DNA from: Escherichia phage vB-Eco-KMB43
Sequence record: OR525698.1
Direction: 5' to 3' (one strand)
DNA length: 64,000 nt
Made by a program: the position numbers and the translations under genes. Under the pieces are notes generated by a model that worked only from the letters and a program-made list of their open reading frames with translations, had not been told where the DNA came from and ran no database searches. This document shows, piece after piece, positions 1 through 64,000 of this stretch; the first letter of the stretch is position 1, and each line of letters starts with the position of its first letter.

Positions 1-2109
1 TTAAAATTTAACATTCTTAACCAGTTTCATAAAGTCTTGTGCGCGTTTGTCGTTATGCAGAATACGATACCAGTTATCTACAATATCATACAGTAACGGG
101 CTATTCTCTTTAAACTTCGCACAAACTGCTTTAATTCGTTCGTTTGCTGCCGTGAATTTTTCATCACAGATCTTTTTAGTTTCTTCGTCCATAATCCAAC
201 GAGTACGAAGGAGTAACTTGGAAACCTCTTTATTATAATGACGACCGTACAGTCTGTCAATAAATTCTGGAACACAGCGTTCTAGTTCATCGTCATGAAA
301 CAACATAGTGATCACACCCAGATATTCGCCATACCCCAGATGATTGGTCTTAACCTTCTTAGCCAGACCAGCCAGCTTACCGCGAACAAATTCTAGCGCA
401 CATTCCAATTGTTCGTCAACGAGATATTTTTGTGTCTCGTTTCGAGTAATAATATACTTTGTTACCCCGAAGTAGTCAAGCGCCGTATGTAATGTATTTT
501 CACTATAGATCGATTTACGACTACGGCTTTCGAATGCATCACCTACGCGGAACATGTGCAAGCCTGATAACTCGCGAATCTCTGCCGCTTTCATGTGATG
601 GCTGGTTTTATGCCAACTGTCACCAATCTTTTCCATAATATACACGTTAGGCAGCTTGGGAGTAGCTTCACGTTGTGTACGCTCGGTCTTCTCCGGTTTA
701 ACTGCTTTAGCACGCAGATCATCGGCCTCTGATACCTTAATCACGGTCATTTCAGAATCATCATAATACTGTTTGATGTACTCGAAAGTCTCCATATGTT
801 TTTCGTTGCGCTGACGGAACACCAGTACCTTTTTATTGATTCCGTATTCCTGGACCATGCCGTTAAGAGTCAGTGCACGCAGTTTCGGTTTATCGGTATC
901 ATCAATTACACACAGAATATCTTCTTTATGCATCCATACAAAATGCGTAATGTTGTATTGACTGCTAACGAAAGCAGGGCGCAATTTACTGATTGTGTGA
1001 CGAGTACGATACAGAGTATACACCTGACCTTCTACGTCATTAGGCGAATCTTTACCCGCATTCACAAACTTATTATAGATTGCTACCGGATCATCCCATT
1101 GTCCGATCTTACCCATCTTGCTAATAATATTGCGTTGAGTCGATGAATACTCGCTCATAAATTGCGCAAGTTTACGCTCTGTTTTAATGTTGGCGATCTT
1201 TTCTTTAACCTTTTCCAACATCATTTCATTGATTTCTGCAATGCGTTTTTCGATGTTCGCTTTAGTCTCAATTGACAAGTGAACTTCTTCACGCGATGGC
1301 ATAAGGTCTAGATCACCCAACTCAAAATTAATGTAAATGGTCTGGTGCTGGCGGTTTACAGCTTCTAACCATGTTCCGCGAACATATTCATACGGGATCG
1401 GATACTGGATCTTACCCATGATTGCATATACTACATAGGAATCGTTATCACGCCCATTACAAACATAATAATTATCAAAGCTAGGGAAATAATTAATTTC
1501 GATTGCATTGATATTCGGTTTGTGTTCCCCAAAATGACGCAGTACAAATTGTGCTTCTCGATGCCATGTCTGAATGTCTTTTTCTTTCACCGGAATAGTG
1601 ATTTTCAGACCATTGTCTTCACAGGTCGGTTCGTCGAAAATCTGCACCATTTTCGGCATAGAGTTTTGCACAAATGCCGTAAAGCCATAAGCGCGACCAT
1701 TGTAATAGTTTACGATTGTAAAGGTGTCGGTATAGCTATAAGCAGACTTCGCACCTAAACCAAAAGATCCGATATAATCATTAGTCTGGTCTTTTGTTGA
1801 TTCAAAGTAAACCGTAAACAGTTGTTCTAATTCTTTCTTAGACGGAATACCAGTACCATAATCACGCACAGAAAAATACGGTTCGATTGCAGTCGGTAAA
1901 TGAATATCAAACGGACGATCTAAGGTTCCGGCTTCTTTGTGAGTGTCGGTAGCATTGCACGAATACTCACGGACGCAAGCACGCTCACAATATTGATAAG
2001 TGTTCTTAGAAAGCACCATAAAAGCCTTGCTACTTGCTTTCAGTGAAAAATCAACCGCACCGCTCAAGTCACTGCCAAATACTTCTTCATTATCAATATG
2101 CATTTTCAT
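1..2109 (-). CDS. rIIA: rIIA-like protein (GHKL/HATPase-type fold)
   Basis: 702 aa ORF; ATPase-like motifs DYGTGI and GLGAKS; lies downstream of topoisomerase gene 39 as in T4; ATG at 2109 with GAGGA RBS. Confidence 0.75.
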   Translation of the reverse strand: MKMHIDNEEVFGSDLSGAVDFSLKASSKAFMVLSKNTYQYCERACVREYSCNATDTHKEAGTLDRPFDIHLPTAIEPYFSVRDYGTGIPSKKELEQLFTVYFESTKDQTNDYIGSFGLGAKSAYSYTDTFTIVNYYNGRAYGFTAFVQNSMPKMVQIFDEPTCEDNGLKITIPVKEKDIQTWHREAQFVLRHFGEHKPNINAIEINYFPSFDNYYVCNGRDNDSYVVYAIMGKIQYPIPYEYVRGTWLEAVNRQHQTIYINFELGDLDLMPSREEVHLSIETKANIEKRIAEINEMMLEKVKEKIANIKTERKLAQFMSEYSSTQRNIISKMGKIGQWDDPVAIYNKFVNAGKDSPNDVEGQVYTLYRTRHTISKLRPAFVSSQYNITHFVWMHKEDILCVIDDTDKPKLRALTLNGMVQEYGINKKVLVFRQRNEKHMETFEYIKQYYDDSEMTVIKVSEADDLRAKAVKPEKTERTQREATPKLPNVYIMEKIGDSWHKTSHHMKAAEIRELSGLHMFRVGDAFESRSRKSIYSENTLHTALDYFGVTKYIITRNETQKYLVDEQLECALEFVRGKLAGLAKKVKTNHLGYGEYLGVITMLFHDDELERCVPEFIDRLYGRHYNKEVSKLLLRTRWIMDEETKKICDEKFTAANERIKAVCAKFKENSPLLYDIVDNWYRILHNDKRAQDFMKLVKNVKF

Positions 2110-2123
2110 AATATAATCCTCAC

Positions 2124-2381
2124 TTAATTAAAATCTTCTTTGTCCATCTCTGCGTAGATTACATCCCACGCCCATAAATCAATAAACGCATTATATGTCA
2201 CGGTGCAATCGTTGTCAATCACTTCTTTCGCATATTTCTTGATGTTTTCGTAGGAAACTTGCGGATCAATTTTGTGTTTACGAAGATGCGCATATTCATA
2301 CCTCAAACACTCCATAAACAGGTCCATCGATTTCTTTTCTCGATGACACTTGGCGATCAGAAAATCAAAACTTCGACTCAT
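2124..2381 (-). CDS. hypothetical protein (85 aa)
   Basis: ORF in minus-strand early array between 39 and rIIA; no recognisable motif. Confidence 0.4.
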   Translation of the reverse strand: MSRSFDFLIAKCHREKKSMDLFMECLRYEYAHLRKHKIDPQVSYENIKKYAKEVIDNDCTVTYNAFIDLWAWDVIYAEMDKEDFN

Positions 2382-2391
2382 TTTCTACTCC

Positions 2392-2586
2392 TTATACATT
2401 TTCAATCACCCATTGCAGATGGGCTTCTGCGTCAACCAGTTCAGCGCGGCTTTTCTCTAAGCACTTGCTGTATTCTTTACGTTCCCAATCAGCAATTTCG
2501 TTTTTCAGGACTTCTTCATAGTAAGCAATTACGCCTTTCAGGTCTGAAACTTTACGGCTTGCCAGTTCGATGTAATGGTTACGCAT
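2392..2586 (-). CDS. hypothetical protein (64 aa)
   Basis: small ORF in co-oriented array. Confidence 0.3.
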   Translation of the reverse strand: MRNHYIELASRKVSDLKGVIAYYEEVLKNEIADWERKEYSKCLEKSRAELVDAEAHLQWVIENV

Positions 2587-2782
2587 TTTGATTCTCCTTT
2601 GTTACTAGATAACGAATTTGGTCTTGCATTGCAATCAGTTCCCAGCGTGCTACTTTCATCATGGAAACTGCCTCTTTGAACATAATATTAGCTTTTTCCT
2701 TATTCCCTGTCAAGTAGATTTCTGCAATTTTTTCACAAAATTTTTGAGTTTCTTCATTCTTAAACGGTTTCATATAAGTCAA
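2579..2782 (-). CDS. hypothetical protein (67 aa)
   Basis: small ORF in co-oriented array. Confidence 0.3.
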   Translation of the reverse strand: MTYMKPFKNEETQKFCEKIAEIYLTGNKEKANIMFKEAVSMMKVARWELIAMQDQIRYLVTKENQNA

Positions 2783-2839
2783 CCTTTTATTTTCGATGGG
2801 GATATTATGATATATCCCCGATCCAGTGTCAACAGATTT

Positions 2840-3139
2840 TTAATCTTTTTTCAATGCATCCATTACTCGCTCTGCGATCAGTTCTCGTAAGCACTGATAA
2901 CCATGATATTTGATGGCAATGTCACGCAGATCATTAACCAGTTCCCGTACTTCATGGTCTTTCAAATCGTCTCTGTATTTCGATTTAACCGTGTCTTTAG
3001 GTGGATTGCGGATAACCTGAAAACCTTGTTCTGCAATCACTGCGGCTTCGCGCTGGCGTTCATGCTGTACTGTATTTTTGATCAGGTCTGCTTCCATGAA
3101 CTTTGCCATACTCATCATCATGTTATTCTTTTTGCTCAT
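2840..3139 (-). CDS. hypothetical protein (about 99 aa)
   Basis: ORF track extends to 3220 through the promoter; internal ATG at 3139 preceded by AGGA RBS chosen. Confidence 0.35.
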   Translation of the reverse strand: MSKKNNMMMSMAKFMEADLIKNTVQHERQREAAVIAEQGFQVIRNPPKDTVKSKYRDDLKDHEVRELVNDLRDIAIKYHGYQCLRELIAERVMDALKKD

Positions 3140-3173
3140 TATTAAATCCTCATAAAAGAAAAGGGAGACTCCC

Positions 3174-3201
3174 ATTATAGAGAATCTCCCTTGTGTGTCA
3201 A
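3174..3201 (-). promoter_or_regulatory. early promoter with hairpin (TTGACA, 16 nt, TATAAT; -10 inside stem-loop 3163-3190)
   Basis: read on minus strand; stem GGGAGA/TCTCCC encloses the -10. Confidence 0.5.
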
Positions 3202-3204
3202 GTG

Positions 3205-5028
3205 TTATGATTGCATCCAAATTTTGCGCTGATCTGCATCTTCACTATAGAGCAAATCGAATAGCTCTTTATAGTTTTCCGGTAACGTGATGATCTCCAT
3301 GACAGGATCGTTGATCACGCGATGATAGTCTGATTCTGTGAGCGATGCTAAACCTTTGATATATCGAATGTTGTAACCTTTGATATTATCTCGATCGTTC
3401 TCGAAATCTTCTAGGTCATAATACCATCGAACATCATCACCTTTCTTTGGTTCCGCAATGATAATAGGTGTTTTGATAAACCGGATTCGTCCATCTTCGA
3501 ACAATTCAGGCCAACGAGCAAAGAAAGAGATCAGACTAGGTTTAATAGACCCGATCCCGTCAGTATCAGCGTCGGTCATAATCGCAATATTTTTGTATTG
3601 CATAACTTCCAATGCATCAACACCAAATTGCAAGCCTGTGATCGCCATGATGTTAAAAATTTCGGCGTTCTTAACGATCTTTGCCTCCGGTTGTTCCCAC
3701 GTTGTAAGAGTTTTACCTCGCAACGGGAAACCTCCATGTAAATCTTGATCGCGTACAGAGATCAGATAGTTGATCGCGGAATCACCTTCCGTCAAAAACA
3801 GGGTAGTTTCTGCGTCAGTTCCAATAAGGTTAGCTTTAACGTGTTTTGCCACCTTAGCCCGTTTTGCTGCCTTTGCTGCCTTAGTCGCTGCCGCTTTATC
3901 TGCTGCCTCTTTGCGTGCCAGGACGACAGCAATAATAGGCATGATAATGTTTTCTTTCTTCGCAATGACTTTAGCCAGCTTTTTAAAATCAAGATCAATA
4001 TGACGCTTGATATCACCAGTCGGGTTAGTCAAGCGTTCTTTTGTCTGTGAATCAAAACGAAGGTTAGGCAATTCACGAACAATAAGAATACAGGTCAATC
4101 CAGATTTAACCGCAGCTTTAGTAACATCAACCTTATATTCTTTCTTGATTCGTTTTACAATCTCTTCACAAAGATCATCTGTCACGTAGTCTACGTGTGT
4201 TCCCCCGTTTTTGGTAAACAGACCATTAGCAAAGGATACTGATTTAAAACCTTCTCCCTCGACCGCAGGAACTAGGGCAAGTGAAAAGTTTTTATCTTCA
4301 ATGACAAACGGATCATCATTGTATAGTTTAGCATAATCCTTGAACTTACTAACAATACGTTTACCATTAAACTTAAACGTGATCTTAGGAAATATTACGC
4401 TCAATGATTGCAGACGATCATGAACAATATCTAAAACAGAGTTGTCCATCATATAACCTTCGAAGTGGTCGAAGTCTGGGCAAAATGTAACCTTTGTTCC
4501 CTTCAATTTTGATGGTTTCGATGACCATGTGATATTTTCAGCACCGTTTGTACATTGAACGGTCATTTCTGTTTCGCCGTCACAGGTCACACCAGTAAAC
4601 CAATCGCTAAAGAAATTTGACAACGACGACCCCACACCGTTCATCCCTTGCGTTAATCGATTGGTATCATCAAAGTTAGACCCTGCTTTTGTTCGTGTCC
4701 ATGCGGCTACAGGTTGCGGAATCTGCGTACCCTCTGGGGTAGTAACCATATGTTGAGGAATACCGCGACCGTTGTCTGTTACCGTAACAATATTGTTTTG
4801 GATATCGACGCTAATCACATTGGCAAATTCAAAATTAGTGCGGATCGCCTCGTCTACAGAGTTGTCGATGATCTCATCAATGATTTTAACCAGTCCAGGA
4901 ACGTATGAAATTTTTGTCCACTTACCGAACAGGAAACGTTGATGTTCTTCGTAAGTTGTTGATCCTATATACATTCCTGCACGCTTAAGGACATGTTCAC
5001 GATCAGATAAAATGCGGAACTCACTCAT
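3205..5028 (-). CDS. 39: DNA topoisomerase II large subunit (GyrB-like ATPase), continuous gp39 plus gp60-equivalent
   Basis: 607 aa; N-terminus LKRAGMYIGST and DNGRGIP GHKL motifs; length matches fused 39+60 of non-T4 T-even-like phages. Confidence 0.85.
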   Translation of the reverse strand: MSEFRILSDREHVLKRAGMYIGSTTYEEHQRFLFGKWTKISYVPGLVKIIDEIIDNSVDEAIRTNFEFANVISVDIQNNIVTVTDNGRGIPQHMVTTPEGTQIPQPVAAWTRTKAGSNFDDTNRLTQGMNGVGSSLSNFFSDWFTGVTCDGETEMTVQCTNGAENITWSSKPSKLKGTKVTFCPDFDHFEGYMMDNSVLDIVHDRLQSLSVIFPKITFKFNGKRIVSKFKDYAKLYNDDPFVIEDKNFSLALVPAVEGEGFKSVSFANGLFTKNGGTHVDYVTDDLCEEIVKRIKKEYKVDVTKAAVKSGLTCILIVRELPNLRFDSQTKERLTNPTGDIKRHIDLDFKKLAKVIAKKENIIMPIIAVVLARKEAADKAAATKAAKAAKRAKVAKHVKANLIGTDAETTLFLTEGDSAINYLISVRDQDLHGGFPLRGKTLTTWEQPEAKIVKNAEIFNIMAITGLQFGVDALEVMQYKNIAIMTDADTDGIGSIKPSLISFFARWPELFEDGRIRFIKTPIIIAEPKKGDDVRWYYDLEDFENDRDNIKGYNIRYIKGLASLTESDYHRVINDPVMEIITLPENYKELFDLLYSEDADQRKIWMQS

Positions 5029-5127
5029 TATTAAACCTCTTCATAACATAACCATAACTTACTGCAACCGCCACAAAGACGGCTGCAACAATCATATTAA
5101 AAATTGAGTGATTGTCAAGTATATGAC

Positions 5128-5301
5128 TCATGACACGCGCACATTTTTATCATAGTACCCGCCATTAATACCGCGCGGGGCAGTCAATCCCTGTTTGCAT
5201 TCTTTACCACATTCAGGGCATTCTGCCTTTTCACGCTCGGAAATTTTGCGGATTTTCTGAAATTGACCGTGTTCTTCACAAGAATAATCGTATAATGGCA
5301 T
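5128..5301 (-). CDS. FmdB-like zinc-ribbon protein (57 aa)
   Basis: MPLYDYSCEEHG...CPECG, two CxxC pairs; ATG at 5301 with AAGGGGA RBS. Confidence 0.5.
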   Translation of the reverse strand: MPLYDYSCEEHGQFQKIRKISEREKAECPECGKECKQGLTAPRGINGGYYDKNVRVS

Positions 5302-5302
5302 A

Positions 5303-5971
5303 TTATCCCCTTTGTTTCTTAACTGAATTTGGATCTGGATTTTCTGGTAGGTCTTCCAGACCCATAGCATAACGTTGTGCATAGATTAGCATAAGAATAT
5401 CGCGAGCGCAATCATGAATTGCATCATGTGCGATAAAACCATCTAGCGTACCCATTGGTAACGGACACTCACACATCCCGCGATGCATCAATGTACGCTC
5501 AATGGCGGTGCGAACATCTCGGATATTCCAGAATCGCACAGGTTCAAGGCTGAACGTCTCTCGTGTATTGTGTGCACGGCGGATCATATCAACTAGTAAC
5601 GGAATATCAAACGCATTACCGCGTGACCACATTACGGATTTAACCGGATCTACCCCTACGGCTTCACAGAATGCGTTAAAACGCGCTAAACCTTCTTTAG
5701 TTGATACTTCCGTACCATTTGTGATTAATTGCTTTCTCATGCCTTCTGAGGCGGTATTCTTCCACCATTCAACCACACCATGATCAAACACCCTTACACC
5801 TTTCTGGGAAGGAATATCAAATTTTACCAGAAAGGAATTGTCGACCAGTTCTTTAAATGTAGGTGGATTGTGCGGATCTTCTTTAAATCCGATTGCCGCC
5901 ATATTGATAACCGCCCCATCGGGCGGATAACCTAAACTTTCAAAGTCAATCATTAAATCCACTGGAAGCAT
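5303..5971 (-). CDS. dexA: exonuclease A (DnaQ-like 3'-5' exonuclease)
   Basis: DEDD-type exonuclease motifs (DFESLG, HDAIHD); T4 position between 39 and dda; internal ATG at 5971 with GGAGG RBS. Confidence 0.7.
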   Translation of the reverse strand: MLPVDLMIDFESLGYPPDGAVINMAAIGFKEDPHNPPTFKELVDNSFLVKFDIPSQKGVRVFDHGVVEWWKNTASEGMRKQLITNGTEVSTKEGLARFNAFCEAVGVDPVKSVMWSRGNAFDIPLLVDMIRRAHNTRETFSLEPVRFWNIRDVRTAIERTLMHRGMCECPLPMGTLDGFIAHDAIHDCARDILMLIYAQRYAMGLEDLPENPDPNSVKKQRG

Positions 5972-5972
5972 T

Positions 5973-6215
5973 TTAAATATCCTCCGCGATGTGCCGGAAT
6001 AACTCCAGATCATTTTTATCAAGAATGAAACCGCTACAATCAATAATTCCTTTACCGTAATTATCGGTTAATAGTCGGTCCGTTGCCATGTATGCGCGTA
6101 CTTTGTTGTTAAAATTCATTACATGTTGTGCATAGTCACAATGAATCTTTTGACGGTTCCACGCGACAATTGATTGTAGATGTATTACATTAGCCACATT
6201 ATTAATAACAACCAT
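5973..6215 (-). CDS. hypothetical protein (80 aa)
   Basis: ORF between dda and dexA. Confidence 0.3.
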   Translation of the reverse strand: MVVINNVANVIHLQSIVAWNRQKIHCDYAQHVMNFNNKVRAYMATDRLLTDNYGKGIIDCSGFILDKNDLELFRHIAEDI

Positions 6216-6394
6216 ATCAAAACCCTCGCTTAGTGAAATGCTCGATCATTTTATTGATACATTCAGCTTCACTGTCGCCGGATACGTTCCATCCATAATG
6301 ACCCCAACTAAAACACATGGTAACAGTTCCATTGTGACGGCTTACCGTCACATCATTAAATTCTGGGATACTTCGCATAATCATAATAATTTCC

Positions 6395-7786
6395 TCAAAT
6401 ATAGTCTACTCGATACCGCGCACGGGTAACACCCACATATAATAACTGCATTGCCAGTTCAAAGTCAACATTGTCTGTACACATGCAAGGAGTATACAGG
6501 AACACGCGGTCTACGCTGATCCCTTGTGACTTATGAATGGTGCAAGCTGGTAATGCTTTTACATTCAAGAACATACGCTTCATCGTCCAGAAGGAATCCC
6601 AATCTGGTTTAAATTTTGGATTCTCTTTCTTCATTTCGCGATATTGTCCGGCGACCGTATTCAGATAGATAGAGAAAATGTTCTTCTGACGTTGTTCTGT
6701 CAGAATGTTGATTTCTACTAAATCTGGTTTATCTGTAGTGATTCCGACTGCATCTAAACCGACTTTCTGATTTAGGATTTCTTTGTCTTCGTCATCATCG
6801 ACGCTTTCCACTTTCAGAGTATATCCTAAAACTGGTTGCGGATCTACACCCGTGCAACGTAATGTAAATTCACGCGGGATGACCTCTTTAACTCGGATCA
6901 TCTCACCATTGTTAAAAATAACATTGGGAATCTTCTTCCCGCGTTCATCTCGCAGATATTCGATCAATGGTTCCTGAGTAACCAGAATTTCATCTACAAT
7001 CACTGGTTCATCGGTGTTATAAACGCGCTTACGCACAATTTCATTGAGTTTTTCGACGCTCTTGTTAGTGTAGGCCAGAATACGGTTTTCTAGAAGGTCT
7101 TCCGGCGTTTTAACGGTTTCGAAATAATGCTTCATAAACTCCGGCAGAGTTGAGCTATGGAATACACCCTCGTTACCGCACTGCTTTTCGAATACCCATT
7201 TACCATTACGGACAGCGGTCGCCACATCAATTATTGGCGCATTAGATCGTTTAATCTCTGTAAGTTCTACATTCTGAAACCTTTCATCGGTGAAGAAAGG
7301 AGAGATCGACGTTGCACCGCCCGGATCAACTGGTCGTAACTGGTACAGATCACCCACGGCAATAATAACAATTCGACCGTTGATACTCTTCATGAGAATA
7401 TCAAATAGTTTCTTATCGACCATACTCGCTTCATCAACAATGATGATCTGAACATCATCTAGCTTAGGAGTATCTTTTTGCTCAAATACTTGAGTATCTT
7501 CATAGTTGGTCGGGTTTAGTCGCAGTAGTGCATGTAAAGTAAATGCTTGACGACCTACCGCTTTACTCAAAACTTTTTTAGCCTGGTGGGTAGGCGTTGC
7601 CAAAACCACACCAGTTACACCACGGCGGACCATTTCCTGAACAATGAATTTCATCATTGCGGTTTTACCAGTACCAGCCGCACCACGGACAGTTGTATGC
7701 TTCTTTTGTTCAATGCGTTTCATTAGAACATCAAAAGCATGTTTTTGCCCGTCTGTTAACATATCGAAAGTTAATACTCTGCTCAT
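6395..7786 (-). CDS. dda: Dda-like SF1 DNA helicase
   Basis: 463 aa; Walker A GAAGTGKT, Walker B IIIVDEASM; T4 order. Confidence 0.85.
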   Translation of the reverse strand: MSRVLTFDMLTDGQKHAFDVLMKRIEQKKHTTVRGAAGTGKTAMMKFIVQEMVRRGVTGVVLATPTHQAKKVLSKAVGRQAFTLHALLRLNPTNYEDTQVFEQKDTPKLDDVQIIIVDEASMVDKKLFDILMKSINGRIVIIAVGDLYQLRPVDPGGATSISPFFTDERFQNVELTEIKRSNAPIIDVATAVRNGKWVFEKQCGNEGVFHSSTLPEFMKHYFETVKTPEDLLENRILAYTNKSVEKLNEIVRKRVYNTDEPVIVDEILVTQEPLIEYLRDERGKKIPNVIFNNGEMIRVKEVIPREFTLRCTGVDPQPVLGYTLKVESVDDDEDKEILNQKVGLDAVGITTDKPDLVEINILTEQRQKNIFSIYLNTVAGQYREMKKENPKFKPDWDSFWTMKRMFLNVKALPACTIHKSQGISVDRVFLYTPCMCTDNVDFELAMQLLYVGVTRARYRVDYI

Positions 7787-8100
7787 TATCCTAAAATCCT
7801 CACCTTGCGAACACAGATAGTATTGAGTTCTCGCCGTACCCGTTCTTTCTCATATTCAGGAATTTTGTATTCTATACCATCCCGAACAATTTCAGAAGAC
7901 CGGATTATACCAAATTTTCGTTTAGGCACAACCTTGTATTTCGGTTCACCTGCCAATAGACTCTCACAATAATCTATCTGATCACACATTGACGCTAACG
8001 CAGCATCATGTGTTTCGCAAGTTAGGACGCGACCCTTCGCGTCCACTGAGTATTGAAAGAATCCGTCTTTATCACGATAACATACAGCAAATACATGCAT
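7786..8100 (-). CDS. hypothetical protein (104 aa)
   Basis: ORF overlapping dda start by 1 nt. Confidence 0.35.
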   Translation of the reverse strand: MHVFAVCYRDKDGFFQYSVDAKGRVLTCETHDAALASMCDQIDYCESLLAGEPKYKVVPKRKFGIIRSSEIVRDGIEYKIPEYEKERVRRELNTICVRKVRILG

Positions 8101-8855
8101 TATAAACCTACCTTCGCTTTCATCAATTCAATCCACGACGCATCAATCGGAAGCCCGTATTTCACGCGTTCTTTTTGTGCTGGCGTTAAGTTCTCATACT
8201 TAGAAAGAGATTCAATCAAAACGCTGGTATATTTTAGCACGATTTCGGTATTGTTTGCAATAGCCTTAAGTTTTTCTTCTTTCTTGTTGATTTCGCTAAG
8301 TGCTTGCTTGAGATCTGCAATTTTCTGATAACGTTCTTCCATACGGAAGAGAGTATTTTTAATCGCTCGCTCGGCTGCCTCTGCTTTCTCCTGTTCGTTG
8401 TGCTTTTTGTGGCGCTCGATTGCTAATTTCTTTTCTTCGATTGCCATTTCCTGATTTTTGATGCGATTCTCGTTAAGTTCGATCCACTCGATGTACTTCG
8501 CACGTAGGGCAATTTCATCATCAGAAAGTTTACCGTTAGTTCCCAGTTCCTGGATCTCTTTAAGAGATTCGATAGTGTGATTTCCACGGAAAGAATTGTA
8601 TTTCAGTTTAACCGGAATTACATTGCCATCAACATATCCCAGATTGCAATCAATGCGCTCTAAGGAGAGTCCGTCATCACCTTCACCGAAAGCCTCACCT
8701 GAATAGGCACAATGAGTCTGACGGTAAATGTTACGAACAGTGACTAAGCTCATAGAGAAGTCTTTGTTGCGACGTGAAGCACCAGCCATGATAGAGTTCA
8801 GCCGGAAAACAACCAGCGCCAATTCTTCGTTAGATTTAAAAGCAAACAGTTTCAT
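8100..8855 (-). CDS. hypothetical protein with C-terminal coiled coil (occupies T4 srd position)
   Basis: 251 aa; HNH-like N-terminal motif ERID..GYVDGNV; long charged helical C-terminus; own early promoter upstream. Confidence 0.4.
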   Translation of the reverse strand: MKLFAFKSNEELALVVFRLNSIMAGASRRNKDFSMSLVTVRNIYRQTHCAYSGEAFGEGDDGLSLERIDCNLGYVDGNVIPVKLKYNSFRGNHTIESLKEIQELGTNGKLSDDEIALRAKYIEWIELNENRIKNQEMAIEEKKLAIERHKKHNEQEKAEAAERAIKNTLFRMEERYQKIADLKQALSEINKKEEKLKAIANNTEIVLKYTSVLIESLSKYENLTPAQKERVKYGLPIDASWIELMKAKVGL

Positions 8856-8884
8856 AATTGATTCTCCTTAGTTGGTATGTGTGT

Positions 8885-8913
8885 ATTATTGTCTATCTGG
8901 TTTGTGCTGTCAA
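8885..8913 (-). promoter_or_regulatory. early sigma70-like promoter (TTGACA, 17 nt, AATAAT)
   Basis: upstream of ORF 8100-8855. Confidence 0.45.
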
Positions 8914-8916
8914 CAC

Positions 8917-9420
8917 TTAAATTAAAGAAAATTTGTAAATCTCTATCAGATCGCCATTACACGCGTAAACTTCCTCGATCTCATCAAGGATCATGGTCGT
9001 CCCTGTCTTGTATATGCACTCGCGCTCATCTGCCAACATAGCATACAAAGACAGTCGAGTAGTCGGATTGTCATACTCTTTAGATACCACTCGGTCAATA
9101 GCATGTTCGTAATAATTCATGCAAGGCTTGGTAGGTTTTATTGCAATAATCTTTCCTGTTGCATAAACATCGGTTGCAAAGTCCTCTGCTGTTGATTGCA
9201 GTGGCGTAAAGCTCATAGGACGCTCTACAACGAAAGAATCACCTACAATTAAGGTATCCAGCTTACGACCTTCTCTTTTGCTCACACCGCGATACAAGGC
9301 TTCATGATGCACTAACCGTTCAGTCTTTTCGATCAATCCATTAAGGATCGACATATCGATATTTTCTTTAGAGTTCATCAATTCATCAATGATGTTAAGT
9401 TCTTCTGGTGTAAATTGCAT
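8917..9420 (-). CDS. hypothetical protein, possible ModA/ModB-like ADP-ribosyltransferase
   Basis: 167 aa; LYRG and SFTP motifs reminiscent of the ART R-S-E pattern; T4 modA/modB position; weak. Confidence 0.3.
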   Translation of the reverse strand: MQFTPEELNIIDELMNSKENIDMSILNGLIEKTERLVHHEALYRGVSKREGRKLDTLIVGDSFVVERPMSFTPLQSTAEDFATDVYATGKIIAIKPTKPCMNYYEHAIDRVVSKEYDNPTTRLSLYAMLADERECIYKTGTTMILDEIEEVYACNGDLIEIYKFSLI

Positions 9421-9453
9421 AATAAAAAAGCCTCCAATCTTTCGACGGGAGGC
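9421..9453 (-). terminator. rho-independent terminator (hairpin GCCTCC...GGAGGC plus U-run)
   Basis: minus-strand hairpin followed by TTTTTTATT just before ATG 9420. Confidence 0.45.
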
Positions 9454-9482
9454 ATAATAAAACCATTATAGAGTAGTGTCAA
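9454..9482 (-). promoter_or_regulatory. early promoter (TTGACA, 17 nt, TATTAT) overlapping a terminator hairpin
   Basis: between gene 56 stop and ORF 8917-9420. Confidence 0.45.
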
Positions 9483-9489
9483 CTAATTT

Positions 9490-10008
9490 TTAGTAGCCGC
9501 GTTCTTGACGGGCGAAGTTTTCAGCATTTTTCAGATAGTATAGAATAAAGAGTTCTTGAGCGTCAATACCCAGCGGGATCATCTTTGACAGAATGAAGTG
9601 GATCGCGTCCACAAATTCAAATTTCACTTCAAGCTGATCTTCTGGTGACAGTTCAGAGAATTTACGCGCTCGCGCTTCCCCGTGGTTCTTTTTCCACATT
9701 TTCCAGATTGCACTTGCATCTTTACCATTTGACATGCCACCCAGCGATGTGTAAAGCTCTCGTGTTTCGTCTGCGATAGCGTCATCCATCCGTTGCATCC
9801 AATCCAACATTTCACCGCAAGTCTCTAGCTTAGTTGGATTTGGGACCCAATCAAATTTTTCGGATAATGCAACCTGCAAACCAGTTTGCATTTCGAGCAT
9901 CACCTGAAACGGATCTTTACCTTCTGCAATAGCGTGATGATATGCGGCGATAGCCGCGTTAATATCTTTTTCGTTAACCAGACCAGCACAAGAATTAAAT
10001 TCTGACAT
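9490..10008 (-). CDS. 56: dCTP pyrophosphatase, MazG-like
   Basis: N-terminus MSEFNSCAGL aligns with T4 gp56; EFVDAIHF MazG motif; ATG at 10008. Confidence 0.75.
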   Translation of the reverse strand: MSEFNSCAGLVNEKDINAAIAAYHHAIAEGKDPFQVMLEMQTGLQVALSEKFDWVPNPTKLETCGEMLDWMQRMDDAIADETRELYTSLGGMSNGKDASAIWKMWKKNHGEARARKFSELSPEDQLEVKFEFVDAIHFILSKMIPLGIDAQELFILYYLKNAENFARQERGY

Positions 10009-10022
10009 ATTCACCTCATTAA

Positions 10023-11051
10023 TTAAAATTTACAATATTTCATAAACCGCATTTTAGCCATCAGACCTTGTACGGTGTTCTCTTTGATATATTCCATGAT
10101 CTGGTCGCGTGTAGCGCCCTCGTCCTGAATCATGGCGTTAACGTCTTTAGAATGCCACGGGCAACGGTCCCACAATACAATCTTTTCCCCTGCATTGATA
10201 AACTTTTCCAGTCGGTGCATTGTATCGGCAGACCGTGGTTCCGCATCAAGTACAAACACTCGCTGGTCTGGGAAAGGGATTTCATCTAATCCCAAAGTAC
10301 CGCCAGTAATTGCACACCCGTTATCAATAAACAATGAATCGATCGGACCTTCTAAGAAATACACTGGCCTACTCGGATCGGCGCGTTCAAGACCATAGAC
10401 CTTACTCGCTAACTCATGAGTTTTAATCGTCATATATTTGGTCTTTCCGTAATCCTTTCTCAATGCTCGCCCCTGAATGGATTCTATCTTGTTCTCGCGG
10501 TTAAAGATAGGAATCACTAAACGCGGTTCAGGTTGTGGATTCTTGAAAGTATCAGCCTTAATGTGATTTGCTACCTTTTGCCATTCTCTCGTGAAATACA
10601 GAAGGTCCCATTTATCGTGAGGGATGCAACGATCACTGACATACTTTATTATAGGATGATTAGCCGGAAGAGTATCTAATCTCTCGCAGAAAGGCAATGT
10701 TTGCACTTTCTTAATCTCCGGCTTTTCTACCTTTTTCAGTGGCTTGAACGTGGTGTTCTTGTGGTCTCCTTGTTCCTTCCGTCGTTCCATAAGCCATTCC
10801 CTGAATAGGTCCGGCTTATACTGTTTGAGAAATTCACCTAACGGCTGATTGTAGTTACAGTTGAAACAACCACAACGCAAACTATCCTTATAGGTATAGA
10901 TACGGAATCGCGCCATTGTGCTATTCTTTTTGGAATCTCCGCAGATCGGACAACTTGCTACTAACGTAAATGAGTTAGTATGTAACCGCTTGAAATTTCG
11001 TTCGCCGTATAATGCTTTTTCGGCTATTTCATAATCTGCGTAGTAAATCAT
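10023..11051 (-). CDS. 61: DNA primase
   Basis: 342 aa; N-terminal zinc ribbon CPICG...CFNC; same length as T4 gp61. Confidence 0.85.
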   Translation of the reverse strand: MIYYADYEIAEKALYGERNFKRLHTNSFTLVASCPICGDSKKNSTMARFRIYTYKDSLRCGCFNCNYNQPLGEFLKQYKPDLFREWLMERRKEQGDHKNTTFKPLKKVEKPEIKKVQTLPFCERLDTLPANHPIIKYVSDRCIPHDKWDLLYFTREWQKVANHIKADTFKNPQPEPRLVIPIFNRENKIESIQGRALRKDYGKTKYMTIKTHELASKVYGLERADPSRPVYFLEGPIDSLFIDNGCAITGGTLGLDEIPFPDQRVFVLDAEPRSADTMHRLEKFINAGEKIVLWDRCPWHSKDVNAMIQDEGATRDQIMEYIKENTVQGLMAKMRFMKYCKF

Positions 11052-11058
11052 AAGATCC

Positions 11059-11622
11059 TCACTGTATATTTTTACTTCTCTGCTTTCCTATCCAGATCCG
11101 TCTAACTGTTTCCGCATTAACATCATATATTTTTGCGGTCTTTGCCGCAGATCCGGTTCCTTTTAGAGTTTTGATTTCTTCAATCTGATCTTTGGTTAAT
11201 TTAGCCCAATGGTGTGCATCACCATAACACGAACTCAGACCGTGTGTCAATGCATGAATCTGATTTTCTGATTGTGTAACCCATTCAAGATTATATAGGT
11301 CATGGTTTCTTTTGTTTCCATCGATATGATTAACAAACGGCAAATTGTTTACGTTTGGTATAAACGCTTCTGCTTTTGCTCTGTGTATGTATATCGATAG
11401 AGATTTAACCCTAGACCCTGAACTAGTTTTATTACCGTAAGGATCTCTGATTCTTGCTACGGCGTATCCACCGCTTCTTCCGGCTACAGATTCTCTATAA
11501 ATCTTTCCTGTTTTCTTGTTTCTAATGCGTCCATATGAGCTAACCTCGTAGCCTGGCATTTCGACGCCCATATAAACAAGGTCTTTCCATTCTTCTGGAT
11601 GTTCATCACAATACCGTTTCAT
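11059..11622 (-). CDS. HNH homing endonuclease (NUMOD4-like plus HNH)
   Basis: GYEVSSYGRIRN motif and VNHIDGNKRNHDLYNLEWVTQSEN HNH motif; inserted just downstream of primase gene. Confidence 0.75.
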   Translation of the reverse strand: MKRYCDEHPEEWKDLVYMGVEMPGYEVSSYGRIRNKKTGKIYRESVAGRSGGYAVARIRDPYGNKTSSGSRVKSLSIYIHRAKAEAFIPNVNNLPFVNHIDGNKRNHDLYNLEWVTQSENQIHALTHGLSSCYGDAHHWAKLTKDQIEEIKTLKGTGSAAKTAKIYDVNAETVRRIWIGKQRSKNIQ

Positions 11623-11637
11623 GATGTTATTAACCTC

Positions 11638-11841
11638 TTATAGCTCAAATTTCATGAAAGTTCCAACACTTTCATTTTCATTCTCTCCGTTTTCATCTAA
11701 GCCAAATTTATAGACACTACCATCTGGCGATGTGTAAGAGAATACACGAAAACGGCCTACCGGATCAAGTTCTGTAAATTCATATTCTTTTCCGGCTTCA
11801 AAAAGTGCATATGTGCTTTTAAGACATTTCATCGTAATCAT
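11638..11841 (-). CDS. hypothetical protein (67 aa)
   Basis: small ORF; start overlaps upstream stop (ATGA). Confidence 0.35.
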   Translation of the reverse strand: MITMKCLKSTYALFEAGKEYEFTELDPVGRFRVFSYTSPDGSVYKFGLDENGENENESVGTFMKFEL

Positions 11842-11981
11842 TTAAGCGCCACCGACAACAGAATGAGAACTACACCAACATACATTGTGATCTCGGATAA
11901 CTTTTCTGTTTTTGTTTTGTGTCCAGATAATCCGAAAATAACAACACCGATAATAGCGGACAGCAAGCCAACGATAAACAT
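11838..11981 (-). CDS. small membrane protein (47 aa, below ORF-track cutoff)
   Basis: hand-translated MFIVGLLSAIIGVVIFGL..., one TM helix; stop/start overlap with neighbours. Confidence 0.3.
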   Translation of the reverse strand: MFIVGLLSAIIGVVIFGLSGHKTKTEKLSEITMYVGVVLILLSVALK

Positions 11982-11988
11982 GATGATA

Positions 11989-12165
11989 CTAAGCACCGTC
12001 TTTCTCCTTTTTGCGTTTTTCTTTACCCGCTACACTAGGTCCACGATTGGTAATAGATCCGCTCGTTTCACCTGCTGCGATCTTCTCAGGATTGCCGCCA
12101 GCATCGCCAGCGGTCATATCTTCTTTGAGTTTATTTTCTTCAACAAACTGTTTAAATCCAATCAT
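11989..12165 (-). CDS. small hydrophilic protein (58 aa, below ORF-track cutoff)
   Basis: hand-translated MIGFKQFVEENKLKEDM...; ATGA overlap with upstream ORF stop. Confidence 0.3.
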   Translation of the reverse strand: MIGFKQFVEENKLKEDMTAGDAGGNPEKIAAGETSGSITNRGPSVAGKEKRKKEKDGA

Positions 12166-12539
12166 AGAATAATCTCTTTCAGTAAGTCAACAATCTGGTC
12201 TTTCGTCAGTTTATCCTGATTCTCTACAATCTTGATAACACAAGCATTAACATCTTTTCTAGTCACGCGGGAGATCGTTTTAATACGATGAAACGGTTCG
12301 TAGAAATATACTGCTTCATTATAGAGCGCAGCAATTTTTCGACGCATTTGATCTTTATCCGACAAGAAAACAAGTGCTGTTTTATGACCTTCTACACCCG
12401 CCACGTTATATAGTTCAGCAACACCCCAGCGACCTTCCGGTTCAATCATTCCGGCGTGTTTACCGTCGATAAAAATAAGAATATCTCCGTTGAATGCGGT
12501 TTTGAATGCTACATCTTCCGGCGTAATCATATTTTTCAT
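12162..12539 (-). CDS. hypothetical protein (125 aa)
   Basis: ORF in 61-41 intergenic accessory block. Confidence 0.4.
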   Translation of the reverse strand: MKNMITPEDVAFKTAFNGDILIFIDGKHAGMIEPEGRWGVAELYNVAGVEGHKTALVFLSDKDQMRRKIAALYNEAVYFYEPFHRIKTISRVTRKDVNACVIKIVENQDKLTKDQIVDLLKEIIL

Positions 12540-12569
12540 AATATAGTCTCCTTAGAGTTTCATTATAGA

Positions 12570-13205
12570 TCAAGCGAATGTAGAAAGCAAACGTTTTGTT
12601 TCTTTCAGTTGTCGTTCAAGATCTTTGCGTTTCTCTTTAAGTTGCATTTTAGCATTATTTCGCTGTTTTTCAACATCTTTATCAATATGCTTAGTCCAAT
12701 TATCAATATCAGAATAAGTTGGCATACCCAATTCTAGACCTAATGCGGTTGGATACAGGGTAACAGTCCATAAACCGCTAATCTTCTTAAATAGGTCGGG
12801 GTGTAGTGTACTATCTACATCTTCCGGTGTCAACTCTTTTTCTTCTTTCAGTGGTGGGATCTCGTCATATGGTTCCAGTGCATTTACTTTAATATCAGAT
12901 ACCTCATCAAAGAATCCGCGTACATCCGCAGGAAATACACAAGCAATTTCCCAACCGTGATCACGCAGAGAAGTAATATTTTTCACTTCCCCACCATGTG
13001 TGATGATTGATGTGACATTGCCATCAAGGTCCACCGAATTTACGAGAAATGGCTTATCGTCTGTCAGATCATTATAAAACTGGGCTTCGGCTGTAGTCAT
13101 CTCCAGAAACAGATCTCGGATCGGACGACCATCAGGTGCGTTACCTTCCTTGAGAGTATAAAAGCGACTTACGATCCATTTTGGCGGTAAAGCATTAGCA
13201 ATCAT
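12570..13205 (-). CDS. hypothetical protein (211 aa), T4 61.2-like position
   Basis: ORF between primase and helicase; size and position resemble T4 61.2; no motif recognised. Confidence 0.4.
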   Translation of the reverse strand: MIANALPPKWIVSRFYTLKEGNAPDGRPIRDLFLEMTTAEAQFYNDLTDDKPFLVNSVDLDGNVTSIITHGGEVKNITSLRDHGWEIACVFPADVRGFFDEVSDIKVNALEPYDEIPPLKEEKELTPEDVDSTLHPDLFKKISGLWTVTLYPTALGLELGMPTYSDIDNWTKHIDKDVEKQRNNAKMQLKEKRKDLERQLKETKRLLSTFA

Positions 13206-13255
13206 GTTATATCTCCTATCAAATCATTCACCAGCGCCCCGCAGGGCGCATTTTA

Positions 13256-14668
13256 TTAGAAAGTCATGTTATTTGCTAGCTCGTCGAGTTTTTCTCGTTT
13301 CTCGGCTTGCTGTGCGCTTTGTGGTTTAACCTGTGCATTCTCCTGATCTGCGATCTGGTTTGGTACTTCATACCAACGCTGATTTCCTTTTTTCACACCA
13401 ACGTTAAACCGTGAATAATAGTTCTTATCACCGTAACGAGACTTGATCTGCTTCATGAGTTGGACGCCCATTTTAGCCAGGTCTTCGGTTTCGATAACAC
13501 CCAACATAAAATCGGCTGTCGCCGGAAGACCTGCTGATTCAGCGGTATCACTCATGTTAAGGTCGGAAGCATCCCAACCAGCGCGGGTAGTCTGTGCCGC
13601 AGTCCAACCAACAACATCCCACTTAACAAAAAATCCTCGCAGTTCTTCCGCAATCGCCTTAACTAGTGTGTAACTATTTTCAGAGTATACACGCAAGCGA
13701 GACGATGCGCAAATCCCCAGATAGTCAACAATCACAACATCAGGTTTAAACTGTTTCTTGAGTCGCAATTCATTCATTAACGCCTCAAAGTGATTGGAGT
13801 TTGCGCCACCAGTCGGATACTGCTTGATCATCAATTTTCCAACCGGACGATCCCCGATCTTCTTATTCTTAACACGCTTCATGCGTGCGGAATATTCCGC
13901 AAAAGAAACATTACCATTATCCAATTCATCTAATGTAATGTCAAGCAAGTTTGCGTCGATACGTTTGGCTACGACATGCTCTGCCATCTCCATTGAGATA
14001 TACAATACATCATAACCACATTCCATATAATCCGCAGCAAGAGAACACAAGCCAAGCGATTTACCAACGTTTACACCAGCAAGCAACACATTTAGCGTTT
14101 TTCTTTCCGCCCCTCCTTTCGTGATTTTATTCAACATCGGCAGCTTAAACGGGATCTTATTCGCCTTAGTCTGATATAACAGGAATCGTTTTTCAAAGTC
14201 ATTAAACCAGTCATGACCTACATCAGAATCAAACGTAATGGATAGTGCTTCCTGCATAATTTCAGGAATAGCGCCCTCACTAGGCAATTTCTTATTCTGT
14301 TTCTCTTTTGGTAGTTGTGCGTTCGCCTGAATCTCTAGCGCCCGTGACATTGCATTATACATAGCGCGGTCACGAATAAATTTTTCGGTTTCCTTCATTA
14401 ACCAATCAAGGTCTTCCGGTGTATTCTCAAGCGAATCAAGAAGAGTTTTCGCCCCTTCATATGTTGTCTGATTGCCTCTCTCCTTGTCTAAAGCAATCTG
14501 TAATGCAGTTGGTGTAGGAATATTGGAATATTCGTCTACGTGCTTTTTAATCAGCTTATAAATCAGTTTTTCTTCGTCTTCGGTGAAGTAGTCCTCTTTA
14601 AGGTGAGGCCATACATTCGTAAAGAATGCGCCATTGTAAATCAACTGTGAAAAGATAGTTTTAATCAT
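13256..14668 (-). CDS. 41: replicative DNA helicase (DnaB-like)
   Basis: 470 aa; Walker A GVNVGKS; T4 gp41 length and position. Confidence 0.9.
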   Translation of the reverse strand: MIKTIFSQLIYNGAFFTNVWPHLKEDYFTEDEEKLIYKLIKKHVDEYSNIPTPTALQIALDKERGNQTTYEGAKTLLDSLENTPEDLDWLMKETEKFIRDRAMYNAMSRALEIQANAQLPKEKQNKKLPSEGAIPEIMQEALSITFDSDVGHDWFNDFEKRFLLYQTKANKIPFKLPMLNKITKGGAERKTLNVLLAGVNVGKSLGLCSLAADYMECGYDVLYISMEMAEHVVAKRIDANLLDITLDELDNGNVSFAEYSARMKRVKNKKIGDRPVGKLMIKQYPTGGANSNHFEALMNELRLKKQFKPDVVIVDYLGICASSRLRVYSENSYTLVKAIAEELRGFFVKWDVVGWTAAQTTRAGWDASDLNMSDTAESAGLPATADFMLGVIETEDLAKMGVQLMKQIKSRYGDKNYYSRFNVGVKKGNQRWYEVPNQIADQENAQVKPQSAQQAEKREKLDELANNMTF

Positions 14669-14982
14669 ACATAGCCCCCAACTACACGCATAACAAAGGT
14701 CTTGAGTTTATACCAGAAAGTTTCTTTTTTCAACTTTTCTTCTGCTTCTTTGATCTGCGCGGTTAACGCCTTAATGACGTGAGGATATACCACATCACGA
14801 TCTGACGGCGTGGAGTAGTCGACCATAATACCTTTAGTTTCTGGATCGTATTCAACATTATGAATATAGACAATATGATGTTCTCCCTCTTCATCAACAA
14901 TTATCAGTTCCTGGATAACTGTCTTCATTGCTTCTTGAATCAAGCTGTGTGCTTCTTCTAAACTTGTTGGTTTCTTATCCAT
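14665..14982 (-). CDS. hypothetical protein (105 aa), T4 gene 40 position
   Basis: ORF between uvsX and 41; 4 nt overlap with 41 start. Confidence 0.35.
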   Translation of the reverse strand: MDKKPTSLEEAHSLIQEAMKTVIQELIIVDEEGEHHIVYIHNVEYDPETKGIMVDYSTPSDRDVVYPHVIKALTAQIKEAEEKLKKETFWYKLKTFVMRVVGGYV

Positions 14983-15004
14983 AATATAATCCTCTCTAGA
15001 TATG

Positions 15005-15027
15005 AAAAAGGGGCACGTAGCCCCTTT
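15005..15027 (-). terminator. rho-independent terminator after uvsX
   Basis: GGGGC-ACGTA-GCCCC hairpin followed by TTTTT on minus strand. Confidence 0.55.
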
Positions 15028-15037
15028 ACTACCATTG

Positions 15038-16108
15038 TTATGCTAACATATCTTCGATTTCTTTGTCAACTGCTTCGTCGCTGATCACTTGCCCCAGCTT
15101 ATAATGATCGTTGATTGCTTCGTTAAACTTATCGTTTGTCAGAAGTGGTTTCCAGAACTCAATGCTATTGGTTTCTTTAGCACGGAACTTGCGTTCTTCG
15201 GTTTCCATCTCTCCGGTCTCGGTATTTAGGATTGAACGAGAATACCAGCCGTTTGACGGTTTCACTACCCAGCCTAACTCTACAGCCAATTCCAGCAAGC
15301 CGGAATAAGGATCGATACCACCGCTAAATGTTACGCTAATCGGGAACTTAGATTTTTCTTTAACGGTTCGTGATTTTTCCGCATTCAGGATAAAATCATA
15401 ACCAGTAATTTCGGTTCCTTCTTTCTGCTGACGACGACCAATAATGAAAACTTCATTGGCTGAATACATCGCGCCCGTACCGCCGGACATAACGGTCTTA
15501 CTAAACATTTCTTGCGTTTCGTAAGTGTGGTTAATAGCGATGCACGGGATATCATTCATAGTCAGATATGGCGTCACCATACGGAACAAGCCTTTAAGTG
15601 CTTTAGCTCGCGTCATATCCTGTGCGGATTTCTCATTAATCGCGTCTTCAACTTCTTTTTTACTTGCTAAGTTACCGATTGAGTCAATAAAGATGATCAC
15701 TTTATCTTCACGGGTAATTTGCTCAAGCTGGTTCATGATTTCAAATTTAAGTTCTTCGATGTTCTTGATTGGAACATGCACTACGCGATCAGGATCTACA
15801 CCCATAGATTCAAGATAAGCGGGTGTAATACCGAACTCAGAATCAAAGAACAAACACGCCGCATCAGGATTCTGTTTCATGTATGCACTAACACAAGTTA
15901 ATCCCATGTTTGATTTAAAGTGCTTAGACGGACCAGCAAAGAAAATCAGACCAGATTGAAAGCCCTTTTTAAGATCACCTGAAAACGCAATATTCAGCAT
16001 CGGGATCTTAGTGCGAGTATTTGTTTTTTCGTTAAAGAAGCTGGATTTAGACAGTACCGCAGTAGTTTTCAGGGTAGAGTTCTTTTTCAGTTTTTCCAGT
16101 ACAGACAT
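15038..16108 (-). CDS. uvsX: UvsX recombinase (RecA-like)
   Basis: 356 aa; Walker A FAGPSKHFKS; T4 order. Confidence 0.9.
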   Translation of the reverse strand: MSVLEKLKKNSTLKTTAVLSKSSFFNEKTNTRTKIPMLNIAFSGDLKKGFQSGLIFFAGPSKHFKSNMGLTCVSAYMKQNPDAACLFFDSEFGITPAYLESMGVDPDRVVHVPIKNIEELKFEIMNQLEQITREDKVIIFIDSIGNLASKKEVEDAINEKSAQDMTRAKALKGLFRMVTPYLTMNDIPCIAINHTYETQEMFSKTVMSGGTGAMYSANEVFIIGRRQQKEGTEITGYDFILNAEKSRTVKEKSKFPISVTFSGGIDPYSGLLELAVELGWVVKPSNGWYSRSILNTETGEMETEERKFRAKETNSIEFWKPLLTNDKFNEAINDHYKLGQVISDEAVDKEIEDMLA

Positions 16109-16119
16109 TATTAATACCT

Positions 16120-16347
16120 CTATTCAGTTAATCCGTAATACTTTAATTGCTTCATTGTTATTCGATCTTTGTAGTGCTCTTGAATTAACTTTTTCATCGC
16201 ATCAACATCGATCGTCACAAATACTTCGTTGCTGTGATTTCCGTGAACTTTCTTGAAATGCTCTATGCCTTCCTCACGTTCACGTTTAATCTTTTCAATG
16301 TCTCTCATAATATATTTCTCACATTGGCGGGTATCGTAACCCAACAC
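16120..16347 (-). CDS. hypothetical protein (75 aa)
   Basis: only ORF between DNA polymerase and uvsX. Confidence 0.35.
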   Translation of the reverse strand: MLGYDTRQCEKYIMRDIEKIKREREEGIEHFKKVHGNHSNEVFVTIDVDAMKKLIQEHYKDRITMKQLKYYGLTE

Positions 16348-16369
16348 CCGCCATTATACACACTTTATC

Positions 16370-19048
16370 TTAAATGTCAAACAGGTCCGTAAGCGATGCC
16401 ACCTTTTCATATTGCAGCTTTGCAGCCGTGGTAATGTTCTCCAGTGGTTTGACGAAAGTCTTATTAAACAACAAAGGCCAGTCTAACCACTTTAACACCT
16501 CTGATTCAATTTCTGGAGGAATACGAGTACCGGACAACCAACCAAAACAGATTTCTCCAAACGGATTTCGGTCTTTAAGCGGTACAATCATAACCTTCTC
16601 GCCCTCACGAATTGGATCTAGTCCGAATTTTCGAGCATTACGATTATAACACAATACACTCTTAACCGCATACGGACAACCCTTAATCGGATACCCGTTT
16701 GAATCGCTGTATTTCTGTAGGTTGTTTGCGGATGATACCGCAGCAACCTCAAGATAGTCAAGTTTTCTAAATTCTTGCTCAAAAATACCGTAGTATTCCT
16801 GCAATGACTCTTCACCTTCCTGCAACATACGGCGAATACATTCTTTCAGTGATTTCTGACATGCTTTAGGGGTGGAGCTACGTTGCGTTTCCAAGCCCAT
16901 GATTTTTAGCTTAGGTTCAGCAAAGCGCGTTCCTTCCATATCCCAAACATTAAGAGCATAACGCTTTTTACCAGTCCAGAATCCACCGATACCCGCAGAT
17001 TTCAATGGAGGACCAGCAATTGCCTCACGGTCCATAAACATCAAGTGCTCATAGTTGTTCATGTACTCGCATAACTCGCGATATCCCTTGTCGATAATAG
17101 GTTCCATTCGATGTTTACCGAAATTATCAAGGAAGTCAACAAGTTTTTCGGTATCGTCGAAACGGTCTTCCCCGCCAACCTTATCAATAACATTGTTAAC
17201 CAGCACATAAACGGAGTCAGTATCACAATAACGAACATATGCAAAATCAGTTGTTCCGCAAAGTTCGTTTAAGTATTCGTTAATCTTACGCTCAATCCAC
17301 TGAATTGCAAGCTGACCAAACAAGGTGATCGCACTAGCGTTACGGAGATCATAAAAACGGAATTTAGGATTCCCCAACGCACCATAAAGGGAGTTGATCA
17401 AAACTTTTCGAGAAAGCTGGTTTGTATTGCACAAGATCGACTCGTCTTTACATTCTTCCAGCAATTTCTCTAAGGCATCTTTGCTCAATTCAGAAAGCAT
17501 CGATTTAAACGCTTCATCGAAGTCGTGACGCACTTCAACGCTATAGCTAATGGTTCCCCCATAAACATGATTTTCATCGTGTAGAATCGCTTTACAGAGT
17601 TCAGCATTGCGATCACATGCCAACATCATGTTTTTGTACTGCTTACGCTGATCGAATACCTTTTTAATCTCAATCGGTACGATACCGTGAATATCTTTTC
17701 TATACATCCATCCGTTAGGCGAGCAAGAATACTCATCACTCGGACGTGGTGCAGTTTTATTGATATACTCGTGCATCGGTGCAGCATCAAAAGATCCAGC
17801 GATTGTTTCAGGAGAAATATTAACCTGTCGAATAATAGATGGGTACAGACTTGTTAAGTCAAAGCTCATCATCCAACGGTAAGCATTCGGCACAGGTTCT
17901 TTTACGAATGCTCCTGGATACGTCTGCTTAGGCTGTATCTTGTTCTCTGGTACTACTTTACCCTCAGCTTTCAGAGATCCGAAGATAATAGCATCCCATA
18001 CTTTCATCGGGTTATAAACATGGTTAAATTTAATCTTTGCATAGAAACATAGACTATACACCAGATCAATAAAACCACGCTTTTTATCAATCGCCAGCAC
18101 ACGGTCAACGTCGCCGATGTTATAATCTATGTAAAGTTGATGGTTGTCATCACGCAATTTCTTTAACGGACCATCATAATCAACCTTACCGATTCCTGTC
18201 TCGTATTCAGCAACATAATCTAATGCATATGTTGGTTGAGTAGTAAAGCTAAATTTCTTGTACAGGTCAATATAATCAAGGCTTTCGATCCCCATGATCG
18301 TAAATGCTTCACGCTCGTTGCCAAAATCATCCTGCGAGATTCGGGATTTAATCTTACCGCACGGGCTTAGACGGTTAGCGGTTCTACTTCCGAACTTATT
18401 ACTGATACGTTTAATGATATATGGAATATCGAATGTTTCTGTGTTCCAGCCAGTGAAACCAACGGGTCGGTTTTCCTCAAAGAATCGGATGTATTCTAAC
18501 AGCAATTCATCTTCTGTGTCATAGACGTTATAAACAACGCGCTCTACAATATCAGGGCGAAGAATAGACTTGCTTGCTTCCCAGATTTCACCGTTTTTTC
18601 CTTTCAAATCAAATACAAAGAAACGATCATGTACGGAATCATAATGCGTAATAGCATCGATAGGATATTTCGCTTCTTCTGGTTTAGGAAATTCCGGTGC
18701 AGTGACCTCAATATCAACCCAGGCTACACGGATTTTATTTCGGTCATATCGAATCTCGCCTTTATATGTATCGGACAGATAGGAGATGATAAAATCATCC
18801 ATCCCTAGTGCCTCCTGCCCCATTTCTCCCATCTTTTTACGCCATTTGTTGGCCTCGTTCATAGATGGGAATTTTTTAGCAATGCAAGGCTTGCCATAGA
18901 TATCTTTATAATTCGTAACCATACCGGGCGCGGCATGATGAAATAAAGTTGGCGTATATTCAACGTAACGCTCTTGTTCTTGTCCAGCATCATCAATATA
19001 ACGCTCGTAGATCTTATCACCCACTCGCTCACATGACAGAAAATACAT
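16370..19048 (-). CDS. 43: DNA polymerase, family B
   Basis: YCDTDS motif C, exonuclease motifs; N-terminus aligns with T4 gp43 from internal ATG at 19048 (GAAGGAG RBS); track start 19078 is GTG. Confidence 0.9.
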   Translation of the reverse strand: MYFLSCERVGDKIYERYIDDAGQEQERYVEYTPTLFHHAAPGMVTNYKDIYGKPCIAKKFPSMNEANKWRKKMGEMGQEALGMDDFIISYLSDTYKGEIRYDRNKIRVAWVDIEVTAPEFPKPEEAKYPIDAITHYDSVHDRFFVFDLKGKNGEIWEASKSILRPDIVERVVYNVYDTEDELLLEYIRFFEENRPVGFTGWNTETFDIPYIIKRISNKFGSRTANRLSPCGKIKSRISQDDFGNEREAFTIMGIESLDYIDLYKKFSFTTQPTYALDYVAEYETGIGKVDYDGPLKKLRDDNHQLYIDYNIGDVDRVLAIDKKRGFIDLVYSLCFYAKIKFNHVYNPMKVWDAIIFGSLKAEGKVVPENKIQPKQTYPGAFVKEPVPNAYRWMMSFDLTSLYPSIIRQVNISPETIAGSFDAAPMHEYINKTAPRPSDEYSCSPNGWMYRKDIHGIVPIEIKKVFDQRKQYKNMMLACDRNAELCKAILHDENHVYGGTISYSVEVRHDFDEAFKSMLSELSKDALEKLLEECKDESILCNTNQLSRKVLINSLYGALGNPKFRFYDLRNASAITLFGQLAIQWIERKINEYLNELCGTTDFAYVRYCDTDSVYVLVNNVIDKVGGEDRFDDTEKLVDFLDNFGKHRMEPIIDKGYRELCEYMNNYEHLMFMDREAIAGPPLKSAGIGGFWTGKKRYALNVWDMEGTRFAEPKLKIMGLETQRSSTPKACQKSLKECIRRMLQEGEESLQEYYGIFEQEFRKLDYLEVAAVSSANNLQKYSDSNGYPIKGCPYAVKSVLCYNRNARKFGLDPIREGEKVMIVPLKDRNPFGEICFGWLSGTRIPPEIESEVLKWLDWPLLFNKTFVKPLENITTAAKLQYEKVASLTDLFDI

Positions 19049-19080
19049 AATATAAACTCCTTCACTTACGAAAGACACTC

Positions 19081-19109
19081 ATTATAGGGGAATCGACTTA
19101 GTTTGTCAA
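19081..19109 (-). promoter_or_regulatory. early promoter upstream of DNA polymerase gene (TTGACA, 17 nt, TATAAT)
   Basis: inverted repeat ATAGGGG/CCCCTAT flanks the element. Confidence 0.5.
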
Positions 19110-19130
19110 TACCCCTATCCCATCAGTATC

Positions 19131-19493
19131 TTATCGTCCGATCTGATATTTCTCGATCAGTGTCCATTCTTCTTTCTGTTTGAAAGACAATACACGGAAA
19201 TTGTTAACTTCGGTAGTTTCAAAATCACTATCAATCAGGGTACACAGATTCCACTGCGCAAGAAGTTTTGCAATGTTATTACGGCGTAATTCATCTTCCC
19301 ACGTCATTTTAACACTACGACCATCTAATTTCAACAACTCCTTGAAATGAACGATGTAATAGCGCCCCTTCTTCTGGAGAATATGACAAGACTGATACAG
19401 TGTCTTGTCTCGATTGTTGGCAATGCCGCAGCGGGTTAAAGTTTCCTTAATTTTAAGGAAGTTTTCAGGACTAATCAAATTAATTTCAATCAT
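19131..19493 (-). CDS. regA: RegA translational repressor
   Basis: 120 aa; near-identical stretches to T4 RegA (KETLTR.GIANN.DK.LYQSCHILQKKG.YYIVHFKE). Confidence 0.9.
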   Translation of the reverse strand: MIEINLISPENFLKIKETLTRCGIANNRDKTLYQSCHILQKKGRYYIVHFKELLKLDGRSVKMTWEDELRRNNIAKLLAQWNLCTLIDSDFETTEVNNFRVLSFKQKEEWTLIEKYQIGR

Positions 19494-19494
19494 T

Positions 19495-20073
19495 TTACCA
19501 CCTTTCTATAATCTTTTTAAGTCGTTTCCTTTCTGTCTGGTTCTTAGTAACACCCGCCAAAAGTTCATCGGTCGCATACGGTTTAATGTGCTTCAATAAC
19601 TTGTCCATATATCCCTTTTCATTAGCCAAATCGAGATAAAACCGGGCGTCATCCATATTTACACAATATGCTTTCGCCACTGCCATTAAAACCAATTTTT
19701 GGTCCAATTCTTCTGTTAGTTTAGCCCATTTACCGTATCGTTTCCCCTTAGAAATACTCTGTAAGAGATAATCAAAATGCATTTGATCTGGGAGGCCATG
19801 ACCGATTAAATTCATCACATACGCGCTATATAGGCAATCTGCGTGCTGGGAAAGAGCGGTGTTAATCCATCTCTGGTTATATGCAGAATTGTTTCCCACA
19901 TTAACGCGCTGTTTATCTAAGGTGATATGATCCATCAGAGCAAATAATGCATTGTCGGTTTTCTCGGTGAATGTATCCGCTAATTCAGACACCTTTTCCC
20001 AATCACGAGAGCGCCATGCAATTTCATGCTCGTTTAATTGTGTATCATCTTCACCGAAAAATTGACCTAACAT
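19495..20073 (-). CDS. 62: clamp loader small subunit
   Basis: 192 aa ORF immediately upstream of regA and downstream of 44, as in T4. Confidence 0.7.
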   Translation of the reverse strand: MLGQFFGEDDTQLNEHEIAWRSRDWEKVSELADTFTEKTDNALFALMDHITLDKQRVNVGNNSAYNQRWINTALSQHADCLYSAYVMNLIGHGLPDQMHFDYLLQSISKGKRYGKWAKLTEELDQKLVLMAVAKAYCVNMDDARFYLDLANEKGYMDKLLKHIKPYATDELLAGVTKNQTERKRLKKIIERW

Positions 20074-21047
20074 TATACGAACTCCAATTCAACCATTAAT
20101 TGCATTAACAAAAAGACAATGTGAATCTCTTTATCAGCCGCGTGCGCAAACATCTGATTATTTTCACCGATAATCTCAGTGAGACGAATAATAGAAGCTG
20201 GCTTAACTTGAGTATACAACTCATTATAAAGTTTCTTGACAAATTGAGCGTATGTATTGGTATAGCGTGGCGCGAGTTTACGCACATTAGCAAACTGTTT
20301 AGTTTTAAGTGCTTCCACCACATCGGTTACTTCGGTATTGCTACTTTCGATAACCATGCTCAATACGCCAGCATCAATTTTACCATGTTTAGCGTAGCGG
20401 TCCAAAAGTTTCATTACGCGTCGGAAGTCTGGGAAGTTCTGCTTAACCAATTCCGCTAATACGCGCATTTCTTCTACTGGCACACCTTCTTTATCAAGAA
20501 TTGCTTTACACCGGACGATCATTTCTTTCATCATGCGAAGCTGATCATCTTTAGTCGGAGATCCAAACGTGATGGGATCAAATCGAGATCGCAATGCCGG
20601 GATAATACCTTCTAGATCGTTTGCTGTGATAATGAATGTCACGTTGTTTGAGTATGCCTCAGAGAAACTACGCAAGTGTCTTTGAGCGTCAGCCAACCCC
20701 GCTCGGTCATACTCATCGATAATAACAACTTTGCCTTTTTCTCTTTTTTCTTCATCGAGTGATACACTCTGCGCAAAGCGTGTAATCTCATCGCGGATAA
20801 AATCAATCTTACAATCTGCTCCGTTAACAAACAGATAATCAACACCCACATCTTCGCAAAGCGCCTTAGCAACGGTTGTTTTACCAGTACCTGGCGATGG
20901 GCTATGCAGGATCATAGAAGGGATTCGGCCTTGCTTAACAATCTGCGCGAAGATCTTTTTATCTGCTTCCGGCAGAATACATTCAGAAATTGATTTCGGA
21001 CGGTACTTCTGTTCCCACTGAAACTCATTTTCATTAACACTCAGCAT
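20073..21047 (-). CDS. 44: clamp loader large subunit (AAA+)
   Basis: HSPSPGTGKTTVAKALC Walker A; N-terminus aligns with T4 gp44 from ATG at 21047; track start is GTG. Confidence 0.85.
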   Translation of the reverse strand: MLSVNENEFQWEQKYRPKSISECILPEADKKIFAQIVKQGRIPSMILHSPSPGTGKTTVAKALCEDVGVDYLFVNGADCKIDFIRDEITRFAQSVSLDEEKREKGKVVIIDEYDRAGLADAQRHLRSFSEAYSNNVTFIITANDLEGIIPALRSRFDPITFGSPTKDDQLRMMKEMIVRCKAILDKEGVPVEEMRVLAELVKQNFPDFRRVMKLLDRYAKHGKIDAGVLSMVIESSNTEVTDVVEALKTKQFANVRKLAPRYTNTYAQFVKKLYNELYTQVKPASIIRLTEIIGENNQMFAHAADKEIHIVFLLMQLMVELEFV

Positions 21048-21112
21048 ATAATCACCTCTCACAAATTACATCATTAAAACGGGGAGTATTTACACTCCCC
21101 ACAAACATTATA

Positions 21113-21799
21113 TTAGTCGGTGTAGCTGGAGTCAAGGTCACACGCGATCATATAAGATACGGTTTCACTTGCCAGCCATACAGCCTTACGGCGAGTGAAG
21201 CTCAGTTTGTAATCTCCGAAGTCCGTAGCAACCAGTTTCATGTTATCTTTACGAATAAAGAAATGGAAGTCGGCGGTTCCGGTATATTCGCCCATATCAA
21301 GACAAAACATCTCATTAGGATTGTTTTTGTCAATCTCTTCCCAACCTTTGATCATCAGACGACCATCAATCGGAAGAAATTCAAGGCGGTCCACTTTAAG
21401 CTGATTGCTCATTTTCATAAGCTGTTTCAGATCGTCGTTGCTCAGTTCGTAATCTACATCGCTTGCAGGTGGAGTAACTCGGCCTTTCGGTGATACGATA
21501 GCGGCAGCACTAGCACCAGGATAATTAATTTTCAGACGATCATTAGACACACGAATGTTACCAGTGCGGTTATCAACCGTAATATCTGCTTCATCGCCTA
21601 CCAGATTCAGAATACCCAGGAAAGAGTTAAGATCATAGATCCCGATTTCGTGTTCCAGTTCTTGATTCAGAGTCGCTTCACCATATACAACGTTTGTCAT
21701 GTTTTTGGTGATTAGGACGTTTCCTTTTTTCAGGATGATACCTGGGTTAATAGCGGAAAAGTTTTTCAGGGTAGCAATGGTTTCTTTAGTCAGTTTCAT
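21113..21799 (-). CDS. 45: sliding clamp
   Basis: N-terminus MKLTKETIATLKNFSAIN matches T4 gp45; ATG at 21799. Confidence 0.85.
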   Translation of the reverse strand: MKLTKETIATLKNFSAINPGIILKKGNVLITKNMTNVVYGEATLNQELEHEIGIYDLNSFLGILNLVGDEADITVDNRTGNIRVSNDRLKINYPGASAAAIVSPKGRVTPPASDVDYELSNDDLKQLMKMSNQLKVDRLEFLPIDGRLMIKGWEEIDKNNPNEMFCLDMGEYTGTADFHFFIRKDNMKLVATDFGDYKLSFTRRKAVWLASETVSYMIACDLDSSYTD

Positions 21800-21829
21800 C
21801 AAATCACCTTTATCATGTTAATCAATTAA

Positions 21830-22207
21830 TTACGGGTTTACTGCGTGTTCGTTACGAATCTTGAGCATTTTGTTTTGGAAGTTTTCCGCAGCTTGCTCAT
21901 CAATAGCATGAGTATACTTAAATCCAATGTATGCTGTCAAGTATTGTTGCAGAGCATAGACAGTAACAGGATTCTTTGCGGTCTTCTTGCCTTCGAGATA
22001 TATCAGATCACCACGAACATCAAACGCAAGTTTACGACGAATCACATTATCAACAAACTCATCAACAACAAAATGCCAAATGTTGCTATCGGTTCCAATA
22101 TCAAAATTAATCACACAGCCTTGTTTGACATAATCAAACGGTATCGGGAATAGTTTATAGTCAAGTTCGATAAACATTAATTGTTCTTTTAAGCTCATAC
22201 GTTTCAT
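21830..22207 (-). CDS. hypothetical protein (T4 rpbA position)
   Basis: ORF upstream of gene 45; start chosen at ATG 22207. Confidence 0.35.
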   Translation of the reverse strand: MKRMSLKEQLMFIELDYKLFPIPFDYVKQGCVINFDIGTDSNIWHFVVDEFVDNVIRRKLAFDVRGDLIYLEGKKTAKNPVTVYALQQYLTAYIGFKYTHAIDEQAAENFQNKMLKIRNEHAVNP

Positions 22208-22211
22208 TCTA

Positions 22212-22604
22212 TCACTTCCCATCAGCAATTGCGATCAGACGAGTTACTACTACGCTAGCGGCTTCAATCAGCAGTTCATCAGTGTCAATCTGATAACCCT
22301 TTTCGAGAATATCTTTACCTCGAATAGTTTTAGCGCCTTTAGCAATTGAATCATCGTAATACTTGCGCATTGCCGCGATCCATTCTTTTTGCACCATATC
22401 ATCAATATGCGCGTACAGTTCAAAGCGTGCTTGCTGCGGGATAACCTTCATTTTAGCTTTCTCGCTTTCTGGCATTTGTAGTACCCACGCTTTACGGATC
22501 TTGTTCATTGCTCGGTCAAATTCGAGACTGGTTTTCTTGTTCTGAATGTCTGCTACAGTAATTTTAGCCAGGTTTGCGGAAGTAGTCATAATATTAATCT
22601 CCAA
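22212..22604 (-). CDS. hypothetical protein (130 aa)
   Basis: ORF between 46 and 45. Confidence 0.4.
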   Translation of the reverse strand: MEINIMTTSANLAKITVADIQNKKTSLEFDRAMNKIRKAWVLQMPESEKAKMKVIPQQARFELYAHIDDMVQKEWIAAMRKYYDDSIAKGAKTIRGKDILEKGYQIDTDELLIEAASVVVTRLIAIADGK

Positions 22605-22619
22605 AATAAAATCAGTATA

Positions 22620-22850
22620 TCACGTTCTAAAGTTTGTTGCAACCCCAGCATCAGGGTAATCAAGTTTATCAAAGTTGGGGACCAGCATAAACTCATGATG
22701 ACGACAAGACAACATTTTTGTTATGTCTGCATCGCTGTATATGCTGTTTTTCATATCCCCCATACTAACTACATATTCTTCACCGGAATATAGATTGATT
22801 AAGGTATACAATTCTAACTCCGGCTGCGTCACTCTGTCAAATGTTAACAT
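22620..22850 (-). CDS. hypothetical protein (76 aa)
   Basis: small ORF overlapping the 3' end of gene 46. Confidence 0.3.
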   Translation of the reverse strand: MLTFDRVTQPELELYTLINLYSGEEYVVSMGDMKNSIYSDADITKMLSCRHHEFMLVPNFDKLDYPDAGVATNFRT

Positions 22851-24519
22851 TCATTTCAGTGAATCGCCCACGTTTAACCATCTTGAGATGACGGCTAAAA
22901 TCATCAGGGTTATGGTCACGATGGCTGATAATATACACGTTATCATCTAACTTGTCAATGATGGAATCAAGTGCTTTTACGCCTTGAACATCCGTAGCCC
23001 CATCATAAATTTCGTCGAGTACCAACAAAGAAATATTAGTACCAGATACTTTACCAGCAACATCACGCCATGTAAAGAGCATCGCAAGGTCAATACGTGC
23101 CTTTTCGCCTTGACTGAATGATGTATACGAAAACGATTCACGCCCCCGTGATTTGATTGTTTCGTTAAACTCTTCATCTAGCGTAAAGATATAATCCGCT
23201 TCCATAATATCAAGATAATACGCAATCCGATCATTGAAATATGGAATATATTTCTTGACGATAGACGCCTTAACACCGGAATCCTTCAACATTTCTGTTA
23301 CAAATCCACGGTGATATTTTTCAAGAACTAGCTTTGATTTTTCATTAGTAATCTCTACCAGTTCGTGTTCCAGTTTAGCAAGTTCTTCGGAATTGTCAAC
23401 CCTTTCTTTTTGCAATTCCTGCATTGCTTTCTGGATCTGTTTAGCACGACCTACAGATGCCGTTAAATTCGCTCTCTGTGACTCTATATCGCGTTTAATT
23501 TCCAAGACCTTAGTTTGTGCTGCCTGGAAAGAATTTGCTTTCTCGGCGTATTCTACGCGTTTCTCGTCAATCAGAGACAGTTTATGTTCCGCTTGTGCTT
23601 TTTGTTCGCGTACAGTCTGATCATTACCCTGAATGATCGGTTGTGTGCACGTAGGACAGATCCCGCCTTTCTCGTGCATATGGATAACACGGTCAAAGTT
23701 CTGGATCTGCGCACCAATCTGTGCGATAGCAGTATTAATTTTAGCCAATACCGCGCTAGGATCTTCCGGCATGACAACAGCCAATAGCTCATCGGTCAAG
23801 CGCGTTTCTTCGGCTTTAAATGCTTTAGCCGATTCTACCTCTTTATCATACATATTCTGTAAACGCTGGAGATTCTCGGCACTCGCCTTGCTAGCGTCTT
23901 CTATGTACTTTTTATGAGTGTTGATTTGTTGCTGAACGTGATTAGCTTTCATTTCCTGCATTTGGATATTCTGGGTAATCTCGCGCACATACGCTTTATT
24001 CAGTTTATCCATTTCGCCTAGCGTAGCAATATCAAGCAAATCCTCGACCAGTTTACGGCGACCCGCTGCCGGAAGACTCATAAACGGAACATAACCAGCA
24101 GTGCCTAAAACAACGATCTGTTTGAAGCTGGCTAGGTTCATGCCTATGATACCTTCAAAATATTCCTGAAAGTCTTTGGTGCTTGCGCTCTCGTCGATCT
24201 TTTGACCGTCGCGATGCACTTCGAATACTTCCGGTTTTTGACCACGTTTTATATAAAACTCTTTCCCGTCCAGTTCAAACCAGACTTCGACTAACAGTTT
24301 CTTTTTGTTGACGCTGTTAATCAATTGGCCTTTCTTGATACTACGAAACGGTTTACCGAACAACACAAAGCAAAGCGCCTCGATCATTGTTGATTTACCA
24401 GCACCGTTAACACCAGTGATTAGTGTCTTTTTGAATCCGTCTAGCTGAATCTCAACAGGTTCAGCACCCACGCTCATTATATTTTGATAGCGCAAGGTTT
24501 TAAAATTTAACTTTGCCAT
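22837..24519 (-). CDS. 46: recombination nuclease subunit, Rad50/SbcC-like ATPase
   Basis: N-terminus MAKLNFKTLRYQNIMSVG and Walker A GVNGAGKS align with T4 gp46; ATG at 24519; track start is TTG. Confidence 0.85.
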   Translation of the reverse strand: MAKLNFKTLRYQNIMSVGAEPVEIQLDGFKKTLITGVNGAGKSTMIEALCFVLFGKPFRSIKKGQLINSVNKKKLLVEVWFELDGKEFYIKRGQKPEVFEVHRDGQKIDESASTKDFQEYFEGIIGMNLASFKQIVVLGTAGYVPFMSLPAAGRRKLVEDLLDIATLGEMDKLNKAYVREITQNIQMQEMKANHVQQQINTHKKYIEDASKASAENLQRLQNMYDKEVESAKAFKAEETRLTDELLAVVMPEDPSAVLAKINTAIAQIGAQIQNFDRVIHMHEKGGICPTCTQPIIQGNDQTVREQKAQAEHKLSLIDEKRVEYAEKANSFQAAQTKVLEIKRDIESQRANLTASVGRAKQIQKAMQELQKERVDNSEELAKLEHELVEITNEKSKLVLEKYHRGFVTEMLKDSGVKASIVKKYIPYFNDRIAYYLDIMEADYIFTLDEEFNETIKSRGRESFSYTSFSQGEKARIDLAMLFTWRDVAGKVSGTNISLLVLDEIYDGATDVQGVKALDSIIDKLDDNVYIISHRDHNPDDFSRHLKMVKRGRFTEMNVNI

Positions 24520-24763
24520 TAATCCACTCCGCAATCACACATTCCATAATATTAAATGCTAACACATCTTCATCAATGTTGTAAACACTTGCCGCCTTCA
24601 CTTTAACTAGTGTGTCTCTGCGATCTGGCAACATGATCACATAATCCAGTGTCGCCGGATCATATGTCATAAAGGGATCAACATAAATCCCTTTATTCAA
24701 TGCTAGATATTCGCGAAGACCTTCTATAACCCTGTGTCTAAGGTAGGTCATCGATAGAATCAT
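24500..24763 (-). CDS. hypothetical protein (87 aa)
   Basis: ORF inserted between 47 and 46. Confidence 0.35.
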   Translation of the reverse strand: MILSMTYLRHRVIEGLREYLALNKGIYVDPFMTYDPATLDYVIMLPDRRDTLVKVKAASVYNIDEDVLAFNIMECVIAEWINGKVKF

Positions 24764-25356
24764 TTTAGTTTATGTTCCTCTAAAAATTCTTCAATTTCAC
24801 CTTGCAGGTCTTCCGCTTGTTGTTCCAGAATATCGCGAAATTCACCTACAGTCAAGCGATAATCACACTTCACCAGTCGATGTGGGAGAATATACCCTTT
24901 ATACATCGTCTCTGACGCTTCCAGGAATACCCCACTATGCATGACAGAGATCCAACCTGTTAGCGTCAATGGAGTATTCGGAAAATAATATTTGCTGGAT
25001 TGTTTCCACTGGACGAAAGCACCATATACAATCGGATTATATTCACCAACCACACTCTTAATAATGGATTCTACTTTGTCTTTTACAAAGTCGCCAATGC
25101 CCATAGTCACCATCAATTCTTGTGGGTGAATCACTTTAAGGTAACGACGGTAGCCGTCATCATACCACAGCTTAACCACTGGCTGACCCCACATTTTAGC
25201 AATACGCGCTTTCAGATAACCATAGATCGGATTCTTGTAATATGATTGTTTTAGTGTGTACGCGTGCACCAATTCAATAAAATATTCCATTGCTATCGAA
25301 TCAGGATCAGCCGCGACCATAGTCGTATTCATAATATGTTCCTCGTTCAATTTCAT
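24760..25356 (-). CDS. hypothetical protein (198 aa)
   Basis: ORF inserted between 47 and 46. Confidence 0.4.
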   Translation of the reverse strand: MKLNEEHIMNTTMVAADPDSIAMEYFIELVHAYTLKQSYYKNPIYGYLKARIAKMWGQPVVKLWYDDGYRRYLKVIHPQELMVTMGIGDFVKDKVESIIKSVVGEYNPIVYGAFVQWKQSSKYYFPNTPLTLTGWISVMHSGVFLEASETMYKGYILPHRLVKCDYRLTVGEFRDILEQQAEDLQGEIEEFLEEHKLK

Positions 25357-25624
25357 ATTGTTTCAGGTCTTCTAAAAGTTCATCCACTGCTTGTTTCAGT
25401 GTATGACGTAGCGTAAAGTAATAGCTTTCATCAAATTCTATTTCCGCGCGAGGAATAGAGCGAAACTTACACTTAACGGTAGTATCAGTGAGTCGCTTTT
25501 CGACCATCATCCGAACTTCTTCATGCTCTTTGGAATACCATACATCAACGGAGATCCCCTTGCGTCGAGCAAACATAGGCAACGCGGCATTAAATTCCAT
25601 TACTTTTTGTGCAAGTGTTTTCAT
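25307..25624 (-). CDS. hypothetical protein (105 aa)
   Basis: ORF inserted between 47 and 46. Confidence 0.35.
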   Translation of the reverse strand: MKTLAQKVMEFNAALPMFARRKGISVDVWYSKEHEEVRMMVEKRLTDTTVKCKFRSIPRAEIEFDESYYFTLRHTLKQAVDELLEDLKQYEIERGTYYEYDYGRG

Positions 25625-25884
25625 CGTACAGACCCCATAGACCCACGAGCAATAACATTCTGGGTAATATCAGCAACCTTACGAGATACGATGTTTGTTA
25701 GCCCCTCTTTGGTGATATTTTCACGATCAAATGGGATTTCGTCATGAGTCCACAAACCATAGTTAGACCGAAATGATAGCATATACTGACCATCTCGCAC
25801 AACCTCAAATACATGGATCTTAGTGAATTTCGATAAACCTTCGTTGATTTCTTTCAGTGCATTAGTAATCATAACAACCTCCAA
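25621..25884 (-). CDS. hypothetical protein (87 aa)
   Basis: ORF with own promoter-hairpin cassette upstream. Confidence 0.35.
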   Translation of the reverse strand: MEVVMITNALKEINEGLSKFTKIHVFEVVRDGQYMLSFRSNYGLWTHDEIPFDRENITKEGLTNIVSRKVADITQNVIARGSMGSVR

Positions 25885-25897
25885 TCAATTTTTAGAG

Positions 25898-25926
25898 AGT
25901 ATAACGGGGATTTCTCCCCGCGTCAA
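25898..25926 (-). promoter_or_regulatory. promoter-hairpin cassette (TTGACG, hairpin CGGGGAGAAATCCCCG as spacer, TATACT)
   Basis: 17 nt spacer is almost entirely a GC hairpin. Confidence 0.5.
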
Positions 25927-26952
25927 CTAACTTTTTGCGTTATTCACTTCGGCTAAAAGTTCATCAGAAATACGCTTGACCGCCGCAAGTTCTTCCGGTT
26001 CTAGGTTTTGTTCTTCCAGATATTCATAGACCATCTGAATAGTGCTTTTAACTTCAATAACACCTGTTTCCTGTGATGCGCTACTCTCCAGTTTATGGAC
26101 CACTTTTAGCTTGTGTACAACGGCCTCTAACGCGCTTTCTAACTTAGTTAATCCATTATCAGCGACCGTTGCGATAAGACGCACACTAAGCCCTTTAAAG
26201 CGTTCTACATCGATTTTATCATCTGACGGGTAAGTGATACGCACATGATAAGTTTTGTCATTCTGAATAAACTCTTTTTTGTGTGTATCGGTATCGAATA
26301 CCCAAAAACCACGCGGATCGTTTTCGTCACCCGCCGTTAGTGTGTATGGTGTACCAATATACGTTACGTTACCGCCATCACTGATAGTATGAAAGTGACC
26401 CGAAAACACTTCACGGTATTTCTTGAGGAAGTCCGCGCTATAACCTTCGGATTTTAGCCCTTTATAGAAATAGTAACCGGACAATTCCCAATGGCCTACA
26501 CAATATTCGCTGAATGAGTTTTGAATAAACTCTAAAACCTCTGATTTATTGTCATCACAAAACCACGGGAACAGATCAAATGATACACCATCAAAGGTAA
26601 CTGTTTCCGGTTTATCGATAACCTTAATGCAATCATACTGGCTTAACACTTCACGCGGTGCGTTAGGCTGGATCTTGTTTCGTTTAAACATATCATGATT
26701 CCCGACCGTTATATAACAAGTAATACCAGCCTCTTCCAGTAACGGGATGACCTTAGTACGGTTAAATTTCATGGTTTCATGGGTAATTGCTTTTCGGCAA
26801 TCAAACCAATCCCCTGTTTGAATCCATGTCTTAATATTATGCTCTTTGGAGTATTCAACCGCTTTCTTGATGGTATCAAGAATATACTCATGCACCCACG
26901 GATCATCGCCACCGATACCAGTATGCAGATCACCTAAAAGCAAAATTTTCAT
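25927..26952 (-). CDS. 47: recombination nuclease subunit, Mre11/SbcD-like phosphoesterase
   Basis: 341 aa; calcineurin-like motifs GDLHTG, GNHD. Confidence 0.85.
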   Translation of the reverse strand: MKILLLGDLHTGIGGDDPWVHEYILDTIKKAVEYSKEHNIKTWIQTGDWFDCRKAITHETMKFNRTKVIPLLEEAGITCYITVGNHDMFKRNKIQPNAPREVLSQYDCIKVIDKPETVTFDGVSFDLFPWFCDDNKSEVLEFIQNSFSEYCVGHWELSGYYFYKGLKSEGYSADFLKKYREVFSGHFHTISDGGNVTYIGTPYTLTAGDENDPRGFWVFDTDTHKKEFIQNDKTYHVRITYPSDDKIDVERFKGLSVRLIATVADNGLTKLESALEAVVHKLKVVHKLESSASQETGVIEVKSTIQMVYEYLEEQNLEPEELAAVKRISDELLAEVNNAKS

Positions 26953-26993
26953 AGTCTCTTCCTCTCTTCGTTTTCGATGCTCTCACTATATCA

Positions 26994-27020
26994 CAGAAAA
27001 ATAAAAAGGGAAACCCCTTT
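26994..27020 (-). terminator. rho-independent terminator
   Basis: AAAGGG-GTTT-CCCTTT hairpin then TTATTTTT on minus strand. Confidence 0.45.
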
Positions 27021-27043
27021 CAGAGTCTCCCTTATAAAAGCCA

Positions 27044-27331
27044 TTACAGCATACTTAATACCGTTTGCCGTGTACTAATCCACATAGCAGAAAGCAGTTC
27101 TGGCGTGTGTGGCTGTTTGTAGATATCACGTAATTTTCCGATAGCGTAGATATACGCATCACGATTATCATCGATGATAGCTTGTTCAGCCCACCGCTTA
27201 AGGCGTGCAATCTCTCGCGAGTTCTTACGCAAGATCTTTTCCGCTTTCTTAGCGGCTTTAGCCTCTAGTTCTGCTTGTACTTTGTCTACTTCATTCACTG
27301 CAATCTGGTCATGCTGTTCATCGTAAGTCAT
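27044..27331 (-). CDS. hypothetical protein (95 aa)
   Basis: ORF between 55 and 47, where T4 has alpha-gt. Confidence 0.35.
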   Translation of the reverse strand: MTYDEQHDQIAVNEVDKVQAELEAKAAKKAEKILRKNSREIARLKRWAEQAIIDDNRDAYIYAIGKLRDIYKQPHTPELLSAMWISTRQTVLSML

Positions 27332-27332
27332 G

Positions 27333-27566
27333 TTATTTTCCTTCTGGGATATAGTCGATGATTAAAGAAAATTCATCTTCTGATACATTATAGCTATGTG
27401 AGATTGTACCCGTCAAGACCTCAAGATCCGGTGATTTGATATTGCACGGATCGATAATCACCGGAACGCCGCAATCTCTCAAAAATAATTTGGCGAAATA
27501 CGGCACAAGGTCAGTTTCAAACTCTGCTTCTTCCAGCAAACGGGAAATGTTAATTTTCAATCTCAT
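27333..27566 (-). CDS. hypothetical protein (77 aa)
   Basis: ORF between 55 and 47. Confidence 0.3.
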
Positions 27567-28083
27567 AAAATTGGTCCAAGCTAGGCAATTCCTCGGTCAA
27601 TACATCTTCAACCTTTGGCGCTTTCGGTTTATTGACCGATTCCTCGTAGTTGTTGATTTTATCGTAAATGTCCTGTATGAATGCCTCATCAGCAATCTGG
27701 CACATATCAGCGTCGCGTTCGTCATATACATGATGCACAAAATATTTGTATTTTGCGGCTGTCGCTGTTCTCTCTTTTTTAATGCGCTGTACAAAAGCAT
27801 TAAAGCACGCTTGCGTGATGTAAGCATGAGGATTTTTATACTTTGTCTCGTCAAAATTAATCAAACCCTTGACCGCCGCTTCGATTCCATCGTCGATCAT
27901 TTCTTCGCGCCATGTTTGACTATAACCAGAAAAGTTAAAACGACGTGATAGATTTTTAGAGATTTGCATAATTGCCAGGCCGATTTGATCGCTCATTGGC
28001 ACTTGTCGACCTTCTGCCGCAATTCGTTGTTTCCAACGGCAAATTTCTTCGTAAAGCTCTTTATTGTTTACATAATCAGACAC
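27550..28083 (-). CDS. 55: late transcription sigma factor
   Basis: YVNNKEL...RFNFSGY...[22 protein letters not shown] nearly identical to T4 gp55; GTG start with GAGGGTG RBS. Confidence 0.85.
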
Positions 28084-28123
28084 TTCGCACCCTCGCTATT
28101 ATTTAGGAAATAACCCTTTCGGG

Positions 28124-29593
28124 CTATTCCCCATTACCATTATACTTTCTTTGCTTAGTTATCCACACTCTAACCATCTCTACAGATTCACCGTCAGACG
28201 GATCAAGAGTTTTTCCTTTTTTCTTCATGCGGTACTTAAATCCGTTAAATCTTGCATTCTCTTGCTCGTTAAAATCGAACATCTTTTTAAATGATTTTCG
28301 CCCTTTACGCTCACCACATTCTAGCGGAATCATCCGATCTGTTATTACATTGGCATTAGGCAGAAACGTTTTTAGATAATCTACCAACGCCCAATCAGGA
28401 ACATATAGATTAACATTCTCCTTGCTCTCGTTGTCTCTCAAGTTACAACGCAAACATAATTGAAATGCTGGTTCCAGATAATCAGACACATGACGCGCTT
28501 TCAAAAACTCATTTGTTGGGAGATCACAACTATTAGCAAGACCTTTTAAAATATCAATCTCCCATCGTTGAGGGTTAAAGCTGAACATCACAGCAACATT
28601 TTTATGATGAATGTAAGAGTTAAGACCATAAGACCCGTAAGGTATCCGCTCACCAATACCATTTGTGCACGCTTCACGGTCCCGATTCACGGTATAAATG
28701 AAGTCATCACCACATTCATTTTTAACCATATCAACAAGACGTTCAAAGGTATTGTTTGTTTCTGACTGGTGACGCGACCATCGTTCGGAGTCCGTCATAA
28801 GGATGATATTAACTCTATCTGTATTTTTATACTCTTTGAAATATAGTCTGGATTCTAGCGCACTCGGAACAAAATCGCAATTTGCATAGTATCGTAGATA
28901 CTTCCCGCTATATGTATCAAAGAGATTTGCACATGCTATCGTAACCTTTTTAAAGTCTCCCCACGTACCGTGTTTGTTATCGTTCAAGAAAACAATTTTC
29001 GACCCATTCTTCCGGTGTCCTTCGTTATGTTTTACCATAACGTTGATTTTCTTCTCTAATAACGCCTCATAAAGCCCTCTAAGAGAAGAATCGATCATAT
29101 CAGTACCATCCTTCGCACTTTCTATCTTTTCTTTGATAGCGGCCTTCTCAGAGTCTTTTAGAACTAAGTTCTGTAGGCATTCCGATTCGTCGGCGATTGG
29201 TTCGCAATGCTTCGTGATAAGTTCAAGATTAGACTTAAACGGATACTCATTAAATTCAACCAGTTGAGGAACTTCATCAATGTAAAGAGCATAATCACCA
29301 AACATTTTTGAACGTTCCATATTAGATAACGCTGTATGTGTAATGAATATCACATCAGCACCATCTTTAACTGATTGCATTATCGACGCTTGCACTGTCT
29401 TAAGGCTTCTTAGTCTGGTGCTATCAATCAAGACAGCACGACCGCCCATTCTTTTAAACTTATTGTAAGATTGTTCACTTAAAACACGAGATGGCGAAGC
29501 AATAACCGCTTTTTCTTTTGTCTCTAGGACGTGGGAAAGTATAGCATCAGTTTTCCCCGCCGCTGGCAATGCGATTAATGTTTCAATCTTCAT
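28124..29593 (-). CDS. P-loop NTPase of unknown function (489 aa), Cys-rich C-terminal half
   Basis: Walker A ALPAAGKT at residues 8-15, SF2-like Ia PSRVLSEQ, Walker B LYIDEVPQ; no T4 counterpart recognised. Confidence 0.5.
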   Translation of the reverse strand: MKIETLIALPAAGKTDAILSHVLETKEKAVIASPSRVLSEQSYNKFKRMGGRAVLIDSTRLRSLKTVQASIMQSVKDGADVIFITHTALSNMERSKMFGDYALYIDEVPQLVEFNEYPFKSNLELITKHCEPIADESECLQNLVLKDSEKAAIKEKIESAKDGTDMIDSSLRGLYEALLEKKINVMVKHNEGHRKNGSKIVFLNDNKHGTWGDFKKVTIACANLFDTYSGKYLRYYANCDFVPSALESRLYFKEYKNTDRVNIILMTDSERWSRHQSETNNTFERLVDMVKNECGDDFIYTVNRDREACTNGIGERIPYGSYGLNSYIHHKNVAVMFSFNPQRWEIDILKGLANSCDLPTNEFLKARHVSDYLEPAFQLCLRCNLRDNESKENVNLYVPDWALVDYLKTFLPNANVITDRMIPLECGERKGRKSFKKMFDFNEQENARFNGFKYRMKKKGKTLDPSDGESVEMVRVWITKQRKYNGNGE

Positions 29594-29880
29594 TAGAAAC
29601 CCTTACGTCGTGCTTTCTGGCATTTCTTGATCATTTTATCAGAAATTTCGCGCTTAGGTGCAATCTCTTTCACACCGAAAGCACTAATGCCAAATTCAGA
29701 GAGAATATATTCAACTAACAATTCACGCACACGCGCTTTACCGATATTCACGCCGTTATTTTTCAGATATGTCTGGCCTTCGACTTGCATCAGATCTAAA
29801 TCTGCGTCGGTAATATTGATTTCTTCCATGCGCCCAAATCGAGAATAAACCATGTGTGCGATTGCATTGTGTACCAACAT
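29593..29880 (-). CDS. hypothetical protein (about 95 aa)
   Basis: stop overlaps start of the NTPase (TAATG); ATG at 29880 with GAGGA RBS. Confidence 0.35.
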   Translation of the reverse strand: MLVHNAIAHMVYSRFGRMEEINITDADLDLMQVEGQTYLKNNGVNIGKARVRELLVEYILSEFGISAFGVKEIAPKREISDKMIKKCQKARRKGF

Positions 29881-29901
29881 AATATATTCCTCACTCAAGA
29901 A

Positions 29902-30060
29902 TTACTTAATGATACTTACTTTACCAGATCCGTGACAATGAGCGCAACACCCATCACCACGCAATCCTGTTCCGTTACAGTGTTTACACTTCTTCAACGG
30001 TAAAGCCATTATAGCAAATAAAGCAATAATGAACACCGAAACTAAATTCTCAATAATCAT
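29902..30060 (-). CDS. small membrane-anchored zinc-ribbon protein (52 aa, below ORF-track cutoff)
   Basis: hand-translated MIIENLVSVFIIALFAIMALPLKKCKHCNGTGLRGDGCCAHCHGSGK; N-terminal TM helix plus CxxCxGxG repeats. Confidence 0.35.
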   Translation of the reverse strand: MIIENLVSVFIIALFAIMALPLKKCKHCNGTGLRGDGCCAHCHGSGKVSIIK

Positions 30061-30319
30061 AAATCGCCCTCAGTTCTTTATAGCCTCCAATGTGCTCGTT
30101 GTCAATGAATATCTGGGGGTATACAAACCGGAGGCTCTTTGAGTTTAGCCTCCCCGCCAGTTCTTCAATCATATCACGGTCGGGAATAATGTCAACCCCG
30201 ACCTGCTTGAATACTGGTTTAAGTGTATACGGAATACCCAGATCATCCAGTAGCTTCATTGCACTAATACAACCATAACAATGATAAGCCTCTTTCGGTA
30301 TACCGTATATCTCGATCAT
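30050..30319 (-). CDS. glutaredoxin-like protein (NrdH-like)
   Basis: 89 aa; active-site-like CYGC near N-terminus and C-terminal IGGY..L motif; adjacent to anaerobic nrd genes. Confidence 0.55.
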   Translation of the reverse strand: MIEIYGIPKEAYHCYGCISAMKLLDDLGIPYTLKPVFKQVGVDIIPDRDMIEELAGRLNSKSLRFVYPQIFIDNEHIGGYKELRAIYDY

Positions 30320-30819
30320 TTCTCAGCCTTTAATCTTTCCAATTCTTCTTCCAGTTCCTTGATCCGTCGGTCACGTTCAAAGTCACGCTGCAACTTAGTG
30401 GCGAATACTCGTTTAAACTGATTGTAATCATCGATTTTAAACACTTCTTCTTCGCCATAGCGACGTACAGAAACTTCGTAGTTGTTGAAAAATTGTTCCA
30501 ACATTGCATCAGTAGTCAGTTCTGACGACACCACTTTAAAATAACGTTCTTCTGATTGCAAAAACCAGTTGTGCGCGTATTCCCGTACATCATCAACATC
30601 TCGACAGGTGTATGTTTTTCCATCAATTTCAATCGCAGAAACATATTCGATATCTGACGCAATTTTTTCAAAAGCGATAACTTTAAATGTACGGTCACCG
30701 ATAAAGTCTGCTATTGCATCATTTGCAACACTGGTTGCAAATGCTTTCCGCGCTCGATCGTTTTTCCACTGATAGGTCATACCAACAACAAACATATTAC
30801 CAACCTCGCTCTTTACCAA
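30316..30819 (-). CDS. paralog family A member (167 aa), coiled-coil C-terminus
   Basis: shares YQWKND, IEIDGKTY and FATKL motifs with ORFs at 30797-32621 and 36462-39099. Confidence 0.45.
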   Translation of the reverse strand: MVKSEVGNMFVVGMTYQWKNDRARKAFATSVANDAIADFIGDRTFKVIAFEKIASDIEYVSAIEIDGKTYTCRDVDDVREYAHNWFLQSEERYFKVVSSELTTDAMLEQFFNNYEVSVRRYGEEEVFKIDDYNQFKRVFATKLQRDFERDRRIKELEEELERLKAEK

Positions 30820-31621
30820 TCAAAAATTCAACTTCACGACGTTTAATGTCTTCTTGAAGGTCTTTAATCTTCTGGCGATCTTGCATTATTTCGTCCATCT
30901 TGTCAAGTGCTGCGATGAAATCATCGAAACGTTCAAAGGTTTTACCTTCATTTGCTTCGCCAAATTTAACCATTGTCAGGCCGTAACGACTACTAAACAG
31001 ACGTTTCAACTGTCCAACGATTTTAGAATCAGTGGTTATAACTTCCAATTCTTCTACTTCACGAAAGAATTTTCTATCAGAATCAATAAACCAGCTAGTT
31101 CCTTTATGGTCTCTATCTTCGGTTGCGCTCATTAGAGTATGGTCTTTACCATCAATTTCAATTACATCAATTTGCCCACATGGACTAACATTTTTAACAG
31201 TAAAAGGTCTATAATTTATTGCTCGTGCAATAACATAATTAAGGTTAGATACGTTTTCAGCATAATGGCAGAAGTCTGTCATAGCATTCGCATCTTTCCA
31301 AGTATAAGTTTTACCAACTTCCCATTTCTGGGGAACTTCTTCAACTTCACGAAAGAATTTTCTATCGAATGGACTAAAGAAATATGTTGCAGTCCAAATG
31401 TCTTTTCCTGTAGCAGTTTTCGCCGTATGATAAACACCGTCTAGCTCTATTGCATTAATCCAACCGTTGCCATCGATCTCGATGATGGTAAATGGCTTGT
31501 CACCAATAGATGCACTAATATCGCTGTTAAGTGGAGAAAGAACACCTTCTCCGGTAGTAATAAACTCAGTTTTAGCGTTTTCATCTTTCCAAGTGTAAGT
31601 TTTACCAATTTCCCATTTCAT
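30797..31621 (-). CDS. paralog family A member with two tandem domains (274 aa)
   Basis: two internal repeats, each KWE.GKTYTWKD ... RPFTV ... IEIDG ... RKFFREVEE. Confidence 0.5.
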   Translation of the reverse strand: MKWEIGKTYTWKDENAKTEFITTGEGVLSPLNSDISASIGDKPFTIIEIDGNGWINAIELDGVYHTAKTATGKDIWTATYFFSPFDRKFFREVEEVPQKWEVGKTYTWKDANAMTDFCHYAENVSNLNYVIARAINYRPFTVKNVSPCGQIDVIEIDGKDHTLMSATEDRDHKGTSWFIDSDRKFFREVEELEVITTDSKIVGQLKRLFSSRYGLTMVKFGEANEGKTFERFDDFIAALDKMDEIMQDRQKIKDLQEDIKRREVEFLIGKERGW

Positions 31622-31633
31622 AATATATTCCCC

Positions 31634-32134
31634 TTAACCGATTTTATCAAGTTCGTTTAATGCTTTCTCTGCTTCCTGTATAGCTTGCACCCTTTCCGGC
31701 ATTTTGTAAAGAAAATCTTTCAACTCTTCAAAACTGGAGATATGACGCAAGGCGTTAGCACCGATAGCCGCATGTGATTTGCATTCAAAGCGGATTTTAT
31801 AATTATCCATCGCCAATTTGAGAAGGTCTATTAGATCATATTCATGACCAGGTAATAAAACTTCTTTGAAGCACGCTCGGTCACCATCGGAAAACCATAT
31901 ATTATCACCAATATCGATAGAACTAATATAATCCCCTTCGTGATTATAGATTGAACGCACATTACCCCAACGGTCTACCGTAGCGACAGTAAATGGTTTA
32001 TCTAGATATGTAAACATACCATCAATATTAGGTCTTTGTTCGTAACTCCAACAATCACGCAAAATACGCTTTTCGTATTCGCCAACCAACGCATAGGTCT
32101 TACCTTCTTCCCATTTCATAATATTATCTCTCAT
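31634..32134 (-). CDS. paralog family A member (166 aa)
   Basis: MKWEEGKTY ... KPFTV ... CFKEV domain. Confidence 0.45.
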   Translation of the reverse strand: MRDNIMKWEEGKTYALVGEYEKRILRDCWSYEQRPNIDGMFTYLDKPFTVATVDRWGNVRSIYNHEGDYISSIDIGDNIWFSDGDRACFKEVLLPGHEYDLIDLLKLAMDNYKIRFECKSHAAIGANALRHISSFEELKDFLYKMPERVQAIQEAEKALNELDKIG

Positions 32135-32621
32135 TTTTGATACGTGATTCTAATTGGATCATACGGTCGCGCGTTTGCTTGTATTCACGGATAGCACCGA
32201 TCCGGCTAGGCATACCATCTAGGACGCTCTTAATCCCTTCTAGGGTAGTGATTTTAGCAATGCTATTATGTAACCCCATCTTATCGATCAACTGAATGTC
32301 GTAGGCTTCCATAAGCAGACCCAGACGTTCTAAGGTTAGATCTGGTTCTTTAACTTCTTTAAAGAATCGACGTTCACCAGCCCAAAACCACGCACCGTGC
32401 GCACCAATTGGAGTGTCTCGAACAGAAATACATTTACCATCACTTAACGAGATTTCAAGAACATGACCCTCATTACTCATAACCTCGACTGTAAAAGGAC
32501 GTCCATCAAGAAACTCAGCAACTTGACGGTTGATTGACAGTTCAGATTTGGTAAATTCTGCTTTCTTCTCATCACCATCAAGAGTGTACATCTTACCCAA
32601 TTCCCATTTCATAGCAATCAC
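32124..32621 (-). CDS. paralog family A member (165 aa)
   Basis: MKWELGKMY ... RPFTV ... RRFFKEV domain. Confidence 0.45.
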   Translation of the reverse strand: MIAMKWELGKMYTLDGDEKKAEFTKSELSINRQVAEFLDGRPFTVEVMSNEGHVLEISLSDGKCISVRDTPIGAHGAWFWAGERRFFKEVKEPDLTLERLGLLMEAYDIQLIDKMGLHNSIAKITTLEGIKSVLDGMPSRIGAIREYKQTRDRMIQLESRIKNER

Positions 32622-32622
32622 C

Positions 32623-33126
32623 TCAAATAATTTTTACTGGAATACTATTAACAATCTTGTATTGTACTTGATTGTCAGACCCCCGCCACGGCTTCTTCGT
32701 TGGCATATCTTTAATATAACGACCATCGATGAACATGTCAACTGATTCTACAATTTTTCTTTGCTCATCATTCAATTGGTCAAGGGTATAACCAGACCAT
32801 AGCCAAATATCTTTATTTGGCATCCATGATTTTACTTCATCGATGATCCGCTGTACACCCTTTAAATTGCGTTTATACAGTGGATCTCCACCTAAGAATG
32901 TTAGCCCCTGAATAAAATCAGGTCTAAGCAGATCCAGAATCAATCCCATTGTATCATCGGTGAATGGTTCCCCGTTCTTAGGATTGAGTAGACTAGCATT
33001 AAAGCAACCATCACATGCGTGTGAACATCCGGTAACGTAAAGGGAGACTCTCACTCCCTCACCGTTAACCATATCACAATCTTTAATATCGGCATAGCGT
33101 AATTTGCCGTATGTATCAGAACTCAT
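32623..33126 (-). CDS. nrdG: anaerobic ribonucleotide reductase activating protein (radical SAM)
   Basis: CSHACDGC cluster and TFLGGDP motif; ATG at 33126 (track start is TTG). Confidence 0.85.
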   Translation of the reverse strand: MSSDTYGKLRYADIKDCDMVNGEGVRVSLYVTGCSHACDGCFNASLLNPKNGEPFTDDTMGLILDLLRPDFIQGLTFLGGDPLYKRNLKGVQRIIDEVKSWMPNKDIWLWSGYTLDQLNDEQRKIVESVDMFIDGRYIKDMPTKKPWRGSDNQVQYKIVNSIPVKII

Positions 33127-33268
33127 ATTCAATTACCCCGAACTCGTTTACAATCTGCGCTTTATAGTAACCACCGCGAGATGCTAATAGATAAGCTGGG
33201 CTTAGGTATTCGTATTCGCGGATTTCTACTTGTGCGTTTTCAGTTTCCCAAATCAGTAAAGTCCACAT
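33116..33268 (-). CDS. small hypothetical protein (50 aa)
   Basis: ORF track runs through the upstream promoter; internal ATG at 33268 follows a GGAGAATCAAAT RBS. Confidence 0.25.
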   Translation of the reverse strand: MWTLLIWETENAQVEIREYEYLSPAYLLASRGGYYKAQIVNEFGVIEYEF

Positions 33269-33310
33269 ATTTGATTCTCCTGTAAAGTTGTATCTCGTCT
33301 TGATGAATAT

Positions 33311-33339
33311 AGTATAGGGGATCGCGAGATCCCCGTCAA
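33311..33339 (-). promoter_or_regulatory. promoter-hairpin cassette (TTGACG, hairpin GGGGATCTCGCGATCCCC, TATACT)
   Basis: upstream of small ORF and nrdG. Confidence 0.5.
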
Positions 33340-33357
33340 GCATTTATTTTAAAAATC

Positions 33358-33903
33358 TCAAAGTATTCTTTCTAGCCATTCGCGACCAGTCATATGAGTA
33401 CCCGCAATCATAAAATTATGGTCTGGCGAGGACCGAAACATATCTAAAATAAACTTCCGACATTCCTCATAGTCATCACGTTTAAGATAGACCACGTTCT
33501 CGCCAGTGCCAATAACTCCTTTACGATAGCCATGTTCTTTACGCGTAGACCATTGCACAGTATCCTTTTTAACTCGAATCACGATTGGTTCCCAATATCC
33601 AGCACATCCAGCATGACCACACGAACAAGTAAGGAAGTATTGACCCTTTGCTTTGTTCTCATCCCATCCAACATTAATCGGATAACATTCATGAAACAAT
33701 GCTAAAACATCATGTGTCTCGTCAATATCTTTATCGTCAATTCGTGCAGTAAACACCCAAACAGGGATCTTATTACCTATTGGTTCATAATCATCGCCCC
33801 ACTCGTCATAAATAGTTTCTAAGGTCATATCAATATTGATTGATTTTGCCGCGTCAATATGTCGTTGTGCTTTACGTTTACGGTTTAATGATTTCATAGT
33901 CAC
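33358..33903 (-). CDS. hypothetical protein (181 aa)
   Basis: ORF between nrdD and nrdG; Cys/His-rich stretch CSCGHAGCAGYW. Confidence 0.4.
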   Translation of the reverse strand: MTMKSLNRKRKAQRHIDAAKSINIDMTLETIYDEWGDDYEPIGNKIPVWVFTARIDDKDIDETHDVLALFHECYPINVGWDENKAKGQYFLTCSCGHAGCAGYWEPIVIRVKKDTVQWSTRKEHGYRKGVIGTGENVVYLKRDDYEECRKFILDMFRSSPDHNFMIAGTHMTGREWLERIL

Positions 33904-33914
33904 CTCACATTATT

Positions 33915-34454
33915 TCAAAGATCGCGATATTGTACATTATGAAAATGAGAACTTGCATTACCAATATTGTAGATAACAAATTCTTCATCCGGCGCTTGCG
34001 CTACAAATTGAGTATGAGCAACCGCCACAACCTTAAAAATACGATCCGTGATCTTGTGTTTAATTTCTGCCCCTACTTCCATAGGAACATATTCATTTGT
34101 TTCTGTTTCAGTCGCAAAACAGCCATCTTCTTCATAAGCACGAACAAATCGGTCGCAATCAGTACGCTTAACAAATTCAAGAGTATATAATTCTCGTGAA
34201 TTGTCGGTATAGACCAATACAGAATTATTATGATAGCGAATCACATACAGGTTATTATCATCGTCAATTACGCAAAAGCTACGGATTCCTTCGCCTTGAC
34301 TCCAGCAGATATTAACCACCGTTCCTCTAATAAAAAAACTTTCCTTTAAATTAAAACTAGCCAATGTGCTAGCGTGCATTTTAACAACAACGCCATCACC
34401 AATTTCCAGTTTACGAAGTTTAACTTCTTTGCTCAGTACACAAAACATCATCAT
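33915..34454 (-). CDS. hypothetical protein (179 aa)
   Basis: ORF directly downstream of the nrdD terminator-promoter cassette. Confidence 0.4.
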   Translation of the reverse strand: MMMFCVLSKEVKLRKLEIGDGVVVKMHASTLASFNLKESFFIRGTVVNICWSQGEGIRSFCVIDDDNNLYVIRYHNNSVLVYTDNSRELYTLEFVKRTDCDRFVRAYEEDGCFATETETNEYVPMEVGAEIKHKITDRIFKVVAVAHTQFVAQAPDEEFVIYNIGNASSHFHNVQYRDL

Positions 34455-34483
34455 GTTATCCTCTCGTTGTTTTCGATGTGAGC

Positions 34484-34511
34484 ATTATACATTAGCTAAT
34501 CAGGTTGTCAA
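34484..34511 (-). promoter_or_regulatory. early promoter (TTGACA, 16 nt, TATAAT) directly after nrdD terminator
   Basis: consensus hexamers. Confidence 0.55.
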
Positions 34512-34519
34512 CACCCCAA

Positions 34520-34550
34520 AACGAAAAAGCCGACCCTTTCGGATCGGCTG
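34520..34550 (-). terminator. rho-independent terminator after nrdD
   Basis: AGCCGATCC-GAAA-GGGTCGGCT hairpin then TTTTTCGTTTT. Confidence 0.6.
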
Positions 34551-34554
34551 AAAA

Positions 34555-36417
34555 TTACATGTGCTTAACGCGGTTTACCATCTCGGAGTGTTTCCCGTGG
34601 TTAAATGGACGCAGATCAACAGATCCAAGATATCCACTAACGCGACGGATAACATTCATCTTTTCCAGATTGTCATTGCCGCAATCAGGGCAAACAAAAC
34701 CAGACTCGGTCGCTCTCATTTCCTTATTAGATCCGCATACATGACATACATCAGAAGGAGTATTAACACCGAAGTAGTGCAATTTATCCATTGCATAGTC
34801 TACTACAGTTTCAAGACCTTTCAGGTTGTTTTTCATGTCTGGGAACTCAACATAAGAGATCATGCCACCGGACGCCAGCCAGTGATAATCTTTCTCAAAG
34901 TCGATTTTCTCAAACGGTGTGACTTTCCGGTCTACGTCAAGGTGGAATGAGTTGGTGTACCAGTCTTTATCGGTAGCACCCTTAACAATACCAAATTGCT
35001 CTCGGTCCAGTCGATTAAATCGATAGCAAAGGCTCTCGGCTGGAGTACCGTAAAGACTAAACCCAAGTCCGGTTTCGTCCTTCCATTTTTCAGTATAATG
35101 ACGCAAGATCTTAAGAATATGTTTACCGTATCGCTGCGCATCTTCCGAATCAAACGGATGAACACCAAACAGGACGCTCAATACCTCATGTAAACCAATA
35201 TATCCAAGAGAGATACTAGCGCGACCATCTTTCAACACTTCCAAAATTTCATCGTTTTGATGAATACGGAAAAACGCACCTTCGGTATACAGTACAGGAG
35301 CAACATTGGCTTTAGCACCTTTTAAAGCGTCTACGCGACTCATGAGCGCATCAAAGCAAATAGGCATACGATTAGCTAGCTCTTGTTCGAATAGCTCAAT
35401 TCTGCGCATTACAGACGCTTTACCAGCACGACGCGCGGCAATAAGGGCAATACGCGGAAGATTCAGAGTCACAACACCTAAGTTATTACGTCCGTCTAAT
35501 ACTTCCTCGCCTTTCTCATTATGCCACACACCCAGGAAGCTACGACAACCCATCGGGCTAACCGGAACACTAGATCCGGTGATACTACGGTTATTCTTCG
35601 CAGAGATATAATCAGGGTAAAGACGCTTACTAGAACATTCCAATGCAAGTTGCTTAATGTCGTAGTTCGGATCTTCCGGTTTAAGGTTTAATCCTTCTTC
35701 TAAGAACATCACCAGCTTAGGAAACACCGGAGTGATACCATCTTTACCTAAACCTTTAGTTCGAACGTTCAGGATCGCTTTCTGAATCAGTTTTTCTTCC
35801 CAGCTAGTCCCCATACCAAATGTTAAAGTCACAAAAGGTGTTTGACCGTTGGTGGAGAACAAAGTGTTGATTTCATATTCCAACGCTTGATACCCGTCTA
35901 GCGTTTCTTTTTCTGTCTTCTCTTGTGCATAGAGAGTATCCGCTTTGATTCCGTAGGTTTCGGCATCAGCAAGGTGTTTATGATATGTTTTCTCAACGTA
36001 TGGCGCTAAAACCTGATCGATGTTTGCAATTGTGGTCCCGCCATATTGATGACTTGCCACCTGTGCGATAATTTGAGCGGTTACAGCACAAGCAACGCCG
36101 ATTGATTTCGGACTTTCGATTTGTGCGCTACCCAATTTAAAACCATTCTCTAACATGTCTTTGAGGTTAACAAGACAGCAGTTAGTAAACGGCATAGCGG
36201 GTGCATAATCCATATCATGATAATGAATGTCACCGTCTACATGCGCTTTATAGATGTGCTCAGGTAACACGGTTTTAGCAATCTGTTTAGACACAGCACC
36301 AGCAATCAGATCTCGACGTGTCGGGAATGTTCGCGCGTCTTTGTTCGCGTTCTCTTTGCTTACTTCGTTTTCTTTACCCGTTGCGATCTCTGTAATGTCT
36401 TTGATTAGTTTTTCCAT
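34555..36417 (-). CDS. nrdD: anaerobic ribonucleoside-triphosphate reductase (class III, glycyl radical)
   Basis: 620 aa; C-terminal zinc ribbon CHVCG...CPDCG and glycyl-radical-type RRVSGYLG; T4 NrdD length. Confidence 0.9.
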   Translation of the reverse strand: MEKLIKDITEIATGKENEVSKENANKDARTFPTRRDLIAGAVSKQIAKTVLPEHIYKAHVDGDIHYHDMDYAPAMPFTNCCLVNLKDMLENGFKLGSAQIESPKSIGVACAVTAQIIAQVASHQYGGTTIANIDQVLAPYVEKTYHKHLADAETYGIKADTLYAQEKTEKETLDGYQALEYEINTLFSTNGQTPFVTLTFGMGTSWEEKLIQKAILNVRTKGLGKDGITPVFPKLVMFLEEGLNLKPEDPNYDIKQLALECSSKRLYPDYISAKNNRSITGSSVPVSPMGCRSFLGVWHNEKGEEVLDGRNNLGVVTLNLPRIALIAARRAGKASVMRRIELFEQELANRMPICFDALMSRVDALKGAKANVAPVLYTEGAFFRIHQNDEILEVLKDGRASISLGYIGLHEVLSVLFGVHPFDSEDAQRYGKHILKILRHYTEKWKDETGLGFSLYGTPAESLCYRFNRLDREQFGIVKGATDKDWYTNSFHLDVDRKVTPFEKIDFEKDYHWLASGGMISYVEFPDMKNNLKGLETVVDYAMDKLHYFGVNTPSDVCHVCGSNKEMRATESGFVCPDCGNDNLEKMNVIRRVSGYLGSVDLRPFNHGKHSEMVNRVKHM

Positions 36418-36461
36418 TGTATCACCTATGAAAAAGCGGGATTTCTCCCGCTCGTTGATAG

Positions 36462-36956
36462 TTATTTTACCAGTTCTGCTAATTCTTTTTCCGCCGCTTC
36501 CAGTTCAGCTTTCAGTTGTTTGATCTCTTGTCGCTTCTTATTAGCGGCTTCCTGCTTACTATTTCGGATAATCTGATCTAGATATGAATCCCACTCCTGA
36601 ATATTTTTGATAATGTAACCGTCAACATTAATTGGTCGGAGATTTAGTACAGCTTCCAGTTTAGTTGCAAAAACTTTAATTGCTGGTGTGAAGTATTCAT
36701 ACTCGTTATCTTCAAACCAATAGCCTAGACTTGCATTCTCAATACGAAGACGAAGTTCAAGATCAAGGTCTTTATCTTCGGTGTAAAGATCTTGCACATG
36801 CCCCATCGAACTAACAACAACTTTAAAACGAATTTTATCAACACCACCAAACACACCAGTAAGTATACCAGCAATTGAGCTATTAGCGCAAGATTGGTCG
36901 CTGAATGCGTCAAGGTTTTCTTTAGTTACAGTATACCAAACATCTTGTACCCACAT
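36462..36956 (-). CDS. paralog family A member (164 aa), coiled-coil C-terminus
   Basis: GYWFEDNEYEYF..FATKLE motif shared with 30316-30819. Confidence 0.45.
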   Translation of the reverse strand: MWVQDVWYTVTKENLDAFSDQSCANSSIAGILTGVFGGVDKIRFKVVVSSMGHVQDLYTEDKDLDLELRLRIENASLGYWFEDNEYEYFTPAIKVFATKLEAVLNLRPINVDGYIIKNIQEWDSYLDQIIRNSKQEAANKKRQEIKQLKAELEAAEKELAELVK

Positions 36957-36986
36957 AATATAATCCTCTCGTTGTTAAGTGGGAGT

Positions 36987-37014
36987 ATTATAGCATACTC
37001 CCTTCGCATGTCAA
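36987..37014 (-). promoter_or_regulatory. promoter-hairpin cassette (TTGACA; TATAAT in loop of GGGAGTAT/ATACTCCC stem)
   Basis: -35 overlaps stop codon of upstream gene. Confidence 0.5.
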
Positions 37015-38189
37015 ACACTAACTTTTTTCTTTACTGCTTTCACCTTCTGGCGAATTGCTCGAATCTCTTCGATCTCTTTTTCAGTCTCTTTAACAATTTC
37101 TTTGCGATTCTGAATATCTGTATCTAGATTCTCATCGAGTTTAGGAAGCATGTCGATCAAGAACTTTTTAAGGTCTTTCAGGTTGCGAATAACAGTACCT
37201 TCACCCATTACCGCAACACCCACACCATCCGGCAGATCACCAAACAGCTTAACCAGTTCAGACAGATGATCATGATCTTCTAGTGCTTCTTCCGGTTCAG
37301 ATGGCAGTTCAACAAAGTTATAACGTTCATCATTGCTGATCAAGTGATACCAGCAAAGCCCGAAAGATTTCGGTGTATATTCTACACCATCAATTTCAAC
37401 CGCGTCAACACTTCCATAATCATCTACTTTAGTTACCTTAAATCCTTGTCCCAGCTTTTGAACAATTTCAACAACATGACTTGATACAGTTTCAGCGGTA
37501 AACCAATATGGCAAATTATGCTGATTTGGCTTGTAGCGTTCACCTACTTTAAATCTCTGACCATCCGCTTGCATAGCATGAAATTGTTGTTGCGTGATTT
37601 CCGCGAAGTATTCAAATTCGCTACCGTCAAACAAGCAATTCCATTGATCACAAAAACGATCTGCCTTAACAGTTTCACCTTTCGCGGTGATCATGGTAGC
37701 TGATCCGTGCAATTCTTCTTCAACTAAAAAGCCATATTCGACAAAATCAACAAGTTTCATAGCTTCTTTGTGATCTGGATCATGCTCTCCCCAGAATCGC
37801 TTAAATTCTTGCAAACCTTCTGGGGTAAACGAATAACATTTACCTTTTTCAAAGTAAGTCGGCATTGCATCCTCTTTCTTGTTCATCGCTTCGTATGCCT
37901 CTTTTGAGATACGTTTAAAGTATTTGCGCTCATTGTTCATAATCATAGTAGCCCAATAATCCACAATATCATTAGCGGAATAAACTACATCTCCAGCTTC
38001 AATAGTAATAACATGACCGTGGTCATCTTTTTCTAATACTTTAAAGCCCTTTTCTACGATTTCAGCAACCCGAATATGACCACGGCGCGAAGCATCGGTC
38101 AGAATAATTGAATAGCGAGAAAAGTCTAGAAACTCATCTTTACCGCCTTCACGGAATGCATAGTAATGACCTTCAAAGAATTTAGCCAT
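37011..38189 (-). CDS. paralog family A member with multiple repeats (392 aa)
   Basis: repeated GFKVLEKDDHG / GFKVTKVDDYG and ERKYFKRI segments. Confidence 0.5.
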   Translation of the reverse strand: MAKFFEGHYYAFREGGKDEFLDFSRYSIILTDASRRGHIRVAEIVEKGFKVLEKDDHGHVITIEAGDVVYSANDIVDYWATMIMNNERKYFKRISKEAYEAMNKKEDAMPTYFEKGKCYSFTPEGLQEFKRFWGEHDPDHKEAMKLVDFVEYGFLVEEELHGSATMITAKGETVKADRFCDQWNCLFDGSEFEYFAEITQQQFHAMQADGQRFKVGERYKPNQHNLPYWFTAETVSSHVVEIVQKLGQGFKVTKVDDYGSVDAVEIDGVEYTPKSFGLCWYHLISNDERYNFVELPSEPEEALEDHDHLSELVKLFGDLPDGVGVAVMGEGTVIRNLKDLKKFLIDMLPKLDENLDTDIQNRKEIVKETEKEIEEIRAIRQKVKAVKKKVSV

Positions 38190-38220
38190 AATATAATCCT
38201 CTCGTTGTTTAGATGGGAGT

Positions 38221-38249
38221 ATCTTACTACTCCCGTTTCATCATGTCAA
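38221..38249 (-). promoter_or_regulatory. promoter-hairpin cassette (TTGACA; TAAGAT in loop of GGGAGTA/TACTCCC stem)
   Basis: same architecture as 36987-37014. Confidence 0.45.
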
Positions 38250-38830
38250 GCGTTAAATGACTTTTGGATCTCTTTCAGTTCAGCTACTTTATCGGCGCTA
38301 TATTTTGCTTGATGTTCCATGCGCTTAAGCTCACCTTTGATATAGGTTTCTAGCTTAGGTTTATTCTCAATCAGAAAATCTTTCAAGTCATCGGCATTTT
38401 TAAAGTATAGCTGATTGTCAAAGCTAAAATCTTCCAGCGTCAATGATACCAAAGAAGACTTCGCAAACAAGTTAATCAGACCTTCCAGAGATTCTTCTTT
38501 CTTAACTGGTTTCATTTCTTCAAACTGCTTTTTAGTGATGCGTTTAAAGTATTTGCGCTCGTTTGCAGCAATCAGAACAGATGCACCTTCATACCCATGA
38601 GTTTCTACCAGATACACACGCCCCATCGCATCAACAGTGAGAACTTTAAAGCCGTTACAAAGCACGTCATACAAGAACTTATTATGTTGCGGACATCGTT
38701 TGATAAATTCTGCGGCTGTTTCTGCACTACGGAAAGTGTAATAACGACCTCGTTCAAAAACAGCATCATTTGAAGACTTAGCCGGATACAATTTATACGT
38801 TTTCTGTACCATAATATAATCCTCTATCAT
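38246..38830 (-). CDS. paralog family A member (194 aa)
   Basis: NGFKVLTVDAMG and ERKYFKRI motifs. Confidence 0.45.
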   Translation of the reverse strand: MIEDYIMVQKTYKLYPAKSSNDAVFERGRYYTFRSAETAAEFIKRCPQHNKFLYDVLCNGFKVLTVDAMGRVYLVETHGYEGASVLIAANERKYFKRITKKQFEEMKPVKKEESLEGLINLFAKSSLVSLTLEDFSFDNQLYFKNADDLKDFLIENKPKLETYIKGELKRMEHQAKYSADKVAELKEIQKSFNA

Positions 38831-38838
38831 TTCACTAA

Positions 38839-39099
38839 TTAAACAGCACGGAACAGAATGCGCTCACACGGAAGCAGCATAAATTCCCAACGCGGGTCAA
38901 AGTCTTTAGCGGTGTATGTTTTCCCATCAACCGCTATTTCACTTACATAACCAACAGGTGACACTTTAAGAACAGTAAACCCATTCTTGATGACTTCGTA
39001 GGTATCTTTCACCCCTTCGTATTCATCATCTAAGAAGTCTTTATGTGCTTGCTCAGATTTAAAAACATAGGCCACACCGGATTTAAACATCTTACGCAT
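38839..39099 (-). CDS. paralog family A member (about 86 aa)
   Basis: KNGFTVLKV...VDGKTY...ERILFRAV; ATG at 39099 with GGAGAATCAAC RBS; track ORF extends through the promoter. Confidence 0.4.
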   Translation of the reverse strand: MRKMFKSGVAYVFKSEQAHKDFLDDEYEGVKDTYEVIKNGFTVLKVSPVGYVSEIAVDGKTYTAKDFDPRWEFMLLPCERILFRAV

Positions 39100-39130
39100 T
39101 GTTGATTCTCCTTCTTGATTAGATGGGAGT

Positions 39131-39159
39131 ATTTTACTACTCCCATTTCTTATTGTCAA
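39131..39159 (-). promoter_or_regulatory. promoter-hairpin cassette (TTGACA; TAAAAT in loop of GGGAGTA/TACTCCC stem)
   Basis: same architecture. Confidence 0.45.
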
Positions 39160-39162
39160 CTA

Positions 39163-39636
39163 CTATCTTAATCTTTGTATGAATTGTTTCTTATACTTCT
39201 TCGTGATTTCTTCTCGTGTATCAGCGTCACAGTAATCGAAACCTTCTGCGTCCATAATATCAACCATCTCCGCGCGTGTCAAGCGTGAAAATCGTTTTAC
39301 TTTATCAACGGCATATTGAGGATGTAAATGATTGTTGGTGTAGTCTCCTTTGATGTAATTAACATAGTTTGTAGCCCAAACAACGAAATCAGCACCTAAA
39401 GCACCAACACCAAACCGTTTAAAGTCTCCGGTCAACGATCCTTCTAGGCGGTTGCAACACGAATGAAGCAATCCCCTTACTCGGCCTTGCCCTTTCCCAT
39501 CTAGATCATGATCATGGTCAAGATGGTTTTTGCTCATATCCTCAAAAAGTGGCAATTGACAAAGGGGGCAAATGCCCCCCTGTTTTTCGAATAGTTCTTG
39601 TTTGTACTCTTTAGCACTCTTAGCAGTCAGTAACAT
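39163..39636 (-). CDS. 49: recombination endonuclease VII
   Basis: N-terminus MLLTAKSAKEYKQ and CPLCQ...HLDHDHD match T4 endo VII; ATG at 39636 (track start is TTG). Confidence 0.85.
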   Translation of the reverse strand: MLLTAKSAKEYKQELFEKQGGICPLCQLPLFEDMSKNHLDHDHDLDGKGQGRVRGLLHSCCNRLEGSLTGDFKRFGVGALGADFVVWATNYVNYIKGDYTNNHLHPQYAVDKVKRFSRLTRAEMVDIMDAEGFDYCDADTREEITKKYKKQFIQRLR

Positions 39637-39660
39637 AAATTCACCCTCCAAAGAAGGTAT

Positions 39661-39942
39661 TTAACCATTAATCTTGTTTTTGACTACAAAGGATCGGAAC
39701 TCATCAAAACCACCGATATAATCACCGTCATAGAAAATCTGCGGCATGGTGGCAATAACTTCTACCCCTGCGCGATCCTGAATGTCGGCAATGATAGAAT
39801 CAATCTTTACCGGACGACCGTTTTCGTCTACACCATCATTAACCGGAATGTAGATGTAAGGGATCTTACGCGATTCACAAAGGCGCTTTGCATTCTGGCA
39901 ATACTTACAGTTGTAACCTTCAAAACCAAAAATTTCTACCAT
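39661..39942 (-). CDS. nrdC: glutaredoxin/thioredoxin (NrdC-like)
   Basis: CKYCQNAKRL active site and TMPQIF..G..IGGFD resemble T4 NrdC; ATG at 39942. Confidence 0.7.
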   Translation of the reverse strand: MVEIFGFEGYNCKYCQNAKRLCESRKIPYIYIPVNDGVDENGRPVKIDSIIADIQDRAGVEVIATMPQIFYDGDYIGGFDEFRSFVVKNKING

Positions 39943-39943
39943 G

Positions 39944-40699
39944 TTATACCTCATTCAGTTCTATATCAAGTTCATTTTCAATAATATAGGCATTAACTGC
40001 CCGTGCCGCATCATCTTCTGTGTCAAATCTTCCTATATACACACCGCGAACTTTAGCACCGTAATTACCTTGTTTTGGTACTTTGTAAACGTATCTATGA
40101 CGGGAACTTGCTGCTTTTTGGAGCTTCTTGCCATATTCAGACTTTGCATATTCTATATCATCAATCTCGTTTATACAAGACCTATCACCAAAATGTTTCA
40201 ACGCGGCAAGATTATATGCATACGCCGCGCCGATCTCGGAGGGAAAATATCCTAAATGTATCGACTTCCCATCCAACATTATTGCACCAGTCCAATAACC
40301 TTTATTCTTATTAAACGACACACCTTTATACTTCGAATATGTTTTGCATTTGGTCTTGCTCATATTCATATTATTTTGTTTGCGTGTCGTCTCTCTAAGG
40401 TTTTCAATGCGGCTATTATAACGATCTCGGTCTTTATGATCTATATACTTAGGACAATGACCATGAAACATATGATAGATAACACGGTGCATACGTTCGT
40501 ATCGCTCGCCAGTCCATACAATACGATACCCATCGGGGGTATCACTTCCAGCTAATCCGTTTATAACACCTTTTCGGTGCGGGTGAATCTTCCACCTAAG
40601 AAAACCATCATCATAATAAAACCGTGAATGATATAAATCATATAAACGTTTATCTTCTGGAGTCTTGTGTATAACCTCATATTTTAACATTGGTGACAT
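39944..40699 (-). CDS. HNH homing endonuclease with AP2-like DNA-binding domains
   Basis: HRVIYHMFHG...IDHKDRDRYNSRIENLR HNH motif; YKGVSF..GYW...AAYAYNLAALKHFG and YRGVY...AARAVNAY AP2-like modules. Confidence 0.75.
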   Translation of the reverse strand: MSPMLKYEVIHKTPEDKRLYDLYHSRFYYDDGFLRWKIHPHRKGVINGLAGSDTPDGYRIVWTGERYERMHRVIYHMFHGHCPKYIDHKDRDRYNSRIENLRETTRKQNNMNMSKTKCKTYSKYKGVSFNKNKGYWTGAIMLDGKSIHLGYFPSEIGAAYAYNLAALKHFGDRSCINEIDDIEYAKSEYGKKLQKAASSRHRYVYKVPKQGNYGAKVRGVYIGRFDTEDDAARAVNAYIIENELDIELNEV

Positions 40700-41492
40700 A
40701 AACTTCCTTAGTATCGGATTTTTTACCCCCGCTACGATCTAAACAATATGTTTTATCCAGTTCAACAACAGAAACATCATTACGTTCGATAAAATCGAGC
40801 AAATGGTTGTTAACTTTCCCTTTGTGGTGAGTAACATTGCTTAATCCAAACTTAGCACCGCTAGACATTAATGATTCTATCCACATGTAGAATTTAATCT
40901 CTTCTTCTTCACTCCAGAACTTATTATATTCTGCCGACGTGATCCAATATGGCGGATCAAGGAAAACGAAATCACCTGGCAAGATCTCGATCTCGTCATA
41001 GCGACCAGACGTAAAACTGATTCGACCGTCTTTGTTTTCTTCCTTAAAATTCAGGACACGCTCTACCGCGTTTTCGTTAAAAGTCCGGCGACCAAAATTA
41101 GCATTAAATTCGCCCTTCCGGTTATGGCGGTTAATGTTGCTAAAACTATGCTGAATCAACACAAACAGCGATAGCGGATCTGGATTCTCATTATACTTCT
41201 TACGGAATGCCATGTAAGCGTCTTTATCTTCGCGAGACAAACCATTTTCGGCAATAATCCGCTTGATCGTAGAAACCGGATCAGGACACTCGTCAATGGC
41301 CTTGTAAGCGTCAATTAAGCGGTGATCATAGTCATTAGCCAGCACATCCCCTTCGACGTACAGAGACACGCTCAAGCCGCCACAAAAGGCATCAACAAAG
41401 CGGTTATAGTGCTTAGGGAAATACTTACTAACACCGGGCAATAACTTTTCCTTATTGCCAGTATAGGGAATTAAACCTAATGCTTTCTTCAT
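40677..41492 (-). CDS. dam: DNA adenine methyltransferase
   Basis: 271 aa; FxGxG-like DAFCGG and catalytic DPPY motifs. Confidence 0.8.
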   Translation of the reverse strand: MKKALGLIPYTGNKEKLLPGVSKYFPKHYNRFVDAFCGGLSVSLYVEGDVLANDYDHRLIDAYKAIDECPDPVSTIKRIIAENGLSREDKDAYMAFRKKYNENPDPLSLFVLIQHSFSNINRHNRKGEFNANFGRRTFNENAVERVLNFKEENKDGRISFTSGRYDEIEILPGDFVFLDPPYWITSAEYNKFWSEEEEIKFYMWIESLMSSGAKFGLSNVTHHKGKVNNHLLDFIERNDVSVVELDKTYCLDRSGGKKSDTKEVYVTNVKI

Positions 41493-41923
41493 TATCCCTT
41501 CCTCAAATAAGTTCGCTCAATCTCTACCAGTTCGAAAAATTCATTCCAATCACACGGAAAATTGCAGTTTCCAAAATGGTCTTCGTTATAGAGTTCTTTA
41601 CCGGATGGCAGCTTAATATCTGTTACAGTATACCAACCGCAACAATCGCAATCACCCTCAGCAACAGAAACCTTCGTAGGAATTTGCATCATTGCTAGAT
41701 AGGTCGGTACGTCAGACTGTTCAAAGATCATGTAACCTTCATGGTCAAACGAGACAAAATTGTCATCACCCAAAAAAGGAATGTAATGGTCATAATCGGT
41801 TACAGGTTGACCGTGCAATTCCCATTCTACAATTTTAACATTACCACTAAACTTTATACCCATAATTTCAACAAGAAAATGAGTATCGTCAATGTAAATC
41901 TTACTAGGAGTTGGATAAACCAT
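41492..41923 (-). CDS. hypothetical protein (143 aa)
   Basis: ORF; Cys-rich segment GDCDCCGW. Confidence 0.4.
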   Translation of the reverse strand: MVYPTPSKIYIDDTHFLVEIMGIKFSGNVKIVEWELHGQPVTDYDHYIPFLGDDNFVSFDHEGYMIFEQSDVPTYLAMMQIPTKVSVAEGDCDCCGWYTVTDIKLPSGKELYNEDHFGNCNFPCDWNEFFELVEIERTYLRKG

Positions 41924-41933
41924 TATATAATCC

Positions 41934-42230
41934 TCATATCTCAGAGAATAGAATCTCTGTTAGCTTCACTGACTGCTCTCTGAATGTTAGCGTATACTCG
42001 AAAGGAAAGTCAACACCCAACTTCAAAAGAGAATAGCCTACCGCCTCTTTATGCTTATCGGTTAGGGCGATCCTAACCAATTCCCGTTGAATCTCTTTAG
42101 GCGGTGAATGGATAGTAACACGGGTATCATGCAATGTCCAGTCACCATTACGAATTAAGATTAACGGTTTATCGTCATTGAAGATCACCGACCCCTTTCC
42201 GGTCGGTGAGTGTTTTATACTAATCATCAA
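41934..42230 (-). CDS. hypothetical protein (98 aa)
   Basis: small ORF in accessory array. Confidence 0.35.
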   Translation of the reverse strand: MMISIKHSPTGKGSVIFNDDKPLILIRNGDWTLHDTRVTIHSPPKEIQRELVRIALTDKHKEAVGYSLLKLGVDFPFEYTLTFREQSVKLTEILFSEI

Positions 42231-42441
42231 ATTCTAAGAAATATTCTGGAACGATATAACCGTTAAAGTCATTACACTTATAAAAATGTGGTGCATTTAA
42301 TGCTGGATGAGCATTAGTAAAGAGTTTACCCTCTAGAAACAGAATGTAATTAATAGGTCTAATACCGACAGAATCAGGGTCTAAACCTTTTTCTTTCAGT
42401 TCAGCCAGCGTTAAAACTCGTCCAGATCGTAACTTAGCCAT
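42220..42441 (-). CDS. hypothetical protein (73 aa)
   Basis: small ORF in accessory array. Confidence 0.3.
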   Translation of the reverse strand: MAKLRSGRVLTLAELKEKGLDPDSVGIRPINYILFLEGKLFTNAHPALNAPHFYKCNDFNGYIVPEYFLEFDD

Positions 42442-42727
42442 GATTTACCCCTAATTCATCAAGATTATGTCGCAGCATTTCAGAGTATTTTTCTACTTCC
42501 TTGATCTTAGTGTGGATCTCCACGATCTCATCTTCACTATCAGAAAGTTTAATGGCAATAGCGAGCGTGCTTTTACCCGCTTTCACAGTCTCTTTCAGTT
42601 CAGCCAACAGGTCAGCGTGTTTCAATAGTAATTCTTCACGTCGAACATAAGCGACGGTCAAAGCCTCATCAGCAATTTCTAAAGCGTTTTCAGCGACACC
42701 AACAACCATTTTACGAGTAGACAGCAT
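42434..42727 (-). CDS. hypothetical protein (97 aa)
   Basis: small ORF in accessory array. Confidence 0.35.
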   Translation of the reverse strand: MLSTRKMVVGVAENALEIADEALTVAYVRREELLLKHADLLAELKETVKAGKSTLAIAIKLSDSEDEIVEIHTKIKEVEKYSEMLRHNLDELGVNHG

Positions 42728-42741
42728 AAATTCACCTCACA

Positions 42742-43050
42742 TTATTTCACGTTAACGCCGTCATCAATCCAGCCGACGCTATTTGGTTTAACAGTTTTAC
42801 CATAGGATGCATACTTAATCAAGCATGGTTTAACATCATTATCAAATCTTCCTAAACGTACTCCCAAATCAGGAATATCCATGTATGCGGCTTTATATCC
42901 CCATGTGCCATATTCAGAATCAATCTCAACCGGACGGCCTTTAAAAGCATACACTACACCGTGACGGTCAACGATAACATAACAATAACCAGCCGGAAGA
43001 TACACAGTTTCGCCGTAAACTTTAACTGGAGTAGCAGAAGAGATAAACAT
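42742..43050 (-). CDS. hypothetical protein (102 aa)
   Basis: ORF with promoter-hairpin cassette upstream. Confidence 0.35.
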   Translation of the reverse strand: MFISSATPVKVYGETVYLPAGYCYVIVDRHGVVYAFKGRPVEIDSEYGTWGYKAAYMDIPDLGVRLGRFDNDVKPCLIKYASYGKTVKPNSVGWIDDGVNVK

Positions 43051-43084
43051 AATATAATCCTCACATCGTTCATTTGATGCGGCT

Positions 43085-43113
43085 ATTATAGATTAACCGC
43101 ATTTTCATGTCAA
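43085..43113 (-). promoter_or_regulatory. promoter-hairpin cassette (TTGACA, 17 nt, TATAAT in hairpin loop)
   Basis: stem GCGGTTA/TAGCCGC. Confidence 0.5.
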
Positions 43114-43120
43114 ACAGTTT

Positions 43121-43495
43121 TTAAAAATCTTCTTCCGGTTTATATCGACCGTCATCGACTGGTTTTGGACTGAATCCTTTATGCGTGCGCGGCTTCGCTT
43201 CCGGTTTACCAGCAATCATCAAACCAAAACATTTCAGCCCCTTATAACACATAACAATATCAACCACGGTCCACGTTATAGGCCATAAGATTGCAGCAAT
43301 ACAAAATGCTCCTGTATCGACCTCTTTGGTGTCCTTGTCGAATCTGGCGTACAAGCAGAATACTAGATACGAGATCATTGCACCAGTAGTCCAGATATAA
43401 AGCACATTAACAATATCTTGTGTTGTCACATTATCCTCCTTACATGTCTTGCAGTGCATAAAAGCATTTTTCTTCGTAGTCATAGAAAATGTCAA
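43121..43495 (-). CDS. membrane protein (124 aa)
   Basis: two or three hydrophobic helices; start uncertain because of overlap with upstream ORF. Confidence 0.35.
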   Translation of the reverse strand: MTFSMTTKKNAFMHCKTCKEDNVTTQDIVNVLYIWTTGAMISYLVFCLYARFDKDTKEVDTGAFCIAAILWPITWTVVDIVMCYKGLKCFGLMIAGKPEAKPRTHKGFSPKPVDDGRYKPEEDF

Positions 43496-43718
43496 AGTAT
43501 GCTTTTTCTACATACTCACCATTGATCCAAGCGGCAGTAACAATCAGAGTGGTCCAGTTAGATCCGCTCTCAACGGTAAAGGTTTTAATACCCAGCTTCA
43601 CAGCAAGGTCACGAGCAAACTGGTCACAACCACGGCAGGAAGTGATATTGGAAGTTTTGATTTTAAAGCCACCGCGAGTTTTAGAAATTTCTACTTTAGC
43701 GAAAGACAGGTTGCTCAT
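43440..43718 (-). CDS. hypothetical protein (about 92 aa)
   Basis: ATG at 43718 after AGGAGAATCAAA RBS; track ORF extends through the promoter. Confidence 0.4.
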   Translation of the reverse strand: MSNLSFAKVEISKTRGGFKIKTSNITSCRGCDQFARDLAVKLGIKTFTVESGSNWTTLIVTAAWINGEYVEKAYFDIFYDYEEKCFYALQDM

Positions 43719-43760
43719 TTTGATTCTCCTTAAGAAAGTGTGTTTCGTTTTGATGTGTGT

Positions 43761-43789
43761 AGTATAGGGGATCACCGATCCCCTGTCAA
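43761..43789 (-). promoter_or_regulatory. promoter-hairpin cassette (TTGACA, hairpin GGGGATCGGTGATCCCC as spacer, TATACT)
   Basis: 17 nt palindrome exactly fills the spacer. Confidence 0.5.
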
Positions 43790-43806
43790 CAACTTTTTTT
43801 ATGATT

Positions 43807-44127
43807 TTAGTGAATTAACTCTACACCAAAATGAGGCACAGAGAACGCCTTACGAAACACATATTCATCATGTTTAGGAATCGCGCCTAACCTCTCTATT
43901 TCGCTCGCTAACACGATAAACTGTTTATCTGGTGCATATGCCTTGTGTGCTTCAACAACGCACGGAAAACGCGTTTTAGAGAGTTCTGGATAGTTTTCTG
44001 AATCCAGAAGGACAATGAATACCCTGTTACATTGATTGTAGAATCCTGTTTTTGATTTCATCAAGTTTTCTTCTCTGTACAATTCGTGCAATCTTCCTTT
44101 CATGATTTCGTTGGTTCTTGTCTTCAC
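43807..44127 (-). CDS. hypothetical protein (up to 106 aa)
   Basis: ORF; 5' part overlaps the next ORF, true start probably internal. Confidence 0.3.
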   Translation of the reverse strand: MKTRTNEIMKGRLHELYREENLMKSKTGFYNQCNRVFIVLLDSENYPELSKTRFPCVVEAHKAYAPDKQFIVLASEIERLGAIPKHDEYVFRKAFSVPHFGVELIH

Positions 44128-44368
44128 AGTTTACCCACTCAACAAGATCTTTACCTAACTCGAAAGCCCATTCTCGGTCTTGCTTTACATTTTGTAGGTA
44201 TGGACTTTCCGACACTCGACGAAGTGATCTTGTCGTAACAAGAATGATCCCAGGAATGTTCGGATGTTCCTTTCCATATACAATAGGACGCGAGTCACTA
44301 TCAATACCCTGTAAGAAGGTGTATCCTGAATCACTTAGGATCATATACATTTTCATTTCATACATCAC
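44027..44368 (-). CDS. hypothetical protein (113 aa)
   Basis: ORF in accessory array. Confidence 0.35.
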   Translation of the reverse strand: MMYEMKMYMILSDSGYTFLQGIDSDSRPIVYGKEHPNIPGIILVTTRSLRRVSESPYLQNVKQDREWAFELGKDLVEWVNCEDKNQRNHERKIARIVQRRKLDEIKNRILQSM

Positions 44369-44622
44369 AGTTTCCTCAACCAGTTATTAAAGCGAGTAAA
44401 CCATGATGCTTTTCGTGCTTCTTTTACTTTATATGCACGCAAACCACTGAAACACCATTCATAATCATCACTGAAACATGATTCAACAGGAACACCCGCA
44501 TTTCGTAGTTCTCTGGTCTTTATCATGAATCCTTGACATAAGGGGCGACCTTCAACAATGATAGGAAGTTTAACTTTTTCCATGAAAGTATACCCAGCAC
44601 GGTCAATAATTTCAATCTTCAT
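44365..44622 (-). CDS. paralog family B member (85 aa)
   Basis: MKIEI...F.FM..V.LPI.VEG...AGV.V....YEWCF.G shared with 44633-44845. Confidence 0.4.
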   Translation of the reverse strand: MKIEIIDRAGYTFMEKVKLPIIVEGRPLCQGFMIKTRELRNAGVPVESCFSDDYEWCFSGLRAYKVKEARKASWFTRFNNWLRKL

Positions 44623-44632
44623 AATATAATCC

Positions 44633-44845
44633 TCAATTAGTTATAGCGCGTGCTTCGTTGCCAGTAAAGCACCATTCATACTTACGATTATGAATACCTG
44701 AAACAGATACACCAGCTTTGATCAATTCTCCAGTTGCCACAAGAAACGATCCGCCAAACTTCTTACCTTCTACAACAATTGGTAATTCAACACCTTTCAT
44801 AAAGCTAAATGCAATATCTTCTAAAGTAAAAATTTCAATTTTCAT
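44633..44845 (-). CDS. paralog family B member (70 aa)
   Basis: MKIEIFTLEDIAFSFMKGVELPIVVEG...KAGVSVSG...YEWCFTG. Confidence 0.4.
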   Translation of the reverse strand: MKIEIFTLEDIAFSFMKGVELPIVVEGKKFGGSFLVATGELIKAGVSVSGIHNRKYEWCFTGNEARAITN

Positions 44846-45089
44846 TTACATTATCTCCATAGATCTTTCCAGCAATATCAATTTCACCAGCGCGAACATC
44901 TAGGATAAGATGCGGTAGGTGAATGCAGTTTTCCCACCCTACGCGCTTCATTTCTGAAACAGTGACGTAAGCCCATCCGTTCGCTGTAATAAAGTCTACT
45001 TCAACCTTGAGAGGAAAGCAAGACTTTTCTATGTTTTCAAATCCGATAATGTGTTTTGTCGTTGAATATGGAATATATCCGGTGATCAT
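44835..45089 (-). CDS. hypothetical protein (84 aa)
   Basis: small ORF. Confidence 0.3.
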   Translation of the reverse strand: MITGYIPYSTTKHIIGFENIEKSCFPLKVEVDFITANGWAYVTVSEMKRVGWENCIHLPHLILDVRAGEIDIAGKIYGDNVNEN

Positions 45090-45547
45090 TTTGTGATCTC
45101 CTTATACTCAACACACCATAAGCGGGTAGCCCATGATAAACGCTCATAACGCTGGCAGAAATCGGACCATAGATATTGTGTACCGTCTTGCATGGTTGAA
45201 ATATGCGTTTTCTCACCTACTTTCACGAAAGAAGTATTCGATTTTGTGATCTCGACCGGAGTATATCCGAAAGCTGGTTCCAAGTCAACATCTGAACTAA
45301 ATGCTAATTTAACAGAATTTGTTTTTCTGACCGCTGTCCGGTTTCCTTCTGGGTATAGCACAGCAGGTTTAGCGCCTAAGCGGATAAACTCAGTGTTTTT
45401 AATAAACAGAATATCATGATAACCGTCATATTCCGACACTTCCATAGTAACAGGAAAATCGACAGGTTCTAAACCTGGTAGATCTCGCATATCATGAAAG
45501 GTCGCCATCAACTTTTTCATTCTATATTCCTCACTCTTCTGTTTCAT
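45086..45547 (-). CDS. hypothetical protein (153 aa)
   Basis: ORF in accessory array. Confidence 0.4.
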   Translation of the reverse strand: MKQKSEEYRMKKLMATFHDMRDLPGLEPVDFPVTMEVSEYDGYHDILFIKNTEFIRLGAKPAVLYPEGNRTAVRKTNSVKLAFSSDVDLEPAFGYTPVEITKSNTSFVKVGEKTHISTMQDGTQYLWSDFCQRYERLSWATRLWCVEYKEITK

Positions 45548-45767
45548 TTCTTTTATATGGTACTATAACAGGATTAATACAGCAAGCACCAATTACGTTA
45601 TGAGCACCACAATTTAAGCATTTATAATCATGGAACTTATTAAGGAATCGCCCGAACTCATAACCGACCAACGCCGAGTGTACTTGAGTCTCGATCTCAT
45701 CCATATCAGCCAATGTTTTAACCTTCATAATATAATCCTCAAATACTGGTTTTGCGAAGATGGTCAT
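45531..45767 (-). CDS. hypothetical Cys-rich protein (78 aa)
   Basis: CLNCGAHNVIGACC cluster. Confidence 0.3.
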   Translation of the reverse strand: MTIFAKPVFEDYIMKVKTLADMDEIETQVHSALVGYEFGRFLNKFHDYKCLNCGAHNVIGACCINPVIVPYKRNETEE

Positions 45768-46029
45768 TACATGCTTTTAATGCATCAGTCGCGGTGTCAT
45801 AGCGAGTATTATCATAGCACCAATAACCATCTGTCAACTGATAAATTAATCCATCCTTTTTAGCGTCGATGAAAGACAATTCTTTGAAAGTTTCTACTTT
45901 CTTTGCTGATACTCCACGGTCACGGCGTTTATAGAGTTTAGCTAAAACGCGTTCAGCTTGTTCCTCTTTATCGCCAGACAGATCCCAGATGACGTTTCTG
46001 ATATGCTTGATTAATTGTTCAGTGGTCAT
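45739..46029 (-). CDS. hypothetical protein (96 aa)
   Basis: ORF preceded by promoter-hairpin cassette. Confidence 0.35.
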   Translation of the reverse strand: MTTEQLIKHIRNVIWDLSGDKEEQAERVLAKLYKRRDRGVSAKKVETFKELSFIDAKKDGLIYQLTDGYWCYDNTRYDTATDALKACNDHLRKTSI

Positions 46030-46059
46030 ATTTGATTCTCCTTAGTTGGTATGGTTATC

Positions 46060-46088
46060 ATTATACGGGGATTTCTCCCCGTGTCAAC
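46060..46088 (-). promoter_or_regulatory. promoter-hairpin cassette (TTGACA, hairpin CGGGGAGAAATCCCCG, TATAAT)
   Basis: same hairpin as at 25905-25920. Confidence 0.55.
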
Positions 46089-46090
46089 AA

Positions 46091-46312
46091 TTAAATGATC
46101 TCTGCTTCACCGTTAAGGAAGAAAGACCATGTTTTGTTAGGATAGCGAAGCGCCCATGATTCAGCAGTTTTAACACCAGCTTCAAACAATTGACGGCTGG
46201 TTACTTTAGCCATACCATCTTCGATGGCAACGTTTTCAATAATCATCGGGTACTTAGCGCCACGCATGAAACCGAAGCCAGCGGAAGATTTGATAATTTT
46301 AACAGTTGCCAT
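46091..46312 (-). CDS. hypothetical protein (73 aa), distantly family B-like
   Basis: AGFGFMRGAKYPMIIEN...EAGVK pattern; GGAGAATCAAAA RBS. Confidence 0.35.
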   Translation of the reverse strand: MATVKIIKSSAGFGFMRGAKYPMIIENVAIEDGMAKVTSRQLFEAGVKTAESWALRYPNKTWSFFLNGEAEII

Positions 46313-46353
46313 TTTTGATTCTCCTAGAAAGTGTATCTCGTTTCGATGTGTGT

Positions 46354-46382
46354 ATTATGCAATAACACAGGATCGCTGTCAA
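46354..46382 (-). promoter_or_regulatory. early promoter (TTGACA, 17 nt, CATAAT) with conserved downstream block
   Basis: conserved TATAGCATAAT...CATCGAAACGA block. Confidence 0.45.
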
Positions 46383-46400
46383 CACTTTCTAAGAAAAATT

Positions 46401-46685
46401 TTAAACTAATCGAATGTAGCCCAGAATTTCAGCACCTTTAGCCAGACCTAAAACTTCCCATTCAAGGTCGCCGTAGTCATAATTTGCAACCATCAACTGA
46501 CCATTTTTCATGCAGCAATCATGAGAGAAAATTTGCCCCGCATAAACTACGATAGTAATAAACTTTCCTGATTCTGGCGGTGTGGAAGACAAAGCGACCA
46601 TATGACCATTCAGCTTAGTCACCAGTGATGGAACAATAAAATTCGGGCTTACCTGAATACCGTTAAATTCGTTTGTGTCTTTCAT
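46401..46685 (-). CDS. hypothetical protein (94 aa)
   Basis: small ORF. Confidence 0.35.
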   Translation of the reverse strand: MKDTNEFNGIQVSPNFIVPSLVTKLNGHMVALSSTPPESGKFITIVVYAGQIFSHDCCMKNGQLMVANYDYGDLEWEVLGLAKGAEILGYIRLV

Positions 46686-47032
46686 GCCATACCCCTTAAA
46701 ACACTAATAGCATAATCATGCTGGTTATTCATAATATCAATTGCATTGTGATAACGAGCTAAACCATCAAGGATAAATTCTTGTTTATCCTGTTTCAGTT
46801 TGGTATCACGCGCAGCCATAAGAGCATCAAGAACAGGTCCAAAGTGATTATCTAATTCATCTTCGGTTGCAATATTTCCTATTGCCTCGTCGATCCGTGA
46901 TTCTAATGCTTGCTTTTCGTTGATCACTTGCTGGGTATATTCCAACACATCAAGAATATCGCGGGTAACGTCGCCATGATAAGGTATTCCCGCATGAAGA
47001 TGATCAATTAATCGCTGAATATCAATGTTCAT
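46682..47032 (-). CDS. hypothetical protein (116 aa)
   Basis: ORF overlapping neighbours by 4 nt. Confidence 0.35.
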   Translation of the reverse strand: MNIDIQRLIDHLHAGIPYHGDVTRDILDVLEYTQQVINEKQALESRIDEAIGNIATEDELDNHFGPVLDALMAARDTKLKQDKQEFILDGLARYHNAIDIMNNQHDYAISVLRGMA

Positions 47033-47367
47033 TTGTAACCCTCCTCTGAAAGCACATCCCAGATCGTTGAGTCAAGGTGCATTAAATTCCACATAATAGA
47101 GTCATAACTACCGAAGCCAGAAGTAAAAATTACATCACACTGGCGATATGTCTTATGAAAATCGGTGGCTGTCTCTGCATCAATCGGCATATCGTCACCT
47201 GAAAGCACCAGACATTTAAGAATCATAACTCTGTTAGCCGTTGGCGCTTGCTTAGTCTTTTCAGCATATTTTTCGATGATCCGTTTTGCCTTTTCTTCTT
47301 TGATACGTCCAGACCAAATCCGGTTTCGGTATTGATTCATAATAATTTCAATCACATCATTTTGCAT
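47029..47367 (-). CDS. hypothetical protein (112 aa)
   Basis: ORF in accessory array. Confidence 0.35.
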   Translation of the reverse strand: MQNDVIEIIMNQYRNRIWSGRIKEEKAKRIIEKYAEKTKQAPTANRVMILKCLVLSGDDMPIDAETATDFHKTYRQCDVIFTSGFGSYDSIMWNLMHLDSTIWDVLSEEGYK

Positions 47368-47566
47368 TCTTCACGGTCTCCATAATTGTTTTGTAAGCCA
47401 GTTTAAGATGATCACCGAAAAACTTTGCGGTGTTACCCTTCGGATCGCGGAGCATGGTTTCTACGATCTCATCGGCAGTAACAATTTCTCCTTTCTTTGC
47501 TGCATGTTCTACCATATACTTCAAAGTTTCTTCGGAAGCAAGTGCTGCCGCTACTGGATTAATCAT
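47357..47566 (-). CDS. hypothetical protein (69 aa)
   Basis: ORF with AGGAGAATCAAAA RBS and promoter cassette upstream. Confidence 0.35.
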   Translation of the reverse strand: MINPVAAALASEETLKYMVEHAAKKGEIVTADEIVETMLRDPKGNTAKFFGDHLKLAYKTIMETVKNAK

Positions 47567-47596
47567 TTTTGATTCTCCTTTGTTGTCGATGTGTGC

Positions 47597-47625
47597 ATTA
47601 TGCTATACCCTATTCCGGTTGTCAA
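47597..47625 (-). promoter_or_regulatory. early promoter (TTGACA, 17 nt, CATAAT)
   Basis: directly downstream of terminator 47627-47662. Confidence 0.5.
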
Positions 47626-47626
47626 C

Positions 47627-47662
47627 ACCTAAAAACGAAAAAGCCACCCTTTCGGATGGCTT
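47627..47662 (-). terminator. rho-independent terminator
   Basis: AGCCATCC-GAAA-GGGTGGCT hairpin then TTTTTCGTTTTT. Confidence 0.6.
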
Positions 47663-47894
47663 TTGATTATATTTTATTCACGTCCATTTGTATAGTAGTG
47701 TTTGAATCGACCTTTGCTAAACTAGTTAAACATAGTAACCAATTCACCATCCCTTTCCAATGATAACCCTTCCTCGTCTTAGACGGGTCTTCCGATTCGG
47801 CAGTAATTGAACACGCGAAAGTATGAGGAAGCCAAATAGTTGTCTTAATGCTAGTATTCTTTTACTTCTGGTATGCATCCCACGGTGACTAACA

Positions 47895-48296
47895 TTAAGA
47901 CAGTCGAGTGAGTTTATAAATTGTTTTAAAACATAGAGCTTTGATATCGTCTAAAACGCTCTGTAACGAGCTATCAACATCATTATAAATCTCACTAGCC
48001 ATTTGCGTTAACTCTTGCAAATAGGCAATTTCGCTAATCTCCTTGCGGACGACCAACGTTGGCTGATAACGACCAGTGATCCCAATATTGGTTTCAGTGA
48101 AATCATCAACCAATTCTTGCATTTCAAGATAGAACTCTTCTAGAGCCTTATGTTTTGCATAAGATCCAGGACCAGTTACCCCAAAATGCGCAGAATGCAT
48201 ATAAGTAACACTCATCAGACATTCACCGATAAAGCGGTCAACTTTATTAGCTTTCCCCTCTTCGGACGTCTTTCGAAAATCACTGAATTTCATGTT
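47895..48296 (-). CDS. hypothetical protein (about 133 aa)
   Basis: ATG at 48296 (MKFSDFRK) after GGAGAATCGAGAAC; track ORF has an N-terminal extension. Confidence 0.4.
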   Translation of the reverse strand, partial: NMKFSDFRKTSEEGKANKVDRFIGECLMSVTYMHSAHFGVTGPGSYAKHKALEEFYLEMQELVDDFTETNIGITGRYQPTLVVRKEISEIAYLQELTQMASEIYNDVDSSLQSVLDDIKALCFKTIYKLTRLS

Positions 48297-48582
48297 CTCG
48301 ATTCTCCATATTATGCAACATAACAAACTGTTGTGCGGCATATTCCCCCATAATAAAACACTGCTTAGAATCCATACATTTACTACGAGCATACATCTTC
48401 ATAATATGGGCATGAAATTTCTGGCTGGTTTCAATGGAAGGAGATATTTTGTTTACATATACTATCATTGCGCCGTCGAAATAATCAGTAAAGTCACCAG
48501 TTGGATCATATTGATCAGCACTGACACTTCCGACCGCAGTCAAGCATATTGCCGCTGTTAGAGTTTTACGAATAAATGACAT
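48280..48582 (-). CDS. secreted protein with signal peptide (100 aa)
   Basis: N-terminal signal-like MSFIRKTLTAAICLTAVGSVSA; TATAAATA late-promoter motif 34 nt upstream. Confidence 0.4.
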   Translation of the reverse strand: MSFIRKTLTAAICLTAVGSVSADQYDPTGDFTDYFDGAMIVYVNKISPSIETSQKFHAHIMKMYARSKCMDSKQCFIMGEYAAQQFVMLHNMENREHEIQ

Positions 48583-48615
48583 AAGTCATTCCCCCAGATT
48601 AAAAATATTCAGTTA

Positions 48616-48623
48616 TATTTATA
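48616..48623 (-). promoter_or_regulatory. T4-type late promoter motif TATAAATA
   Basis: 34 nt upstream of secreted-protein ORF start at 48582. Confidence 0.4.
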
Positions 48624-48650
48624 ATCTGGGGCTTTATTTATGATTAACTC

Positions 48651-49247
48651 TTATTTGGTAGTACCGTCAATAAAATGTTTACGACACACAGAAACATATT
48701 TATCCTCTGCACCAACTTCTATTTGAGCACCATCGCGAATAACATTACCATCTTTATCTACGCGAAGGACCATAGTCGCTTTCTTGCCACAATGACAAAT
48801 ACCCTTCATTTCGACCAGTTTATCAGCAAATGCCATTAATGCCGTAGATCCTTCAAATAGATTGCCCTGAAAGTCAGTGCGAAGGCCATAGCACAGTACA
48901 GGGATATTAGCATCATCAACAAGCGCACACAAGCCTAAAACATGCTCTTTAGTCATAAATTGGGCTTCGTCTACAAAAACTGCATCTGGACGCCATCGAT
49001 CCGGTCTACGCTTACCTAACGATTCACGATAAACCAAGTCGAAAAGATCATCCGATTTAGTGAAGGTGATCGCTGGAGCACTTAGGCCAATTCGGGAAAC
49101 GACTTCACTTTCTGAATCTCGATTATCAATCGCTGGCTTAAGAATTAATACTCGCATATCACGTTCGGTATAGTTATAAGCACTTTGTAACAGAGAAGTT
49201 GATTTGCCAGCGTTCATAGATGCATAGTAGAAATATAATTGCGCCAT
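48651..49247 (-). CDS. tk: thymidine kinase
   Basis: 198 aa; near-identical motifs to T4 Tk (AMNAGKS, VFVDEAQF, YGLRTDF, CHCGKKA). Confidence 0.9.
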   Translation of the reverse strand: MAQLYFYYASMNAGKSTSLLQSAYNYTERDMRVLILKPAIDNRDSESEVVSRIGLSAPAITFTKSDDLFDLVYRESLGKRRPDRWRPDAVFVDEAQFMTKEHVLGLCALVDDANIPVLCYGLRTDFQGNLFEGSTALMAFADKLVEMKGICHCGKKATMVLRVDKDGNVIRDGAQIEVGAEDKYVSVCRKHFIDGTTK

Positions 49248-49540
49248 TAATTAATCTCCAAAAATCCAACAAGGCCTAAACCGATATAAGTCCAGATACC
49301 AATGAAAAAGATGTTAATGCTCATGGCAAGGATAAACCCTTTCAGAGTTTTGGGATACCCGACCCAATATTCCCGACCATCTTCTAACCGGATCAACTTA
49401 TTGCCTTGCGAGTCCATATCAACTACAACATGTTTATTTCGAGATTGCAATAGATATTGTTTTACAATCTCTACACCCGCCATAATAACAATAACGAAAA
49501 TAAAAGTCCACACAACAAGATTAATGATAGTCTCAAGCAT
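49247..49540 (-). CDS. membrane protein (97 aa)
   Basis: two hydrophobic helices. Confidence 0.35.
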   Translation of the reverse strand: MLETIINLVVWTFIFVIVIMAGVEIVKQYLLQSRNKHVVVDMDSQGNKLIRLEDGREYWVGYPKTLKGFILAMSINIFFIGIWTYIGLGLVGFLEIN

Positions 49541-49775
49541 TTTCTATCACCTCCACCCAATCAGGTGTTTCCTGAAAGACTCCTTCACCTTCATGATGGT
49601 CGCAACCTTTATTGCTGCAATACATCCACCAATCCCACATTCCCCACGGTAAACGCTGCATATCGTCGTTACAGCAAGTGAAGATAATAGGCCAACCACA
49701 TCTAACACATCGGCAGTTTTCCTTCATGTGTGCGGTATTAGGCTTCTTCATAGATGACTCCAATATAATCGACAT
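49533..49775 (-). CDS. Cys-rich zinc-binding protein (80 aa)
   Basis: CRCVRCGW...FTCCNDD...CSNKGCDHHEG. Confidence 0.35.
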   Translation of the reverse strand: MSIILESSMKKPNTAHMKENCRCVRCGWPIIFTCCNDDMQRLPWGMWDWWMYCSNKGCDHHEGEGVFQETPDWVEVIENA

Positions 49776-49978
49776 TTACATTTAGGGCAATGCGGTTCTT
49801 TAATATAATACCCGTCTGTCTTTGGAACACTAACAGGAGCGGTTTTTATATTGTATTCAGTGAAACAACGAAAACAAGTTACGTTTTCTACAGACTGACG
49901 TTTCACCCAATCACCGGAATATAGATCATTTTTATTTGTCATATTCAACCACCACAATGTTAATGTCTGGAGTAGCAA
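49748..49978 (-). CDS. zinc-ribbon protein (76 aa)
   Basis: CFRCF...CPKCKC. Confidence 0.3.
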   Translation of the reverse strand: MLLQTLTLWWLNMTNKNDLYSGDWVKRQSVENVTCFRCFTEYNIKTAPVSVPKTDGYYIKEPHCPKCKCRLYWSHL

Positions 49979-50387
49979 TATTAATGATCTCTTCTACACA
50001 TTCCCACTCAAGGCCACCGATACCGCAACCGATTTTAGGAATATAGAAAGGCTGTATAGCACCTTCAAAAACATCATTGATAGTCTCAAATCCTTTCAGG
50101 ATAGCACCATATTCAGCATTTGGACCCGGTCGGAATTGGGTATAGAGATTCACCCCGCACCAGTTATAACCATTAACTTGATGCGTCCAGACACTAAACC
50201 CACCCAGCTTTTCTACCTTACCGCGAGAAGTTTGCTTGTCAATCTCTAACGCTTGCGGGAACTCTTTCGCGATCTTTGCAGCAATACCAGCGCCCATAGT
50301 ATGAAAACAATTACAACCATGAATTAAATGACCGTTTCCTTGTTTAAACAGGGCGATGAGATCGCCCTTTACAGTATCAATAATCAT
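49932..50387 (-). CDS. macro domain protein, TARG1/DarG-like (ADP-ribose hydrolase family)
   Basis: 151 aa; LIHGCNCFHTMGAGIAAKIAKEFP matches the H-C-x-x-x-M-G-A-G-I-A signature of TARG1-type macro domains. Confidence 0.6.
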   Translation of the reverse strand: MIIDTVKGDLIALFKQGNGHLIHGCNCFHTMGAGIAAKIAKEFPQALEIDKQTSRGKVEKLGGFSVWTHQVNGYNWCGVNLYTQFRPGPNAEYGAILKGFETINDVFEGAIQPFYIPKIGCGIGGLEWECVEEIINIATPDINIVVVEYDK

Positions 50388-50402
50388 AATATAAACCTCT
50401 CA

Positions 50403-50762
50403 TTAGTCACGGGAAGACAACCCAGCCATAAAACGGCTTAACAGTGTGTCGCGATAAGCAAAGCATAATTGCTTATCAGGGGCAGTATCACAAAGGTTGC
50501 GTTTTGTTTTAGCAAAGCTGGCAATACTCAGATCCCATGCTCGATTTTTTCGTTTTTCGTCTCGACCTTGTTTGTATGCTTCGTCGAGTTCAAGTGCGAT
50601 AAAATCACTACACATGTTATCATCATCACAGAAAGTTTTAATGATCTTTTTGTTGATCTCAAATCCTTTGTATTCGAACTTTGGATAAGGGCGCTCATTA
50701 CTAGCAAGCGCACCAGCCGAGAACATCATAGCAATCATAGCAATTATTGTCAACTTTTTCAT
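50403..50762 (-). CDS. secreted/periplasmic protein (119 aa)
   Basis: signal peptide MKKLTIIAMIAMMFSAGALA; several Cys. Confidence 0.4.
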   Translation of the reverse strand: MKKLTIIAMIAMMFSAGALASNERPYPKFEYKGFEINKKIIKTFCDDDNMCSDFIALELDEAYKQGRDEKRKNRAWDLSIASFAKTKRNLCDTAPDKQLCFAYRDTLLSRFMAGLSSRD

Positions 50763-50769
50763 ATATTCC

Positions 50770-51360
50770 TCAATAGCGTTTAGTCTTAAGAATGCCTTTA
50801 CTCTTTAGATGGTTAGCCTTTTTTAGTACGTCATCAGCATAACCTAATCCGGCTTTATAGTTCCATCCAGCATTGTAAGAAGCTAGCGCGAGTCGGATAT
50901 TACCGTTTCGAACATCCAGCCAGTATGCTAACTCATCCATCGCGTAGAATGCAGAAACCTCGCGATTCATGATAAAGTTGATAGTCTGGCGATCACTCAT
51001 TTTAACACCGCGCTTTGCATTTTTCGCTTTCACCGTTTTAAGGTAATTTTGAAATAATCCATAAGCATGATGATTTTTCTTTGGTGCTAAGTTTGCACCC
51101 GCGCTTGATTCTTGCCATGCGATACCCGCCAGGATGTGACCTAAACCCTTTCCGTTATAGCGAATATTCGGATGGTCCTTTTTCAACTTACCGCTTTTCT
51201 CGAATTGCTCGCCGTATTGATAGGCGAAATGTAAATTATCTAGTTGGTGTGCTGTAAAGTTGTCTATCGGCGCTTTTTTGATCGGTGCGCTAGTCGATGC
51301 GTGTGTAGCACCAACGGCTAGTGACAGACTCAATACTATCGCTTTTAGAACTTTTAACAT
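50770..51360 (-). CDS. secreted lytic transglycosylase-like protein (SLT domain)
   Basis: signal peptide; AWQESS, YGLFQ and SYNAG motifs typical of the SLT family. Confidence 0.6.
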   Translation of the reverse strand: MLKVLKAIVLSLSLAVGATHASTSAPIKKAPIDNFTAHQLDNLHFAYQYGEQFEKSGKLKKDHPNIRYNGKGLGHILAGIAWQESSAGANLAPKKNHHAYGLFQNYLKTVKAKNAKRGVKMSDRQTINFIMNREVSAFYAMDELAYWLDVRNGNIRLALASYNAGWNYKAGLGYADDVLKKANHLKSKGILKTKRY

Positions 51361-51446
51361 TAATTTCTCCTGTTTGGCTTAACTTTCTGATTCCATAATA
51401 TAGCCCTATCACCAGAAAGTCAAGCATTATTTTTAACCAATTTCCA

Positions 51447-51869
51447 TTATTGGTCTACCTTCAAAACAACCGCCGACATTTTACCCGCCAGTCGTTTTGG
51501 ATTCTCTATAATCATTCGACAGCATAGACCGTGATACGGCTTGCCGTCTTCAATTAGGTCTACTGTCATCCCGATCCACATGTTACCGTCAGTAATTTCT
51601 AATCGATTAGGTCGGTCTTCCATTTTCAGGAAGTCGAAGATCTCCGGCAAACGAGTTTCTATCTTATTGAATAGTTCCATTGTCTTATGTTCATCGATAT
51701 GACGATCGGTTAGACGGTCGATCATATGCGGACTAAAGCGAATAAAAATATACTCACCATAACCATCATTCAAACACTTTTCTTTGATCTGCGCATTGGT
51801 TTTGCGCATTTCGGTTTCGAAGAATCTACGCAGCTTACTACGGCGAACATGTACGTTAATTGTTTCCAT
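51447..51869 (-). CDS. regB: RegB site-specific endoribonuclease
   Basis: RRSKLRRFFE, RLEITDGNMW, CRMII..RLAGK align with T4 RegB; ATG at 51869. Confidence 0.8.
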   Translation of the reverse strand: METINVHVRRSKLRRFFETEMRKTNAQIKEKCLNDGYGEYIFIRFSPHMIDRLTDRHIDEHKTMELFNKIETRLPEIFDFLKMEDRPNRLEITDGNMWIGMTVDLIEDGKPYHGLCCRMIIENPKRLAGKMSAVVLKVDQ

Positions 51870-51873
51870 TTTA

Positions 51874-52209
51874 TTATCCTTTCTTAAACAAATTGCGAAT
51901 CCAGTATACAAACGGGATTTCTTTAAACTTGAACTTGTCAATAGTTAATTCTTTAGTAGCAAGATGAATACCATAAGCATCATGTGTAACTATATGCCAT
52001 TTTCTATAGTCCAAATGTGAACAACCGTCTGGATCTAGGTTAATAAGAGTTTCTCTCTCACTAGGATTATTTTTCCACAATTTTGTAATAGGATCGCACA
52101 TAATTCGACCTAGCGTACCATGAATAATCTCACAACGGTAAAGTTTTCCAGCAGTGAGATAGGCGCACCCGTCATAGTCGGTATAAACAAACACTTCTTT
52201 AACACTCAT
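51874..52209 (-). CDS. paralog family C member (about 111 aa)
   Basis: DPDGCSHLDYRKWHIV shared with 52270-52706; ATG at 52209 after promoter-hairpin cassette. Confidence 0.4.
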   Translation of the reverse strand: MSVKEVFVYTDYDGCAYLTAGKLYRCEIIHGTLGRIMCDPITKLWKNNPSERETLINLDPDGCSHLDYRKWHIVTHDAYGIHLATKELTIDKFKFKEIPFVYWIRNLFKKG

Positions 52210-52240
52210 TTTAATACTCCTTTGTTGTTTCGATGGGGGT

Positions 52241-52269
52241 ATATTACTACCCCCGATCATGTGTGTCAA
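52241..52269 (-). promoter_or_regulatory. promoter-hairpin cassette (TTGACA; TAATAT in loop of GGGGGTA/TACCCCC stem)
   Basis: same architecture as family at 60748-60776. Confidence 0.45.
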
Positions 52270-52530
52270 CTACTTTTTCAAGATTTTTTTGATTGCATTC
52301 CAAAGACCTTTATTTCCAGGTTGTTTTGGTTCTTCGATCAGTGTCCATGTTCGACCGTCTAAGTGTGCACAATTTTTAAGACAAATAAAAATCTGGTGTC
52401 CCTTATCATCACGGATATAACCACTATTCGCAAATCTTTCATGTGGTGTATATTCATACAGTGTATTAGGTGTAATATACTTGCGGTTACTATAAGGTGT
52501 CATCACATACATCATGGTACTAACTCCCAA
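52270..52530 (-). CDS. paralog family C member (86 aa)
   Basis: YEYTP...GYIRDDKGHQIFICLKNCAHLDGRTWTL. Confidence 0.4.
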   Translation of the reverse strand: MGVSTMMYVMTPYSNRKYITPNTLYEYTPHERFANSGYIRDDKGHQIFICLKNCAHLDGRTWTLIEEPKQPGNKGLWNAIKKILKK

Positions 52531-52706
52531 TTATCACCGCGAAGATGAGAACATCCACCATCAAGAAGGATCGTAATACGATAACCTATATCATCTTTGA
52601 TGTAACCGATTGTCGGTGGATTTTCGTAGTCTCGTGTCGGGGTAAAATCATACATCTTTCCTGGCGTAATATCTTGTCCTTTATTGCTATTGGTATAAAC
52701 TTTCAT
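52512..52706 (-). CDS. paralog family C member (64 aa)
   Basis: YDFTP...GYIKDDIGYRITILLDGGCSHLRGDNWEL. Confidence 0.4.
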   Translation of the reverse strand: MKVYTNSNKGQDITPGKMYDFTPTRDYENPPTIGYIKDDIGYRITILLDGGCSHLRGDNWELVP

Positions 52707-52727
52707 TTTCTTAATCTCCTATATTAA

Positions 52728-53426
52728 CTAACCACGGGTATAGTGTTCCAGAACAACTGTCAGATGAATATATTCTAATAAATCTTTCCAAAAGTCAACA
52801 TCTGGTTCTTCCGGCATACCGTTTTTCTTTGCCTCTTCACGAGCGAGTTTAACACGCTCGTAGAGATCTTTCAATTCTTCCCGCACATTATCAAAGGTTC
52901 TTTCTCCTAACTTACACGCTAAAATAGAAGAACGTCGCGCGAGCGGGAATTGTAGATCACCTGTCTGATAGATTTCAAGTAGCTGATAACCAACACGCAG
53001 AGCATGAGAAAGATCTTTCCAGTTACTGAAATACTTTTCAGATTTGGCTACCTGCTTTTTGAGATAGCCAGACAAACCCCACATACCAACATGATAGAAT
53101 TTATCTCGATGTGTTCGGATGTATTCCCATTCTCTGGAGGATTCAATCAACATGTTACTAGGAGCGTGCACCATGTCAATAGCGCCGATATCGCCTTTAC
53201 ATGCCAGATTGATAAACCGTTTTAGACTGAACATATTAACATCAATATCGTCTTTGGTGTTCTTGATACCTTGACCGCTAGTGCTTTGGTCATAGTGTTC
53301 TTTCATCGATCCTAAGATAATTTCTTTCGCAGTCGGAACAAAGATACCACGATAATCTTTATCGGAATTTTCAGTATCAAGGCCGTATAAGTGAGATCCG
53401 AAGACCATTTTAACCATTGTATGCAT
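52728..53426 (-). CDS. polymerase-beta superfamily nucleotidyltransferase (232 aa)
   Basis: N-terminal FGSHLYGLDTENSDKDYRGIF fits the GS-x(9-13)-DxD minimal NTase signature. Confidence 0.55.
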   Translation of the reverse strand: MHTMVKMVFGSHLYGLDTENSDKDYRGIFVPTAKEIILGSMKEHYDQSTSGQGIKNTKDDIDVNMFSLKRFINLACKGDIGAIDMVHAPSNMLIESSREWEYIRTHRDKFYHVGMWGLSGYLKKQVAKSEKYFSNWKDLSHALRVGYQLLEIYQTGDLQFPLARRSSILACKLGERTFDNVREELKDLYERVKLAREEAKKNGMPEEPDVDFWKDLLEYIHLTVVLEHYTRG

Positions 53427-53469
53427 AATTAAACCCTCAGTTGATTAAGAGATTGCATCATATCATCAT

Positions 53470-53500
53470 AAAACGAAAAAGCCAACCCTTTTCGGATTGG
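53470..53500 (-). terminator. rho-independent terminator after grcA
   Basis: AGCCAATCC-GAAAA-GGGTTGGCT hairpin then TTTTTCGTTTT. Confidence 0.6.
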
Positions 53501-53512
53501 CTTGATGAAAAA

Positions 53513-53929
53513 TTAGAGAGATTCGGTAAAGGTACGAGCGATAACATCACGTTGCTGGTCTGGAGTCAGACTATTGAAGCGCACTGCGTAACCAGAAACG
53601 CGAATTGTAAGCTGCGGGTACTTCTCAGGATGTTCAACAGCGTCCAGCAACATTTCTCGTAACAATACGTTAACATTCAAATGCTGACCACCTTCGACAA
53701 CCGGAGCACCATTATCTACAATCACCGGACGGAAGCTAGTTGTGTGCAGTGCCAGCGAATCGACGTCTTCTGCGGTGATCACATGGTCTTCTGCGAAAGT
53801 TTTACTAACAATTACTTTAGCGCCGATCAGTGCTTTCGGTTCGGATACCAGAATCATAGGCGCGAAGTGTCCACCAATAATAGTACCTTTATGTTCACCT
53901 TTCATGATTTGAATTGCTTTAAATTCCAT
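53513..53929 (-). CDS. grcA: autonomous glycyl radical cofactor, GrcA/YfiD-like
   Basis: C-terminal [11 protein letters not shown]...[39 protein letters not shown] is near-identical to E. coli YfiD. Confidence 0.85.
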
Positions 53930-54064
53930 AATTCACCTCTTATAGATCAGGACGTTCGTCATTAATTTTACCAACCAAAACACCATAGAGTTTATCAGGT
54001 TGGACTTTACGATTCTTATTGATTTTAGCACGGAATCGACGAGCTACGCTATCTTTATTTTTCA

Positions 54065-54556
54065 TTAGTTGATACCTAAGCCAATGAAAATAGGTTGGTC
54101 TTCTACATTACCCATCCCAACACTAAGTCGATTTACTTCTAAAAACTGCAATACGCTGTCAGTAAATCCGCGCATGGTAGTATCTAGGATAAAAATTGTT
54201 TTGTCAAGACTACGACCTCGCCATGTGATCGGATTCAGGAAAGTTCGGATCGACGTACAATCTACATTTGAAATATTTACATTTTCACCGCGACCGCGAT
54301 CTCGGATCGTTTTGGCATGTCCCCGCGTCGTTGAAACGATAAAGACACTATAGCCTTTTCTCGTATAATGGTCATATAACTTGATTGTAGCGTCTGTATG
54401 CCCTGTCTGACGGCCTAAATTGATTGAGACAATGGAATCTAGGTCATCAGCAAAATTGCGTCGCTTACGGCGTTCTATGATGCAATTTACGGCAGAAATA
54501 CACGCAGCATAAATCAAATCTTTACTTTCTAATTCTAAATCAATGTCAATATTCAT
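54065..54556 (-). CDS. hypothetical protein (163 aa)
   Basis: ORF; basic RRKRRN patch; no motif recognised. Confidence 0.4.
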   Translation of the reverse strand: MNIDIDLELESKDLIYAACISAVNCIIERRKRRNFADDLDSIVSINLGRQTGHTDATIKLYDHYTRKGYSVFIVSTTRGHAKTIRDRGRGENVNISNVDCTSIRTFLNPITWRGRSLDKTIFILDTTMRGFTDSVLQFLEVNRLSVGMGNVEDQPIFIGLGIN

Positions 54557-54618
54557 GGTAAAGTCTCCAGTGAACGGGGAGAGATCCTTAGATTGTCTCC
54601 CCGTTGATGGTTAATATT

Positions 54619-55194
54619 TTATTTTGGATCTGGGAAATTCAATAGAGCATATTCTCCATAAAATTTCCTAGCTGCATTATCATAAGCGATTGCAGCTTCG
54701 ATTTCTGTGTCATATTGTCCAAGAACATGTCTTTGTAGGTTGACCATTATACTAGCTCTCCATTTCTTACGCAAATCCTTCCTGTTACACTTACTAACAC
54801 CCTTATACACACTAGAAAACTTTTTAGACTTCTTCTTTCTATTATGTTGATTTTGCGCGTCGGTTGCCTCCCTAAGATTTGGAGGATTGTTATTAGCAGG
54901 ATTACCGTCAATATGATCAATTAATCTAACTTGCGTCCCATGTTCTAGAAACCAAACAACCCTATGCACGAATAAATGAACTCTAGGAAGACCGTCATCT
55001 CTACTATGCCAAAATCGAAGATGACCATCTTTATTTGTTCTGACTTTAACTAAATCGCCGTGTTTATATCTACTCCCTAATGGTCGTCCTTTGATAGCTT
55101 TACTATCGACTCTATAATATAAGATACCCTCTATATGAGCATATCTAAGTTTTATCTCGTTTTGTAGGGATTCATCCCAATATTTAAAAGCCAT
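54619..55194 (-). CDS. HNH homing endonuclease with AP2-like domain
   Basis: HRVVWFLEHG...IDHIDGNPANNNPPNLREAT HNH motif; YKGVS...GQYDTEIEAAIAYDNAARKFYG AP2-like module. Confidence 0.75.
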   Translation of the reverse strand: MAFKYWDESLQNEIKLRYAHIEGILYYRVDSKAIKGRPLGSRYKHGDLVKVRTNKDGHLRFWHSRDDGLPRVHLFVHRVVWFLEHGTQVRLIDHIDGNPANNNPPNLREATDAQNQHNRKKKSKKFSSVYKGVSKCNRKDLRKKWRASIMVNLQRHVLGQYDTEIEAAIAYDNAARKFYGEYALLNFPDPK

Positions 55195-55239
55195 TTTATA
55201 ATCCTCACAAAGCCAGCGATTAAGCTGGCTTGATTTTAG

Positions 55240-55629
55240 TTATACCGGGTCTGGATATACCTTTTTATCGAGTTCCATATGCGGTCCGTCTTTAAAAGTA
55301 ACCCAATCAACACCGCAGATAACAGGAACACCCAATTCTCGACCAGCTTGTTTAAATGCATCCGCGATCATGCGGTAGTATTTCATGTTCCATGTATCCT
55401 TATCTTTCGGATACGCTACAACGTCAACCGCGAAACCGTGAAGATGACGAGATTTCATAGTCTTAGATTTACCTTCCGCAACATATTTCTTTTGCGTTTC
55501 TAGACTACGTACACCTTCCGTAATACCAAAATCGACCGGAGTCAGTTCTAACGCACGATGAACGACTTTTACCAGGTCAGGATGCACACCAACAAGCCGA
55601 TCTTTGCTTCTTTGAGATAATTTAAACAT
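55240..55629 (-). CDS. endolysin, L-alanyl-D-glutamate peptidase (M15/VanY-like)
   Basis: SRHLHGFAVDV...DGPHMEL zinc-binding H..D..H pattern; resembles phage T5-type endolysin. Confidence 0.7.
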   Translation of the reverse strand: MFKLSQRSKDRLVGVHPDLVKVVHRALELTPVDFGITEGVRSLETQKKYVAEGKSKTMKSRHLHGFAVDVVAYPKDKDTWNMKYYRMIADAFKQAGRELGVPVICGVDWVTFKDGPHMELDKKVYPDPV

Positions 55630-55657
55630 TATTCACCCCCTTTGTGAGTGATAATAT

Positions 55658-55849
55658 TTAGATTCCGGCGATCCTGCATAGAGTTCTTGTATTAGCACCA
55701 ATAAGGATAGCATTAACGACAACCATTCCCCAATCAACCCACGGATTATTATAAATGCTAAATCCGTTTGCTAGGCCAAATACAAGCATTCCGGTACACA
55801 TACTCAGAGCAATAATCAACATCACGGTAAAACCAAATGCAAATCTCAT
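55658..55849 (-). CDS. small membrane protein (63 aa)
   Basis: two TM helices. Confidence 0.35.
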   Translation of the reverse strand: MRFAFGFTVMLIIALSMCTGMLVFGLANGFSIYNNPWVDWGMVVVNAILIGANTRTLCRIAGI

Positions 55850-55850
55850 A

Positions 55851-56117
55851 TTATTTTCCTTTTCTCTGTTTACGTTTATAAAAGTAATACATTACCTCAT
55901 CGCGTCCGGTGATCCAACATGCTAGGGCGGTAAACAGGTTTACAATTCCCAACACACCTACGGATGCGGCGCTGTCAACAGACATAGGAACAGTAAAGGC
56001 CATAGCTAACATAGCAACGCCACAAATGACATTAAGCACCATTATAATAAGACCGAAGAAAACCATTGTCAATCCTCCGACACAAGAAAACCAACAATCA
56101 CGCCAGTGATAAGACAT
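55851..56117 (-). CDS. small membrane protein (88 aa)
   Basis: two or three TM helices, basic C-terminus. Confidence 0.35.
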   Translation of the reverse strand: MSYHWRDCWFSCVGGLTMVFFGLIIMVLNVICGVAMLAMAFTVPMSVDSAASVGVLGIVNLFTALACWITGRDEVMYYFYKRKQRKGK

Positions 56118-56260
56118 GATGCGCCGCTAATCAGACAACCCGCACCAAGTGATTCCCACCAGATCAGAGAAGCGACAATAACACAGAATCCCCACACTAC
56201 CGCAATCACAACATAGGCAAGGGTCGCCCAAAACATATATTTGTTCATAATAAATCCCAT
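56069..56260 (-). CDS. small membrane protein (63 aa)
   Basis: two TM helices. Confidence 0.3.
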   Translation of the reverse strand: MGFIMNKYMFWATLAYVVIAVVWGFCVIVASLIWWESLGAGCLISGASCLITGVIVGFLVSED

Positions 56261-56433
56261 TCACCAAACAAATAAGAAAAAAGCCATATCAACAGAAACG
56301 AGGCAATTGATCCGACAAGCAAAATGATATTAGAGAATCCGCCGTCTATCCAGGCGACAAAACAGAATACACCAGTATAGAAGCATAAACCCATTACAAA
56401 ACATACTATAAGCAACCATAGACAAAACGCCAT
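56245..56433 (-). CDS. small membrane protein (62 aa)
   Basis: two TM helices. Confidence 0.3.
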   Translation of the reverse strand: MAFCLWLLIVCFVMGLCFYTGVFCFVAWIDGGFSNIILLVGSIASFLLIWLFSYLFGEWDLL

Positions 56434-56494
56434 AGAAAGCCCTCCAGTGAGCTAATTTAGTGCGGGTAGTACATTACCCTACCCGTATTGTTAA

Positions 56495-56653
56495 TCATCG
56501 CAGAGCTTCTTCTAGCGCGATCCCAAACCATCCACAAACAACGCCCATACAGACAGCTACAAGAAGATTCATTCTCTCTTTAGGGATCATTGCAATCATA
56601 ACAACAACCATACAGAAAGCCATTACCATTGAAGTTAACATTTGTTCAACCAT
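56495..56653 (-). CDS. small membrane protein (52 aa, below ORF-track cutoff)
   Basis: hand-translated MVEQMLTSMVMAFCMVVVMIAMIPKE... Confidence 0.25.
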   Translation of the reverse strand: MVEQMLTSMVMAFCMVVVMIAMIPKERMNLLVAVCMGVVCGWFGIALEEALR

Positions 56654-56656
56654 TTA

Positions 56657-56995
56657 TCACACCTTTAAAGTCATAGACGCATAAACATTAATGCCAGGCC
56701 AGTTAGGATCGCAATTATACTCAACATCCCACAAATAAAGCGGTTTAGATGTATCAGCCAAGTTTTTAAAATCTTCTACCCACATTTCAAGGCTATATGA
56801 TGGATAAACTAGGCTATCATATCCGCCGTAACGTTGGCCTACTGGTCGGTCAGTAAAAACTACCTCAAGATCCGGTAATTCTTTTTCAAGGATAACCGCC
56901 AGCGCATAAATCAGACGGTCTTCCTTGTTACGCTGCCGAAGGACCGTTGTCAGTTGGTTTTTCTGGTTCACTAGCAAGCACCTCCACATTTTCAC
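56657..56995 (-). CDS. hypothetical protein (112 aa)
   Basis: ORF in accessory array. Confidence 0.35.
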   Translation of the reverse strand: MKMWRCLLVNQKNQLTTVLRQRNKEDRLIYALAVILEKELPDLEVVFTDRPVGQRYGGYDSLVYPSYSLEMWVEDFKNLADTSKPLYLWDVEYNCDPNWPGINVYASMTLKV

Positions 56996-57248
56996 AGAAT
57001 GAAATTTTCACAGACACAATTTTACCATAAGTGAAGAATGAATATACATTATCGAGATATTCAACGTCACCTACAATCACATCAAACTGCGGATCAGCAA
57101 CCACCGCAACATATTCTACCAGTTCATCAAGAGAATGCAACTTAATTTCATCAATTCGGCTGTATTTGGTCGCATCTTTAATTTTAAAACCAAGTTCTTT
57201 CAGCTTGTCAATCAGAATTTCACGCGGAGTTTCAAACAGTTTGCTCAT
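56928..57248 (-). CDS. hypothetical protein (106 aa)
   Basis: ORF; 3' overlap with next ORF. Confidence 0.35.
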   Translation of the reverse strand: MSKLFETPREILIDKLKELGFKIKDATKYSRIDEIKLHSLDELVEYVAVVADPQFDVIVGDVEYLDNVYSFFTYGKIVSVKISFCENVEVLASEPEKPTDNGPSAA

Positions 57249-57269
57249 AATATAATCCTCACATTAAAT

Positions 57270-57470
57270 CTAAAATTTGTTAACGACGAATTGCATAATT
57301 AGACTAATCACAAACATTGCAAACCAAGTATAAATGCAACAGATAAAAGCTACATACAATTCAATCTGGTCAGAGAATACACCGGGTAAAAGCATTAGCA
57401 AAATAACAACAGTAAAGACGCTAGCGATACCCGCAACAAAACCAATATCATTTTTACTAATCGTCATCAA
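57270..57470 (-). CDS. small membrane protein (66 aa)
   Basis: two TM helices. Confidence 0.3.
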   Translation of the reverse strand: MMTISKNDIGFVAGIASVFTVVILLMLLPGVFSDQIELYVAFICCIYTWFAMFVISLIMQFVVNKF

Positions 57471-57664
57471 GTCACCGTTTTGTAAAGAAACACAATAAAA
57501 TCCCAGACAAAAAAGACAGTGAAAATAATCATCGTCAAGACAATAAACACTGTCAGATTTTCATCGTTAGTTAATTCATGACCGTCCATCCATATAATCA
57601 CCAGATAAAACATCGAAATCAAGGAGGCGAATACCAAATTATAAAACTCTTCCTTTAATGACAT
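57467..57664 (-). CDS. small membrane protein (65 aa)
   Basis: two TM helices. Confidence 0.3.
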   Translation of the reverse strand: MSLKEEFYNLVFASLISMFYLVIIWMDGHELTNDENLTVFIVLTMIIFTVFFVWDFIVFLYKTVT

Positions 57665-57665
57665 A

Positions 57666-57848
57666 CTACACCTCGTCGCGGCTTAAGTCAACAGCAATTG
57701 CATACAGCATAATTAATATGCTAGCAGATCCGAGAATCAATGCACCCTCACATTTTGAAACTCGCTCATCAAAATGTAACATTATCCATCCGAGGATGTT
57801 AAAGGCGCAGACCGCGCCTATGTTCGCTAACCAATTAATCTTTTTCAT
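57666..57848 (-). CDS. small membrane protein (60 aa)
   Basis: two TM helices. Confidence 0.3.
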   Translation of the reverse strand: MKKINWLANIGAVCAFNILGWIMLHFDERVSKCEGALILGSASILIMLYAIAVDLSRDEV

Positions 57849-57856
57849 AATATACC

Positions 57857-58183
57857 TTAGAAAGAAACAGTTTTCAAGAAATCCAGATTTTTAGTACCGA
57901 AAACAGAAAAGTAGTGTTCTCCTTTTTCGGTTTTAGAGAAAGCGATTGTCTTCTCTACATGGTGACGGAAGCCAGACAGACGATCACCCAGGTCAAGGCG
58001 GCAAGCGTAAGTAGTGCCGTTTTCGAAAGTAACCTCGATTTGAGTTTTGTCATATTCGCTTTCATAGGCTTTTGCTGCTGCGTCCTGTGCTTTACGCTCG
58101 AAGTCTTCGAAGTGGAATACTTCGTTTGCGTTAGCGAATACAGAAGATTCAGAGAAGATAACTTTAACAGATACTGGTTTCAT
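57857..58183 (-). CDS. hypothetical protein (108 aa)
   Basis: ORF with AGGAGTATCAAA RBS and promoter cassette. Confidence 0.4.
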   Translation of the reverse strand: MKPVSVKVIFSESSVFANANEVFHFEDFERKAQDAAAKAYESEYDKTQIEVTFENGTTYACRLDLGDRLSGFRHHVEKTIAFSKTEKGEHYFSVFGTKNLDFLKTVSF

Positions 58184-58225
58184 TTTGATACTCCTTAGTA
58201 GTTCGTGTTTCGTTTCGATGGGTGT

Positions 58226-58254
58226 ATTATGCTATACACCCTCTCTCGTGTCAA
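58226..58254 (-). promoter_or_regulatory. promoter-hairpin cassette (TTGACA, 17 nt, CATAAT in loop of GGGTGTAT/ATACACCC stem)
   Basis: perfect 8 bp stem 58220-58241. Confidence 0.5.
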
Positions 58255-58262
58255 CAACTTTT

Positions 58263-58451
58263 TTAGTCTTTTTTCATAATTTCTAGAGCTGTTTCTACAG
58301 CACCTTTCCAACCCTCCCACATAATGGACATAGTAAGGAAGTTAAAGCACCCGCAGGAATCAACCTTTTTAGAGATAAACCATTCTACAAACGCTTCGCT
58401 CATACCATGCTCTTTAGCGGATTCGCGTAATTGTTCAATTTGGTCTTCCAT
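58263..58451 (-). CDS. hypothetical protein (62 aa)
   Basis: small ORF. Confidence 0.3.
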   Translation of the reverse strand: MEDQIEQLRESAKEHGMSEAFVEWFISKKVDSCGCFNFLTMSIMWEGWKGAVETALEIMKKD

Positions 58452-58473
58452 AGTATCACCTCAACACTTAACG

Positions 58474-58668
58474 TTATTCAAACTCAAACGGTCTATTCAA
58501 CCTATTGTAAAAGTACATATAACAAGCAAAATTATGCTTTGGCTGTACCGTATCAGATAGACACGCTTTTACAGCCTCGCGGTCCGATGGGTCTACACCC
58601 TCAGCTTTAAGTAATGCTAAAATCTGGTTATAGCGTACTCTTAGTTGTACTAATGGTTTATCCCCCAT
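58474..58668 (-). CDS. hypothetical protein (64 aa)
   Basis: small ORF. Confidence 0.3.
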   Translation of the reverse strand: MGDKPLVQLRVRYNQILALLKAEGVDPSDREAVKACLSDTVQPKHNFACYMYFYNRLNRPFEFE

Positions 58669-58677
58669 ATTACCCCC

Positions 58678-58905
58678 TTATAGTTGATCAGCAATGTATG
58701 CGGTGCATTTGCGGAGTTTAGCCATAGCACCACCTTTCATGTCGCTTGCGCCTACAATGTTCATGATCTCTAAGCGATCAGCCGGATTCAGTCTAGTAGC
58801 CCAGATCTGGTTAGCCAGTTCCATTTTACCCATCTGCGGTTCCATCTCAAACATTTCACGCTCAAAGTCGATAATTTCTTTTGCTGCGTCTTTAAAGTTA
58901 ATCAT
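58678..58905 (-). CDS. hypothetical protein (75 aa)
   Basis: small ORF. Confidence 0.3.
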   Translation of the reverse strand: MINFKDAAKEIIDFEREMFEMEPQMGKMELANQIWATRLNPADRLEIMNIVGASDMKGGAMAKLRKCTAYIADQL

Positions 58906-58971
58906 TTTGGTCCTCCCGTTTCGTTGATGGTTGTATTGTAGGGGAGTTATCCTCCCATGTCAACACTTTTA

Positions 58972-59157
58972 TCAGAAATATGCAATATAGTTTGCCAGTC
59001 CTACAGAGTCATCATTCGGCATTGCTTTTACCGCCAGTTCAAACCCTGCTTCAACTTTCTGTTTAGCGGATTCTTCGTTATAACCCCAGATGACCAGAAT
59101 AGCTACTACGTTTTCTTTGCTTACTGCTTTCAGTGCTTTAGTGATGCGACGTGCCAT
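58972..59157 (-). CDS. hypothetical protein (61 aa)
   Basis: small ORF with promoter cassette upstream. Confidence 0.3.
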   Translation of the reverse strand: MARRITKALKAVSKENVVAILVIWGYNEESAKQKVEAGFELAVKAMPNDDSVGLANYIAYF

Positions 59158-59203
59158 AATTTGATTCTCCGTTTAAGAAAGCGTGTTTCGTTTCGATGGG
59201 TGT

Positions 59204-59232
59204 ATTATGCTATAGGCGTGATCTGGTGTCAA
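59204..59232 (-). promoter_or_regulatory. early promoter (TTGACA, 17 nt, CATAAT)
   Basis: downstream of terminator 59254-59286. Confidence 0.5.
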
Positions 59233-59253
59233 CAACTTTTTTAAAAAAATTTT

Positions 59254-59286
59254 AGGCAATAAAAAAGCCACTCCGAAGAGTGGCTT
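59254..59286 (-). terminator. rho-independent terminator closing the ORF-free stretch 59287-59434
   Basis: GCCACTC-TTCG-GAGTGGC hairpin then TTTTTTATT. Confidence 0.6.
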
Positions 59287-59434
59287 ATAGGGAAGGTAGC
59301 GAATCTTCCTTGTCTCCAACCTGCTAGCGGCCTAGCAAGTGAATGCTTTAGCGTACCGGATCACCCCATACGCTGTAATAAATGCGGCTAGGTGACGTCC
59401 AAATCATTCTAACCGCGCTGTCTTTAGTTCACTA

Positions 59435-59653
59435 TTATTTATATCGCTTTCTCTCGCGACGTTTTTGATCTTCTTCCTTGATAGAGTTAAACGCATCAAA
59501 AAGACACATGACACTGATAATGAACATAACCGTATTTTCTACGATATCCCACGGCTTCGCATCAGTACAGATCCCCCAAACGGTAAGAAATGCAAATAGT
59601 GCAGAAGAGATCACAAGCATGATACTTGCTAAGATATAAAAAGTCATTTTCAT
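59435..59653 (-). CDS. small membrane protein (72 aa)
   Basis: two TM helices, basic C-terminus. Confidence 0.3.
   Translation of the reverse strand: MKMTFYILASIMLVISSALFAFLTVWGICTDAKPWDIVENTVMFIISVMCLFDAFNSIKEEDQKRRERKRYK
59436..59443 (-). promoter_or_regulatory. T4-type late promoter motif TATAAATA facing an ORF-free stretch
   Basis: overlaps stop codon of ORF 59435-59653. Confidence 0.35.
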
Positions 59654-59844
59654 GGTTTTACCTCAATTCTTCGATATTCATCACACATCCACGCAGTAAG
59701 CAAGAATCCCAGCACATAAGCAACAAAATACGTTAATGCTTCTTCTGGTTCGGTGCTATGCGCCATCATCAGACCAGCGAGAAAGGTCTTAACAATTACA
59801 TTTAAAATAATTAGCCACGCAAATAATTTCATCGTTTGCCCCAT
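59650..59844 (-). CDS. small membrane protein (64 aa)
   Basis: two TM helices. Confidence 0.3.
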   Translation of the reverse strand: MGQTMKLFAWLIILNVIVKTFLAGLMMAHSTEPEEALTYFVAYVLGFLLTAWMCDEYRRIEVKP

Positions 59845-60068
59845 TTCGGTCGAGTCTTTTCAAACTTATACATCCCGTAACAATCTCGAATCATCCACGT
59901 AACAAGAGCACCAGTCAACACAGACAATACACAGAAGAAGTAAAACGGTCCGGTTGCATTATCAACATGAGCAAGCCAGGTAAAGAAAACACATGCTAAG
60001 AATGTGAAGAACATCATAAAACACAAGAAAGCAAAATATTTTATGCTACTCATAGCGCCACCATACAA
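59829..60068 (-). CDS. small membrane protein (79 aa)
   Basis: two TM helices. Confidence 0.3.
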   Translation of the reverse strand: MYGGAMSSIKYFAFLCFMMFFTFLACVFFTWLAHVDNATGPFYFFCVLSVLTGALVTWMIRDCYGMYKFEKTRPKWGKR

Positions 60069-60156
60069 CAGATCATAAGAAAACCCAACGCAATAAGAAT
60101 TGCATCAAATTTAGTGAACTCCGGTCCACATATCAACATCATTCGTTCCTGTTCAT

Positions 60157-60399
60157 TCATAGATCACAGAGCCATCTTAAAGCACCACATAAAGCGAGCA
60201 GAATACTAGGTATAAACGAGATCAAAACAAGTTTGCAAAAATCATCTAAGGTAATACCGGAATAGATACCAACTGTAACAACACCGATCATCAGACACAG
60301 AAAGAAAACAAATGCAATCAGAAACAAAGTATTGCTAAACAGTTTAGTGATCATTAGACACCCCACGACGATCAATTTCAAAAACTTTTTTATCATCAA
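60157..60399 (-). CDS. small membrane protein (80 aa)
   Basis: two or three TM helices. Confidence 0.3.
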   Translation of the reverse strand: MMIKKFLKLIVVGCLMITKLFSNTLFLIAFVFFLCLMIGVVTVGIYSGITLDDFCKLVLISFIPSILLALCGALRWLCDL

Positions 60400-60547
60400 C
60401 GAAGCATGTCACAACTGCCTCGTTGACTTCCGCAAATTGTTGTGTTACCCACTTAAGGTCAGAGCGAAACAATGTTCTATTAATAACAAATGTTTTACCT
60501 TTCTTATCCATACCCATAAATTTTGCTTTAACCATATCCAATTCCAT
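60344..60547 (-). CDS. hypothetical protein (67 aa)
   Basis: small ORF. Confidence 0.3.
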   Translation of the reverse strand: MELDMVKAKFMGMDKKGKTFVINRTLFRSDLKWVTQQFAEVNEAVVTCFVDDKKVFEIDRRGVSNDH

Positions 60548-60553
60548 ATTATC

Positions 60554-60715
60554 ACCTTATTTGCTAATCGCTAAACCCAATCCGAAGAGAGCACCCGATG
60601 CTACAGTATACCCGAAAGTTTCAAAGGCAGTAAAGATATCTAAGCCGCCAGCTAACAGAGTTGCAGTAAACAGAGTACCAGCTACGAACATAAAAGTTTT
60701 ACCGATAAATTTCAT
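60554..60715 (-). CDS. small membrane protein (53 aa, below ORF-track cutoff)
   Basis: hand-translated MKFIGKTFMFVAGTLFTATLLAGGLDIF...; AGGAGAATCAAA RBS. Confidence 0.3.
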
Positions 60716-60747
60716 TTTGATTCTCCTTTCGTTTGTTTGTGGGGGGT

Positions 60748-60776
60748 ATCTTACTACCCCCGTTTCATGTTGTCAA
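60748..60776 (-). promoter_or_regulatory. promoter-hairpin cassette (TTGACA; TAAGAT in loop of GGGGGTA/TACCCCC stem)
   Basis: same architecture. Confidence 0.45.
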
Positions 60777-60782
60777 CTGTTT

Positions 60783-61157
60783 TTAAGAAAATTTTACTTC
60801 GTCTACAATGTCTTTCATGACATTGATTTCCATTCCGGTCAGAACACGTTGGAACATGTGCTGCACATACGCTTTCAGGTATTCATTTGATGGCTTGCTA
60901 TCGAAAGTCTTTTTAGTGTAGTAGTCATCACCGAAAGCTACTGTAATTACATTTTCGTCGTCGTTCCAAGCGATATAAGCAAATTTGCCGTTATCCCAGA
61001 AGCGAGCACTAATTGCTACTTTTGTTGAATCGAATCCTACTTCGCTGTGAGATTCAAGAACTACTTGCGTGCCAGTTTCTTTATGAATGTAGTAGCGGGA
61101 TACTAAGTCAAAGTTACGGGTGTAGTGACATTCGAATTTATCTTTAAACATCATCAT
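60783..61157 (-). CDS. hypothetical protein (124 aa)
   Basis: ORF with GGAGAATCAAAAA RBS, promoter and terminator cassette upstream. Confidence 0.4.
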   Translation of the reverse strand: MMMFKDKFECHYTRNFDLVSRYYIHKETGTQVVLESHSEVGFDSTKVAISARFWDNGKFAYIAWNDDENVITVAFGDDYYTKKTFDSKPSNEYLKAYVQHMFQRVLTGMEINVMKDIVDEVKFS

Positions 61158-61195
61158 TTTTGATTCTCCTAAGTGTGTTTCGTTTCGATATGTGC

Positions 61196-61224
61196 ATTAT
61201 GCTATAGTCGTTTATGGTTGTCAA
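61196..61224 (-). promoter_or_regulatory. early promoter (TTGACA, 17 nt, CATAAT)
   Basis: downstream of terminator 61228-61262. Confidence 0.5.
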
Positions 61225-61227
61225 CAC

Positions 61228-61262
61228 CTAAAAACAAAAAACCCCGAAAAATTTTTCGGGGT
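61228..61262 (-). terminator. rho-independent terminator after 57B-like gene
   Basis: perfect palindrome CCCCGAAAAATTTTTCGGGG then TTTTTTGTTTTT. Confidence 0.6.
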
Positions 61263-61268
61263 ATAGAA

Positions 61269-61733
61269 TTACAGTTTGGTCGTCCACTCCAGGTCTAGAT
61301 CTTCGACATACTCATGAGATCGGACAATCTCTAAATCGAACTCAAGGTCAGTGCCAAATTTACGCGCACCAACATCATAAGAAAGCGTGATATGCGGTAC
61401 ATATTCAGGATAATCCCACGTCGCACCTAAAGCAGTGCCGATATCGTGTCTGAATTGCATGTAGTCGCTTTCAAATGCCAGCACAAGCGCATTAGTACCG
61501 GATTGAGTTTCAAACACTTTCAGATGGCATAGAGAGCCTAAGAACTTCTCCCCTTCTTCTGGGATAAACGGAACATAGACACGAGAATATAAGATAGTGC
61601 TATGCAGTTTATCACGAGGAACGGCATTAGGCAGATCGTAGAACTCCTGCAATTTTTCAATGCGGTCTAGTGTATCCTCAGTGAATTTAACCGCCGCATA
61701 TGTACCTTTAACGGATTCTCTAAACGGGGTCAT
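61269..61733 (-). CDS. 57B: 2H-phosphoesterase family protein, Acb1-like (T4 57B position)
   Basis: two H-x-T/S-x motifs (HSTILYS, HITLSYD); immediately upstream of 57A and gene 1; ATG at 61733. Confidence 0.6.
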   Translation of the reverse strand: MTPFRESVKGTYAAVKFTEDTLDRIEKLQEFYDLPNAVPRDKLHSTILYSRVYVPFIPEEGEKFLGSLCHLKVFETQSGTNALVLAFESDYMQFRHDIGTALGATWDYPEYVPHITLSYDVGARKFGTDLEFDLEIVRSHEYVEDLDLEWTTKL

Positions 61734-61735
61734 AA

Positions 61736-61996
61736 TCAAGCCTCCGTGATCAGTTCTACTTCCTCTTCTGCTTCTTCTGCGGCTTCGTCTTTAGGGAGAA
61801 GTGCTTTCACTTCTTCGACGATAGCATCAAGGGAAACAGTCCCGTTTTCGTCTGGCTGAATACCCAGAATGCGTACCAGTTCCATCAATACACGCTCACG
61901 ATCTTTCAGTTGGCCTTCTAAGAATGCGGCCTTTTCTTGAGTGTCAAACAGACGTACTTTCAGGACATTAATCATTTGTTCATGCTGATTGGACAT
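61736..61996 (-). CDS. 57A: tail fiber assembly chaperone gp57A-like
   Basis: about 86 aa acidic helical protein between 57B-like gene and gene 1; ATG at 61996 (track start is GTG). Confidence 0.6.
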   Translation of the reverse strand: MSNQHEQMINVLKVRLFDTQEKAAFLEGQLKDRERVLMELVRILGIQPDENGTVSLDAIVEEVKALLPKDEAAEEAEEEVELITEA

Positions 61997-62028
61997 ATTC
62001 ACATCTCCTACTTGTTGATAACTTTTTA

Positions 62029-62685
62029 TTAAATGTTCGCGAGAATCGCGCTTTCAAATTCTTCTAATGTACCATTATTTATGATAATGGTTTCACTGTC
62101 AATAGGCAAAATTCCTTTTTCGGTGGAGTGAGTCGATACAATACCAGTATCACGCTGAATATGCAACACCTTAGCACCCATAGCACGCACGAGAGCAATT
62201 TCAATAGGCTGACGCACATCAACCACTACAAAATAACCTTCTTCATTTTTGCGCTTCATAAACTCATTAACGAAGAGATTACACCAATAAAGCGGATTGA
62301 TCAAGTTAACCATTATATCAGTACCGAGAGTGGTTAACATGAGACGAATAGACCAGACGTTATTATGTTTTTCGCCAATCTCATTAACGACCTTGTAAAT
62401 CTCAGCCAGACGATCACAAGTAAAGGAACTACCTCCATACTTCGAATCTAGCATAAGCAGACACTGAATAAACCACTTATGCGCGGTATAGGTATCAATA
62501 CCTAGATCGGATTCTCTGTCACGCCCTAACCCGTCAAAGTCAAGATAAGTCAGACCTAAGTCTGGTTGACATTCGCACAATATTTCTTTGATCGGTGCTG
62601 CCAGTTGATAACTATGTCCATCAATGATTAACGCGGCAGTGTCTTTTCCTACTCGCTTTTTACCACAAAGTGCAATCAATTTCAT
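62029..62685 (-). CDS. 1: deoxynucleoside monophosphate kinase
   Basis: MKLIALCGKKRVGKDT P-loop and LGTD...RQ..E...RAMGA align with T4 gp1. Confidence 0.8.
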   Translation of the reverse strand: MKLIALCGKKRVGKDTAALIIDGHSYQLAAPIKEILCECQPDLGLTYLDFDGLGRDRESDLGIDTYTAHKWFIQCLLMLDSKYGGSSFTCDRLAEIYKVVNEIGEKHNNVWSIRLMLTTLGTDIMVNLINPLYWCNLFVNEFMKRKNEEGYFVVVDVRQPIEIALVRAMGAKVLHIQRDTGIVSTHSTEKGILPIDSETIIINNGTLEEFESAILANI

Positions 62686-62700
62686 TATATAAGCCTCTTA

Positions 62701-63291
62701 TTACTTTCTAAAAGCAGGGTGCATAGCTTTAATACCTTCCACCCGCTGACGATCCGCCGCCTGAATTGCTGGGCGAGGAACGATCAGTTGACCATCACGT
62801 TCAATGCTCATTGTTTTAAAGGGAAGAATTGCAGTACACACCAGAGATTCATGCATATCATCGGTGTATGTTAACTCAAGTTCCCCCAATTGTGAACACC
62901 AACAACCATAAAAGTTAAAAGTGCACACAATGTTACGTCGTTCGTTGTCCATCATGTGAACTTGAACGGCTTCCGGCATTGAATCCTTCCACGCAGTGGA
63001 GTTACCGTTATTGTAGTCTACTATAGAAAGCATCCATGTGTAAAGGTTTAGATAACTTTCCAAATGCTCATCGACAATAAACCGGACTACCAACGGGTCA
63101 AACTCCACATGACTAGAAGGATAATCAGCAACCGCCAAACCATATTGACCAGCAACTTGCTTAGTCGGTGGAATGGTTATAGCCGGAAGTGTAACACCTT
63201 GAGCATTTAAAGTAAAGCCTTTTGTTAGTTGTCCATCTGGAATATTGATCTGCCAGTTGCTGGGGTTAGCATAGTTAAAGAGATTGGACAT
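62701..63291 (-). CDS. probable tail completion protein (gp3-like late gene)
   Basis: 196 aa ORF following gene 1 as gene 3 does in T4; TAATAAATA late-promoter-like motif 22 nt upstream. Confidence 0.4.
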   Translation of the reverse strand: MSNLFNYANPSNWQINIPDGQLTKGFTLNAQGVTLPAITIPPTKQVAGQYGLAVADYPSSHVEFDPLVVRFIVDEHLESYLNLYTWMLSIVDYNNGNSTAWKDSMPEAVQVHMMDNERRNIVCTFNFYGCWCSQLGELELTYTDDMHESLVCTAILPFKTMSIERDGQLIVPRPAIQAADRQRVEGIKAMHPAFRK

Positions 63292-63312
63292 TTTCGATTC
63301 CTCAAATGAAAA

Positions 63313-63321
63313 TATTTATTA
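63313..63321 (-). promoter_or_regulatory. late-promoter-like motif TAATAAATA upstream of gp3-like gene
   Basis: 22 nt upstream of ATG at 63291. Confidence 0.35.
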
Positions 63322-63445
63322 ACAATTGTCGCTTTGCGACGTGCCGGAGGCACTGACTACTTTTTAACCGAAACAAATTTCTATTATTCTAAAGATCTTT
63401 CTTCGTTTTGGTTATGTTTTAACCAATAACTATATTTTTATACAG

Positions 63446-63454
63446 TAATAAATA
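63446..63454 (+). promoter_or_regulatory. late-promoter-like motif TAATAAATA upstream of plus-strand ORF
   Basis: 26 nt upstream of ATG at 63481. Confidence 0.3.
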
Positions 63455-63480
63455 AAACGGGTACTATACGAGGACTTCTT

Positions 63481-63735
63481 ATGACAGAAGACATTTTGTT
63501 AAAACTCTATGATCGTTTGGATAACGAATTAGCAACATTGCGGGGTGAAGTTCTCTATTTGTCTAAATGCAATACAGATCTGCTTAAGCAGATTGCAGAA
63601 AGGGATGATCAAATAAAATCCCTTTCAGGTGCATTACGTGATCGCGACAAGGCATTAGAGATTTTACAGCGTGTTACCAATAAGGAAGAATTAAAAGACT
63701 TCTTACATGGTTATGCTCATGCTATCGATCTATAA
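63481..63735 (+). CDS. hypothetical coiled-coil protein (84 aa)
   Basis: only plausible plus-strand gene; GAGGA RBS, late-promoter-like TAATAAATA upstream, hairpin downstream. Confidence 0.45.
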   Translation: MTEDILLKLYDRLDNELATLRGEVLYLSKCNTDLLKQIAERDDQIKSLSGALRDRDKALEILQRVTNKEELKDFLHGYAHAIDL

Positions 63736-63740
63736 TAAAA

Positions 63741-63772
63741 AAAAGCCCGTCAATGACGGGCTTAATGTTATG
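63741..63772. terminator. bidirectional terminator hairpin
   Basis: GCCCGTC-AAT-GACGGGC flanked by an A-run on plus (T-run on minus) and TTAATGTT. Confidence 0.5.
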
Positions 63773-63983
63773 CATCCTTCCAAACTTTCCTTGCGTCGTA
63801 TTTCTTGCCTTTTGACATAAACTGATATGTCGGCATATAGATAATATTGCTCCAGTCTTTCGGGCTAATCTCAACAAGTTTTGTTTTAATGTGTCCCGGT
63901 AGATATGCTTTGATCATGTGGTCACTACCACGCATACCTTTTACATCGCTCCATTTGATTTTTAAGCGTGTTTTATTGCTCAA
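63768..63983 (-). CDS. hypothetical protein (71 aa)
   Basis: ORF followed by strong hairpin plus T-run. Confidence 0.35.
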
Positions 63984-64000
63984 GGTAGGAGTAGATGCAT

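Follow-up and report, generated by a model that had tools for sequence, protein, structure and literature searches.

The minus-strand open reading frame at 61269..61733 of Escherichia phage vB-Eco-KMB43 (OR525698.1) is the Krischvirus (RB49-type) ortholog of the anti-CBASS nuclease Acb1, encoded by gene 57B of T4, and thus a compact 2H phosphoesterase; we put the probability of this reading at about 0.9. The assignment draws on family membership, predicted fold, conservation of the functional residues, synteny and purifying selection. By homology with the characterised enzymes, the protein most likely cleaves the cyclic di- and trinucleotides that serve as CBASS signals, 3' of adenosine and without metal. 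The gene itself is ordinary: its family is characterised, its phage genus is well sampled, and databases already name it. All positions given below are those of the window, i.e. the whole 64-kb stretch that was analysed out of a genome of roughly 165 kb, and the coordinates of the individual features are collected in Table 1.

Results

The acb1 reading frame and its signals

On the minus strand, acb1 starts with an ATG at 61733 and ends with a TAA at 61269-61271. A mechanical list of reading frames also held a 156-aa version with a TTG start at 61739, which overlaps the TGA of the preceding gene, 57A. We prefer the ATG because GGAGG is found 7 nt upstream of it, and because the same 465-nt coding sequence is present in Krischvirus records. 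The preliminary description of this DNA had placed a 154-aa ORF here and had pointed to the motifs HSTILYS and HITLSYD within it; the frame proved correct, and both motifs are present, at residues 44-50 and 114-120. The stop codon of 57A (61736-61738) lies 2 nt ahead of the acb1 ATG, and the two genes are therefore tightly packed.

Downstream, a terminator scan predicted a strong intrinsic terminator that begins 7 nt past the acb1 stop codon, with five G-C pairs in its stem followed by a T-run. A terminator is annotated at the matching place in the Krischvirus records GEC-3S, Makalu_002 and G2494. Just past it, a promoter scan returned a sigma-70-like match for the next gene.

Table 1. Coordinates of acb1, its sequence signals and other features of the window.
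Feature	Position	Strand	Basis or remark
acb1 (57B ortholog) CDS	61269..61733	-	154 aa + TAA stop; ORF list, Pfam, PDB, T4 comparison
Shine-Dalgarno GGAGG	61741..61745	-	7 nt 5' of acb1 ATG, within final 57A codons; read from sequence
First 2H motif HSTILYS, aa 44-50 (H44-x-T46, S50)	61584..61604	-	equals T4 H44/T46
Second 2H motif HITLSYD, aa 114-120 (H114-x-T116)	61374..61394	-	equals T4 H113/T115
E144 codon	61302..61304	-	equals T4 E141, adenine-N6 contact; T4 alignment; role from PMC9117128
C-terminal lid, aa 148-154 LEWTTKL, incl. W150 (= T4 W147)	61272..61292	-	alignment; lid per PMC9117128
Intrinsic terminator, 9-bp stem ACCCCGAAA/TTTCGGGGT then TTTTTTGTTTT	61231..61262	-	terminator scan
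Sigma-70-like promoter match for next gene	61224..61196		promoter scan
57A tail-fibre chaperone	61736..61996	-	Pfam GP57 E=2.3e-6; PHROG 1002 E=4.5e-26; GEC-3S annotation
Gene 1 (dNMP kinase) homolog	62029..62685	-	ORF; annotated so in Krischvirus records
Sigma-70-like promoter TTGACA-17-AATAAT	62074..62102	-	within gene 1 end, 5' of 57A/acb1; 11/12, consensus match only
Gene 3 (tail completion/sheath stabiliser) homolog	62701..63291	-	Pfam Phage_T4_gp19 E=1.9e-7; GEC-3S annotation
84-aa ORF	63481..63735	+	PHROG 17832, function-unknown; bidirectional terminator directly after it annotated in GEC-3S
124-aa protein	60783..61157	-	PHROG 15253, function-unknown, Krischvirus-specific; sub-threshold Pfam Gp30.7 E=0.004
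52-aa hydrophobic ORF	60557..60715	-	
Dmd homolog (antitoxin against RnlA/LsoA)	60344..60547	-	Pfam Dmd E=8.7e-16, PHROG 2102
Four to five successive small ORFs, 36-80 aa	59435..60399	-	strongly hydrophobic; each its own function-unknown PHROG
191-aa ORF	54619..55194	-	HNH_3 E=2.6e-10; sub-threshold AP2 match
GrcA-like glycyl-radical protein	53513..53929		
232-aa ORF	52728..53426	-	Pfam RlaP E=3.4e-14 (RNA repair pathway DNA polymerase beta family nucleotidyltransferase)
Three adjacent ORFs (131, 86, 64 aa)	51874..52706	-	beside regB homolog; shared motif ending C-x-HLD...W

Family assignment

The Pfam profile of Acb1 (PF23474) matched the protein over profile positions 1-143 of 144, scoring 174.4 bits where 27 is the cutoff (E=1.5e-51), which is well past chance. 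When the sequence was compared with solved structures, solely Acb1 of Erwinia phage FBB1 was recovered (7T26/7T27; E=1.8e-43, chain residues 2-143). In a database search, 64 of 64 homologs carried PF23474, while NCBIfam returned no match to the 154-aa protein. An alignment with T4 Acb1, which the preliminary description had proposed as a check, extends over the whole length and thus beyond the HxT motifs, at 47% identity (E=3e-47). The earlier reading of an Acb1-like 2H phosphoesterase is therefore supported by full-length similarity to the Pfam family, to FBB1 and to T4, as well as by the predicted fold described below.

That this would be a known class had been guessed rightly: the exact 154-aa sequence is that of RB49 gp57B (AAQ15381.1), occurs on 316 contigs and already carries the UniRef label 'Anti-CBASS protein Acb1 n=16 Tax=Krischvirus RepID=Q7Y455_BPRB4'. 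GenBank and RefSeq records name it 'hypothetical protein', 'gp57B conserved hypothetical protein' or 'RNA ligase'.

Predicted structure and functional residues

An AlphaFold2 model built on a 62-sequence alignment reached a pLDDT of 91.6 and a pTM of 0.84, and is poorly defined only in the first five and last four residues; low model confidence at the C-terminal end is as expected of a flexible lid. The best PDB matches to this model in Foldseek were 7T26 (TMt 0.97, rmsd 0.9 Å, 52% identity) and then 7T27, which are the apo form and the 3'3'-cGAMP complex of FBB1 Acb1 respectively. As in these two structures, the predicted fold is that of a compact 2H phosphoesterase with a central beta-sheet pocket. 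The next structural match was the phosphodiesterase of Burkholderia phage BCSR5 (9Q2Y/9Q2G), at a TM of about 0.7.

According to Hobbs et al. (2022; PMC9117128), Acb1 relies on an HxT/HxT catalytic tetrad, on base stacking by four aromatic side chains, on a glutamate in contact with adenine N6, and on a C-terminal lid. In our alignments with T4 and with the family, all nine residues to which that paper gives catalytic or substrate-binding roles are kept or conservatively replaced. The T4 tetrad H44, T46, H113 and T115 corresponds to H44, T46, H114 and T116; the stacking residues Y12, W74, F107 and W147, the last of which belongs to the lid, correspond to Y12, F74, Y108 and W150; and the adenine-contacting E141 corresponds to E144. 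At the two substituted positions, F74 and Y108 are the very residues found in the crystallised, active FBB1 Acb1. Seven residues (H44, T46, S50, H114, T116, L117 and Y119) are invariant across the 62-sequence alignment, and G10, Y12, R95, Y111, P113, E141, Y142, E144 and L146 reach a conservation of 90% or more in the alignments of 29 and 62 members. The sequence gives no sign that the Krischvirus protein has lost or changed its function.

Gene order around acb1

The genes 3, 1, 57A and acb1 form a co-directional run on the minus strand, with gene 3 first and acb1 last, in the order of 3-1-57A-57B in T4. The gene had been assigned beforehand to the T4 57B position, and this holds, since 57A, gene 1 and gene 3 lie upstream on the same strand as in T4. 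The late-promoter motif of T4, TATAAATA, is absent near the run and has only two sites in the whole window, fewer than expected by chance; visual inspection showed only variants matching in seven of eight positions, upstream of gene 3 and of 57A. A search of Rfam returned no RNA family within 58000-64000.

A homolog of Dmd lies about 0.7 kb downstream of acb1. In T4, acb1 adjoins an anti-restriction gene (Hobbs et al., 2022; PMC9117128), and with Dmd so close, the notion of an anti-defence neighbourhood would extend from T4 to this phage: the Dmd homolog, acb1 and the ORFs between them may constitute a small neighbourhood of this kind. The intervening 124-aa and 52-aa ORFs fill the slot of T4 ipI and, by virtue of this position, are candidate anti-defence genes; tblastn (E ≤ 0.01) found no homolog of T4 ipI in the window. 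The series of small hydrophobic ORFs at 59435..60399 probably encodes small membrane proteins.

We also searched the window for the second anti-CBASS factor of T4, Acb2 (vs.4), and found no homolog in these 64 kb (tblastn, E ≤ 0.01). The ORFs beside the regB homolog, i.e. in the slot of T4 vs.3/vs.4, carry no Acb2_Tad1_hairpin domain, for which T4 Vs.4 scores 7e-20. The 131-, 86- and 64-aa ORFs found there look like paralogs of one another and have no Pfam match. Elsewhere in the window, the 191-aa ORF looks like a free-standing homing endonuclease, and the RlaP-like ORF adjoins the GrcA-like protein.

Variation and selection among Krischvirus copies

The 5-kb stretch around acb1 is 98% identical to 58 phage records, and those that were checked for taxonomy (GEC-3S, G2494, Cognac, Makalu_002, TB34, Phi1 and ELT3) all belong to Krischvirus, the RB49-like coliphages. 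At least 55 phage records encode a protein that is 99-100% identical, while the DNA differs by 1-4%. Relative to five intact Krischvirus orthologs we counted 48 synonymous codon differences and a single non-synonymous one (D129N, in G2494); this excess argues that Krischvirus Acb1 is functional and constrained.

Two of the 58 Krischvirus records contain a frameshifted acb1. In Cognac (MZ504877.1; L003:369-832), deletion of 1 nt at nt 192 creates a stop after residue 64, and the gene is annotated as two ORFs of 64 and 82 aa; in TB34 (OX001802.1; L006:100-645), two insertions of 1 nt each are present. None of these indels falls within a homopolymer run. They may be assembly or sequencing errors or genuine losses, and the existence of such copies points to acb1 being unnecessary under at least some conditions. 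If the losses are genuine, they would parallel the nonsense mutation in acb1 of phage Bas43 and the mutants by which phages evade Panoptes (PMC12657230; PMC13577387). The product of MM02 gp156 has been called Acb1 (PMC12657230); the 58 Krischvirus matches include no MM02 record and no BASEL-style phage name, and MM02 is therefore not counted as evidence.

Discussion

Predicted activity of Krischvirus Acb1

For the Krischvirus protein, enzymatic activity, the list of substrates and an anti-CBASS effect in vivo are transferred from the Acb1 enzymes of T4 and FBB1. By homology, a U-shaped pocket would clamp the cyclic di- or trinucleotide between Y12, F74, Y108 and W150, with E144 reading the adenine N6 and the C-terminal lid shutting over the ligand. 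The H44/T46/H114/T116 tetrad would then catalyse, without metal, an attack on the 3'-5' phosphodiester by the adenosine 2'-OH, such that cleavage occurs 3' of adenosine and proceeds via a 2',3'-cyclic phosphate intermediate to a linear 3'-phosphate product. The expected substrates are 3'3'-cGAMP, cUA, cAA, cAAA and cAAG, with cGG and cA4 being spared, and cleavage of the signal would stop CBASS effector activation.

Full-text searches for Acb1 together with RB49 or Krischvirus returned no enzymatic or genetic test of this ortholog. All nine further Acb1 homologs assayed by Hobbs et al. (2022; PMC9117128) were able to cleave 3'3'-cGAMP and cAAA, and vB_EcoM-G2494, whose Acb1 differs from ours only by D129N, was among the 57 phages of the lysate screen in that paper. 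Protection against CBASS in vivo by acb1 has been shown for T4 only. As Krischvirus Acb1 is 47-55% identical to the characterised enzymes, its quantitative substrate preferences could differ.

Alternative readings

The name 'RNA ligase', by which PHROG 755 is described and which RefSeq uses for Krischvirus and T4 records, would suit a LigT-type enzyme of RNA repair or end-healing, either a 2'-5' RNA ligase or a 2',3'-cyclic phosphodiesterase, instead of an immune-signal nuclease. Weak Pfam matches to 2_5_RNA_ligase2 (E=0.0011) and LigT_PEase (E=0.057) point the same way, and E. coli LigT (5LDI) is among the structural matches. Both families remain below threshold, however (PF13563, 19.4 bits where 27 are required; PF02834, 14.1 where 23.3 are required), compared with 174 bits for Acb1, and LigT fits the model poorly, at a TM of about 0.5, an rmsd of 6-7 Å and 10-13% identity, where Acb1 reaches a TM of 0.97 at 0.9 Å. 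Since T4 57B, which bears the same label, was shown experimentally to be a cGAMP-degrading enzyme (Hobbs et al., 2022; PMC9117128), we regard 'RNA ligase' as a legacy superfamily annotation and rejected this reading as very improbable. Still less credible, to the point of being hardly worth entertaining, is a decaying or inactive relic that is held only by its place in the 57A operon. T4 acb1 is unneeded for growth in hosts that lack CBASS, and the copies in Cognac and TB34 are frameshifted, both of which such a relic would explain; yet the present gene combines an intact ORF and a strong ribosome binding site with a complete catalytic tetrad and every invariant position of the family, its codon differences are overwhelmingly synonymous (48 versus 1), and the protein is nearly uniform in at least 55 phage records despite the 1-4% difference in DNA.

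An active Acb1-fold enzyme might also have its main Krischvirus target outside CBASS, e.g. the cA3 of type III CRISPR or other cyclases, or act on a shifted set of substrates. The same reading includes the notion that Acb1 could be a liability in hosts with Panoptes-type guards, because these fire once decoy cyclic nucleotides vanish. T4 Acb1 breaks down cAAA and 2'3'-c-di-AMP and sets off Panoptes of both type I and type II, and phages escape Panoptes through inactivation of acb1 (PMC12657230; PMC13577387); the two frameshifted records among 58, and an identity of only 47-55% to the characterised enzymes, can be cited in its favour as well. However, retention or conservative replacement of all described contact residues gives no indication of a different specificity, the frameshifts could be sequencing errors, and a target of this kind would supplement an anti-CBASS role more than replace it, such that we judge this reading quite improbable. 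We also considered a joint proposal in which Acb1 would be the sole anti-CBASS factor of Krischvirus phages, its substrate spectrum or potency would differ from that of T4 Acb1, and the Cognac and TB34 frameshifts would reflect true losses that arose repeatedly under selection by Panoptes or similar guard systems, which are triggered when Acb1 removes decoys. Its first part is prompted by finding no Acb2 homolog in the 64-kb window, and its second by a clade that varies very little internally yet shares no more than 47-55% identity with the characterised enzymes; taken together, the proposal is speculative and we think it unlikely.

Significance

As a discovery this carries little weight, given that the Acb1 family of anti-CBASS proteins has been established since 2022 and that RB49 gp57B is already listed as Acb1 in UniRef. 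The assignment does correct the misleading names 'RNA ligase' and 'hypothetical protein' in most Krischvirus records of GenBank and RefSeq. It also predicts that RB49-like coliphages of therapeutic or model use would be resistant to CBASS signalling with adenine-containing molecules and sensitive to Panoptes-type guard systems. The frameshifted variants of Cognac and TB34, if real, could serve as natural controls.

Comparison with known systems

LigT and the 2'-5' RNA ligase-like 2H phosphoesterases (PF02834, PF13563) share the superfamily fold and two HxT/S motifs with the Krischvirus protein, but are larger, with about 170-185 aa as opposed to 154 aa. The BCSR5 phosphodiesterase, solved with open and closed lid, resembles it in being a phage 2H phosphodiesterase with a lid, whereas the two are only 16-18% identical and superimpose with an rmsd of 3-5 Å; a literature search for BCSR5 together with phosphodiesterase found no paper. 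FBB1 Acb1 is the top match among solved structures and, where two aromatic residues of the Krischvirus protein depart from T4, has the same F and Y. It comes from a phage of another lineage with a host of another genus, roughly half of its residues are different, and the loop past the second motif differs in length by two residues.

T4 Acb1 (57B, NP_049750.1), the founding anti-CBASS nuclease (Hobbs et al., 2022; PMC9117128), has 152 aa compared with 154 aa here. Relative to T4, the Krischvirus protein has one additional residue before the second motif and two in the 121-135 loop, and the W74-to-F74 and F107-to-Y108 replacements are both conservative. Downstream of acb1, T4 carries ipI, whereas the 124-aa Krischvirus-specific protein, the 52-aa ORF and then dmd follow here; the 84-aa plus-strand ORF separates genes 3 and 2, which are direct neighbours in T4. 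Both proteins have in common the HxT/HxT tetrad, the adenine-reading glutamate, the aromatic clamp and the C-terminal tryptophan lid, and both genes lie at the same genomic place, following gene 3, gene 1 and 57A.
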